Part shown: positions 1 to 64,000 of the stretch, one piece after another
How positions within the stretch are numbered: the first letter of the stretch is position 1
How the letters are laid out: every line of letters begins with the position of its first letter
NCBI RefSeq assembly: GCF_021028975.2
Contig: NC_059426.1
Location: forward strand, 146,258,001 to 146,322,000
From: Sphaerodactylus townsendi
Taxonomy: Eukaryota
DNA: 64,000 nt
Direction: 5' to 3'
The notes under the pieces: generated by a model
The model's input: only the letters and a program-made list of their open reading frames with translations
Told to the model about the DNA's origin: nothing
Databases searched by the model: none
Position numbers and translations under genes: made by a program

Positions 1-919
1 GTTTAACCGTTAACTTTTCCATTTTTACTCACCTTGCCAACCCCAAGCCCATGTCTTTCCGCTTGTAGGTGGCCCAGGGAGTCTCCAGGTGAACTCTTGG
101 TGCACTGGTTTCAAAAGGGGAAGGTCCCGAACTCCCACCAAATAAACACAACCCCAAAACAATAACTTCTAACATTTACAATACAGAACAAAAGTCTCCC
201 TCCCATGCTAGTTCCCATAAAAACATCATAGTTATTTTAAACAAGGTGTTAAGAGCCTATAATTAAACTTTAAGCTCCCAGACAGGAAGCCTTGCCTCCT
301 CCTTCTAGTTTCTATACATTCTGCACCTTTCTGCCTCGGGAAGCTCCACCGCTTCCTGGCTCATTCCATTCCTATGGAGAGGTTACACTGGCTTCACATA
401 TGCACTTAGATGTGTGTTAGGCTCCCTGCAATCATACACTTAAATTCATGAAGATCATGGGCGGTGGTAGTGGTGATGGACCCACCCTGCTGTTTGCACA
501 TTCAGTGGATGTTCACATGAACATTTAAAAAGGGCTACTGTAAGGAGAAAGATGTGTGTTAGCGTGTAGGGGATGATTCTTTTTTTTTACATACTGCCTG
601 CTACATTTGATTTTTTTTCTATTTTCAAAATAAAGAAACCAACAGTAGCATCCTAAGCAAAGTTAGGATATTAGAGTTGAAGTCAGTGGGTTTGAAGGGT
701 GGAACAGTACTTAGGTATTGCTAAAAAGCCAAAGATCCCTCACTTCCAGCTTGTCCAAATTAACCGAGTCACACTGTGCTGACGCCCTTTTAAATTGCTC
801 CCATGGAAGAGATGCCCACTGTGATATGTTCCCTCTAAGGCCAATTCTTCCTACAACCCACCATGATCCTTGTCACATGATTCCATGGGTGCAGCACATC
901 CTGAGGGTGCACATTCTGA

Positions 920-1110
920 GTCTAGGTGGTGACTGGAGATCTCCCTCTATTACAACTGATTTTCAGGCAATACAGATCAGTTCACCTGAGGAAAACGGTC
1001 ACCTTGGAAGGTGGACTCTATAGCATTGTACCCTCCTCTCACCCAAACTCTGCCCTCCACAGGCTCCACTCCCAAAATTTCCAGATATTTCCCAATCCGA
1101 AAATGGCATC
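920..1110. mobile_element. Copy of an abundant ~200-bp MITE (AGGGTTGCCA...TGGCAACCCT-type ends, hAT-Tip100-like)
   Basis: Shares core 'ctggagatctcc..ttacaactgat..cagttc..ctg.gaaaa.gg..ttgga.ggtggactctat.gcatt' with about 10 other copies in the window; boundaries approximate. Confidence 0.55.
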
Positions 1111-1302
1111 TCCCCCCCCCACCCCCACACACACATATATATATTGTTCTAGTTGGATAAGGGCTTGCTGTGCCTTGGAGGACTAAGGGGCTTTCCCCAT
1201 TGACAGAGTTGAACTGGTTTCTACCTAGGTTCGCCTTAAATGCAATGTGCAGTGAGTTTATAATTATCAGGTCTCATTTGGCCACTAGGGGGAGATGGAA
1301 AG

Positions 1303-1660
1303 TAGGAGTTGCCAGATCCAGGCTGGGAAAGTCCTGGAGATTTGGGGATGAAGCCTGGGAAGGACAATGCCCCAGAGTCCATCCTCCAAAACATCCATTT
1401 ACTCCAAGAGAACTGATCTCCAGAGGCGTAGCTCCAACAGGGTGGGGTGGGGTGTGACGCCCCGGGCGGAGCCACAGCAGAGGCGGAGCCAGGGCGTGCC
1501 AGGGGCATTCCAGGGTGGGGGCGGGTGCCACCGCACCAGGGGCGCAGGCAGGGCGTGCATGTGCCTCGGGTGGAGTTTTTCCTCACTCAGCCTCTGCTGG
1601 TCTCTAAAGTCTGAGTTGCAATTCCAGGGGATCCCCAGGGTCCACCTGGAGGCTGGCATC
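1303..1660. mobile_element. Same abundant MITE family (opposite orientation), interrupted by a younger hAT MITE
   Basis: gttgccaga...ggctggcatc ends; the core resumes after 1604. Confidence 0.55.
1421..1596. mobile_element. hAT-type MITE, CAGAGGCGTAGC family (176 bp)
   Basis: Starts cagaggcgtagc, ends gcctctg; 8-bp TSD ctgatctc/ctggtctc (7/8). Confidence 0.8.
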
Positions 1661-2576
1661 GTTTGAGAGAAGTGGTGAATGATTCAAGGTACTTTTTTCA
1701 AAAACTAATGCTTTGCTCCAGGTTCTGTTTTGGGGGACCTCATCCAAGGGCTACCCCTCTCTTGTTTGAGTGTTCAGTTAATGCCAAATTTATAACAAAG
1801 GCATTGTTAAGAACTGCCGTTGACTAAATTGCAAAAGAAAAAAAAGATACTGAGTTCTTTTAACAACAATGCCATTTGTCTAGGTCTTGCAACATTATTA
1901 TTATGCAAGGTTTAAAAATGAGGTCTTCCAACCATAAAATTACTAATTGGGCTTCTCTAGCAAAAAAAAAAGTTAAATAAATGTCTCATTACTGTCAGAT
2001 ATTTGATTTCTTGTTTTATGGCTGGCAAAATGAATTATTTTCAGTTGCACAGGTAAAAAAATCCAAGATGTCATTTCCCTTCCTGAAATAAATTATATGG
2101 GTGTAATTGTCATTTTTTAAATAGAATCATTTTAAAATGCTCCAAATTTCAGTCTGTTGGCAAAGAGGTCCAATGCTATTCAGTAGGCCTTCCTAGGAAA
2201 GCATCCTTAGGGTTACAACTGGGATGTAGTACTTCTCCCAAAGGTCAAGTATGGAATGCCAAGTATTTCAATACACAATTCAAAAAGAAAATATACAATT
2301 CAAAGAAGTCTTTTTGCTTACTTTTAAAGACCTAGCTATGTTGCAGCCAGGATAACGATACAACATCACCTGTATTGTACTGCTTGCCATTTAACATCCT
2401 CATCTCTCACATGAAGGTGAGATGAGTGGTAAATAGAGACGGAGTTTCTCAGTGTTTGCACCCCTTTCCTGGAATGCCCTAACTTGGTAACTATTTTCTC
2501 GCAATTCTAAGCAGGCTACAATATTATTGTTTAACCAAGTGATTGACTTACGCTTTATTCCCATGTGTTTTAGCAT

Positions 2577-2577
2577 T

Positions 2578-2624
<47 letters not shown>

Positions 2625-2625
2625 T
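2577..2625. repeat. (TTTA)n microsatellite forming the 3' tail of the adjacent LINE
   Basis: About 12 TTTA units directly visible. Confidence 0.9.
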
Positions 2626-3735
2626 AATCAAATTTATATACCGCCCCTCCCCCGAAGGGCTCTGGGCGGTAAACAACACAATCTAACAGCAATAACATTA
2701 AAATCCCAGTTAAAACAGCGAATTAAATAAATAAAGTTACAACGGCATCCAACAAAACTTCATAAAACATAATACACCCACCCTGGAAACAGACCCAAAA
2801 AGCTGAGGGCCCCATAAAATTAAGGGCCCAGAGCATAAAAAGGAGGGGAGGAGGGGGAGGGCGCACTTCAGCGGTCAGCCCCTCCAAACGCCCGGTGGAA
2901 CAATTCGGTCTTACAGGCCCTGCGGAACCCTCCAAGATCCCGCAGGGCCCGGATAGCTGGTGGTAAAGTGTTCCACCAGGCAGGGGCCAGGGCTGTAAAG
3001 GCCCTGGCCCGGGTAGAGGCCAACCGCATCATCGAGGGGCTAGGGACAACCAGCAAGTTGGCCTCTGCCGAACGCAGAGGCCGCAGAGGGACATATGGGG
3101 TAAGACGGTCCCGAAGGTACGAAGGTCCCAGACCGCGTAAGGCCTTAAAGGTGAGTACCCACACCTTATGAATGATTCGGAACTCAACCGGAAGCCAATG
3201 CAGGCGACGCAACACAGGTTGAATGTGTTCTCTAAAGGCACCACCTGTGAGCACACGCACCGCTGCATGTTGTACCAGTTTCAACTTCCGGATCAGACGT
3301 AAGGGAAGGCCCGCGTAGAGCGAGTTACAATAGTCTAACCTAGAGGTGACCGTTGCATGGATCACAGTGGCGAGGTCTGCCTGGGAGAGGAAGGGGGCCA
3401 ACCGCCGGGCCTGTCGAAGATGGAAAAACGCAACCCGGGTTATATGGGCCACCTGGGTCTCCATTGAAAGAGACGAATCCAGGTGGACCCCCCAGGCTGC
3501 GGACGGAGGAGGCTGGTGCCAATGTAGCCCCCTCCCACTCCGGCGGCTGGAAATCCCCCACCTCCCCCCGGCGGCCCAGCCAAAGGATCTCCGTCTTCGA
3601 TGGATTCAGTTTTAACCTGCTCTGTTGTAACCATCCAGCAACCGCCTCCAAACAATGCTGTAGAGCTGCAGGGGCAGCAACTGTCCCCCCCTCCATCAGC
3701 AGAATGAGCTGAGTGTCATCAGCATACTGGTGACA
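2577..3735 (-). mobile_element. 5'-truncated L2-clade LINE (RT C-terminus, 3' UTR and tail), relatively young
   Basis: Minus-strand QYADDTQL at ~3706-3729, LKLNPSKTEILW, and AFFHLRQARRLAPFL...TSRLDYCNSLYAGLP (ORF 2868-3464); one frameshift near 3490; many CpGs retained; (AAAT)n tail. Confidence 0.92.
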
Positions 3736-3956
3736 GATCAGCCCAAAGCTATGGGCCCTTTATGCCCTTTATGCCCTTTAAGATTAGTTTCCTATTGCTA
3801 TGTCATTTATTCACTTATTAGAGGACAAGTACATCCATGGCTTCTAGCTGTAGGGACTAAAGGGAACCTCCATTCTGAAAAAGGCAACATCAAGGGGGAG
3901 GTCCGGGCCACTATGCCCTGTTTTTTGGGCCTCCTAACTGGTTGGTCACTGTATGA

Positions 3957-4090
3957 CAGGGGTGTCCAGCTCTGGCACTTCAGATGTTCATGGACTACAA
4001 TTCCCATCAGCCCCTGCTGGCCGAAGGGAATTGGGGCTGATGGGAATTGTAGCCCATGAACATCTGAAGCACCAGAGTTGGACACCCCTG
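3957..4090. mobile_element. Palindromic hAT MITE (134 bp)
   Basis: caggggtgtcca...tggacacccctg; almost the whole element is self-complementary; perfect 8-bp TSD ctgtatga. Confidence 0.9.
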
Positions 4091-4197
4091 CTGTATGAAA
4101 TAGGATGCTAGACTAAACGGACCACTGGTTTATCATGAATCTACTTACATTATGTTGCCTGGAATGTTTTTGTGTATTGTGTTGTTTTTACTGATGA

Positions 4198-4538
4198 AGA
4201 GCCCTATGGCACAGAGTGATAAGCTGCAGTCCTACAGTCAAAGCTCTGCTCCTGACCAGAGTTCCATCCCGACAGAAGTCAGTTTTTAGATAGCCAGCTC
4301 AAGGTTGACTCAGCCTTCCATCCTTCTGATGACAATAAAACGAGTAGTTAGGTTGCTGGGGGTAAAGTGTATAAAACTGTGAAAGGCAATGGCAAATCAT
4401 AAACAAAGTCTGCCCCGTAAACCTCATGGTGTGATGCCACCCCGTGGATCAGTAATGACTTGGTGCTTGCATAGGGGACTTGGTTTATGGTTTGCACAGG
4501 GGACCTTTGGTTATGGTAAAGGGGACCTTTACCTTTTA
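4198..4538 (+). mobile_element. Sauria-SINE-like element
   Basis: tRNA-like head, core 'caaggttgactcagccttccatccttc', tail ggggacctttacctttt. Confidence 0.8.
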
Positions 4539-7263
4539 CTGATATTAGCTGATTTTTAAAAAATTGCTGTGTTTCTTAATTGTTAACTACCTCCAGCAGG
4601 TCTCTGAAGATGCACCATATGAATAGTAAATGAATGAAATATCTGTGCTATTCAGACCCAAGACCTTCAGGTTTTACAAACATGCATTTTTTAAAAGGGA
4701 GATGTCAGAAAATGACAGTCCTTTAATCACTGGCATGCCTTGCTGAGAAATCTGCCTCAGAAAGAAGCTTACTATTTATCAAGGAGAGATTACACTACAG
4801 TAGTTATATTTCCTAGGGTGAAATTAAAAGGACCATCAGTCCTCACGATTCAGAGCAAAACCTGGTTACCAGCTGGGAACTTACCTCCAGGATATGAAGG
4901 CGGACAATTAAGCACATTATGAATATTTTGTACCTTCTTCTGAAATGCTGATCCTTGTAGGATAATGCTGCATTATCGTGCCTCAGGGACTCATACTCTA
5001 TTGCAGCATGACTTGGCCTGTGGTGCTGTAAAAGGAGAGCTGGAATATATAATCTATGAAATGAAGACATTAGCTTTGACCCAGTGTGTTTATTCCAAAC
5101 TCATAACTCTTCCAGGAATCTGTCTTTAAGCAGTTTTGCTACACCTATTACTTTGGGTGGGTGGGTGAGTGGGGGATAAAGCCTGCAGAAAAAAAATGAA
5201 TCAGTTGTCCCAGATTTGTTTCTTTATCCACTGTTTCAAAGGCTAAAGAAACCACTGCTAAGGTAAACATGTACAGGCAAGCTTTACATGTTCAGAGTAT
5301 TTAGCTTCTGGTATATGACGACAAGCAATAAAGGTCTCATAGAACATTAGAAAAACATCTTCAGGATCTCCCTCTTTTAGTGCTTTTTATTTATTTTTTA
5401 TTTCATTTATATGCTCAGAGCATTTTACATCATAAAATATACAGAATAAAATGTCAGATACACAATAATGTACATAATAAATTAGGATATGCTTTAAAAC
5501 CTGCATATATGGCACACAATTAAATCCTGATGGAATTTCTGGCACATAAATCCGGATGGAACTTCTGGATGTTCCAACCCTCAAAACTCACAAAACAACA
5601 GAAAGGAGGGACAAAAAGAAGAGAAGTGGAAAAGGAGGCCAGCAGTGATACGACCATAACTGTTGTTGTCCTCAGCTATAGGCCCTAGTAGAACTGCTCC
5701 ATCTTACAGGCCCTACAGAATTAAGGCAACCTGTCAGGTGGGACCCATGGTTTACTTCTTCTGCCATGAGTGGAAGAGGAACTGGGTAGTGTTTTGGGGG
5801 TAAGCAGCTTTTCCCTCTCACTGTAGCCACTGAAAATTGCCCACATAGAGTATTCTGCAGTAGAGAAGAGGTTGTCAAACAGCTGTGTACAAAGTGTGGA
5901 TCATATTTGATGAACATATTAAGGTTTCAGCTTCTGTAACCTTTGCTTGCTGAGGAATTCATAAGTGCTGAGCAGGACAGTCACATCTGCAGACATGTGT
6001 AGTAGAATATTGCAAAACTTGCAAGAAAAACCAGACATGTCCAGTACAACTGTAATGTGTGTGATTGAATGAATTTAAGATTCAGCAATATGTAACCTTA
6101 TTTGGAATAGCCTGATTCTTGTTTGTTTCAGTGTGTAAAAGACTTGCTTTGGGCGGAGTTCCACAGAGAAACACCCTAGTGGGCACCAGCCCCATTTCTC
6201 TCACCAACAAACAATAAAGCTTTAATTGTGGAACTTTTGATGGTCCGCAATTTAGCTTTTAGCTCAACAAAAGTGGTCAGCCTTGTGAACAAGAAGATAA
6301 AAGAAGCCAGTTTGGCCAACTTTCCCATGTGACAGCATTGGAAGGAGAAGTCAAATGAAATGATGAATTCAACTATACAGAAAATGAAAGATGCGCAGCC
6401 ATATTCAGCCAAATTAAGTAACAATAATATTAATATTCACCTTATGCCAGGTGTGCTAAAATGAAGTTGCACTTGTTTACCCAGACTTTCTGTTGATTTT
6501 TCTGTGAGTTTCTGTGTGTGGGATTTTGTTAAAATGTTAATCCTGTTTTTAATTATCTGTAAACTACCTTGAACACCTTTGATAGAAAGAGTAAGATATA
6601 TGTGGTTTAAATGTATTATATTACTTACATGCATGCATACAACTATTTTTTTAAAGTTATGCTTTTCTGATTCTAGACTTTGCATTTATTTGGATATTTT
6701 ATATGCCGGTTCTCCAGCAAACCTATCCTACATGTTCCTTGTATATCCTAAAGAGCTGATTGTGGTATCAATTTAACCACAGGGACAGCTTTGTGAAACT
6801 GTGGTATCTTGGAAAGACAGTTGAAAAGCAAGGTTTTAAACGAGGGATTTGAAGAGGAAAGGATGCTTCTTGACAAGGTGGAGAACACTGTTCCTGGCAT
6901 AGCAAATAGGATTATAGGGATGTTTGCTGATTTGGCTCATGTCATGTTCACCTGCCATGACATAGAGCCAGTTTTCCAATAGGTAATTCAGTTGTTCACA
7001 AACAGCTTCAGTCCATTTCACATGTGTGATAGAATAGCATCTGTGTGAACTGACTCTCATATATCCCTGGTTAGTTAAAATAGAAATGTAGTCAAACAAG
7101 GAAGGTATTTTAAAATTGCAAGGAAAACTCTGTGTCTTGCCATTTTAAGTTTGTTAGGACACTAAGTGCAAGTTTGTTCAAGTGTGTTAGGACATTAATC
7201 ACAGCAACCATCATAACCACCACAACTCACCTTCCTTCCAGATATTATCAAGAGGCTGATAGC

Positions 7264-7542
7264 GGGCCTTTCCCCACTTAGCTTCTGCTGCGCGCTACTC
7301 GGGCCAAGTAGCGCGGGGTCCCGGGGCACTCCCCACTACAGGAGCAGCGACAACGCAGCTGCCCCGACGCTGCCGCTGTCGTGCCCCCTCAGCGCACGTC
7401 ATTCCTGGCGCTGGAGAAAAGGCGCCTTTTGATGACCCCACAGAGTGTGGGGTCGTGGGCAAGCCAGGGCGCGTGCCAGAAATGACGTGCGCAGTGAGTA
7501 GCGCGCAGCAACGGTGGTAGAAGGAAAAGTGGGGAAAGGCCC
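7264..7542. mobile_element. PIF/Harbinger-type MITE (279 bp, CpG-rich)
   Basis: 16-bp TIR gggcctttccccactt/aagtggggaaaggccc; 3-bp TSD agc. Confidence 0.85.
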
Positions 7543-7749
7543 AGCCTCTCCTCCAAACATTAACTTTTTCTTAATTGAGTAGGGTTGCCAGCCCTGTGCC
7601 TCCCAATGCAAGGAGATCTGAGGGACCTGGAACTTGGAGAAAGTGTGGTCTCAATTCCAGGTGTCACTCTAGGAATTTCTGTAGACTCTGTGATCTTTAC
7701 TGCCAAGATCAGAGAAGACCTACAATGGAATACAAAATGTGAAAATACT

Positions 7750-8017
7750 CTGCTCTAAACTGTAAGGGGTTTTAAAGCAGCTTACAAAGTCCTTCCCCTC
7801 CTCTTCCCACAACAGTCACCTTGTGAGGTATGTGGGCCTGAGAGAGTTCAGAGAGAACTGTGACTAGTCCAAAGTCACCCAGCAGGTTTCATGTGTAGGA
7901 GTGATAGAACAAACCTGATTCACCAGATTAGAATCCACCACACATGTGGAGGAATGGGGAATCAAATTCAGTTCTCCAGATCAGAGTCTACCACTCTTAA
8001 CTAACTGCACCATGCTG
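7750..8017 (-). mobile_element. tRNA-related squamate SINE
   Basis: Reverse complement of head 'catggtgcagttagttaagagtggtagactctgatctggagaac'; same family at 15926, 32080, 42420 and 51792. Confidence 0.65.
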
Positions 8018-8194
8018 GAAATGGTCACTTCTATTTGAAGCCCTAGGAATTTCTCAATCTGTATAATCTGCCTCTGTTTTTTACAGTAGAGACTAGGGAA
8101 AAGTCTTGGAATGTCACCAATGTCCCAGAACAAGGGCAGGAGTCCACCCAATGCCACCAAGCAAAGGGTTAGCCTGTAATTGTATCATCCCTTG

Positions 8195-9204
8195 TCTATA
8201 TATATAAAAAGCAAACAGTGACTTTGTTAGTCACGCCCTAATGCTGAAACGGCTGGACGGATCGCCCCCAAATTTTCACATGACGTTCCTCCCTGTTCTG
8301 GGCAGGTAATCGGACCTTCAAATCGCCAAAAGTTCATACCTGAGCCAGGTAAAACATCTTTTTCCTTGCGCACCAGGCCATGAAGCTGGCTGTGTTTAAC
8401 TGTCACCCTTAGAATGTTCGTGCAGCCTGTCTGTGGCCTGAAGGCTTGGTATGAGGGCTTAGAATGTTTGTGCAGATGGGCAGAGATGAGCAGTGAAAAC
8501 AGTAAATAGGTAATACTGTTAGGTAATAAGAGTGGAAGTGAAACACATACACACTTTGCCGTGTGAGACATCAGGTGGGGTTTCCCCCCTCGCACGCAGG
8601 TAACTTTCACTCTCTGTGCCTCACCCACTGCTACCACACAATACACATCCAGCTCATCCTCACACACCTCACTCTGCCCTCCCTCACATCCAACCACCAC
8701 TTACGCACTTCCTCACCCATATTCACCACAGCTCTCTTTTACTAAAAGCAAGCTGGAGTTTGCCTTTTTCTTCTGAGAAAATCCACGGGATGGGGGCGAA
8801 CCAACACTACTGGCTCCGCTTCTTTTGCACATGGCCCTTTAAGAACCCAGAGAGTTGGCCTTGATTTCAGCGCCTCAGCACCCTGCCTCTGCTGCCTGAC
8901 TGGGATAGCCTCCTTGCCCCAGTTCTGCCTTACCCAAGCCAGGACTGTGTGTGTCAACCAGCCTCATGGACAGCGGGATTCGCACTCTGGATAGTTCTGT
9001 TGTGGAATGGAAAGGGTTACATTATACTAAAAAACCAAGACAGCACCATATAACAATGTGAATTGAAAAGGGAAAGAGGGATTCCATTTGACTACCCCAA
9101 AAGGCTATGCTGGGGATCATGGGACCTGCATGGACATCTGTGTGGGTTGCGGACTGTGATGAGAAGGACAATTGCCACAGCAACACGTGGCTGGGCCCCA
9201 CTAG
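8195..9204 (+). mobile_element. Non-autonomous Helitron (~1.0 kb)
   Basis: 5' TCTATATATATAAAAA start; 3' subterminal hairpin gccac-agcaacac-gtggc followed by CTAG|T; no TSD or TIR; base before TC is G rather than canonical A. Confidence 0.8.
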
Positions 9205-9310
9205 TAACTAATAAAAGGAATAGAGATGAACCATGTACATTCTCTGAATTCCTTGGAGGAAAAGTGAGGTAAAAATGTATAAACTACATAGTCTTCCAAA
9301 CTATGTCGGG

Positions 9311-10800
9311 CAGAGGCGGACCTCCCATAGGGCAGAAGAGGCAGCTGCCTTGGGCGTAGCAATTGTAGGTCACGTGGGGGGCGACAAAACGTCCGAGCGG
9401 CCCCGCCCACTCTGGACCCGGCCGCCCGACCCACAAGCCAGCCGGCTAACCGGAAGTCAAACTCAGGACGGGGAGAGCTCCGCCTCCGCAGTTCGGCGCG
9501 GCTGCCCTGACCCCGCCCACCATCTTCCCCTGCCTGGCCGGCCGGCCCCTTCACCCAGATGGCAGCGCAAGGATCACTCCAGTCCCCTGAGTCCCGGCCA
9601 ACAACCATTCACGGCCCCTGCCCTGGAGCAGCCGTCGCTGCCACCCCCCGGGGTCCTCCACATCATGCCGCCGCGGCGCCGCCTCTGCCGTCCGGGCTGG
9701 CCCGCCGCCCGCCTGCTTCCTCAAGGCCTGCACTCAGGCCTCCCGCCCCAGAGCAGCAGCAGCCGCCGCCAACCTCCGCCTGAGGAATCCCGGCGCCCGC
9801 CTCTACCCGGCCGGCCCGCCCAGCCGCTTCCTGAGGAGTTGCCCTCCTGCTGCGGCCGAGACGCTGGCCCGGTCCTGAAACCGCGAGGCCCGGCCGCGCT
9901 TCGCTTCCCACTGCCTCCGGCTCCCTGCTGCGCCTTCTGTGCAGCTCAAGAAGGTGAGCAGGAGCCGGGCGGCGAAGTGGCGCGGCCGCCAGCGCTGGAA
10001 CCTCAGCGGTTCGCTTGGACTACTGCTGCCGAGGGCTTACCCAGGCAGCAGAGAGGCTGGCAACAGCTGAAGCTGCAAGCAGAACCCGGCCGGCAGCGCG
10101 CAGCTTAAGCCCGAAGTGGTGGATTAACGGCGGCGGCAGCAGCGGCGGCTACTATTCCGGGGCTGGAGGCCTGAGTTGCGAGCCTGGCTTTGCAAGCGGC
10201 GGCTGAAGGCGCCCGAGCGGCAGAAAACGCGCCCGCCAGCGACATGATGCAGGCCGGAGACTGGGGCGTGCTGCCCGGCTGCTCCCGAGGGGCGAAGGCC
10301 TGAGACTAATGGTCAGCCCGGAGGACTCAAAGGCTCAAGCGGTGGAAGGCGGCCAGTGGCCTTGGCCGGTCTGAGAGCGTGGCCTGAGAGCAGCGGTCTG
10401 AGAGGCTCTGCCACCCTCCTGCTCTTGCCCGACCCTTGGATGGCGGCCCCGGTGGCGCTCCGAGAACCGTGAAGACCGCCCTTCATCGCTTCCCCAGTTC
10501 CATACTCCTGGCCAGCCGGCGTGGACTTGGCTGCTTCGCGACTACTAATGGAGCTGCCGCCACCTGCCAGCCAGGAGGTCCAGAAGAAGGCGAGGCATGT
10601 AGGGCGCCAGGGCAACGGCGGTCACTGGGGGGTCCTGCGGCGTGACTTTAGTCACGCGAGGGGAAGGCAGCCCGCCCACCACCTAAGCAGCTATTCAGCA
10701 ATCAGCAGGTGAGGCGCAGGGTGGCTGCCCATGGAGGGGGGGGGGGGGCACCCAACTCAGGTTTTGCCCGGGGGCGCAGGTTTGCATAGGTACGCCTCTG
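9311..10800. mobile_element. Non-autonomous hAT element (1490 bp), very GC/CpG-rich
   Basis: TIRs cagaggcggacct/aggtacgcctctg (12/13); 8-bp TSD atgtcggg/atgtccgg (7/8); GC-rich zone starts and stops at the TIRs. Confidence 0.8.
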
Positions 10801-13319
10801 ATGTCCGGGCAACCTTAGTTCCAGTGGGGACTTTCGAGAAATAAAAGAAAATCAGTATTTTCCTCACAACTCACAGAAACTGCTCATATCCTCTTCCTAA
10901 ACCCAATCCTCTCCATTGATTTCACTAGCGATATGTTTTTCCAGATTCTAAATTCTGAAAAGTAAAAAGTGTTTTTAAAATGCAGGAATGCAGACTTCGG
11001 ATGCTGATATTGCTAGTCTGGTTGGAAGATGTAATTGCTCCATTAAGAAAAAAATTAGCAGATACTTGGCTAGGCAGCTACTTCCTCACTGCAGTTTTGC
11101 CTCGTGGAAATTACCACCCAGTCTTGCAGACACTAATATAGCTTCACTTCATGTCTGAAAGAGAAAATGTAACACTTTTTCTCAGCAATTGCCTTAGAAA
11201 CATTTTCCCCCTGCAGCTTCATAGCCGGCAATAAGCAGACTCCATTTGGAGCCAAGTCCATGGACGATTAAAAGAGCAAAGAGGTAGAAAGAATTTTAGG
11301 CTGAAATGCTTGAGCTGCAGGATTTTTCTCTTGCTTTCAAATGTAGCAAAGTTGTGGAGATGTTGCATACTGAAATTTGGTCCATATTCATTCTACAGAA
11401 GAGAGAAAGGGGCTCTACGTAGGAATTCATTCCAGATTTTTGCAGTGACTACAGAGACAGCAATACTAGCTGAGGAAAAACTGCAAGAACAAGAAATACA
11501 AAGTGAAGAGGGCACACAAAGAAATGGCATTGGAAAGTTATGGTCATCAGTAACTTTCTGCTGAGGGGTATGGAACTTCTCATGTCCTGGCCTGACCCTT
11601 AGCCTGAGAACTATGTTGCTTGCCAGGTGCAAAGATTAAAGATGTTGCAGACCAGATACCAAACCTGATCAAACCTACGGATCATTGAGCACTTGGGATG
11701 GCCAATGTGGGAACAAACATGAAGGTGAACACCAAGCATTAAGGCTGACTGTGAAGTTCTCCAGAGGAAGCTGAAGGGAATGGAGGCACAGCTGGTGTTC
11801 TCGTCGATCTTTCTCACCAGAAGAACAGGAATGTAATGGGAACAGGAGATAATGGAGGCAAACCACTGGCTGCATCAGTGGTGATGGAAGGAATGGTTTG
11901 AATTTTGCTAGGCTTTTTGGAAGATGGTTTACTACCATGCAAAGTACTTCACCTATCTAAATTGGGGAAGAATGTGATTGTAAGGAACTGGGAAGGGGGA
12001 ATTCATCAGGAGGGCTTTAAATGGACACCACAAAGAGAAGGGCAAGGCCTACATAGGGATTTCAATAAAGGATAGCAAACAGGAAGTAAGTGCATTGTCT
12101 GCACATGAGCAGATAATACTTTTTTATTTTGGGAGAAAGTTAACTCTCCATGTATTTTTAGGGATGTAAGATTTTCTGGAATCATGGGTAATCCCCCAAG
12201 TTTTCAAAAACATCTATGTAGAGTCAGTTTAGAGGCCCTGACCCATGGATTTAGATATCCACAAATGGGGGCCACACTTGAGAAACAGATAAAGGAATTA
12301 TTCCTTTATATATTACCAAGAGCTCTTCACAGAAAGGCAGGACATAAATGTTAACAATAACATAGATGATATTAGGGATGCAATCTCATGTTTATTTATT
12401 TGGATATAACCCCAGTTGAACTCAGTAGTACATTGTTCCAACTAAGCATGAAAGGAGCGGCTGCGACTTACCGCAGCCGCCATTGCTGGAGGGGAAGGGA
12501 AGCTGCCTCCTTCCCGGCCTCGCAAGCTCCAGAAGGCTCACAAGGCTTTGCCCTGCCACCCACACAAGCGCAGCAGGCAGCAGGGCAAGGGAAAATGACA
12601 TCAGGATTTCCCTGACATCATAGGGGGAGGTTGGGCCGGGCGGCCTATATAAGGCCTGGCCCGGCCTCTTACCCCCCCTCTCTGCTTAGCTGGATGAAAT
12701 TCATGGCATGAATTATGTATTACTTATTACAAGGCACTTTCTGTCTGTCACCTTTAATTGATATGGAAAGAAATGGCCCTTTACTAAATGCTAGAAATTG
12801 GATTAATGTAAAGTTGTGATCACGTCTGGTGTGTCCTGTTTTAGATGTAGTGGTGACATTTCAAGCCCACTGTGCATCTGTTTTCAATACAACTGCAAAC
12901 TGAGTGAAAGCCATACCAGCTAATTGTCTCACATTAGCAAAGCAAAGGAGGAAATGTTTCATTACTGAGATGTTAGCTGATGGTTGTGCATGTCTCTGGT
13001 TGAACAGCAGTGTATTTTTTTAAAATTCTGCAGCTTACATGGAAACTGTTAAAATTTAGCCAAGTACCCAAAACATTTTCTACCAAAGGCAGGTCAGCAG
13101 TTCTTGCAAATCAAAGGGGGCTCTGCCTGTAAAGAGGCCATAAACTTTCTCGGTGGTATAGACTTTCTTTTATAAAAATGGCATTATTCATCACCTCTGG
13201 AGTAGGGATTATTTCAATTTTTTCCATCCATACTATTGATTTTGCTTCTCTGTGTGTGTATTTTCTGTTTTCTCACACTGAAGAAACTGGACCCAAAGAC
13301 TGATCAATTCCACTACAAT

Positions 13320-14560
13320 TTTTGCAAGGTTTCCCCATGATATTCTTGCAAAAAAGCTAGTAAAATGTGGGCTAAACAGTGCTACTGTCAGTTGGATTTG
13401 TAATTGGTTGACTGACTGAACCCAAAGGGTGCTCAAAATGGCTTCCCTTTAACCTGGAGAGAAGTGACTAGTAGGGTGCCTCAGGGCTCTGTCCTGGTCC
13501 CAGTGCTATTCAATATTTTTATCAATGACTTGGATGATGGAATAGAGCCTGTGCTAATCAAATTTGCAGATGACACCAGTTAGGGGGGTGGGGTAGATAA
13601 TATCCCAGAGGGCAAGGTCAGAATTCAAAATGATATTGACAGATTAGAGAGCCGGGTCAAAAATAACAAAATGAATTCCAACAGGGAGAAATCTAAAGTA
13701 TTACACTTAGGTTGAAAAAATGAAATTTAAGACGGGTGATACTTGGCTTGACAACAGTACATGCGAAAGGGATCTGGGAGTCTTAATTGACCACAAGCGG
13801 AACATGAGTCAGCTGTGTGATCTTGCAACTAAGAAAGCCAATGTGATTTTGGGCTGCATTGATAGGAGTATAGTGTTCAGACCCAGCAAAGTAATAGTAT
13901 CACTCTATTCTGCATTGGTCAGACCTCACTTGGAATAGCGTGTCCATTTCAGGGTGCCACAGTTCAAGAAGGCTATTGACAAGCTAGAGCTGTGGTGGCG
14001 AACCGATGGCACTCCAGATGTTAATGGACTACAATTCCCATCAGCCCCGGCCAGCATGGCATACATGCTGTGGGGGCTGATGGGGAATTACTCCAGTCCA
14101 TTAACTTTATCTAGATACTCATCGGTTAACCTCCTACTGGCTGACAGCATAGTAAAAGGTCTGGAATCCATGCCCTGTGAGACAGACTTAGGGAGCGGAG
14201 TATGTTTAGTCTGGAGAAGAGAAGATTAAGTAGTGACATGATGTTTAAATATTTGAAGGGATATAATGTTGAAGAAGGAGCAAGCTTGTTTTCTAATACT
14301 CCAGAGATTAGGATAAGGAGCAATGGATTCAATGTACAGGAAAAGAGATTCCACCTAAACATTAGGAAGAACTTCCTAATGGTAAGGGTTGTTCGGCAGT
14401 GGAATACACTGCCTCAGAGGGTAAAAACCTTCTTTGGAGGTTTTAACATAGAGGCAAGAAGGCCATCTGTTGGGAGTGTTTTGATTGTGTGTTCCTGCTT
14501 GGCAGAGGGGTTGACTGGATGGTCCTTGTAGTCTCTTCCAATGCTATGATTCAATGAATT
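13320..14560 (+). mobile_element. 5'-truncated, degenerate CR1 LINE with a MITE fragment inserted at ~13990-14140
   Basis: [58 protein letters not shown] motifs; 3' end ctatgattc; multiple stops and frameshifts. Confidence 0.92.
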
Positions 14561-14827
14561 CCTGTGTAGTGCCATATTAGATTAGACAAATTGATTGACG
14601 AATGTAGAGCGATTGATGTTTATTACTATTATGGCTAGATGGTATCCCCGTGTTCAAGGGAAGTACATTTTGAGTGCTAGTTGCTGTGAGGGTACAACAA
14701 CAGAGACTTTTGCACCACTACCATGGGCTTTCTAGATCATTCATTTAGTCCATTTGGGAAACTGAATGCTGAACTTGATAGACCAGCAGGGCTCTTTTTT
14801 GTTCACGTATTCTTTGGGGCCACTAGT

Positions 14828-15309
14828 TGTTGGGGAATTGGTTCCCTATTTGGGTAATAAGCAGAGTGAGAGGAAAGACCAGGAGACTTTTGCTGTGATT
14901 ATAAAAAGAAACTTTACTTGACTAAATCAGGGTAGGGTATACATGGAATAAACATAACAAATCCTTACTATTCTAGTACAAACTTAGTTACAGAACTTAG
15001 GCACATGTGAGCCCACACGTGGCCTAGGCATTCCACCTCTTAAGGTGAATCCATCTTACAGGTAGCAAAGAAAAAGAACGTGTGAGTGTCTGTGAGTCTG
15101 TCTGTCTCTGTGTGTGTGAGACAAAGAAAACATAGTTAACTTTATAACCTCTGACCTACGTGCTCTGCCTCACATAAGCAATGTCGGATTAACTGCCCAA
15201 TGACTAATCAATGAATAGATAGCAAGACACTGACCTCACTAGCTAATTAACATGCACACAGTTAACCCCTTGTTGTCAGGATTGTGACAGACACTTGCAA
15301 ATCCTAACA
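14828..15309 (-). mobile_element. Solo LTR (482 bp, 5-bp TSD; Copia-like or other LTR class)
   Basis: TGTT...AACA termini; perfect TSD ctagt (14823-27/15310-14); minus-strand TATAAAA near 15140 and AGTAAA near 14915. Confidence 0.8.
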
Positions 15310-15925
15310 CTAGTACAGTCTGAGGAGCCAATATGGTGGAGCCTGCATAAATTAATGCTGGAATTTATAAGATGAAGCTTGAATGCATAACAGTGGTTCT
15401 TCTGCACAGCAGGTATGCTGCACAAAAACACATGAACAGGCCTGAAATTGGCAAGGAACAGCTATTGAGAACAATGTTGAAACTATACGTTACTAAGTAG
15501 TTTGATTAATACATGGTTATAATTTAACTAAATAATTATATAATTTTCAGCATCACAAAAATTATAACAAATAATCAAACAGTTTTAAAATCTCAGTTAC
15601 AAAACAGCATCCTTTGATACTAAATAAAATAGGTTTCAAGCAATCTCTTAATAGAAATGCAAAACCAAAACAAGTATTGTTATAAAACTGAACCGCTTGC
15701 AGCATGGGGGCACTGACCTTGTGGTTATCCAAGATCAGTTTGGTCCTAGACACAACAAAGTCAGGTTCAGTATAAGAACCTGAAGGGTATGGCATGTATT
15801 CAAATTAACCAAGTCTTAGTGAGTCATGCAGTCACCATGTTGTGGAAATCAAGGGAAACTAGGTCTAACTTGTGTGATGTAGGTAGCCAATGTAGCCCAC
15901 CAGCCATTTATGGCAGTCCCCCATG

Positions 15926-16148
15926 AAAGCCAGCCTAGTGTAGTAAGAATGGTAGATTATAAACTGGAGAACTAGGCTTGATTTCCCCTTCCTCCACATG
16001 AAGCCTGCAATGCGACCTTGGGCTATTCACAGTTCTCTTATAACTCTCTCAGTCCCATCTACCTCAGAAGATGCTTTTTATGGAGGGGTGGGGAAAGAGA
16101 ACGTATGCCACTTTGAGCTGTAAGGAGAGAGAAAGGGGGTATAAAAAC
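15926..16148 (+). mobile_element. tRNA-related squamate SINE
   Basis: agtgtagt..aaactggagaact..ttgatttcccc.tcctccacatgaagcc..gaccttggg core. Confidence 0.6.
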
Positions 16149-16759
16149 CAGCTCTGGGACTGCAGAACCAGGTGGTTGTCAAGCACAGTATTTTACCAGC
16201 ATGGCTAACATTTGGCTTGATTGTCCACAAGTTATATAGCTTAAATGAAAATAATCAAATGAGTAAGATGCCGGCTGTGGATGCATGGTGGAGTCATTTT
16301 TATTATCTAATACTTGATTCCGTACGTATGATATCAATCAAGAACCATCTATCCATCATGAGTATCATCCATCATACACATGGGGTTCCTTTCTCGGTTG
16401 GTTGATCTTTTGGAGATATCTGGACACCAAAGAAATGAACGCTAAGTTGAGTTACTTCTATCACAATCGAAAATATACAGCACCAAACATCAAATCATAA
16501 TGCAAAGGCATGCTGTCTGTGATGAATATATACTATTTTCTTTGGCTACAGGGAAGCAAGTGGCAAGTGACCATTGTTATATTAAACAAGCTGAGATATC
16601 TCCAGCATAAATAAACAACCAATTATAGGAATTGTCTGACAGGAAATCTGGCAACTTTATAACATACTTCCCAAATCCAGCTTTAATTATTTGGCAATCT
16701 CATCCTTTCTACACAGCCAGTCAGAGGTATCAAAAAGAAAATGAAGAATGTGAACCACA

Positions 16760-16855
16760 TGGGTGCTGTGTGGTTTCCGGGCTGTATGGCCGTGTTCTAG
16801 CAGCATTCTCTCCTGACGTTTCGCCTGCATCTGTGGCTGGCATCTTCAGAGGATC
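16760..16855 (-). mobile_element. Penelope-like element pseudo-LTR fragment
   Basis: Closely matches the 20911-21010 arm; contains hammerhead core; flanked by 13-bp duplication aatgtgaaccaca. Confidence 0.8.
16811..16853 (-). ncRNA. Minimal type I hammerhead ribozyme motif (PLE type)
   Basis: Minus strand UCCU-CUGAAGA-U-GCC..GGC-GAAA-CG-UC^AGGA: stem I UCCU/AGGA, conserved boxes, short palindromic helix III (ACGU), GUC cleavage triplet. Confidence 0.75.
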
Positions 16856-18728
16856 CTATAATTGGTTGTTTATTTATGCTGGAGATATCTCAGCTTGTTT
16901 AATATAACAATGGTCACTTGCCACTTGCTTCCCTGTAGCCAAAGAAAATGTGAACCACAGCTACTAAGGCTTTGAGTGTGTGAATTGGAGATATTTCTTT
17001 CTTTTTTTCTGTTTCTCTTATAATAACAGTACTGGGCATCCCTTGACAAAAATTATCAGTGCTCAGTTGAGAACAGAGACAAGGAAGCAATATTACTCAC
17101 CCATGCACTTAATTACCATAACCAGTGTTGATGATAGGCACTATCTGAGTTGGATGGCTTTTAGAAGGGATTAGGCAAATCAAAGGAAAATATTAACTCT
17201 TCGTTCATGAGTCCAGTGGTGGTATATCTCTGAATACCCAAGTGAAACTTATGTTTGGAAAGGGAACATGGTTTTCTGGTAGTGCCCATGCTCTGCAATG
17301 CAGAAGCTCCCTTATTCAATCTCCAGTTAGAGGATTCCACTTGGGAAATACCTTTTTTCTCCCTGAAACCTTGGAGTCAGAACAGAGAATGCTCAGTTAG
17401 GTATATAAATGGTCTGAATCACTCATTTGTGGAAATGGGAAGAAGATGGTTAATTCCTCTCTCCGCCCCCCACCCCACCCTGTGGCCCAGTTCAACAGAA
17501 TTGTATGAGAGGTTGTTCATCTTTCCTTAGATACAAGGACCTCCTGGAAAACAATGGCAAATCGTTTACTTATTCTACGCAGGGTATCGCATTCTAAACT
17601 GGTCAATCAGTTTTTATTCTTCCTTCATACACCTAGAAAATGTTAAATCAAAAGTGTTACTTCCAAATATCATTGAATGTCTTTGAGACCAGAAGTGAAG
17701 TACACAGATGTTTAAGTTCATTCATAGCCTAGATGACTTTCCTATATTGATTAAGCAGTACATTTCAAGCAGGTATATTATCTTAGGAAATAATCAGTAA
17801 ATTAACTGCAGGACATCAACCTTCTAGGAAGATTAATGATACATAATTTGCTTCTATGAAAGAAGCAAGCATCCAATAAATTAGAAAATGCACACTACAA
17901 TCAAGGCAAATTGTTAAATATCTCCACTACTCCCTTTATTGAGTGGTTGACAAATGGATTTTACATTCTTTCAGTCACATCAGAACTCTCTGTCACCCAC
18001 CCAACTACAAAACAGAAGTGAGCCACTTACCAATTGTGTATCCCCGAACAGAGTTACACCTTCCTAAGTTCATTGAAGTTAATGAGCTTAGGAATACTGT
18101 TAATGCATCATGCACATTCTATCCTCCCCTTATATCCATAGGAATTTGTATGGAGCTGTGTGTGTAGAAGAGACAGATAATTCAGTCTCTACATGTGAAC
18201 ATATACAAACATAAGAAACACATCTGGAGTCTGCCAGAATTCCATGTGCTTAACATCCTGAGACACATGCAAACGTATTACTTGATCTCTGTAATAATTA
18301 AAGACAGCTTGCTTGCAAGTGTGAATGAGCTACTGAAGATTTAATTCCACCAGCAGAAAACTTCAAGCCATCCTTATGGCCAAACTTGAGAACACACTGG
18401 GAGATCTACATTGAATCCCCTGCACAGTTTTGATCATCACACAATTATTAACCCTGGAATGGATAAACCAGAGAGGGGACCTGTCTTTTTCCTTCTGAGG
18501 ATAACAGCAGCCTTGGGAGGAAGAGTTTTTCTGATCAGCGAAACCATGGGACTTGAACTTTCTCCATCCCACCACCAAGACCTATTTCAAACTGAGGCCA
18601 TGGATGGCAGCTGCTGCATTTTCAAAACTGGAAAGAACTTGCTCTCATTTGCTAATATAACACTTTCCAGCAGCAACAGTTCACATATTTCATCTGAGAT
18701 CCAATAACCCAGACTAAAGAGCCATGGA

Positions 18729-18935
18729 AACTGTAATTAAAAGGCTCAAGTAATACATGATGTGACCGACCTTAGCCTGAGACCTTGTAGAGCAACTGAC
18801 TGATAGTGGCTTTACAAGGTCTCAGGCTAAGGTGTCACATCACTTATTACCTGAGCCTTTTAACTACAGTTAAAAAGTAGTAGACAATACAAGTCTTCAT
18901 GGACCAGTGGTCTGACTCAGTATAAAGCTGTTTCA
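18729..18935. repeat. Squam3-like SINE remnant with internal fold-back palindrome (18729-18871)
   Basis: ~68-bp inverted arms with 7-nt loop; downstream 'gtagacaatac..tggaccagtggtctgactcagtataa' resembles the SINE 3' part. Confidence 0.7.
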
Positions 18936-19186
18936 TGAGTCCAGGAGTATTCGATATATTATGCTTGGATCTGCTGCAGGATTTCTATGGATGGACAGGA
19001 TTTTGATCAGCAGAGCAGTTTCTTCCTTCTGCTTCAGAACAAAATGTCCCCCACTGAAATCCTTCTCTGGGGGAATCAGAGACCTCCCCCCGCCCCCCCA
19101 AAAAAGTATGAGGAAGAAGCTGGAACTATGCCCTGGGAAACAGGCATCAGCAAAAATAATACACACCATCTGCCAAAGGATCCAAG

Positions 19187-19379
19187 CAGAGGTGGGATCC
19201 AACCAGTTCTCACCACTTCTCTAGAAGTGGTTACTAATTTTTTCTGAGTGCCGAGAAGGGATTACCAAAGCAACCTCCCTGTCCAATAGGGACTGGAGGT
19301 GCGTGTGTGCAGCAGCGCCACTCTTTGAAACCCACCACCATCGGAATCTGTTATTAAATTTTGTTGGATCCCACCACTG
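19187..19379. mobile_element. hAT MITE (193 bp)
   Basis: TIR cagaggtgggatccaac/gttggatcccaccactg; 8-bp TSD gatccaag/aatccaag. Confidence 0.85.
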
Positions 19380-20960
19380 AATCCAAGCCATAGATAAATT
19401 AAAGTATTGTGTGTTGGTGTGAACCAGATATTAAAGTTTGAGCACACCAGATAAGATGCATCTTCCAAGAAAGAGCTTGAGGAAGGAGAGTCTGTGATTA
19501 ACTCCATGAAAAACAAAATCAACTACTGCCTATACAGAGACAATGAAAGCTAAAGAATTTCTGCATCTTCTAATCTTGGCAAATAATTAAGTCTCATAAT
19601 ATTGGTGCCAATATGATTAATGAAGAGGAAAAGACAATCTCTCTGGAACTGCTGTGCATTTCAAGACACAAGGGAACTTTAACCCTTTCAATCTAAAGAT
19701 GATTTATCTCATTTCAGTATTACAATAGCTCTCCTTTCTGCTGCTTAAAAATTGAATCTGGCCACTACTAATAATCTCCATTCTGCACCAGGGGCTCCAT
19801 CAGGGACATCCCAACTTTTGTTGTGGTTGTTGCCCTGAGAAAATGAAAATGTTCCTTCCCTTCTCTCTCTCCCCACCTCCAAGTCTGCATGCTGAGCAGT
19901 GTAGCAATTTTTCATTCAACAGTCACAAGTTGACTGGCATACTATTTTCATGCTGAAATTCCTGAAGTATCGTGCTCCACCATACTTAATTGGGGTTAAA
20001 TATTATCCCCAGATTCCTGGCTATTAGCACTATTATTTATTTATTTAAATTGAGATTTCTCACCCATTCTTTCCCAACCAAGTTGGGCTCATATGTTAGT
20101 TTCCTCATTTCACCTATACAACTAAAATGGAAGAAATGGATAGTGAGGGACAGTGAAGGAAGGAAAGAGAAGGAAGCTGTTCTCTTGCCACAACTGGGGC
20201 TGATACTTGGGTAGTGTAGTCAATGTACAAAATACAAAGTGCGGCCTTTAAAGCTGAACTGTTCCTGCTCTCTATTCTATATAGGGGCTTGAAGTGCTTC
20301 ACTCTTTTCATTCTTCCCATATTTAGATTCATACTATCAGGGAAGAAGCAAGTCTAGTGTCATTGGGTGGAATAGACTGTGTTAGTACAACCCTGAGGGT
20401 TCCCGATAATAACTGCGTCTCTCAAGTAAGATATATTAGGCAAAAATTGTTCTTTAAATCCTGGGACTAATGTGCCATAATCATTCAGTCCCATTTTACT
20501 TTCCTCTGCCTATTAAATTTTGAGATAAGAAAATTAAAAATTGCCTGGGTGGATCAGACCAGGAATCCTATTGCAATGTACTATCATTACCAGCAGTCAT
20601 TCATCTACTACTGAAAGCTTTCAGTTAGAGTTCCTTGAGGTAAACTCTCTCTAATCATGGAGTCTCCATTTGGCTTCTTGTAACAAATATAGGCCCTTTA
20701 TGCACAAATCCTGAAAATGTTTTTTTAAAATTTTCAGCCCCCCCCTTTACCACAATGCATGTCCACACTCACCCCCTCAAAATGATTCCTAGCCTCCATT
20801 TTGTTATTTTTTTCCCTTTTTTTGAGTTCATTAACAAATTGATGTTTTTGTGCTTCACAAATCCAGTGCGTAAGAAGGAAAACACAGGAAGGAATGACAT
20901 TCTTTTTGGGGGGTGTTGTGGGGTTTCCGAGCGGTATGGCCATGTTTCAGTAGCATTTTC

Positions 20961-21007
20961 TCCTGACGTTTCGCCTGCATCTGTGGCTAGCTGGCATCTT
21001 CAGAAGA
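20961..21007 (-). ncRNA. Minimal hammerhead motif, copy 2
   Basis: UCUU-CUGAAGA-UGCC..GGC-GAAA-CGUC^AGGA; stem I has one U.G pair. Confidence 0.65.
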
Positions 21008-21277
21008 TCTGATGGTAGTAAAACAAGTGGAGTATATATACCTGTGGAATGTCCAGGGTGGGAGAAAGAACCATTTGCATTGGTTAACAAGTGTAAATTA
21101 GCAAGTGTGATTTGCATGTGTTGAATGGAATCCACCCATTTTAGCATATGTAAGTAACAATGACGTTGCATAATAAATTAGGGCATCTTCATAGTAGTTG
21201 CCTGGTATTTTAATCCATTTGATTCTCCCATCCTGGATATTCCACAGGTATATATACACTACTTGTTTTACTACCAT

Positions 21278-21372
21278 AAGAACATAAGAACAAGCCAGCT
21301 GGATCAGACCAGAGTCCATCTCGTCCAGCACTCTGCTACTTGCAATGGCCCACCAAGTGCCTTTGGGAGCTC
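21278..21372 (-). mobile_element. Short CR1-3'-end-like retroposon nested in the PLE arm
   Basis: aagaacataagaa tail (minus TTCTTATG repeat); 5-bp duplication accat; same family as 44313-44469. Confidence 0.75.
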
Positions 21373-21381
21373 ACCATCAGA

Positions 21382-21424
21382 TCATCTGAAGATGCCAGCC
21401 ACCAATGCAGATGAAACATCCGGA
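21382..21424 (+). ncRNA. Degenerate hammerhead motif, copy 3
   Basis: CTGAAGA and GAAA boxes kept; stems I-III mutated (tcat..gaaacatccgga). Confidence 0.45.
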
Positions 21425-24139
21425 GAAAATGCTACTGAAACACGGCCATACAGCCCGGAACCCCCCCCCCCCCGGTGATTCCGGCCGTGAAAGCCTTTGA
21501 CAATACATTATTATTTTTTTGTTTCAGAAAGTAACTTTCATATAAATTCCTTCCTGTGAGCACTTTTTACTGGAGTTCCAGCATAATGGAAACAAAATTC
21601 AGAAGAGAAGAAAAAAGCACACATAAGGTTGTGACAAGATAGATCATAGGAATAAGATCACTGGTGTGAAAAGATAGTTTGGAATGAAAAGCTAAGACAA
21701 ATTGAAAAGTAAAAGGGAAACCTTCAACCAATCAAAAATAAAGCAAACAAAACCAAAGTTGGGGAACCATTGAAATACACAAAACAGGTCAAGTGAATAA
21801 AAAGGGCTGTTTTGAAATGAATACAAATGCAAAAATTTCTGAAACTCAATTTAATATGCACATAGCTATCTAATCGTACTTAATACAAGTCTTATATTAA
21901 AAATATACCACAATAACATGCAAAAATCAATGGCATTTTGAACTTCTCCAGTGATATTTCAGTTTGTTTTAGAAATTAATAAATAAAAACTGGAAAACAC
22001 GCACGCCACCAAAACTTAATCAATAATATTTCAACATCCTATAGAGCTCATGAAACCAGAATCTAAAAACTCACATGAACATCCAGCCATCTGCAAAGCG
22101 ACAGAGTTTAATAAGAGACTGCCATAGTGTTAATATATCATTTTTTACATATATTACAGGATTGTGGTTAATTATGGTTAGGTTGCAATATGCATATTAA
22201 ATTTTGTACTTGTATTAGTTGCAAGCCCTTGGTTATTTTCATTCAGTTGATATATTTTTATTTCTGAGTATCTAACACTAGGAATTGAACCTGGGACCTT
22301 CTGCACATAAGCACGTGGTATAACTCAGATACTCGGCTCCTGTCTTTGGACATGTAGAACACCATCCTATGCAAAGTTCTAAGTCTCTTGTGCTTAGTGG
22401 GGCACTGATAATGCATAATACATAAAGAGCAGCAGGAATTTTTCAGCATTGCCATTTTGCTTGACCAAGTACTTCACCTTCTCATGCATGTCAAGAGAAC
22501 AGGATGCTCAATGAATCCCTTCTCTGTCCATTTCAAATATAATGAATCCACCCTCTCTATACACACATCAATTCCATTTGAAAAATGGCCTCTTTCACCT
22601 CCTCTCTATTATACAAAGCTGTTATCCATGGAGCTGTAAGTGACTGATTTTGATTACCACTTGGTTACGCTGCCTCATTGTTGCAGGAAGGCTTCTTCTG
22701 TAATGAAGGCAATGAATAGCACTTAGATAATAGCACAGCACAGGGCTGATGATGTGTTAAATTATTCCTCATATATATGAGAGGAGTCGGTTATTATTAT
22801 GAGCACTAAACTAAAGAATTCTAAAGAACACGGTAAGGATATTTAATATAGTCTCCAGAGAGATCTCTGTGTCTTTGAATGCATCCGAGGAGACTGAAAA
22901 GCAATAGGAACCATTGAGCTACCACCAAAATTTTGTCTAAAGAGGTATTTGGGAACAAACTAGAAGCTTCTGATGAGCCAAGAGACATTTTGAGGGAAGC
23001 GATAAGTGTATCCAATAAGAATTTTGTCATGGATATTCTCCACAGCCTCACCTGGAAAACTTCTATCTTTCTTAACATTTTTATGTCACCTCTCCAACAC
23101 CCTGCCTGAGGTACCTTACAAAATAATAATAAAAGCAAACATTTAAGGTATGAATTAAAAAGCAGTATCAAACAAGCCCCAGTCCATCAGGACACCACAG
23201 ACCATAATACCAGAGCACTGGCAGCTGAAAAGAGTTTCCAGGCTAAAATAAAGTACAATAAAGACAATACATTAAAATAAAGTAGTGTTCAAAACAAATC
23301 TACCCCTTAATTAAAAGCCTGACTGAATAGAAAGGTTTTGGTTTTGCACCTAAAAGACAGTAGCATATGTTCCACAGGAGCTTTAAAGGGTTAATTGCAC
23401 ATTAATAGTGACCTTGTGCTGTGGGGGTCCTCTGTCTCTCATATGAACTGTAGACAATACCACAAAAAGAGCACCACTCAATCAGCCCATGGGCCAATGT
23501 GGTCTAACAGTGGCAAGTAAATTGTTTCTGGATAGCTTACAAGTTGAGCATGAGGGCAAAAGCCCTTCTCCATATGTTTGTCCCCCAGCAATGAGTTCTT
23601 TAAGCCATATTACCTCTAAAGATAGAGGTTCCATTTAGCCATCTTGGCTAATAGTTGTTGATATGCTATTTTCTGTGACAGGTGTCCCTAACCTTTTTGA
23701 GCCTGCTGATACGTTTGAAATGTTGTCATAGGATGGTGGGTTCAGCAACAAAATGGGTTCAGCAACTAAATGACTGCCACAGGAGGCAGAGCCGGCCAGA
23801 AAATGATTGCCAGTCTAACTTCTGTAATACTTGCACAATCCCAAGACTTGCTCAGGCATCCCACCACATGTGAACTTTCACTTACCTCGTGCCTGTACAA
23901 ACCAGCCTAAGAAAGCAGAAGCTGTCTTTGCTGTGGGACTGAAAAGGTTGTTGCTTTTAGTGGAAGACTGCAAATGGAAGTGTAACCATAAGGAAAGTTG
24001 TTAACAGTGCAATCCTAAGTAGACTTACACCCTTCTAAAACAGTTGAAGTGAATGGCCACTCTGCTTAACACTGCACTGTAAACATTTTAGAACTATCCA
24101 TATTGGGCCAAATGACACAACAGGTGAAATAGCCAACTA

Positions 24140-24320
24140 AAAAGCAGTATTGGGTGGGGTGGAGAAAGATTGGTGAGAGAATTGCCCCTTGCAGGACTCT
24201 GCACACCAACAAGTGACAGGCAGAAATTCTCTCGCCGACTGCTACCCTCTGTCCCTGACTGTGCTGTAGCCACTGCAAAACTGTCCCAGTAATCCCCATA
24301 TCAGTAACATTATCCTTATT
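24140..24320 (-). mobile_element. Old L2-like RT fragment
   Basis: MGITGTVLQWL...QRVAVGE...VLQGAILSP resembles the LINE RT GVPQG motif region. Confidence 0.6.
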
Positions 24321-24591
24321 CTGAAGTAGTTGCAGCTCTTTCCTTGAGCACAGGAAGAACAATGATGTCAACATCTAAAATATGTACCTTAAATGAGTGC
24401 CAACACTTGCTGGATAATCCAAGCCCTTGGCTGATACTTCAAACTACTAGTATTTTTACCAATGATGTTTTCTGTCACCAGTTATGGAATCAGTCAGCTT
24501 TACATCACATGAGAGGAAAGCTCTGACACAGAGTTTTGTCTGATGTGAAGTGGCTCCCCAGAGGTCTTGAAAGGGAACTGCGGAGAGAACA

Positions 24592-24735
24592 NNNNNNNNN
24601 NNNNNNNNNNNNNNNNNNNNNNNNNNNNNNNNNNNNNNNNNNNNNNNNNNNNNNNNNNNNNNNNNNNNNNNNNNNNNNNNNNNNNNNNNNNNNNNNNNNN
24701 NNNNNNNNNNNNNNNNNNNNNNNNNNNNNNNNNNN
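24592..24735. other. Assembly gap (144 N)
   Basis: Run of N. Confidence 0.99.
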
Positions 24736-25545
24736 AGTCTTTTTCTCAATATCCTTTATGAAACTTAAAATGGGCTAGAAACAAAAATTGCTACCTCATA
24801 TTCCTTGGGAATATTAATTCTGCCATTATATGTTGGGAGGGAGTTTAAAGGTAGGAATTGGAATGGAAGCCATTGGGACATACTTAAATTTATGTGCCTG
24901 TGGTCAACAATCAATAGAGTTTGTAGAGTTAAGCCCTCAGAGAAAGAATTATGTTGTTGGAAATCATACACCTTCACACTGGGTAATGGAATGTTCACCA
25001 TCTTGGGACACAACATTTGTCAGTCATTTTCTGCTTCCAATGCAAAAACTGCCTATTTGATGTTGTGCATAAGTGCACCAAATTATTTATTGACATCAGA
25101 TCCACAAGGGAAAAGGCAACTATATACTCAAGGTGATGCACAATTTCAGCAATTACAAGTTATAAAATAAATTCTGTGAACTGCTGCAGAATCTACTAAT
25201 CTATCCCATTTTTATCCCACCCTTCTTACAAGGAGCAGAGGGCAACATACATGGCTCTTCCTTTCTATATCACACCTTCGTAATAATCCTGTGAGGTAGC
25301 TTAGGATGAGAGTAAATGGCTTAAGCTCATTCAGTAAACATATAAAGAGCCACCTGGATCAAACTAGTGGTTTACCCATAGTGCAATCTTTAAAACAAAG
25401 TTAAAGCTTTCAAAACAGCTTAGAAGTGTATTATGTTAGCATGGCCTTCATCCCCTGCCTTATGAAATATTGGATTTTCATATTATTTCCTACACTGTGT
25501 GCTATAAAATGCCAGTTTCCATGTTTGTATAGGTGGATAGCAGAG

Positions 25546-26521
25546 TGTCGAGGCTGAAAGCAAGTCTAAGGCGAAACAGTCTTTTTGCAAAGATTAGATC
25601 TATGAGTTACTCCAGTGATACAATCTGGAAGCCTCATAACAAGGACATGCATCTTGATTATCCAACCCTGCCAGAGCACTCCGTTAACATAATGGAATCT
25701 GTTGAACTCCTGGACACCACACCTTGCCATGGCTGCAGCTATGCAAATAATACAGGAACATCCTGCCCTGAGATTGTAGTATCTCTTTGTATTTTCTCCC
25801 TAACAAAACGATCCCTGATAACAAACGCCTCAGCCAAATTTGAATACTCTGGGCAGAGACTTTAGGAAGTACCTCTGCATAAACCATTCAAGGTTTCACT
25901 GATGTACGCCAGGACCAATTGGCCCCACTGTCCCGGGAAGTAGAAACAATAGAGTTGCTAATTAGCTCAAACCAGCAAGTCCAGCAAGGAAACCCCAAGC
26001 AGTTGCAGAGAAACGAAACCTAAGTTTCAATTTCCCGCCTTTCCTGCGCAAGGGGCTATAAAAATACTGCACACCCGAGCCTCAGTGCTCAATACTAGCC
26101 TGAACCTCTCTTGGTCACGTTGGTTTGAGACGTGATATCGTCCTTCACATTGGGTTTTCTGTGCTGGCATAGAAATCCTTGCCTTCTAGATCTTCTTCAG
26201 CTGAATTTAGGTAACGTATGGTCCTTGCTCCCCCTCCTATTCTATCATCCAAAACCTAACTTTTCCTCCCTGTTTATATACTTAGGAACTGTGTGTATGA
26301 GCCTTAATGTCTCACTGTATAATTGCTTGCAACCAAAACTTATATAAAAATAATTAAAACTACAATTTGGTCTCTTTGCCTTCTCTGTAGAATGTTTCAA
26401 AAGCCAATTCTGGTATAGTTGTCTAAAATATCCCACCCGGCCTGCCTCTCGCACTGCCAAGATGAGTAATTCCCCATTGCTATTTTAAAAATAAGTTCTT
26501 ATATTGTTAAGCTGGGTAACA
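25546..26521 (+). mobile_element. Probable ERV-like solo LTR (~1 kb), boundaries uncertain
   Basis: TGT start, GGTAACA end like the LTR at 36852-37840, internal ggggctataaaa (~26052) and downstream ATTAAA; no clean TSD found. Confidence 0.45.
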
Positions 26522-26961
26522 GTTACTCTGTTTAGGATTCCCCGGAGAATGCAGCATCGTATTTCCATACAGTGGCAGACTAGATGCCCAATCATACTTA
26601 TGCCTCTCTCAACTGCTGTTCCCCAGCAACTCACATCTGAATACTGAGGGCCACTTATGCCAGCAGGGTAAGCAAGTGTGCCAGTGTGACCCCATGCTGG
26701 CGCTAAAGCCCAATTCCACCCCTGGATTGGGCTGCCCCTTTCAGAGGTATACTAGCTCAGAGCATGGAGACCCCAAACCAGTAGTCATAGGTAACAATGG
26801 ACTTTTCCTCCATGTAATTTTCTAATCCCCTTTTTAATCTACCTAAATTAATAGCCAACATCCCATCCTGTGGTACTGAGTTCTATAAAATAATTTTGCA
26901 TCGTGTGAGTTACTTTCTTTCGTCTGTCCTAAAATTTACAGCAGCATGGGGATTTCAATTA

Positions 26962-27856
26962 CCTTATATACTTACGTATAAGTCTACTTTTTCAGCACAT
27001 TTTTGTGCTGGAAAAAAGCCTCCCTCGACTTATACACGAGTGAATGGGTGGCGAGCAGGTGTGGGGAACAGGTGGTGAACAAAAAAAGGCTGGGAGCTGA
27101 GAGTGTTTTTCTGCATCTGCTCCTTGCTATGTGGACACAAAGGCAGCTCCAGGTAAGCCTTGGGCTGTTTCTTCGCTGCACTACAGGTGGCCAGTAGCTT
27201 CATTCACAGTGAATATTCAATGAATAGGTGTGAATATTAAATATTAAATTTATATGTTACAGAATTTTTGTTCAGGCCAGGAAGCTCCATGAATGCTAGG
27301 GAGCAATACTCATTGGGAAATCCGCACCATTGGAGCCTATGATGGCAGGAATCCCCCAAACACACAGGGAGCCCTGGGGTGCAGCCACTGCCAGCACCTT
27401 TCTCGGCCCCCACCCAGTGTTTTTGGAAAGCAGGTGGGACTTCTGTCCAGCTAAGCTTGCAGACCTGCAAAAAAGACTTGCTCTGGGGCAGCAGCTGCCA
27501 TCACCACGCAAGCATCTTCACTGTGTAATGACAAGCTATCCTTGTTGAAGGAGAACCTGCAGGGACTTTTTAAAAGGGGGATCTTGTTGAGCATCTTCCC
27601 TATGAAACTCTGAAGAGATACTGTCTGTGAGAATTATATATTCCACTTCAGAACTTTTAAAGTTAATGTTGATACCATACTGTTTTTCTTTGAAATAAAT
27701 ATTTTATTGGTATCTATTTTTATTTTTGAAATTTACCAGTAGCTGCTGCATTTCCCACCCTAGTCTTATACTCGAGTCAATAAGTTTTCCCATTTTTTGT
27801 GATAAAATTAGGTGCCTCGACTAAATTTGGGTGGACTTATAGGCGAGTATATACGG
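26962..27856. mobile_element. Non-autonomous Tc1/mariner (Tc2/pogo-like) element (~895 bp)
   Basis: TA|ccttatatacttacgtataagtc ... gacttataggcgagtatatacgg|TA; subterminal 'cttatactcgagt' repeats. Confidence 0.75.
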
Positions 27857-28949
27857 TAGGTTCTTTTCAGTACTTGGCTCGGTCTAGATCTCGCAAGAAA
27901 GAGATTTCTATTTTCACGTATATTTGGTCATTCATAAGGTTTGTCATGTGCCTTTGGGATGTTCATTGGGTAGCTTTATACAAAAAAGAGAGGGGATGTA
28001 GCAGAATGCAATGACTATCGCAAGAAGAACCTACTACACCAAGCTACAAGAATTCTGTGATGATTTCGCGTGGTCTTTTTCACCTGTGGCAGCGCGAAAG
28101 TCAGTGTAATGCTACCAGGGAACAAGGCTTTTGCTGTCCAAGTCATTGAATTTGATTCCAAAGCATCCGGAAAAATGGACAGGAATGACCCCAATCAAAG
28201 GGGGCGGGGAGGCAAATCTGCCCATACAGCGGTGCATGGCTGCTCTGTTGGATTTGCCCTCTGCGAGGCACTTACCCCAGTGTGGGGGTGAAACTACTGG
28301 TGTGCAGCTGCCAGTGCCCACCCTTGCAGTGGGATGTGGTGCAGGATGTTGCAACAACATTCCTCCGCCTCTGCTGCCAGCAGTGGAGTAGCAGAGGGTG
28401 GTGCAGGGGTGTTACTGGGGGAGGCACCTTCTTAGACATTCACCATCTTATGCTGGCTGTGGTTTATTTAGACTTAAGCCGCTGAAAAGGCAGTGTAAGT
28501 CTATGCATCCCCATAGAGGCTTTTCAGTGGTATTTGTTTGTTTGTTTGTTTATTAGGCTTGTATACCGCCCTCCCCTGGAGGGCTCAGGTAGGGAGGTCT
28601 TTTCTCTTTGCAAACCTCCCCGTGCCTCCAGGAAGCAATGGGGTGGGGTGGCTGCAGCACCACAGCCAGCCATCTGGCCATTTGGATGTGGCTGCCCATA
28701 CCCATCAATGTGTCTACGATTCTTCTTCAATGTACTAGTGCATCTACAACTTCCTTTAGAAAGCTAGCAATGACTTGTGGGATCAGAAAACTCTAGAACT
28801 CCAAGAGTGGGGAGGAGAGCACAATATAATGTAACAGGGTGTGTGTTTTTCCAACATTTATCTCACACAATGCAGATTAACATTTGCAGTGAACAACACT
28901 AACGTCAAGCACTCACACTGCTGATATCACATCACCAGCTTGTTAAACT

Positions 28950-29050
28950 GTATACAGATGTTATGGACTACAGTTGCCATCATCCCCTGCCAGCATCATG
29001 ATGGGAACCGTAGTCCATAACATCTGGAGGGCCGCGAGTTTGACACCTGT
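28950..29050. mobile_element. Partial palindromic hAT MITE related to 3957-4090
   Basis: cagatgttatggactac...gtagtccataacatctg hairpin; gagtttgacacc end. Confidence 0.6.
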
Positions 29051-30204
29051 GATATAGACCAAGCCTAGTCTGACATTCTAACCACATCCCAAACTGGCTC
29101 CCATTATACTGCTTAGATAGGTATCTGAGCTGTCTAATGGGGAATCTGACCACTCATCAAAACCTGCATGGCAGAGACCATGTATTCTCTTTTGGGAATG
29201 AGCCTCCAGAAAATGCCATGCCTCTGAGTGCAAAGGCTAACATACTTGACTGAGAAACTGGTTCTGCACATCTCAAGAAGGAAAGGAGAGTAAAGTGGAG
29301 CTTTGTGGTGAAGCCAACAGAAGAAAAACTGGAATTTTAAGGAGATTATGTAGGGGAGCTTTTACGTACGGAGCCGAAAAGTGGATGTTGGGTGAATTGA
29401 AATGCAGACCAGGGTGTTAAAGATCTCTCATTCCCCTTTAGGCAGTACATAAGAGTTTGGGCAACATGACAGAGGTTGCCTCTATTTTTCAGAGACAGTT
29501 TTGGGCAGAACCCTGGCTTTGGGGCAAGTGACAGATTTCAGGCCAGTACATCTTATTATATGGGTGGTCGAGTTATTGAACTCTATTGACAAAGGGCTGG
29601 ATTTTCTAGCAAGATGGAGCTTCATTAAAATTCTGCCGAGGCTGAGAATTCAATAATCTCTCTCACACAAAGAACTGCATGAGTGGGGCTGATTAGGCAA
29701 TTTCTCTCTCATTCCATTCCTTTTGCTCAAAGCGTTGTTACTTCTTGTTGGTACAAAAAGACAATCATTAAATGAGTATTCACTATAGTTGATTGAGCGG
29801 AAAGTTTTAAAGGTGCGCTGGCTGCTTTCTTAAGGCTTTATTGAATGACTTTAAAAAACCTGTAATATGACGATCATTATATTAAATGATTCCAGAGTGT
29901 GAAAATGCAGATCACACGATTCCATTTGAAACTTCCTTCCTTGGGAATCCCCCTGGTGGCTGCACTTGCATACGCCGCTATTGATTACTTTTGTCTATGA
30001 TATTGTATATGGTCAATTGGTGTAAGAGGCTGTTAGGAATATACTGAAGGTCTTCTCTGGTAAACAGACTATAACTTTATTTGGAGCAAACAGCAGGAAA
30101 CAAAGAAAGGAAATACAAGACCTATCAGATTCCTTCATAGTCAAGTACTCTGACCCAGCCTACCCAGAACCAGAAGTAAATTCTGGCCTGGAATCCTCCA
30201 GATT

Positions 30205-30515
30205 TAGGGTTGCCAATTTCAAAACGGGGTCTGGAGATCTCTTGGAATTAAAACTGATCAAAAGTTGATGGAGATAATTTGCCCTGGATAAAATGGCTTC
30301 TTTGGAGGGTAGACTGTATGGCATTATATCCCACTGAGGTCTCTCCACTCTATAAATCCCACCCACCCTGGGCTCCATCCCCAAATGTCCAGAATTTCTG
30401 AAGTCAACGTTGACAGTTCTATTTAGAGTTACCAACCTCCAGATGAGGACTGGAGTTCTCCCAGAATTACATCCGATCTTCAGATCAGTTGCCCTGTAGA
30501 AAGCAGTAGCTTTAG
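30205..30515. mobile_element. Two adjacent copies of the abundant AGGGTTGCCA MITE
   Basis: tagggttgccaa at 30205; second agagttaccaacctccag at ~30425. Confidence 0.55.
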
Positions 30516-30639
30516 TGGGCAGACCATATGGCCACTGGTATATCTGGGGGGGGGACTGGGGGGCATATGACCCAGGTGCCACTTTGAAGAGTCATGTGGG
30601 GGACGCATTGGGTCAGTCCCCCCACCCTCCCCCAGAGGA

Positions 30640-30875
30640 TCCTGTGCCACTTCTGTTGCCCCTGCCACTTCCTGTCACCCCTGCCACTTTCTGCCATTTC
30701 CTGCCATCACCTATTGCTTCCTGTTGCTTCTGCTGCCCCGCTGTCACTTCCTGCCACTCCTGCTGCTTCCCACTGCTTCTTGCCACTTCTGCAGCCCTGC
30801 CATCACTTCCTGTCACCTTCACTGCTTCCCAACCCTCTGTTGCTTCCTTCCACTTCCTGTCACCTTCTGCTGGTT
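30640..30875. repeat. Degenerate (CTGCCACTTC/CTGTCACC)n tandem repeat
   Basis: Repeated ~9-10-bp units visible. Confidence 0.75.
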
Positions 30876-32079
30876 CCAGCTGCCCCCCGCCCTGAGGCTT
30901 CCTGCTGTTTCTGTTGTTTTTAACCTTTCCTCCCTTTCTCCCCATTGACAACATTCCTACTTTTCTCTCCTACCCCCTTCCTACCCCACAATGTTTTCAA
31001 CTTTCCCCCTAGCCCCTCCCTTTCTTCCCATTGACATGGTGGGGCATTTTGGCCATTGGACATCTGATTGGTTTTGTAGATTTTTTTACGTTGCTTCAAC
31101 AGCAGCTTCAACTACAGCACAACGATCTTCACTGAATGACTGAAGTTAAGATGTGTGTGTGTGCAAGGACATATTTTTAGACAATATGTTCATTTTAAAA
31201 ACATTCTGTTAAACAGAGCTCCTGCAAAAGAACTTTCCCAGCTGTTATTACCCTTTAATCAGAGATGCCAGAAATTGAACTTGGACTTTCTGCATATGGT
31301 ATATATTCTTGTACTGGTACTGGTACATTGTTGTCGTTTTTAAAAGTTGAGTTGTCTTTAAGCAGCTTTTAAAAAGATGGATGCCAGATACTCATGTGTA
31401 GGGGCAGGGTGCAAAATTAGTTCTTGCCCTAGGCTCCATTTGCTGTAGATATGCCATTTGCTGTAGATATGGCATCACACACTTATTGAGTTCCCTCCCT
31501 GCCCCAAACTCCATCCTTCCCAGGCTCTCCCCCCCGCCCCGCCCCCCCAGAAGAAATTCCAGGAATTTCCTTACCTAGAGTTTCTTCACACTATCCAAAT
31601 TCTGGTTTACGGGAACTACTCAGCAGCCCTTCAAATATTATTTTTATTTCATTTATATATTCGATTTATTACAGGCAACCAGACACAATACATTGCAACT
31701 AAAACAATAGAATAATCCCAATTAAAACAATAAAAACAGTAGCAGCAATAACATTTCCATAATTAATAAATTAGGTGGATGATGTCTGGTAAAACCCCGG
31801 GAGGGGACTGGCAGATTTTCAGATAAGCCAATGACAGATGGGGCAACAGTGTACCATATTACATTTGGTACAGTAGCTGTAAGACTTTAGGACTCAAACA
31901 GACTCAAATCAGACAATTCCAAGTGGTAGGAGCTCAGGTACAGTCTGAGCTAGGTTGAGGCCTGCTAATAAACACAACTGTTTCAAAGTAATTTGCCTGC
32001 ATTACTAATTTCTGAGCTTAAAAAAAGAGAAAAGAATCTCTAAGTATGATAAACCTAGAGAGGCAGCATGGTGCAGTGG

Positions 32080-32285
32080 TTAAGAGTGACAGATTGTAAT
32101 CTGAATTGTCAACTTTTCTGCATGAAACCTGCTGAGTGACTTTGGGCCAGTCATCATTCTCTCAGAACCCTCTCAGACCATGCAGAGGCAGGCAATGGCA
32201 AACCAACACCAAACGTCTCATTCCTTGAAAACCCGATGGAGCCAACATAAATCAGCTGTGACTTGATGGTACTTTCCACCATCTT
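32080..32285 (+). mobile_element. tRNA-related squamate SINE
   Basis: gcatggtgcagtggttaagag head; ggcaatggcaaacc..gccttgaaaacc-like 3' part. Confidence 0.6.
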
Positions 32286-32909
32286 GGTAAACCTGGCTTC
32301 TCTTTCTAAAAATCCCATTGCCTGGCAAAAAAAAGTAGGGTTATAAAGGGTTTACTTCACCCCCCAGGCAATAATTAGTATTATTTTTTATGAAGCTCAA
32401 GGTAGTATCCAAGGTAGTCTTCCATTTTCTCCTCAGAGCAGCCCTGTAGAGCTAAGGGAGAATGGCTGGCTTTGTGGTGGAACGACATTTGAAAACTGCT
32501 AACCACACTGCCTTCCAGTACAAACAGAGTTGTAGCTGCAAAATAATATGATATTAAAAAGGAGAGCAGTTTACTATTCCTGGCATGCCCGTAGGATTAC
32601 TAGTTACCTTTGGATTAGTCCCACACAAATATGTAACACACGAACACAAGCACCTCTAACCAGAAACTCAGTGGCCCTCATCTGATTCAGTTGCATGCGC
32701 AAAAAGAATGGGAAGTTCCTGAGCCTGGAATGCGACAAAATAAGGACCACTATTGTGAGATCATCAAAAAGTAGTATATCGTATGTGTTAGAATGTTAAA
32801 CAATGTTTTATGAAATACAGAGTCCTTGCAAAAAGCAAATTTAATGTAATATATTCTGTTTATAGCTCATCTGTTCTTTCCCATAAGTATTTCTATTAAT
32901 AGTTATAAT

Positions 32910-33040
32910 GGTAAAGGTAGTTCCCTGTGCAAGCACCTGGTCATTAATGACCCATGGGGTGATGTCCCATCACAACATTTGCTAGGCAGTTTTCGTTTTC
33001 CGGGAGGTTTGCCATTGCTTTTTTCAATCATCTACTTTTA
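32910..33040 (-). mobile_element. Sauria-SINE-like 3' fragment
   Basis: ggtaaaggtagttccctgtgcaagcac..gacccatgggg. Confidence 0.65.
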
Positions 33041-33832
33041 ATAATTATAGATGGCTGGTGGGCAGGGTATGGCTAGGTTGCTCTGAACACATGTCAGTGG
33101 TTCAGCCATGCTGTGTATTACAGTGGAAAGCAGAAAGGAATGCTAGCTAGTCTTTCTTTATGATAAAGATGGAAATATGTTGTATCTTCAGGAAGCTCCA
33201 GTAGGGAAATATTTCTTAGCCAGATGCATCAAAACACATGAAGAAGGGGGACTTTCCCTAAGCCGTGCATCCATGTTATGCTCAAGTATTTGCCGTGCCA
33301 TAGACATACAAAAACAGCCCAGCAAAACTCTCTTCATTTTGACATGTATGATAATGAAGGAAATTATTAACTGTCCACTTTGTTCAGGCTACTGTTTCTA
33401 GAGAGGTGAGAAAAAAATCACGTCAATATGCACCACTTCCCACTAGAGGGCAGGCAAAGCCAATACTTTCAAGGGCCAATGGCTAACTGAAGAGGAATCA
33501 GCACCTAAGATCTCCAGTTGTGCTAACAGTCCCTACTGGCTCCAGCCTCGCAGCAAAACTTGTAAAGGAAAGTACTTTGCTCAGGTTCAGCTAAAATGAC
33601 GTGATTAAAAACTTCTGGGGGTTAGTGAAATCCCCAGAGCTCCTTGAATCTACACAAATGTTCTAAGGAAAGAAGGGTTGGTTTCTTTGCGTTAATCTGT
33701 TAACAAGCTGCGCATGGGAATAAGTATCATTTCTGTGCAGCAAACATACGACAGACAACCAGCTTTGCCATAAACACACTGGGTTGCCAACCTCCAGGTA
33801 CATCAACCATAGTGGAAGTGCGGTAGGTTGCT

Positions 33833-34557
33833 CAAAGGTTAGCAATCCAAGCAAGCACCTGTATGGCTAATGGTACTGTTGGACCAGCATCTCTAATATT
33901 CAATAAACACTTAAACAATTAGAAATAAGCTTTTATACTGTGTTAACAACATAAAGATTGTGTCGCTATAGGAGTTTGCAGTTGTGAAAACACCACTTTT
34001 CTTTTCTTTTAGGAGTGTTTCTACAATAGCAAACTCCTATAGTGAAACAATCTATGTATTTTTGGCTTATAGGAGAGCCAGTTCTTATAATGTGGTGCAT
34101 AAAAGAAGCTTAAAGATTTATTTATTTTTTGTAGCCCTTTTGGAAAAGGATTTTTTTTTTGAAAATTGCATGTAGGTTTCATTCCATTCACTTTGTAATG
34201 TTGTTATATTGTTTCTGAAATGTGTTTAGACAATAATTATTTCTTAATATTACCCAGGATAACAGGTCACTGTGAAGGTTTCACGAAGTCATTCAACAAC
34301 CAGGGAACAACAGCGCATGTGCATGTTGTTTAGGTTAATGTGTTGCTGTGAGTCCTTTATAAAGGAGTCTTTGTGTATACAAAGGAATCTTTGTGTAAAT
34401 TATCACACAATAATAAGCCTGTGTATATATTGTTTATGTTGTTAAGTTTCACACAGTACAAAACCTTATTTCTAATTGTTTGTTTATTGCATATTAGAGA
34501 TACTGGTACAACAACACCATTAGCCACACAGGAGCTTGCTTGGATTGCTAGCCTCTG
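33833..34557. mobile_element. Unclassified fold-back/MITE element with ~120-bp inverted ends and internal hairpin
   Basis: 33833-33955 is the reverse complement of 34433-34557; second inverted repeat at 33955-34053; no clear TSD. Confidence 0.65.
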
Positions 34558-34938
34558 GGTGGAGCCTGGAGATTTCCCAGGTTTTTTTTTTACTGGTCTC
34601 CAAACTACAGAGGTCAGAGAGAGTGGCTGCTTTGGAGGGTGGACTCTATGGTATTATACTTTGCAGAGGTCTTCCCTCTCCCAAATTCTCACCTCCCCAG
34701 GCTCCACATCCCAAATCTCCCATCCAGATGTTGACACCCTACACACACACCTTTCACAGCTATGGAAGTAGGGTTACCAGCTCTTGCTGGATAAATGTCT
34801 GGAGATTTGGGGGAAGGGAAGGGTTTGGGAAGGGACCTCAGTGGGGTATAATGGCACAGAGTCCACCTTTCAAAACAGCCCAGAAATCAGATGTCATGGT
34901 GGGATATCTCCAGTCACCACCTGGAGACTGACAACCCT
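34558..34938. mobile_element. Two opposed copies of the abundant AGGGTTGCCA MITE
   Basis: Shared core; tagggttaccag (~34769) and ctgacaaccct (~34938) ends. Confidence 0.55.
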
Positions 34939-36851
34939 CAAGGCCAGTCATATGGCCTTGAGACCAAGGTCACATGTTCAAGCACAACGTTGGTCTGACA
35001 ATAGTCCTTGCTTTCAAGAAAGAGACCAGAAAGAAGCATCTGCCCCATCTGATGCTATGATGGAGACCTCAGGGATCTCCATCATAGCATCAGTGGGCTC
35101 CATTTCTTCTTTAGTCAAGCTGGTATGAAGGTGTGACTCAAAGTTTGTGGTTATGTTTGTTTCCTCAGTGACATGTTCCATTGAATTTAATAGGCGTTAC
35201 TTCCAAGTATTCATAAAGTCATGGCTACTTCTCAGTGAACGTACTTGGAATTGGGTTGCCAGTCTAAAAGCATGATTTACTATGTAAATGCTAAATGTAC
35301 ATATGGTTGCTAACCTCAACATAGAAACATTTAGCCAGTGAAGCTCAGTTTATTTTAGGCAAAGTTTAACCTGCAATATTCCTGTATCAGGTTTCATGCA
35401 CAAGTGCAGGGCCTGTGTTAGGCCCTGTATCAGGCACAAGTGCAGGGCCTGTTGAAACCCCAAGAGACAATTAGACTATTAAGAACACATTACTGAGTAA
35501 ATGGGGGCCTAATCCTATCAGAGGGTTTGATAATCTCAAGCTCGCATGCTTAATTTTCTCTCCTACAAATCACTGCCTTGAAAAGGGCTTAACTTGACCA
35601 AAGCGAGTAGCGAGATTGGCCTTATGGGAGGATGGGATGTGGATTTTTATGAACAGTTGAAGGAGCCGATCTCTTTCAGTTCATGAGGTCAAAAGGCCTG
35701 TGTGTTTGGCAAGGAGGAGAACCGGAGTCACCCTGCCCTTTCTTCTCATGTGTGCTTGATTTAAGGGTTGATATTGGAGCAAAAAGGAGACTTTCCATTG
35801 ACTTCAAAGGCCTTTTGGATCAGGTTGCCGTGTAGTCATTGTATCAGTGGCCTGAATTCATTTCAGATTGGCACTCAGTCAGCACAGCTGACTGCTGATC
35901 TGTTGCAGATGCAGAGAAGTGGCCTGACGCAAACCACTCTCTGCTCCAAAATCCACAAGAGAATGAAACCTCATGCCAGGTTTCTGAGCGGAACCTTGGG
36001 CCTGCGGTCTAGCATTTAGCACTTTGGAAAGGACAGCCCCCAAGAAACAAGGCAAAGGAAATGAGTTGTCAACTTATCTCAGGTTCAGGCTATTTGTGGC
36101 TGTGTCCTACAGGTGGAAGATCAGGTGCACAGCAATTGAGGGAAGGAACTGTTTGTTGTTTCTGATGAGGCCAAGTTGACAGAGCAACAGTTAGCTGCTC
36201 CCTTTGTGGGGAGAGATTAGTGAGACTGAGAGGAAATATGACCTAGAATTTTTTTTAAAGGAGAAAAAAGTAGGAAAAGTGATTTGTCTGTGGCAGAAAC
36301 TCTGCTTTAAAAAAGAACGGGCTGATGAAAACCCAACTGTGAAAAGCAAGACTTTCTATTCATGATCTTGTGATGCCACCTGGAAACTTGAGAAGGGATT
36401 TCAATGCACACACTGCACTTGTGACATATTATTTTCTGCCACAGTTCTCTTCTGTCTGTTGTAATTATCATGTGAGTGTTGTTAAAAGAAAATAAAATAG
36501 CAGTTGTGAGGAACGTTACTGCATGAATCAGAAGTGACTGATTTAATTTTTAAAAATCTTGCTTGGGCCAAGGCCCTTTCCTGGATACTGTTCTGATATC
36601 AAATAGAAACCTGTTTCTTTTTAACCCTGCCCCCCCAAAAAAGGATGTTTCCTATTTTCCTTCCTGACCGACAGAAAGGTATACATAATATTGAGACTGG
36701 GGACCAAAGCAATATTGCCCCACTCCAATCTTATCCTTCACCTTACTCATTCAAATATACCTTTGGGCTCCAATTGTATTTAGCAGGTATGCTATCCAGT
36801 TTTGGGCTCCTGCTGAACTGTCCCATTAGAAAAACAATTGTGTCATGACTA

Positions 36852-37840
36852 TGTTACCGCTGCTGCTCAGGTAACATTAAGTGATTTCAGCTCAGGCAAC
36901 GTAGTGAGGTGCAGGAAGCCGGTGTTCTTCAAAAAAGAATATTTTATTCGAAAGTGGTGGCTACAGCTCAGGCAGGGGAATCACGCCCTCGTAGTCAAAT
37001 GCAAGAACTTTTATACACCCAGATCAAAAGAGGGCAAAGGGGCAGGTAAGGGGGCAGGTCCCTTACCTTACAACAATAAAGAAAACATCAACACATTTTT
37101 AAAAAGGTACAATTACAACTTTGTGATGGGAACATGAGATCTCGCTGTCAGGCATCTTCCTGCGAGACTTTACGATAGTGCTGAAACAGGGAGTGGAGAG
37201 TGTCCATTCATAAAACTGGGTGAGGCTGTTAACGCACCCAGGTTATCAGATGGGCTGCTTCCTTGAGTTATGTCCTGAAGCTCCTGCGCCTCAGTCCCAC
37301 AACAAAAGAAAGTTCAAATGGTCCAATGGTGATCTTGGCGCGCTCTTCAATGGCTGGGATATCTGGGGTGCCGTCATCAGATTCAATTTGTAATTCCGAA
37401 GGGGTCTTTGTTTTTGCTAAAGAGATTTACCGGGTGTTGGCTCAAACTGAATTCCAAGACTAGCTTCCTTGGGTCTTAATATCAGCAGCTACAAGCTATT
37501 GCTTTTACTAACCGATACAAATATCAAAAATAACATTTCCTAATTTAACGAACTTACAATAAAAGAGCATAAGCGAAATATCCTAACCTAGCATTAACAA
37601 ACCTTAAGTCAACTGGAAAACCTAGCTAAGACATAAGCCTAAACATGGGGCAGACAATAAGTTCAGCACTGAGGGACTTACATTTAAATCCTAAAAGGGA
37701 TAAAAGCAAGAGGGAAACCATGTAAAACATTGGCACAATCACATATACACATCCTTTCCAGGCCTTATGGAGGCTTTTGGACAACACTGGTCTCTTTGCT
37801 CTGGTCCTTAGCCAGTGTAGTTCAGCGATAAGCGGTAACA
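36852..37840 (-). mobile_element. Solo LTR (989 bp, 4-bp TSD; ERV1- or Gypsy-type)
   Basis: Perfect 10-bp inverted termini TGTTACCGCT...AGCGGTAACA; TSD acta/acta; minus-strand TATAAAA (~37012) upstream of AATAAA (~36945). Confidence 0.88.
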
Positions 37841-39478
37841 ACTACTGGATCCTTGAAGTAAACCAAGTAAGTGAACTTCTAAGAGCCAGTTTATACTTTG
37901 CGCCATGTGTTGGCCATGAAGCACTCTAGTAATAGCAAAGTGTCTCTTTGAAAATCCATAGGGTTGGATCCCATCTACATTCCATCCATGGAAGAACAAC
38001 TTCTCCACCTTTGCCCTCCCAAAGCAACCTTGAATGTCCTCTGAAATACTGCTTTCTGGAGAACAGGGGGTCTCCAGAAGCAGCAGAGGGAGGTAGCTAG
38101 AATTTTACCCCTCCTGGTTGTACATGTACATATTTTTGTCCAGCTCAAGCACCTTGCTTATCCCAGGGAGCTGAGTACAACCAAGGCTGACTTTTCATGA
38201 ATCTACCACCTTAAGGGTTAGATCCAGTAGAAATTTCAACTGACAGAAAGACAGTAGCAATTTCCACCCACTCCACTCTCCTGCATTAAACCTTCAACTC
38301 TTCCCTCCCACTCCTCCAGTGGTGGTGGTAGGGTCTCCTGTTTCAGCGAGCATTTTGGTCTGCAATGAAGGAGGAAGTCTCACTCCAGTGATAGAAATCC
38401 ATAGTCAGTGGAGATTTGGTGTTGCATCCAGCCACAGGTTTAGTATGTGTTTCTACTATTCAAAGGGTAAGGCTGGTTCACCTTTGACTATTATCAGAAT
38501 GGTTTAAAGTAAAGTATCAACCAATACATTTACTGGCAGATGCTAACATTTAAAAAGGACAATCCCCCCTCACTTGTGGGAACTTTTTACAGTGTAAATT
38601 AACATGCAGACTTTGTTTCCGGCCCTGCGTGTGATTTGACATTTGGGTCTTTAGGTGTTGGATTACAGAGCCAATGTTATCTCTACTATTGAGTGTCCCT
38701 TTAAGAAATTATACATAGGAAAGAAGAAAATGGGGGATCCTTAAAAATGGATCAAGAAGCACAAGTTCAAACATAGCCCACAAACACGTGAGCTATGAAA
38801 CTTTATCCCAACATGATGGAAATGCAACAGGCAAGCAATAGGATTGACCAGGGAAACAAGGTGTCCCCAGTTCTGGATGGGTTGTACTACCTTCTGAGGG
38901 AGCTGAGCATGGCAGCCCTCAAGGAAACTCAGCAGGGATATGATGTCATAAAGTCCACCCTCCAAAGCAGCCATTATCCCCAGGAAAATTGATCCCTGTA
39001 GTCTGGAGATGAGTTTAATTTCGAGAGATCTTTAGACCTTACCTGGGAATTGGTAACTCAACCTGGGGCTGCCTTTGACATGTGTCCAGTTTGGTACAGA
39101 ATGTTGCAAGCAGTTTGCTGACTGGAGTGGGTCATAGGGACCATATCACTAGCTCCCAGGTTGTTCCACAGTCCATTTCAAGGTGATGGCTCTTTCCTTT
39201 AAAACCAATACAGTTTGGGACCAACATGTTTTAAGGACCACTATTCTTCCAAGTTTTGTCACCTTCTACATTTGGAGGATCCCTGAGACCATTAAATGAA
39301 GCTTCTGCAGGGTTCACTGGAACTTTTTCTCATTCCGTGGGCATCCCATTTTTCCAAGTACCTTCCTTCCCCTTGTTCTGTAGCAGCTTCAGGATCTCAA
39401 ATTACACAGCCATATATTTCCTTGCTATGTGCTTCTGTTGTTTTCAGTAAAGACATACTGAAATGGGTTAGATAGAAG

Positions 39479-39989
39479 CAGGCCTGGAGCCAGAACATTT
39501 TCATGGGGGGTGGGGAGGCAAATGAGTACAGTGATGGTCCGTTCATAATTATTTATTTTCTTTGTTATTAATTTATTTGTGCTGTGTTCTTTATTTACCA
39601 ATTTTGTTTTTGAGACTCAATATATTTGAGACTCAAGTATAAAGCAACATAATTGAATAGCATGAAGGATCTAATGAGTAATGCAATATACCTAGGGTTA
39701 CAAAAATTAGAAGAGTGCAAAAAAAGTTTCAGACATCTTAAGTCTGAAACTTAAGGCTTTTTAAATTAGGACACTTCAGTCCTGCTAATTGCAAATTCTG
39801 TTCTAGCCGGTTGCATAGAGAATTCACATTTGCAAAATGTATGATAGGATTCACACCTTTTTAGCTTCTTCCTTTTTTTACTTAGAGAATTTACATCGTG
39901 ATGGGTTTCACACCAACCCTGATTGGAGGGGCATGACAAATGACTGACAGGGCCCAGCCCCCTTTTACAGCACCATGGCTATGGGCCTG
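39479..39989. mobile_element. hAT-type non-autonomous element (511 bp)
   Basis: caggcctggagcca/tggctatgggcctg TIRs; 8-bp TSD gatagaag/gatggaag. Confidence 0.7.
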
Positions 39990-41067
39990 GATGGAAGTTT
40001 CTTTCTTTTATTTAACTTGCATGTCACCCTTCCTTTCATGGGGTTAGGGTGACTTAAAACATATCATAAACAATAAAAAACATAAATTACAGTTAACATC
40101 TCAGATAGTGGCTAGCCCAGTCACCTTAAATATATGAAAATCCTGAACCATAAACATCTAGTAGGAACAAACTCCCTCTGCAGAGTCACTTTCCTTCCAT
40201 TACTGAGCTGACTGACCATTAGAGGTTCTCCTAATGTTTGAGAGAAGGGAGATTAGCTACAATTTGTATAGCTTCTTTTGTGACAGCCACACTCCTTTAG
40301 AATGGGCTGTTCAGTGAAGAGAGGAAGCACGAAGGAACTAAGGGAGCACACCGCCTTCCTTCAATTTTATGGATTGCAAGTTCTCTCATGGTGGTCTGAT
40401 TATTTCTTTTAGATACTATATTGTTCTTATGGCATATTAGATTGTACTGTGGTTTGGAAAGGTCTTTGAGCTGTAGCAGAAAGAGGATATACAATTGCCT
40501 TAATTAAATACATACATGAGAAATCAAAGTTACGAACCAGACTTATGACTGATTCATGCATTATGAAGCAAACAGGTTTCCTGTGCATAAACTGTTTGTA
40601 ATCATAAAGTGAAAACATGTGTAAAGATGTGAAGATGCTTGGTGGACACATGGTAGGGACACTTTGGATGGCACATAAAAACTTGAAGATGCAAATATTT
40701 TAAAAGTGTTAGATCTGGTAATTAATTTAAAAAAAACAACAACCCAGCAATGTACTTTGAATCTGACGTATTTCGATTACTAGGACAGGAAAAGGAACTC
40801 AGATAGTATAAATGAAACAACTGTTTTTACAGAGATGCCAGTTATACAACACATCACATCACATAAAAATGTTTATAAAAGAATAGCCACAGGGTCTTTA
40901 AATAAACACGTATTATGCAATAAACCCACTTAAAAACATTTCCCAGCAATTCACAAAAGATTTCTTTAATAACCATACTATTTCACAACAAACGTTACAA
41001 CAAAATGATGGCAATTCAAGCCCCATCTTTATGTAATAATGAGATGAAAGAGCTTTCTGCTTAAGGA

Positions 41068-41260
41068 CGGGGCATAGCCCAGTGGTACAGTGCATGCTTT
41101 CCAGTCTGTGGAACACAGTCCCAGAACGTTCCCTCAGAATTGCCACTCAAACGTTCATAGTCAGTAGCAACTGCGGAAACAATCTCTCTACCTGAGACCC
41201 TCATGGACAACTTACTGCCAAGTGCAGTCTTTGCCGTTAATTCAGTATTATGATATGGGT
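41068..41260 (+). mobile_element. Squam3-like tRNA-derived SINE, degenerate
   Basis: ggggcatagcccagtggtacag head (A-box-like); cctgagaccc..gccaagt core. Confidence 0.55.
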
Positions 41261-41507
41261 CAAAGGTAAGGATACCAGCCTGCATACCATTTCCAGACTA
41301 CAGAGACGAGTTCCCTTGGAGAAAATGGGTGCTTTGGAGAGGGCACTCTGTGGCATTGTACCCCACTGAGGTTCCTGTCCTCCTTTAGCTCCACCCCCAA
41401 GAATCCAAAAGTTGGCAACCCTACTCCTCACACCCTCCAAGAGGACCTGGCAACCCTTGTCAAAGGTACTTTATAGTTTTAAGGGAGGAAAAGCAGTTTC
41501 CTACAAA

Positions 41508-41509
<2 letters not shown>

Positions 41510-41576
<67 letters not shown>
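41510..41576. repeat. Compound (CT)n(GT)n microsatellite
   Basis: Directly visible. Confidence 0.95.
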
Positions 41577-41579
<3 letters not shown>

Positions 41580-42419
41580 ACACCACACTTTCCCCATTCA
41601 TTCCCATATATTATATTTTATTCCACCTGTCCTCCACTAGGGGCACTGTACAAGGTTTTCTCTTCCACAAGGGTCTCTCTTCCTTACAACAACCTTGTAA
41701 GGCAGGGAGAAACTGGCCTAATGTCGCCCAGTCAGCTTTGTGGGAGAGGGGGCATTTGAACTAGGCTGTCCCTTGTCCCAGCCCAGCATACACTAACCAC
41801 TAGCCCACACCACTTTCTCTAAAAGTATCTCTTCAGCATGGAGGGGACATTTCCAAAAGCAAGTGGAGGAAAGAAGTCTTATTATTAGACTAAAAAGCAC
41901 TCTTCAGACATTAAAGGAGGGTGGACTGAATACCCCTTTTGCACTGGGAATCACTGAAGCAAACTCTGCTTCAATGTACACTTATATGATTTTTATGCAA
42001 AGAGCCTGTGAGCATCCAGCTGTGCTGTTTTAGGTGGGATCATGTGGCAAGAGCAATATGCACCTTCATGTATACTCACATAGGCTCAAGACGTTGTCAG
42101 AAGAGGTTAAAGAATTGCACCTGATCTTGATCCCTGAAGGCCATTCATCATCTCTAACCTTGCCCAGGGACTTCCGTGATGAGAGGGAAACAAATGGACA
42201 GATAAATTAATTAAATAAATAAAATATTGTTTCTTTGCCCTCTGAAACAGGAATGTAGACGCTGACCGAGTGATTCAAGATGGTTGCTGTGAATTCATTG
42301 CTTGTGGATCCATACCACAGTCCAATATCCCCACGGAAGCTGCAGTTATCAAGCCTAAATTCATTGTGTTTAGACCGGAATAACTCTGGATAGCACTGCA
42401 CTGCTAGTCTGAAGAAGAA

Positions 42420-42715
42420 GCAGAGGAAGAGTTTGGATTTATATCTTGCCTTCCTCTTCTGTAAGGAGTCTCAAAGCAGTTTACAAATTCCATCCCTTCC
42501 TCTCCCTACAACAGACACCATGTGAAGTAGGTGGTGCTGAGAGAGTTCTGAGAGAAATGTTACTAGCCCAAGATCACACAGCAGACTTCATGTGGAGGAA
42601 TGGAGAAACAAATCAGGTTCACCAAATAAAAGTCTGACGCCCATGTGGAGGATTGGGGAATGAAACCTGGTTCTCCAGATTAGTGTCCACCTGCTCCTAA
42701 TCACTACACCATGTT
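42420..42715 (-). mobile_element. tRNA-related squamate SINE
   Basis: ttctccagattagtgtccacctgctcctaatcactacaccatg is the reverse complement of the SINE head; gaagaag tail. Confidence 0.7.
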
Positions 42716-44312
42716 GTCTACTCAGTTATTCCTGATTATTCATCTTTGGAGCCCCCCTCCTCCAGTGGCTCATTGAAATTTCTTTTTTCTCCCTGCCTTC
42801 TGGAAGCCCCAAAGAAAGCAGAAGAAATTGATTCAGTGAAATGACTGCCACCATTTAAACACAATGCACCTTACCAATGTGCCAATTTTAAAGCAAAGGG
42901 CTGGACAGTAGGTCTAAAGGATGTTCATTATTTTGATATGATCCAAAGACACTTGGAAGGATTTGGCAGGATAATAGCGAGGACCTCACTGGGTGCAATA
43001 TCAGACTCAAGTCCATTCAGATATTCTGCTTAGTAGGAAGCCAAACTTAATCTGTCCTCTCCTAAGGGTGCTGTTCAAGTTTTACAACAGTGTGCTGTTC
43101 AAGCTTTACAACTGAGGGTAGCAACATCCCACTGGCAAGAATCCCTGGAGAGAGGCTCAGAATCTATTCAGCAGATTGGTTTGTGTGGAATGTGAGATCA
43201 CCCACCTGGACAATTTATACCAAAGACTGTTTTTTCCCCTTGATTTCCTGCAGTGACTAATACAAATGAAATCTGAAGTAATTAAGTGGCTTAATCCTCC
43301 TTTTTTATGAACTCGGTGGTAAAACCCCACCTGCCTCTGAACCTCTTTTGCCCTGTGTGAACTTGTTTTCCCTTCTGTGGGGATCCTCTGACTCCAGCCC
43401 GTCTCAGATTTCCCACATGTTTCATACATCCTCTGCTGGGAATCCTTTAACATTTTCTCCAGTTGCCTGCTATGACTGGCTTGCCAAATCTCACTAGAGT
43501 TTAATCAAGAAGTCACGGTTCCAGTTTGCTTTAGGGATGCTAGATTAGTCAGTTACAAGGTATGCACCAAGACTGGAGTGTCCCTTTACCATTTTAGCCA
43601 CTAAATATTTACCACATTGGCAGTCCCCCTCTCTATCCAAAGAAGGGAGGAAGATAGCGTCATGATTCCAGGGCACAGCTTGCACGACAACTTTCAGGAA
43701 CCCCAAAAGAGTGTTTATTGATCAGAGAGTCTGTGGTGCCATCCATGAGCCTTCTAGTGCCTAGGGGGAGGCTGGAATGCAGTATTAACTGGGTATTATG
43801 TAATTGTGAAGTTAGTGTCTGCTTGTTGTTCTGGGAGCTATTTGATAACTTGCACGTTTAACATGGAATGTCAGGCAAAATTCATCACTCAATAGAAACT
43901 GTTTCAGAAATGCTAGGAAACACTGCGCTAGGCAGTTTTAACCATCTAGATCAGTTCACTAGCATGCTAAGGGTACTAAGCAAAATTATATACTTATTTA
44001 AGGCTATTGAAGTCAATGATCAATATAGGATGGTGAAACAATTGTTTACAATGGCACTGTAATAAGATGGAGCATGTATGCCTGCTCAGGCTTGGAAGCT
44101 CTCTGAGTGACCTCTGGCTAGTCATGTGCTCTCATAGGTGTGAGGATAAAATGGAGGAGCAGGAATCATGTTATAAACTATTTTGATCCTTCTTTAGGAA
44201 AAAGGTGTCATATAAATATCGAAATAAATAATATAAACTGAACCTATTTAGAAACCACAAAAGCTATTTCTGAACAAAAAAAACCCCTTTTCTTAGAAAA
44301 CCTTTTTATAAC

Positions 44313-44469
44313 CAGGTGCTTGGGAGCAGCAGCAGCAGAAGGCCATTGCTTTCACATCCTGCTTGTGAGCTCCCAAAGGCATCTGGTGGGCCACTGCGAG
44401 TAGCAGAGTGCTGGACTAGATGGACTCTGGTCTGATCCAGCAGGCTCGCTCTTACGTTCTTATATTCTT
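44313..44469 (+). mobile_element. CR1-3'-end-like short retroposon
   Basis: gctggactagatggactctggtctgatccagca..tcttacgttcttatattctt tail. Confidence 0.75.
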
Positions 44470-44553
44470 TTGATAGAGATTGTTATTAATTATTCTGTGC
44501 TTTCCAAGGTTTATCCAGTGTAAGCAGCTACTCTGATAGCAGAAGCTATAGTA

Positions 44554-45042
44554 CAGTGGTGGCGAACCTATGGCACGGGTGCCAGAGATGGCACTCAGAG
44601 CAGAGTCCTCCCCCCACACATCTAGGCTGACTTGGGCCGCTGGGCTTGATTATTAGCATTAAACCTAAGACCTCGTTTTGCGGAGGCAGTTGGGGAGGTA
44701 GGTAACCCTATTAAGTGCTGTTAAACCCCACTAATTTTCATGTGAAGAACTAAAGCGCAATCCTTTACCTGGGAGTAAGCTCGGTTGCTGGCAATGGGGC
44801 TTGCTTCTGAGTAAACCCTCCTAGAGTCGTGACTCACCTGTTGGAAGAGTTGCACGGAGGCTTCAAAGCCACCGACTGCAACCAAGCTTACTCCCGAGTA
44901 ATGCACGGCTCAAAGCCAACCGTTTTTTCTAAACGAAAACCTCAGTATTCAGGTTAAATTGCCGTGTTGGCACTTTCCGATAAATAAGTGGGTTATGGGT
45001 TGCCATTTGGGCACTCGGTCTTGAAAAGGTTCTCCATCACTG
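44554..45042. mobile_element. hAT (Charlie-like) non-autonomous element (489 bp)
   Basis: cagtggtggcgaacct/aggttctccatcactg TIRs; perfect 8-bp TSD ctatagta. Confidence 0.9.
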
Positions 45043-45581
45043 CTATAGTAGATGCATGGAGTAATCACGTTATTTCCTGCAGCTTTTCTCTAATGTTTGT
45101 CTGAGTGTTTCTGCTTTCATGCAGCTCCTCGTGTCATTTTTGAACCCTAACTCTCTGGTCAGTCAGGCTGTACCACTGCCTTTCCAATGGCTGTCATCAG
45201 ACTTGAAGACTGACTCTCAAGGGGCATACAAATCAGTGGCATGTCCAGACTTGACACATGATACTTCCTCCAGTAGGCTCAAGACTCCAGTCAACTCCTA
45301 TGGGGTTTAAAAAAATCAGCCCAAGTGTCTGTTAGCATTTTAGTGCCCATAAATATGAGCATCACAGACATATAAAATGAATAAGAAAAAAGGGGGTTTT
45401 TTTGTTCAGAAGCTTTTGCCTGTATATAAGGAATGCCTTCCTTAAATAAATAATAATGCGCTTTCAGCACTCTGCCAAGCTTGCAGTAGCTTTAGCAGCT
45501 AAAGGGGAGATTTTTTTTCAGGATGTGAAGTAAGAGGGATACAAAAAATGGGAGGTAAGAGGGATACCAAAAAAAACAAAC

Positions 45582-46806
45582 AGTTTTTTTGACAAAGCTC
45601 CTCACCAGAGACTACTGAGAAAATTCAACAATCAAGGAATAAAAGGTGAAGTCCTCCTATGGATTAAAAACTGGTTGAGAAGCAGGAAGCAAAGGGTGGG
45701 TGTAAATGGGAAGTTCTCACAATGGAGAGATGTAGAGAGAGGTGTCCCCCAAGGATCCGTTTGGGGACTAGTGCTCTTGAATCTATTCATAAATGACCTG
45801 GAAGTAGGGGTGGATAGCGTGGTGGCCAAGTTTGCGGATGATACCAAATTATGTATTGCGGACCTTGATAAATTAGGTGAGTTGGCTAAGAAATGGCAAA
45901 TGCAGTTCAATGTAGCAAAATGCAAAGTGATGCATATAGGGGCAAAAAATCCAAACTTCACATACACACTACAGGAGTCAGTGCTATTGTAACCCCTGTG
46001 TCAGAATGGGATGACCCAGAAAGGGTGGAGTCTGAAATGATGTAGAATGCTGCAGAACTCATGAGGTTGGAGGAAGCGAGACTACCAGGCTGGGACCTTG
46101 ATTGATTTTATTAAGCCCTTAACACCTTGTTTAAGGTAACTGCAATGTTGTGGGGAACTAGTGGGAAGGGAGTTTATTTTTTTGCTATATTGTAAATGTT
46201 AGAATTTATTGTTTCAGGGTTTTTGTGTATGTAAATGGTGAGAGTTTTCTGGGAACCTTCATCATCTTGAAGCCCATTCACCAAGCCTCAGAAGTCTTCA
46301 AAACCAACCACCAGCAAAGAAGAATTGGACTTGGCAATATCAGTAGACTGTAAATAAGGACTTGAAAATGCAAACTTAACAGGACTGCAAAGTGTAAATG
46401 TTAAATGTTTTAAAAGTGTTATTTGTTAAGTAAAGTAAACTGTTTTGTTTAAATTTGGTTCTTTGCAACTCCTTCCAAGTACTGCCCCACAGAACCCACA
46501 AGCTGAGGTTACACTATCAGTCACAGATCAGGAAAGGGATCTGGGTGTCTTAGTTGATTGTTCGATGGGAATGTCGACTCAATGCATGGCAGCTGTGAAA
46601 AAGGCAAACTCTATCCTGGGGATAATTAGGAAAGGAGTTGATAATAAAACTGCAAAGATTGTCATGCCCTTATAGAAAGCAGTGGTGCGACCGCACTTGG
46701 AGTACTGGGTTCAGTTCTGGTCGCCACATCCCAAAAAGGATATCGAAGAGATAGAAAAAGTGCAGAGAAGGGCAATGAGGATGATTGAGGGACTGGAGCA
46801 CCTTCT
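45582..46806 (+). mobile_element. CR1 LINE RT fragment split by a solo LTR
   Basis: GVPQGSV.GLVLLNLFINDLE, KFADDTKL, KWQMQFNVAKCKVMHIG | ERDLGVLVD, VRPHLEY.VQFWSPH. Confidence 0.92.
45988..46513 (+). mobile_element. Solo LTR (526 bp, 4-bp TSD; Gypsy- or ERV1-type) nested in CR1
   Basis: TGTAACC...GGTTACA termini; TSD ctat/ctat; CR1 reading frame resumes after it (ESVL|SVTDQERDLG); strand tentative (AGTAAA near the right end). Confidence 0.9.
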
Positions 46807-49254
46807 TCAGCTCAGGCTAGCCCAGTGTTCAGCCCTGGGCTGCCTGCCATCTCCAAGCCCCGCCTGCTGTTTTGAGGTGGTTATTTAGGAACTTGGTGCA
46901 AAACTGGAATTTTTCAGGTTTAAAAGTGTACTAGACCTGAAAAATTTTGAATTTTTGAAAAAGTTGGGAAAAAACTATATAGGTATGGAAATGTGCCTTT
47001 TTATTTTTTAAAAAAAAATTGGGTCTATTAAATTTGAATCACCACCACCAAATGCAGAAAAAAATGTGCACATCCTTGTTGGCCACTCAGAATAAAAAGC
47101 AGAATAAAAAAAGAATCTGACTCATCCATCTTCATAACTCTGGTATTGGTATGCTTGGTGTGAAGAGATGTTGTTCAGCCCTTCAAATTCTAGCAGATCA
47201 GGATATTCAGTTTGAAACTGGATCTCTTTCAGGCCTGCTATCTACAGCACATAAATGATATTCAGGAAGTGAAACACTGGCAGGAGTGGAGGGAAGTTAC
47301 CTCAGCTTCAATCTGAACCCAAGTTCAGTCTATAAAATAATGCAAAGGAAGTCAAGAGAGAATCATATTCTAGCATCTTTCCCTCCACTTAATTCTGCTC
47401 ATGAATCCCCATGTTATTTAATCCAGTCCTGGTGAAAATTATATGCACTGTTTCATGATCTGACTCCGTCAATCTGCTTACATGTCTTGGAATTTGTCCT
47501 GTATAAAGCTAAGTTCCATACTATAGAGTCCTCATGGCAGCCAGGAGATATATGCCTAGGGTTTCCCAAAAGGCACTTAATAGCCAGAATGGATCTGGAC
47601 CATGATGAACATGGGGAAGAGTTTTTAGTCTCCCTCCCTTAAGCTGTTTTCCCAGCCTTCAAAATCACAGGGTGGTTTGTTTGGCCTCTTTGGAAATTTC
47701 TACTAGTACAGTTAAATATGTATAAGCTTCCCCTATGGGACAAATCCCCATCACCATTTCAGGTTGGGAAAATAATGTGGGGAGAAGAAGTTTAAGCCCC
47801 TTCTGTCCACATACCATGGTCCCAATCCAAATCAGACCTGAATATGCCTGGGAATTAAGTTCCCAAACAGAGATCCTAGTACATGTCTGACAGAAACTTG
47901 CCTGGCAGGCACAAGGACTTTGTACTGTGTGAATTTGTCCTCTGCTATGTTATTTCATTATCCAGGTGCTACAAATACTTCCCAAAAGTCTAACATTATG
48001 GACATGGAGTATTTTAACAAGAATTAGACTATACTTTAAAAACATTTTTCTCATTCCAAATCCAGATGGTGATATGTTTAGCGTCCACTCTCCAACCCGT
48101 CCCATAAAGATCTTAGAAAGGGTTTATAGTAGTTCTGAAATTCTAATAACTAAGATAACAAAATGGAATTGGCCATTGAGGGCACTCATATATCACCTGT
48201 TCCAGTTGCAGGCAGGCAGGCAGGCTAGCTTTACATGTAGCTGGAACTCTTTGCTTTGTTTAAATACACCTAAGTCCATTGACCTGCAGTGTTACGAAGA
48301 ATTCCAAGTACACTTATCTAGAATAATAATTAGATGTAGGTGAAGTGAGCGTGTCTGTTCCAGGCCTGAATTCCAGAGGCCACGTTTTCAATGTTTTGTG
48401 ACTGTTTTTTTAAAAAAAATAGGGTTAAAAGTACAATCTGTATCTTCCCAGACAATTAAAATGTCCTGACTTTCCTATGACTAAACCAGTATTTTCTGAG
48501 AATCTCAGCTCCATTTCATCTAGAGCAACTCTTGATTCTTTAAAAATGATGACAAAACTTGGTTGATTGCTCATGTATTCGGGCTCTGAAGAGGAAGACA
48601 ACTGCAAATCCTTTCAGCTTCTCACTTGCCTTGAAAACCTCTTGCTGGAGTCTCCATACATTGGCTGCAACTTGATGGCACTTTTCACATGCACACACAC
48701 AATGTGTTCTGGATCTAAGTAAAACCCTAATTTCACAGTGAGAGCATATTATTAAAAAAAGTGAACAGGAAGGCTTTCATACAAAATTAAGTGTGAAAAC
48801 AAGAGACACATCCAAGATAAGAAAAACAGATGTTGCTGGATTGGAAACATGGGAATTGTAAGTTGAAAGGAACAGTCAAGCATCTCCAGGGAAAAATAGG
48901 GAGTACTTTGATTAGAACCAAATCCAGTACCAATACTGATAGATAAAGGTAGCAGAAGATATGGAAACATTATACTGTCTGTTCCAGCATCAAGACAGGA
49001 ATCCACTCTTGGTGAATCAGAAGTTTTGAGGAAATTGATAGGAATAGGAAATGGTGATGCTAATGAAAAGACAGCTAGCCAAAATATCAGCAGATTTGTC
49101 TGCAGATATACAGGGAAAAGATGTGGCTCATTAGTAGAGGAACTGCTTTGCATTCAGATTGCCCCAAATCCAATCCCTGGCATTTTCAGCGAAAAAGATA
49201 GGTAGTAGGTGGTATGAAAGACTTGCTCCTGAGACCCTGGGTAATGACGGCCAG

Positions 49255-49655
49255 TCATAGAATCATAGAGTTGGAAGAGAACACAAGGACCATCCAGCCC
49301 AACCCCCTGCCATGCAGGAACACACAGTCAAAGCACCCCTAACAGATAGCCATCCTGCCTCTGTTTGAAATCCTCCAAAGAAGGAGACCCCACCACCTTC
49401 TGAGACAATGTATTCCACTGTCAGACAGCCCTTACTGTCAGGAAGTTCTTCCTAATGTTTAGGTGGAACTGTTTTCTCACAGTGTAAATCCATTACTCCT
49501 TGTCCTAATCTCTGGAATAGCAGAAAACAAGTTTGCTGCCTCTTCAACATGACTTCCCTTCAAATATTTAATCATGGCTATCATGTCACCCCTGAATCTT
49601 CTCTTCTCCAGATTAAACATACTCAGCTCCCTAAATCTCTTTACATAGGACATGG
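49255..49655 (-). mobile_element. CR1 3' end fragment
   Basis: tcatagaatcatagagttggaag tail; aggaagttcttcctaatgtttaggtggaa; homologous to 14200-14560. Confidence 0.88.
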
Positions 49656-51791
49656 TTGAGGATAGTTTCTCAAAAAAACCCCTAGAAGACTATATATTGC
49701 AAGAATCAGCAGGACCAGTTAAGTGCAACCATGTATTTTGGGGGCTGAACAGTGAGCACGAGCCTGCAAAGCAAATGTGCTAGGTAAATGTCAACAAATA
49801 GCAGCACGGAGAATCCCTTCAGCTGCACACAAAATGTCGAGTGCAAACTGAGAGTAGGTCAGGCGGCAAACAACCTCCCCCTCACCTTTGCTGTCTGGAA
49901 AGTACCCAGAAGCCGCCTCTTTTTAAGATGTCCTCCAGATGTCTTATTTTGGGTGTGTGGAGAGAAGTGAGGCGGTCAGCTCTTTTTAAGACATCCCACA
50001 GACATCTTTTTTGGTGCTGTACTAAATGGACCGAGACCCATCTTCCCACTGCTCCAGTGAAAAATTCAGTAGGATTCAACCCACTGCAATTTTTACCATG
50101 CCTTTCCAAGGAAGGCTCAAAGCAACTCCAAGAAATAAGTAGAGAATCAGTCTTAATCAATCAGAAATAGTAAAGAATCAGTCTTAATCAGAAAGAACAT
50201 TATTTTGGCCATATCTACAATGTGCAAACATAACAAAATTACTCATAGTTATCCAACACAACATTTCACTTCCAATTGTTAATTTAGTGGCAGCTGGTAA
50301 ATATAATTTCTGTAAATACTGTATTATTCTGCTTCTTTCCACTGGGCTAGTTAATTTTGCATGTTTGTTTTCTGCATCTCTGACAGCTGGATTGATTTTT
50401 CTCCCTTTATGTTTTTCTGTGCAGAAACACCAAGAGAGTAATAGCAGATCCAGCATTTCAAGATGACCAACAAATGCTTGCTGGGCTAGTAGCAAGAGAT
50501 TGATACCTCTAGAATAGTAATGCTTTTTGTTACGTTTTCTCCTTCCATTCTAGAGAAAACTGGCCTTTGTTTACCTTTTATTTTATAAGATTTCCAATTA
50601 AACTTGCATGTATCAGTTCACTGGGTAGTTGTATTTCTGTATTAATTCTGACATGTATTACAGTAAAAGTTTGAAAAGTCCTTTGTTTTCCTTAAACAAT
50701 AAAGAAACTCATATAGAAGCCTAAGGTTACCACAGTGGCTCCAAAATAGGAAGGGAAGTGTGGTAATGCCTAATCTGAGCCAAAAATCTCTCTTTCTTTG
50801 TAGTTACTGTGTGCCCAGTGAGAGTGGGCAACCTCCTGCCCCCAGTCTTAGTCCCCTGCCTTCAGTAAATTTAGCAGTAGGAGAAAAATGGAGGGATAAC
50901 ATTGTAATGGTGATCATCTAATCATGCTCCCTCATCTCCATGGTAAAGACTGATGTAATTCCTATAATGTCACCTGGAAATGACATCACAGTAACTATAT
51001 CGGACTTCCAAAGTGATGTCACATCCTCCTTGCTACTGACAAGAGAATGTCACTTCTTGTGACTCTCCCGACATGGTATTGCACATTCACAGAACACCAA
51101 AGATATTCTCCCCACCCCCCCCACCCCCGCCCCACTGTAAATCCTTTTGCTGGGGCACCAGCAACCATAGGTCCTCTTGTCCTCAAATTCTGCCCTTCTG
51201 AGTCACTGCTTCCAAATCTCTTATGAAATTTTAAAGCTTGAACCCAAGGAAGCCTGCAAAGGGATAGACTATAGTAATCCAAGTCCAGGCTTCAAAAATA
51301 GGATTGCCAACTCTAGGAAACTCTAATGAGGGGTGGAGCCCACTGAGGGTCACTGCCATGTCACCATGTCAAAGTTTTCTCCCTTTAAAAAGTCTGTGTG
51401 TGGGCTGATCCAAATCAGTTTGCCCACAGGCTATATAATGAGATAATTGCTTTCCTCTTTTCCTGTGCATAGGCCTGATTCAGAATCAGCTCACACAGAA
51501 GGTATTCAAAGGGGGGGAAGTTGGGTTTTGTTCCATTGAGAAACCTGAGTCTGGACCTGATCCAAAAGTGACATATGCACAGGCTGTTGAAAAGGTAGAA
51601 AGCTTAAAGCCCTTTGAATACCATTTCACATCAGAACTGCTACTCAAAGCCCTCTCTCAATCAGAACCCCTCACAGCTATTTGCAGAACAATTTAAAATG
51701 TGTATATACTGATACTGGAAACAGTAATTGCCCCAAATAATAGCTGATGGGTCAGGGAACTTTCTTCCTCAGTTAAGGATCCAAGCCACAG

Positions 51792-52135
51792 GAAAGCCAA
51801 CATGGTGTAGTAGTTAAGAGCAGGAGGATGCTAATCTGGAGAACAATTTAATTCCCTACTCCTCCACCAAGTAGAAGGTTCTTTAGTGAAATTGATTTGT
51901 TTCCCCTGGGAAGTGTAGGGACGGAGTCCCTGATCCAGCATAGTGTAGTAGCTAGGAGCAGGTGGACTCTCCCCACAACAGACACCTTGTAAGGTATGTT
52001 GGGTGTGGGGGGGGGCTGAGAGAGTTCTGAACAAACTGTGACTAGCCCAAGGTCACCCAGCAGGAATGCAGGAGTGGGGAAACAAATCTGGTTCACCAGA
52101 TAAGAATTCACCGCCCATGTGGTTTCCCTGCTCCT
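51792..52135. mobile_element. Rearranged tRNA-related SINE pieces (head repeated, inverted 3' piece)
   Basis: Heads at ~51800 and ~51940, followed by an opposite-orientation segment. Confidence 0.55.
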
Positions 52136-52149
52136 TCACATGAAGCCTG

Positions 52150-53240
52150 CTATTGACATTTCTCTCAGAACTTTGTCTGGAGGCCGTGGCTGGTTGGTTA
52201 GAAAAGAGCAGACTGAAGCTAAATCCATCAAAGATGGAGGTCCTATGGCTGGGTTGGGGTGATCCAGTAGAGGAGTTCTGGCTGCCAAATTTTGGCATGT
52301 GGTATTACATCCAGCCACTTCGGTTAAGAGCCTGGGTGTGACTCTGGATTCCACTTTTTCTATGGAGGCCCAGGTCACCAACACACAGAGGATCACCTTT
52401 TACCATCTTTGTCAGGCTAGGCAATTGGCCCCCTTCTTAACCTGCCCTGACTTAGTCACAGTGATCTATGCAACTGTCACCTCCAGGCTGCATCTTGCTG
52501 TATATAGGCCTGCCCTTGATTCTCAGAAACTAACATTGGTTGCAGCAGCTAGACTTTTCACTAGTGCTTTGGTGGGAAAGCATATTATACCTGTGCTTCA
52601 GCAGCTGCACTGGTTCCCAGTAGAATGCTGAATCAGGTCCAAGGTTTTGGTTTTAACCTTTAAGGCCCTGAGTGTTCTAGGACTATCATATCTATGGAAA
52701 AGCATTACCCCACACTGCCCAAGGACGATGTTCTGGTCCTCCAATAAAAAAACCTCCTGGTAGTCCCTGACCCCAGGGACGTGTGATTGGTCTTGACCAG
52801 AGCCAGGGCTTTTGCGGCCCTGGCTCCAGCCTGGTGAAATTCTCTGTCAACAGACACAAGAGCCCTACAGGGCCTTAAACAGTTCTGCATGGTTTGTAAG
52901 AAGAGATGTTCTACCAAGCCTTTGGTTGAGGCCACTCGTATATCCCATTACCCTCATTGCCGGCCTCCCTACAACAAGCAATATGCTACATAAGTATTGT
53001 CCTCCCCTTAAACTCACCCATACTTGGATAGTTTTATTGGAATGTACTTGCAAGTTGGACTGGGAGTTTTATAGACTTGAATAATGTTGCCACCTTGGGG
53101 TTCTTAAAGATAAATGTGTTTAATGAATGTTAATGAAACCAAGGCTAGTGAATTTTAATGTATTAGTGAATTGTTTTTGAATATGTTTGTGTACCCTCCT
53201 GAGCCCATCCTCAGTCAGTGAGGATGAGATAGAAATTTAA
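52150..53240 (+). mobile_element. Older degenerate L2-clade LINE 3' fragment, same family as 2577-3735
   Basis: CLEAVAGWLEKSRLKLNPSKMEVLW, SLGVTLDS..MEAQV..YHLCQARQLAPFL..LHWFPVE; many frameshifts. Confidence 0.9.
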
Positions 53241-54086
53241 CAAAATAAAATGAATCCAACCTCTTGTTCATCATCTTAAATATTACTTCTCAGTGTTAAT
53301 TAAAATGTATTTCTGACCATCAGCCTTTAATTCAAGATTCTGGCTGGGTCTAATGGGCAACTATGATCACAGGCCAGAGTGAAACAATGATTATCCCCCC
53401 TCTCTCTCCCCCGCTCCCGCCACCCATCATACAGCCTCCTTGAAGCAGGGAATAACTGCAGCTGTTACATTTGTGTGAGCCATGGAGTTTTTAAAGACAC
53501 AGGAGCCCAGCCAACATATAAACATCCACCCATGCGTTTGAGCTTCCCTGCATGTTTACATGCTAGCACCATCTTCCCAGGGGGCAGACATTGCTTGAGT
53601 ATTATATAAACACAGAAAAAAGCCCAGGGATGTGGGCGGCAGTTTTTATATGTTCCTGGAAGTGATGTGGGAGCAACTGTGGAGGCGGTGGGAACCACAC
53701 TGCCCTGGGGTTGGGGGCTTCTTCCAGGCTGTTTCTCAGCTCTGCTCTGGAATCAAAACAACATCACAAGTTACGTCAAATGATGGAACTGATTACTAAA
53801 GTGGATTACACATTTTTCTCTTTTACTGGAATTGGTTCCAGTAACTTCAAAGTCCATGGTGAATATGGGTGGAAGAAACATTTTAGTGAAACTCCGGAAT
53901 ATCTTGCTGGTTCTAGTTTGATCCTACCCATCTGAGCCTCAGTGAGAAAGATTCAAATGCAATAGCTCCTTTGAAAGCTTATACACTGGAAGTCTGGTTG
54001 GTTTTTAAATTGCCACTGGACTCAAATCTTGTTCTTCTATTGCAGACTACCATGGTTACCATGTGAAATTGCCTTCAGTGAGAAAG

Positions 54087-54266
54087 NNNNNNNNNNNNNN
54101 NNNNNNNNNNNNNNNNNNNNNNNNNNNNNNNNNNNNNNNNNNNNNNNNNNNNNNNNNNNNNNNNNNNNNNNNNNNNNNNNNNNNNNNNNNNNNNNNNNNN
54201 NNNNNNNNNNNNNNNNNNNNNNNNNNNNNNNNNNNNNNNNNNNNNNNNNNNNNNNNNNNNNNNNNN
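54087..54266. other. Assembly gap (180 N)
   Basis: Run of N. Confidence 0.99.
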
Positions 54267-54289
54267 GATAAATGGAACTCTTGCAGATA

Positions 54290-54480
54290 TCAGCCTCCAG
54301 GTGGGACCTGGGGATCCCTGGAATTACCGCTCATCTACAAACTACAGAGATCAATTCCCCTGGAGAAAATGGATGTTTTGGAGAAGGGACTGTATGGCAT
54401 TGGACCCCACTGAGGTTCCTGTCCTCTCAAAGCTCCCATCCCCAAGTCTCCAGGAGTTTCCCAACCTGGATTTGACAACT
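54290..54480. mobile_element. Abundant AGGGTTGCCA MITE copy
   Basis: cagcctccaggtgggacctgggga...tttcccaacctggatttgacaac. Confidence 0.6.
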
Positions 54481-55816
54481 TTAACACACACACCCCATCT
54501 ACTGTCAGTGGCCAGGATGGAGGCAGCCCTTTGTTCTCTCAGCATGATTCATCACTAGGTTGTCTCCAAAGTAGACTTCATGTGATTGGAAGGCACACTC
54601 TTACAGAGAAGGGGTGTCTGCAATTTCTGCAGACTCCCTACTCAAGCTACTCTCCCCCACAATTCTTGGGCCCCCATACTTAATCTCAGAAAAAGTTTAT
54701 CATATGGAGTAGGGGCACAAAAAGACTGAAGGAACAGGAAAGACCTGTTCCACAACTGCTTCTTTTGGGTCCAATCCACCAATTTTAAGCTTCAAGTTCT
54801 CTCCACCTCTCCACAAGATAATTTTTCTTAACAGGTTATCTGAAGAGCTTTCCAGTCAATGGTAACCTCTTGTCTCCTGCTGCCCAGCCTCTGAGGCCTC
54901 AGTCCACATGCTGCTAGTGAATGATAATAAGTAAGAGAGTTGAGATAATACATAAAATTCTGATAGCCATTTCCCGGATGTCAGTTTTAGTAATGGGGAG
55001 GGGGAAGTGATTACATGTCTAGTAAATCTGCTGGCTCTTGGTAGCTGGAAGGTACCCAGATTTACCTTCTGTCCTGAATTTCAAGCCAGTATTATGAAGA
55101 AGGAGGAAAAACACACAGGCAACAGTGGTATTAACCAAGACCTTCTAAAACGCTATTGCTCCCATTAGATGTAATGCATAAAATTGGAGCCTGCATCATT
55201 ACAAAGGAGACAGCTGGCAGAGCAGCCACACAGGAGCAGTGGGCGGGATGTGAAGCTTTGCAAGTTTATAATAATGAGCCAAGCACAGAACAGCATGGAA
55301 TGCTACGGCGATGTGCCCCTTGATCCCCATTCTTTCACAGTTGGGAACAGGGACCTTACAAATGTATGTAAATCCTTTTGCCAGCTATCGGGCTCAATGG
55401 AAACATTATTGCTTTAACTGAACAAGGAAGGGAACTCTTGGATGAAATCCAATTGCACAGAAGTGACCTAGATCCATTAGGGAGGCAGATATAAAAGAAA
55501 TGCTGCAAGACCTTCTAGAGGTGAAACTGACTTGAGAAAACTTCAGCGGGTTCACAAGCGAGATGAGATTCTAGTGCAGTGCAGCTAAAAATGGATCTGA
55601 TTGGTGCAATGGTGCCAGGGGAAGGTGGTTAACCTTTGCTGCGTGCTTTTTCTTGAATCAAAATCACCGCTCTGGTGCTGCAATAGGTCCTATAAGGGAA
55701 GTAAAATTCAGGTGCAGCATCTGTATCTGTATATTCCCCGCCCCCCACCCCCCCGCTCCCATCAGGCTGAAAGCAGCCGAAGAGGAAAGGTTGTTTTTGA
55801 TCTAGAAAGCACATTA

Positions 55817-56270
55817 AAAGATAAAGGTAGTCCCCTGTGCAAGCACTGGGTCATTTCCGGAGGCGTAGCTCCAAGGGGGTGGGGGGTGGGGCACAAGACG
55901 CATTGGGTGCACGAGATGCATTGGTTGCATGTCCCTGTGGAGGTGTGGCGGGGGTGTGGCAGGGGTGTGGACAACGGTGAACTGGGCGCTTTCCCCCCTT
56001 GCTACGCCTCTAGTCATTACTGACCCATGGGATGATGTCACATCATGACCTTTACTAGGCAGACTTTGTCTACAGGATGGTTTACCATTGGCTTCTTTAG
56101 TCATCTACATTTTACCCCCAGCAAGCTGTGTACTCATTTTACTGACCTCAGAAGGATGGAAGGCTGAGCCAACCTTGATCCAGCTACTTGAAACCAATTT
56201 ACATCAGGATCAAACTCAAGTCACAAGCAGAGCTTGGACTGCAGTAATGCAGCTTACCACTTTTTCCCTC
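55817..56270 (-). mobile_element. Sauria-SINE-like element interrupted by a hAT MITE
   Basis: aaaggtagtcccctgtgcaagcac...gaaggatggaaggctgagccaaccttg. Confidence 0.8.
55858..56012. mobile_element. hAT MITE, CAGAGGCGTAGC family (155 bp)
   Basis: cggaggcgtagc/gctacgcctcta; TSD gtcatttc/gtcattac. Confidence 0.85.
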
Positions 56271-57595
56271 AGGGAATTTAGCTTCTCCTCCCGCAGCATC
56301 TCTCTGCCAATCAAATCTGGTGCACTAGGCAAGAAGAGCATGCTGGGAACTTTCGGAACTTTCTTTGCAGAATTATGATAGCATTTACAGTACAGTTGAT
56401 GGATACACATCAACTCATGCAAATGAACCTCTTAGCTTTATGGGCAACTCTATGTGCTAAAAGCAAGTAAAGTAGTTTTATTCAAACTGAAAAAAGTACA
56501 GTGGGTCTGATTTTAGAGGCACCTGACCTGCATCCTTAATCCTCTATTCTCTCTGTGTATTTCTCTGTACATCGAGCATAATAAATTCTAATACTTGTTT
56601 GATTATGATGATTAATTGTTTAATTCCTGTAAATGCGAAATACTAATACCAGGGCACAAAGGGGAGAGCCCAGAGGCTGATGAACACGTTTGGACCTGCT
56701 GTAGCTTATTCATCCGGAAGAGCGTGTGGGCTCTTGTGAGTTAAGCAACTGGCACATCTTTTCACTGCTTGTATTTGTTTGCATAGCATAAATGTTTTAT
56801 AAACTTGCCTTTTTAATTATATGCAGTGTTGAGAGAGAGTCCAGGTGCACCAGAGCTCTTACATTATGCAATGAGGAGAAACCCTCCCCCCCACACCCCT
56901 CTGTAGATAGAAAATGAATAGTTTATGCCAGTACAATTCAGTTCTTCAGGCACAAGACTCAAATATTATTTATCCAATGAAAATAGGTGTCCTTCTTCTA
57001 TATTACACGAGAGAGTAGCCCATGAAAACTAGAGATGAGCAAATCTACTTTTTTGTTTTTCCTCTGCTTTTCACTCTGGGTTTTGTAGATTTGTTTATAA
57101 TGTGTACATATGTGCCCATATGCCATCTGTATATTTATATTTATTTCATGTATAATATGCATACGATGTATGATGCTGATTTGCTGAGGACCAAATAACA
57201 TTGAGGAAAGTGTATATCTTTGAAAGGGAAACATTCAGTGTGAGGGAACTGAAAATGGTGTGAAAGTAAAGAATCAGGAGTTCCATTTGCACAGGAGAGA
57301 AGAAAAAATGAAACCAGGGATATTGATGTGAAAACTACAGGGGTGAGAAATTTGAAATTATCCCAGTGCAAAAGGCAAGGAGGTTGGTCAGGGATCCCAA
57401 GTCCAACACATATTAACCTTTAAGGTTAATTTTAAAGGATCTTCTTGAATGCATTTGCCAGATGCCTCATTTTAAATGCGCTCGTGTCTCCTCTTGTGTG
57501 TTTAATAGCAACTTAATCTGCAAATATCTAAAGCAGTGCAATCCTAAACAGAGTTTTTCCCTTCTAAGTTTGTGGGGCTGATTTTGCATTTTCTA

Positions 57596-57827
57596 CCCTG
57601 TTTCCCCGAATATAAGACATCCCCTGAAAATAAGACTTAGTAGAGGTTTTGCTGAAGTGCGAAATATAAGGCATCCCCCGAAAGTAAGACGTAGCAAAGT
57701 TTTTGTTTGGAAGCATGCCTGACGAACAGAACACTGAAAAATGAGACATCCCCTGAAAATAAGACATAGTGCATCTTTGAGAGCAAAAATTAATATAAGA
57801 CACTGTCTTATTTTCGGGGAAATACGG
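57596..57827. mobile_element. Tc1/mariner (Tc2-like) MITE (232 bp)
   Basis: TA|ccctgtttccccgaa...ttcggggaaatacgg|TA; internal taagacatcccctgaaaataagac repeats. Confidence 0.85.
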
Positions 57828-59681
57828 TAAATGCTCCGTGGCTTAGCCAGGGAGCGTACCTGCTGCAGGACTTCTCACCCTGTTTGTAATTCCCCACTGC
57901 TGCCCGGCTCTTTCCTTCTCTCGAGTCAAGGCTGGTGAGGGAAACCCTGAATGGTTCCCCACAAGCCTGCTCAGCACTTGTCCATTGGTGGGGCAGGCTA
58001 GAGCAGTGAAGCAGGAAAACTGGCCCTGTTTCTGCTATGGAGGAGTTTTGCTGGGTGGTGAAAGCCTCTAGAGCAACAAAGGGGCATTTCAAAAGGACCT
58101 CAACCGTTGCTGTTCAGTAGATTTGTGGAGTAAAGCCATTGCGCAGAACTGCTCCAGGGCAGAAATATGGCAGCCATGCTGCAGCACCGGGGGCTGTGCA
58201 GAACTTCCAATTGCATCAGGGCATTCCCCGTGCCAACAGAGGGGCAATTCCAGTGTGCAAAATCAGCCTGTGTGTCAGTGAGCTTAGAAGAGTGTAGTTC
58301 TCTTTGGGATTGCACTGAAGTTGAAGTGTTTCATAGTATGACGATATGGACTATCACACCAATGGATATCTGCAGATCAGGCTGTTTTTACTGCGCACTG
58401 CTGTGGCTTTGAAATGATGGTTAAACCTTCTGAGAGGCCACAATATCAGAAGCAGATTATTGCCATTCCTTCCTAAAAAGACAAGAGACATGCTCTTCAG
58501 AATTAAAATCACTAATCACTTCAGAATTAAAGTTGCCCGTTCCAGCTTGTGAAATTCCTTGATTTGCGGGTGAAGTCTGGGAGAGGAGGAAGCTCAGCAA
58601 GTATGTGATTCTGTAGATTCTGTCTGTTTCCTCCATGGTCCTGATCTCTGTAGTTCAGAGGTCAGCTGTAATTCCAAGAAAACTCCAGGGACCACCTGGT
58701 AGATGGCAACCCCAGAATCCACCGTGACCCCTTTGTGTCTGTTCTGGCTAAGCAGCTGGGTTGTGCACCAATCTTCTTGCTCATCTTCCACTCCAAATCA
58801 CCAGTGTCACAAGAGGTGAAGGGCATTCCCTTCAGGGCCCATACCATGGGCATGTACTGCTGGTGAGGTTTGGCTTAGACACAGTTGGTAGTGACTCAGG
58901 CCGAGGAAGGGATGGTGGACCTCACTTGGAATGAAAAAATACCTTGAGTTTCCCCTGAGCAAGATATAATAAGAGGGTCTACATATTTATTTGTGTGTCT
59001 TTCTGTTTATGTGTAGAGCAGGGAGTGTGTGAGATTTTGTTTGTAGAAAGTGGGGCATGCAGGTGAGAGGAGCTAAATCCTGTCTTTTCCCACCACATTC
59101 CTTTGGTTGATGAACCAGTCTGTTCTGGTTTCAGTTCCAGAAGAGAGCCAAGCTATAAGAAACAATGTTAGGGACTGAGACTGAGAAGGATGGAGTTTAG
59201 AGATGGGCTAGAATTCAGCAGGGATTTGATGCCATAGATAGACTCTACCTTCCAAATCTACCATTTTCTTCAGGGGAGCCCATTTCCATACCTTGGAGAT
59301 TAGTGGGGATTCTGGAAGAACTCCAGGCCCCTACTGAAGGTTGGCAACCTTATTCAAAATGCCATTGCACTGTAGGCAAAGCTTTCTCATCACCACAGTT
59401 GGCTGGGTGGCCTAGCACTCACAGCCATCGCAAACCATCGCAGGGTCTTGAGAGATCTAGGCCACATCCAGTTACTGAAGACCTCGGCATAAGGTAAATA
59501 AAACGTGATAACATATAAAAACAAAACACTCATCAAAAATGTGTGGGAGAAATTGTAAAATTTAGCAAATTTCCCCCAATTAACAAGTGTCTAAATTTGA
59601 GGCCTCCTTCTAAATACCTTTCCCCTCAGTTGGACCTGAATATGAGTAGAAAATGCCATTGTGTGCAAGAATTAGAAGTAC

Positions 59682-59860
59682 TACTGCCAACTCTAGACTA
59701 GGAAATTCCTGGAGGTTTGTTGGTGATGCCTGGAGAGGGCAGAGTTTAATGTCATCAAGTCAACCAACCAAAGGGGCCATTTTATCCAGATCACTGTTGT
59801 CTGGAGATCATTTCTAATTCCAAGAGATCTCCAGAACCCAGCTGGAGGTTGGTAACCCTA
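59682..59860. mobile_element. Abundant AGGGTTGCCA MITE copy (others near 38860-39060, 41281-41457, 58540-58712, 59180-59349)
   Basis: ggaggttggtaacccta end; shared core. Confidence 0.6.
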
Positions 59861-62356
59861 ATTATCTGGAACTGCCAGGGATTGTAGCAATATACAAGCT
59901 TCCCATCATTATGATGGGCATTTAAATAATACGCCTCAAGGGAAGACTCATATTATCATGTTTGTGAGCTCTCAAAGCTATGAATTGCAGCCCATGCAAA
60001 AATTAAGAGGAAATTATGATTACATCAGGGTGGGAGGAAAGAGGGGAAACACCTGACCCAGTCATTAAGGAATTCAAAAGCAAGAAATTGTTTGATCTCC
60101 ATCAGCTATGGAGCAGGCGTGGAGCATTGCACCAATGCTTAACTGTGTCTCTATCAACAGAAAGTCTTTTGGCAGTAGGCTACAGATGTTGGCAGTGATT
60201 CAAATGGTGTTCCCCGTTTCAGTCGTGTGCTTTCAAGTAGTTCACTTTTACTCTGATTAGCTTTTATCTAAAAGGCTTTCTCTCCTTCACATACAGTTCA
60301 ATCCTGGGGGTGGGGGGTGAACTTAATCCGCTCAGGAAATACCATGACCCCAGGGCCAGCATAAAGTCACTTGTGCTGGCATGAGAGGCATTTATACCAG
60401 CACAGGGGCACTTACATTGGCAGTAGCCTGGATGCTAGTGCACTTGCCTGGATGCTAGTGGTACACTTCCATCACATGAGCTGCCCTGCATCGGCACTGA
60501 AAGGGTCATTCCTGGAGGTGAGGCTGGCTATAATTGGCTTCCTGAGCTCTTTCAACCCAGGCATGCCCCCCTTTGCTGGCACAGACTGACACCAGCAAAA
60601 TCAGTGGCACAGTCCATTGAGCTGCATACGCCACTTTCACAGGGGAAGGGGCAGTGCTGCTGTTGGCTTATTGCCCATGGCATAGCAATCCTCTTTGGAG
60701 GCAGCATGGCTGCGCTGTGACTGCAGCACCCTCGACTACAGAGCAACTACCCCCCCACCTAAGAATTGCACTGCCCATTTCCTACATAACAAAACCAGTG
60801 ACTGAAATTGAGAACAGCAAAGTAAACTTTGCGAGCAGCCACCTGCAATTCAGTTCAGACGACCTGCACGCTAAACGGAACAAGCAGAACAATGTAAGAA
60901 GAAAATCCGTATCACAAAAATACACTGATTCAGAGTCAGATGAGCGGAAGAGATGCGCAAAAGAGTTTGAGGTGTGCTTTTAGTGAGCCCTTGCGCATTT
61001 GCAGAGACTACTAGGGTGCAATTCACCGCAATAGCAATAATGGGACCACTGGAGGAAGAAACATAAAAGCTCAGAAGTTCACTGTCCTAATGTAGACCAT
61101 CTGCTGTTGGCTTTTCTCCTCTTCCAGAACAACAGTGACAACAAATTATGAAGTACAGCTGATTTCAATGTTATAAGAAATGTAATTCATCATCATATGT
61201 CAAACATAATATACATACCAAAAAAAATCAAAGCTTCTACAAGTTATTATTTTTCTTTTAAAACCCCCACTGTTTTTATACTAAGTATTATTTACAAGAT
61301 TTCTCAAAATGTTCATACTTGCAAAAGGATGTACATAACACAGAAGCCAGCCACACTCTAGTGCAAAGATCAAAAAATGTGTGGGATTCACGGTAAAAGT
61401 CCTGATTTGGGCAAAGAGTCCCCAAGGCTTCAGTGCCCAACTCAGCTCCATCCCAGCCCTGGTGCACGTGCTCCCCCTCACCCTGCATTTTTCAAAAACC
61501 GGCAAGAAGGTGCACCTTTTTGAAAAATGCGGGCCAAGGCCGCATCAGTGGGGAGGCAGCAGAAAAATAATACGGTTCATTTTTTCCCACCCTAAGAGGC
61601 ACACACCAGAGCACGAAGGGTTTGGGGTTTTTTTGTGCTGGTCGTGGCTTCGTAGGCATGGACCTACAAAGAGAAGGAAAGCTAGCGCTAGGTGTGAGTA
61701 TACCAACGAAGCTGTACAGCCAAAAAGTAAAAAAAACAATAGAACTTCCTATGTTCCTACAAAGCTGGGCAGCCAGAATTTTTTAGTAAAAAACTTCCTT
61801 AAGCAGAGGGGAGGGGCCACGGAGTTGCATTCCCACCCCAACACAACAGCCAATCAGAAACAGCTGCAGAGCAGATCATGGGCTTGTGGAAATAGTTACA
61901 GTTTTTGATCCTGGGATTAACTTTGACCCCCTCAACAGACGCACACTGTGGTGGGGAGGCAGAGACTAGGATGAAAAGGTGCTGTATCTTATGGAACCAG
62001 GGGGTGGGGGGGGAGGTTTATTTTCCCAGTGTGGATTCAGTGAGGAGAGGACTGGGGAGGCAATGGGGAGGCAAACCCAGGTGGAGCTACACAACTGATT
62101 CCTGGGCTAAAGAGGCCAGAGCTGCTCGCAATGGCTGCACCCCTGGGCTCCCCAGCCTGGGCTTCCCAGCATGCTCCAGACTTAGGCTGCTCCTCCTGGG
62201 ATCTCCTAGAACTCTGCCCCAGGTGGACTGCCACTTCAGGACACTTTTTGAGTGGGTGGAGGGAACACAAACAGTGGACTATTTTCAACAGTGAAAGGAC
62301 ACTTTCATTTCTGCTGGATCACAAATGACAGCACCTAGATCTTTCTGTGAGACAGA

Positions 62357-62474
62357 GGTGGATTCCGCATGGGCCAAAAACAGCGATGTGAAAACGGTGT
62401 AAACCCTTTTACACCATTTTAACCCCTTTTACACCATTTTCACACCACTGTTTTTGGCCCATGTGGAATCCACC
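62357..62474. mobile_element. PIF/Harbinger-type palindromic MITE (118 bp)
   Basis: ggtggattccgcatgggccaaaaacag/ctgtttttggcccatgtggaatccacc; 3-bp TSD aga. Confidence 0.85.
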
Positions 62475-62818
62475 AGAGTATAGCTGGCAGGGTTGTTACA
62501 GAGATTAAATGAGAAAGCTCTATGCTTGTGGCCTTGAGCTCTTTCTAGGGAAAGTGCAATCAATAATGATCAGGCAGCCAGCCCACACAGCCATTTCTTA
62601 CAGTTATCAAATCCTGAATGATTAGAAGAATCAAACCATACAGAAAGCAAGAAAGCTGCACACCAAATATTGCCTCATTTAATATTCCCTGCTTCCCTGA
62701 GTGCTGGTGTGAGGATCCAGGGGCAACATTCCTGGGTAATATCCTTTGGGTAAGAGAGAACTGAAGATGTCATGGTATAAGAAATATTTGTTTGCAATAT
62801 GTATGCATGCATATAGGG

Positions 62819-62974
62819 CAGAGGCGTAGCTCCAAGGAGATGGAGGAGTGACGCACCAGGCGCACGCCCCTGTGGGGGCATAGCGAGGGCATTCTGGGGC
62901 GAGGCATTTCGGGGCGAGGCAGGGCGGAGGACACACTGGTGCATTGAGCGCTTTCCCCCCTTGCTACGTCTCTG
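62819..62974. mobile_element. hAT MITE, CAGAGGCGTAGC family (156 bp)
   Basis: cagaggcgtagc/gctacgtctctg; perfect TSD atataggg. Confidence 0.9.
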
Positions 62975-63197
62975 ATATAGGGTGCCTTGGAAGAATGTAA
63001 ATACTCCTTCAGTAGGCATCTCCCTTCTCTAAATGGTGCACCCAGTTTCAGCTACTGATTTTCAGTGTTAGCATTGCTGCTGGTGATTTTCACATAGTCT
63101 GTTTACCATGTACAATTGAATTGGTTTGATCTGGCAGATGATTTATATGTACAGGAGGGAAGCAGGTTTCTCTCTTATGCTGAAGCCCTCTAACTTC

Positions 63198-63263
63198 ACC
63201 CTGAGCCCTTCGGGGGAGGGCGGTTTATAAACCCAATAAATAATAATAAATAATAATAATAAT
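63198..63263 (+). mobile_element. Extreme 3' tip of an L2-like LINE with (AAT)n tail
   Basis: gagcccttcgggggagggcggtttata matches the 3' end of the 2577-3735 element; similar minus-strand tip at ~28532-28592. Confidence 0.75.
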
Positions 63264-64000
63264 ACTATTTAGAGGACTCCAGAACTAACATGTCAGTGGG
63301 GCTGGAGGGACAAGGGAGACTTATATGCTGCATCTCCAGAGACCTGCTCAAAGAGGCTCATTCACCAAGTTAAATTCGCCACACAATTATAATCCTTTGT
63401 AGACATATGTTCTCTTTTCTGTACGCGTGAGAAAGACAACCTCCACATCAAGCTGAGGGCCATCTGTTCTCCTTAGGTTTAGGTGAGGAAATCTGTTCTG
63501 TCATCTCTTCTAAATGGACTTGACAATAATGGTCAACACCTTGACAACAATTGCAACACCCACGTTCTGGTTAAAACTGCACTGGTTCCACAAGAGAAGC
63601 AAGTGCCCTGAGACCTGCTGAGACACACCCTGTTTTCTGAGGGAACTGGTTTTTGCTTTTCCCTGAAGTGTTAAGGGGAGAAAACAACAGCAGACCGAGG
63701 CAATATCAAATTGGTCTTTAAGAAAAAAAAGAAGTTTGAGTGCCTTATGTGACCTTTGAACTCCTCCCTTATGTAATATGACTTCATTGTCCCTAAGGGG
63801 GGCATGGATTACTCTGGAAACAGTTGTTTTTCTGCACAAATAATGCAATACTTAGTGGTGATGCTTTTTAATCCAGATCACGGGGCCACAACATACTAGT
63901 GTTTGGTTTCAGCCCTCTTTTTTCCCCAGTCACAGATAGAGAAGCTCCAAAAATACCTCAAGGCATTTAATACCTCATGAAGTGAGACCAAGTTTATACA

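Follow-up and report, generated by a model that had tools for sequence, protein, structure and literature searches.

An inverted copy of flanking DNA inside a tail-less Penelope insertion: a rare, probable repair scar in a family of one-tailed head-to-head copies

Introduction

How does a perfect inverted copy of flanking DNA come to lie inside a retroelement insertion, between the element and its target-site duplication (TSD)? The question is raised by a locus in the window (the whole stretch of DNA analysed, 64,000 nucleotides), where a sequence-only reading had described a hammerhead-bearing Penelope fragment fused to a reverse complement of its own flank. The locus is probably a single 200-bp insertion, in which a tail-less stub of a Poseidon-type Penelope element is followed by an inverted 96-nt copy of the flank, likely produced when the cDNA end folded back onto the resected flank strand during repair. 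Direct observation covers the 200-bp net gain, the TSD, what the stub is and the fact that the patch was derived locally. The insertion is real, and the scar that it left is of a rare type of repair known from other retrotransposons.

Anatomy of the insertion

The two inverted arms (16535-16630 and 16854-16949) are 96 nt each, 100% complementary and 223 nt apart, and are not extendable on either side; the second-longest inverted pair in the region 14000-20000 measured 38 nt with 89% identity. The first arm (plus strand) is pre-existing flank and the template of the patch; the empty-site contig of organism B, described below, contains it a single time and with no listed difference. The 116 nt of skipped flank between the template and the target site (16631-16746, plus strand) are also in that contig. 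The left copy of the 13-bp TSD (16747-16759, plus strand) follows, and its 3' end is the putative primer of the cDNA. The right copy (16947-16959, plus strand) is an exact direct repeat of the left.

Between the two TSD copies lies first the element piece (16760-16855, minus strand), a tail-less arm running from a GATC boundary to position +84 of the element ORF and coding for the first 28 residues of the element protein. This piece showed 0 differences over 95 positions from the modal letters of 73 unselected copies of the family. It is followed by the inverted copy of 16535-16630 (16854-16949, plus strand), which is absent from the empty site and, by the partner-arm rule set out below, stands in the usual place of a tailed partner arm. 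Sequence comparison showed that the cDNA end and the flank template overlap by 2 nt, TC (16854-16855, plus strand), and that the first three letters of the right TSD copy, AAT, overlap the end of the inverted copy (16947-16949). The patch starts exactly at the 5' boundary of the family and ends exactly at the TSD; the locally templated segment lies inside the TSD at the 5' end of the element. The arms, their spacing, the direct repeats and both overlaps all stand as first described. At 16734-16742, 4 nt before the TSD, a stretch of 9 nt also matches the patch end; this alternative annealing site is not preferred, as its use needs a further 7-nt deletion.

Evidence that the insertion is real, and its age

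Four runs were compared, at the level of contigs. In the related organism B (run X4), one contig of 2,994 nt runs from 16028 to 16746 and then from 16947 to 17500 with zero letters between, which is the empty site. As this contig joins 16746 directly to 16947, the empty site contains a single TSD copy, and the insertion added 200 bp net. The pre-insertion sequence with a single TSD copy, which had been anticipated from the window sequence, was thus seen in a second organism. Organism A was sampled a second time in run X3, which differs from the window at 16231 and 16440. One of its contigs covers 16830-16949, including the element-to-patch junction, with 0 mismatches, and the patch-to-TSD junction was also present in this run. 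No empty allele was found in the contigs of the two organism A samples, which cannot prove absence. In organism C, a contig ends at 16630 with 28 unplaced letters.

A fold-back chimera of the library or of the assembly has to be weighed here, as the evidence comes from contigs rather than long reads and the junction contigs carry 25-30 letters on the short side, less than the 31-letter bridging rule. It is countered by the empty site in organism B and by the second individual of organism A, whose contigs contain both the element-to-patch and the patch-to-TSD junctions. In run X1, moreover, the depth of the arm contig was 178, about twice that of the flanks (89-103), and the contigs broke at 16564, 16601 and 16920, where a true two-copy repeat predicts. 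A chimera is regarded as very improbable.

The perfect identity of the arms had been taken to imply a very recent event, which was not upheld. Over 1,267 aligned flank bases, organisms A and B show 16 differences (1.3%), and the probability of 96 identical bases is 0.30 even for an insertion as old as the split between the two. The identity therefore dates little, and the insertion has two carriers. The focal insertion is either younger than the A/B split or was polymorphic before it.

The element, its 5' boundary and its hammerhead motif

A pattern search of the 1.81-Gb genome that contains the window found 7,854 exact copies of a 47-nt core of the element. The 84 coding bases of the stub are identical to the start of the 819-aa reverse transcriptase ORF of a full-ORF copy, L281 (Pfam RVT_1, E=1.1e-12). 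The C-terminal region of this ORF resembles GIY-YIG, with an atlas feature score of 0.95 and with GIY-YIG as the top three clusters, in which the Pfam family is present on 20-31% of members; the motif GVY...VYIG is visible in the ORF. The GIY-YIG domain of L281 was not detected by Pfam, PHROGs or PDB sequence searches. The stub itself is non-coding debris. The copies showed the pLTR layout of such elements, in which 5'-truncated copies are inverted and a tail of 30-40 bp is optional, with two end classes at about 95-100 and 128-131, and an inverted self-copy accompanied 59 of the 73 unselected copies. From these features the family would be an EN+ Penelope-like element of the Penelope/Poseidon type, the name Poseidon being set by the match in layout to PAc.

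PAc, the Poseidon element of Anolis carolinensis (PMC11167929), is similar in having its ORF start at hammerhead stem II, a cut triplet placed 26 nt behind the ATG, a pair of 3' ends separated by about 34 nt and an ORF of ~820 aa with reverse transcriptase and C-terminal GIY-YIG. The available portion of that text differs from the present analysis in discussing neither head-to-head pairing nor flank patches. One start in PAc was placed 111-118 nt into the ORF, with the tail lying between two starts (PMC11167929). Position +84 may be the second start site; this is our own reading from the genome copies and not from the PAc paper.

The native four bases before GATC were missing in 46 of the 73 unselected copies, a count made with a copy pattern that requires GATC and leaves shorter copies uncounted. 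Among 133 partner arms, which had not been selected in this way, only 5 extended beyond GATC by at least 5 native bases. Copies that keep native sequence have a TATA-like box 29-36 nt upstream of GATC, and L281 begins at the same boundary. Because of these last three findings, GATC is read as likely lying at or near the 5' end of the element RNA, and the stub as a likely run-off product rather than an early stop caused by the ribozyme. A stop just past the ribozyme, previously interpreted as an event of this locus, is therefore better described as a family-wide boundary. A 3' splice site (CAG/ATCC) was weighed as an alternative origin of the boundary and not preferred; no recurrent upstream exon was apparent among 30 copies viewed.

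The boxes of a hammerhead core were found by motif match at 16811-16853 on the minus strand. They form a minimal type I motif, with stem I TCCT/AGGA, CTGAAGA, GAAA and a GTC triplet but without helix III, and the end of the triplet lies 26 nt beyond the ATG codon, a spacing shared with PAc (PMC11167929). The core boxes, stems I and II, the missing helix III, a palindromic junction and an extra base before G10.1 all agree with the published description of such motifs (PMC4209133). The isolated motif folded no better than shuffled sequences (z -0.32). The Rfam search returned nothing at gathering score in the window, and no hammerhead family near the locus even at E<=10. A single minimal hammerhead motif did not cleave (PMC4209133), and the PAc motif requires protein (PMC11167929). 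By analogy with these, the lone motif at this locus is probably inactive on its own, so that of the minus-strand ribozyme first proposed the core motif stands and the activity is doubtful. A second, more diverged match to the hammerhead core, with 2 mismatches in 19, lies at 21386-21404 (plus strand).

Flank patches and fillers across the family

In total, 239 distinct loci were surveyed: 73 unselected, 165 picked for non-native GATC junctions, and the focal locus. A TSD of at least 8 bases was found in 114 of these, and the other 125 were left out of the patch count; the sample is enriched for GATC junctions. TSD lengths peaked at 12-14 bp (75/114), and a target-primed Penelope insertion with a 13-bp TSD, as originally proposed for the focal locus, agrees with this family mode. 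Patches of at least 20 nt copied from within 1 kb of flank were present at 2 of the 113 other TSD-resolved loci (95% range 0.2-6.2%). Locally templated segments do occur at other Penelope insertions, and they are rare among the TSD-resolved loci of this sample.

The first of the two loci, L150, carries a 24-nt patch of inverted downstream flank inside its TSD, with the same anatomy and on the same side as the focal locus, and 0 of 40 swapped flanks matched it as well. The second, L039, carries a direct 34-nt patch, which was likewise not matched by any of 40 swapped flanks. The 96-nt patch of the focal locus is the longest unambiguous patch in the survey. When the TSD filter was omitted, inverted near-junction hits were seen at 6 of the 238 other loci, compared with 4 of 238 in a far-upstream control. 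The closeness of these two counts is due to older repeats. Three of the six hits lay outside the TSD and two represented one duplicated event. L108, L117 and L208 were rejected as flank copies because they lie outside the TSD, and the 303-nt filler at L094 was not accepted as a clear flank copy, being a dispersed repeat with several local copies and an ambiguous source.

That the focal structure arose in two events, with a solo stub inserted first and an adjoining inverted copy added later by a replication template switch, is considered improbable. Solo tail-less stubs are common (37 loci in this class, including the focal locus), and inverted local duplications arise without transposons. Against such a history, the patch fits exactly between the 5' boundary of the element and an intact TSD, the patches of L150 and L039 occupy the same kind of junction, and no intermediate allele was present among the four runs.

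Short iterated local fillers were found at L002, L131 and L186, and iterated fillers made up of the TSD and nearby bases were present in several solo copies. Iterated local fillers are a signature of theta-type end joining, which those at the three loci resemble. At these loci and at L047, the short fillers consisted of recurring pieces of the TSD, of nearby flank in inverted orientation and of the element start. Fillers of 120-250 nt inside the TSDs of L088, L172, L045 and L003 had no source in the 3-kb locus and may come from distant DNA or RNA. At L206 and L106, fillers of 10-12 nt between the arms were telomere-like (GGTTAG or AACCCT units).

The one-tail rule of head-to-head copies

Both ends could be classed in 139 head-to-head pairs. 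One arm was tailed and the other tail-less in 133 of them, while 2 had two tails and 4 had none; in 28 further pairs, one end fitted neither class. The TSD-resolved pairs followed the one-tail rule by 77 to 0, with 2 unclassed. For 30 loci picked for a tail, some of which overlap the earlier loci, the partners were tail-less in 18, tailed in 0, other in 5 and none in 7. A tail at one end only has already been described for head-to-head Penelope copies, and the layout was attributed either to endonuclease resolution or to self-priming with an antisense template (PMC8557442, PMC3846280). The formation of the tandem and inverted structures was called undefined (PMC8557442). The present data differ in that no counts are given in the portions of those two texts available, and in that the focal locus has flank DNA instead of a partner arm.

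Nesting of the arms was used to examine self-fold-back. The fold-back of a tailed cDNA would nest the tail-less arm inside the tailed one. Of 73 pairs with a tail-less arm beginning at GATC, 36 were non-nested, their tailed arm being without positions 1-9; these 36 include 13 of the 27 young pairs, and the reverse case was seen in 15 of 60. The frequency of non-nested arms argues against simple self-fold-back, although later deletion at the centre of the palindrome could produce the same pattern. The nesting test replaced an early argument that a tailed inverted arm excludes fold-back of the element's own cDNA, which was rejected because the arm labels are symmetric. Variants common to both arms numbered 45, versus 226 in one arm only. 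The shared variants fit a common template, but also fold-back or conversion.

These patterns might indicate that, in head-to-head insertions, both cut target ends are primed on element RNA, one at each internal start site, a proposal to which we give an even chance. Both cDNAs would run toward the 5' end of the RNA, and host end joining would fuse their 3' ends. Such dual priming would explain the one-tail rule (133 versus 6), the non-nested arms, the shared variants and the flank patches between arms. If it is true, the focal locus would be a case in which the second priming failed and the gap was bridged with flank DNA. No published proposal of paired start-site use or dual priming, or of germline flank patches in Penelope, was found in the largely open-access literature covered. 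The near-strict pairing of tailed and tail-less arms yields a prediction that is directly testable in the existing PAc in vitro system.

Some copies had unusual surroundings. An inverted duplication, each arm measuring about 2.4 kb, is centred on the tail/tail head-to-head copy at L074 (G000:C1:116023671-116028788); a run-through fold-back, a later rearrangement or an assembly error could account for it. The junction filler of L074 recurs in a second copy, L075, at a distance of 28 kb. A 16-nt G-rich unit forms long arrays, reaching 10 kb, that abut or cut into element copies at L005, L050 and L075 (G000:C1:116044509-116054544), and the same array is found near L003; these are possibly an assembly artefact or a product of iterative synthesis. 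L119 and L120 (G000:C1, about 11.00-11.02 Mb) lie 13 kb apart on opposite strands; their upstream sequences agree at 96% over at least 1.5 kb, and the tailed arm is only about 20 nt long.

A proposed mechanism for the focal insertion

In the proposed sequence of events, the element protein would cut both strands of the target with a 13-nt stagger, and the plus-strand end at 16759 would prime reverse transcription at the internal start (+84), with run-off at GATC. The other DNA end would be left without its usual tailed cDNA. Resection of 5' ends over at least 212 nt would expose the plus strand, on which the cDNA end could pair at 16629-16630 (TC) and copy 96 nt. The new end would then pair through AAT with the overhang of the other end and be sealed. 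The polymerase may be host polymerase theta or the reverse transcriptase of the element. The microhomologies of 2-3 nt are no more than expected by chance, and cannot fix the order of events or the priming end. Fold-back onto the flank followed by microhomology joining, as put forward by the sequence-only reading, remains the best mechanism, although its overlaps are at chance level and its stop is not special.

The patch might instead have been primed from the other DNA end, with a minus-strand overhang ending in ATT invading the left flank or the sister chromatid, copying 96 nt and joining the cDNA through the 2-nt overlap. That end is the one normally extended in this family, the overlap there is the longer (3 nt), the orientation of the L039 patch fits priming across ends, and PAc extends both strands in vitro (PMC11167929). 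In that case, however, the template would have to come from the minus strand of the left fragment. As 5' resection removes this strand, invasion of a duplex on 3-nt homology would be needed. Priming from this end is judged unlikely, and fold-back of the cDNA end is preferred.

Comparable outcomes have been reported for other retrotransposons. In R2/PRINT, before the 5' junction is made, the 3' end of the cDNA primes synthesis on the cDNA itself or, in fewer cases, on rDNA close by (PMC11371274). The mechanism proposed here is alike in that a cDNA 3' end primes extra local synthesis. It differs in setting: that work concerned engineered R2 in human cells at rDNA, whereas the focal locus arose naturally in the germline, from a Penelope insertion whose 13-bp TSD is intact. 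For L1, fold-back duplications of 52-220 bp were found in 0.3% of insertions (PMC10191854), and resection with self-annealing on 2-bp homology has been modelled (10.1101/2024.12.14.628481). The duplications of these L1 studies share with the focal locus a short inverted flank copy, rarity, 2-bp homology and retention of the TSD. They are somatic and are found upstream of the target or at the reciprocal end; the template of the focal, germline insertion lies instead on the primer side, separated from the TSD by 116 nt. The locus offers a clean natural example of snap-back repair in Penelope, complete with an empty site. It extends the outcome seen in R2 and L1 to this class, and it implies that double-strand ends are resected while Penelope inserts. 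Of greater value than the locus itself is the family survey, with its one-tail rule and the test suggested by it.

Hairpin and surroundings

As RNA, the focal hairpin was computed at about -225 kcal/mol. The 96-bp perfect hairpin with a 223-nt loop is exactly as it had been described, but is not unusual. Among the 133 one-tailed head-to-head copies, 93 had arms of at least 75 nt, and 100 had less than 10 nt between the arms, so that tighter hairpins are the norm of the family. As most copies also have an inverted self-copy, the focal hairpin is unremarkable in this genome. No host exon was recognised: 29 long and 101 shorter ORFs yielded only two reverse transcriptase fragments, both elsewhere in the window, and one sub-threshold hit. 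No sign of a function emerged, and the product at the focal locus is most likely a neutral scar. The reverse transcriptase ORF fragments, at 45534-45989 (plus strand) and 3343-3759 (minus strand), belong to other retroelements (Pfam RVT_1). A near-perfect palindrome of 143 nt at 18729-18871, with arms of 38 nt and 29 nt and a 7-nt loop, is probably a small inverted-repeat element.
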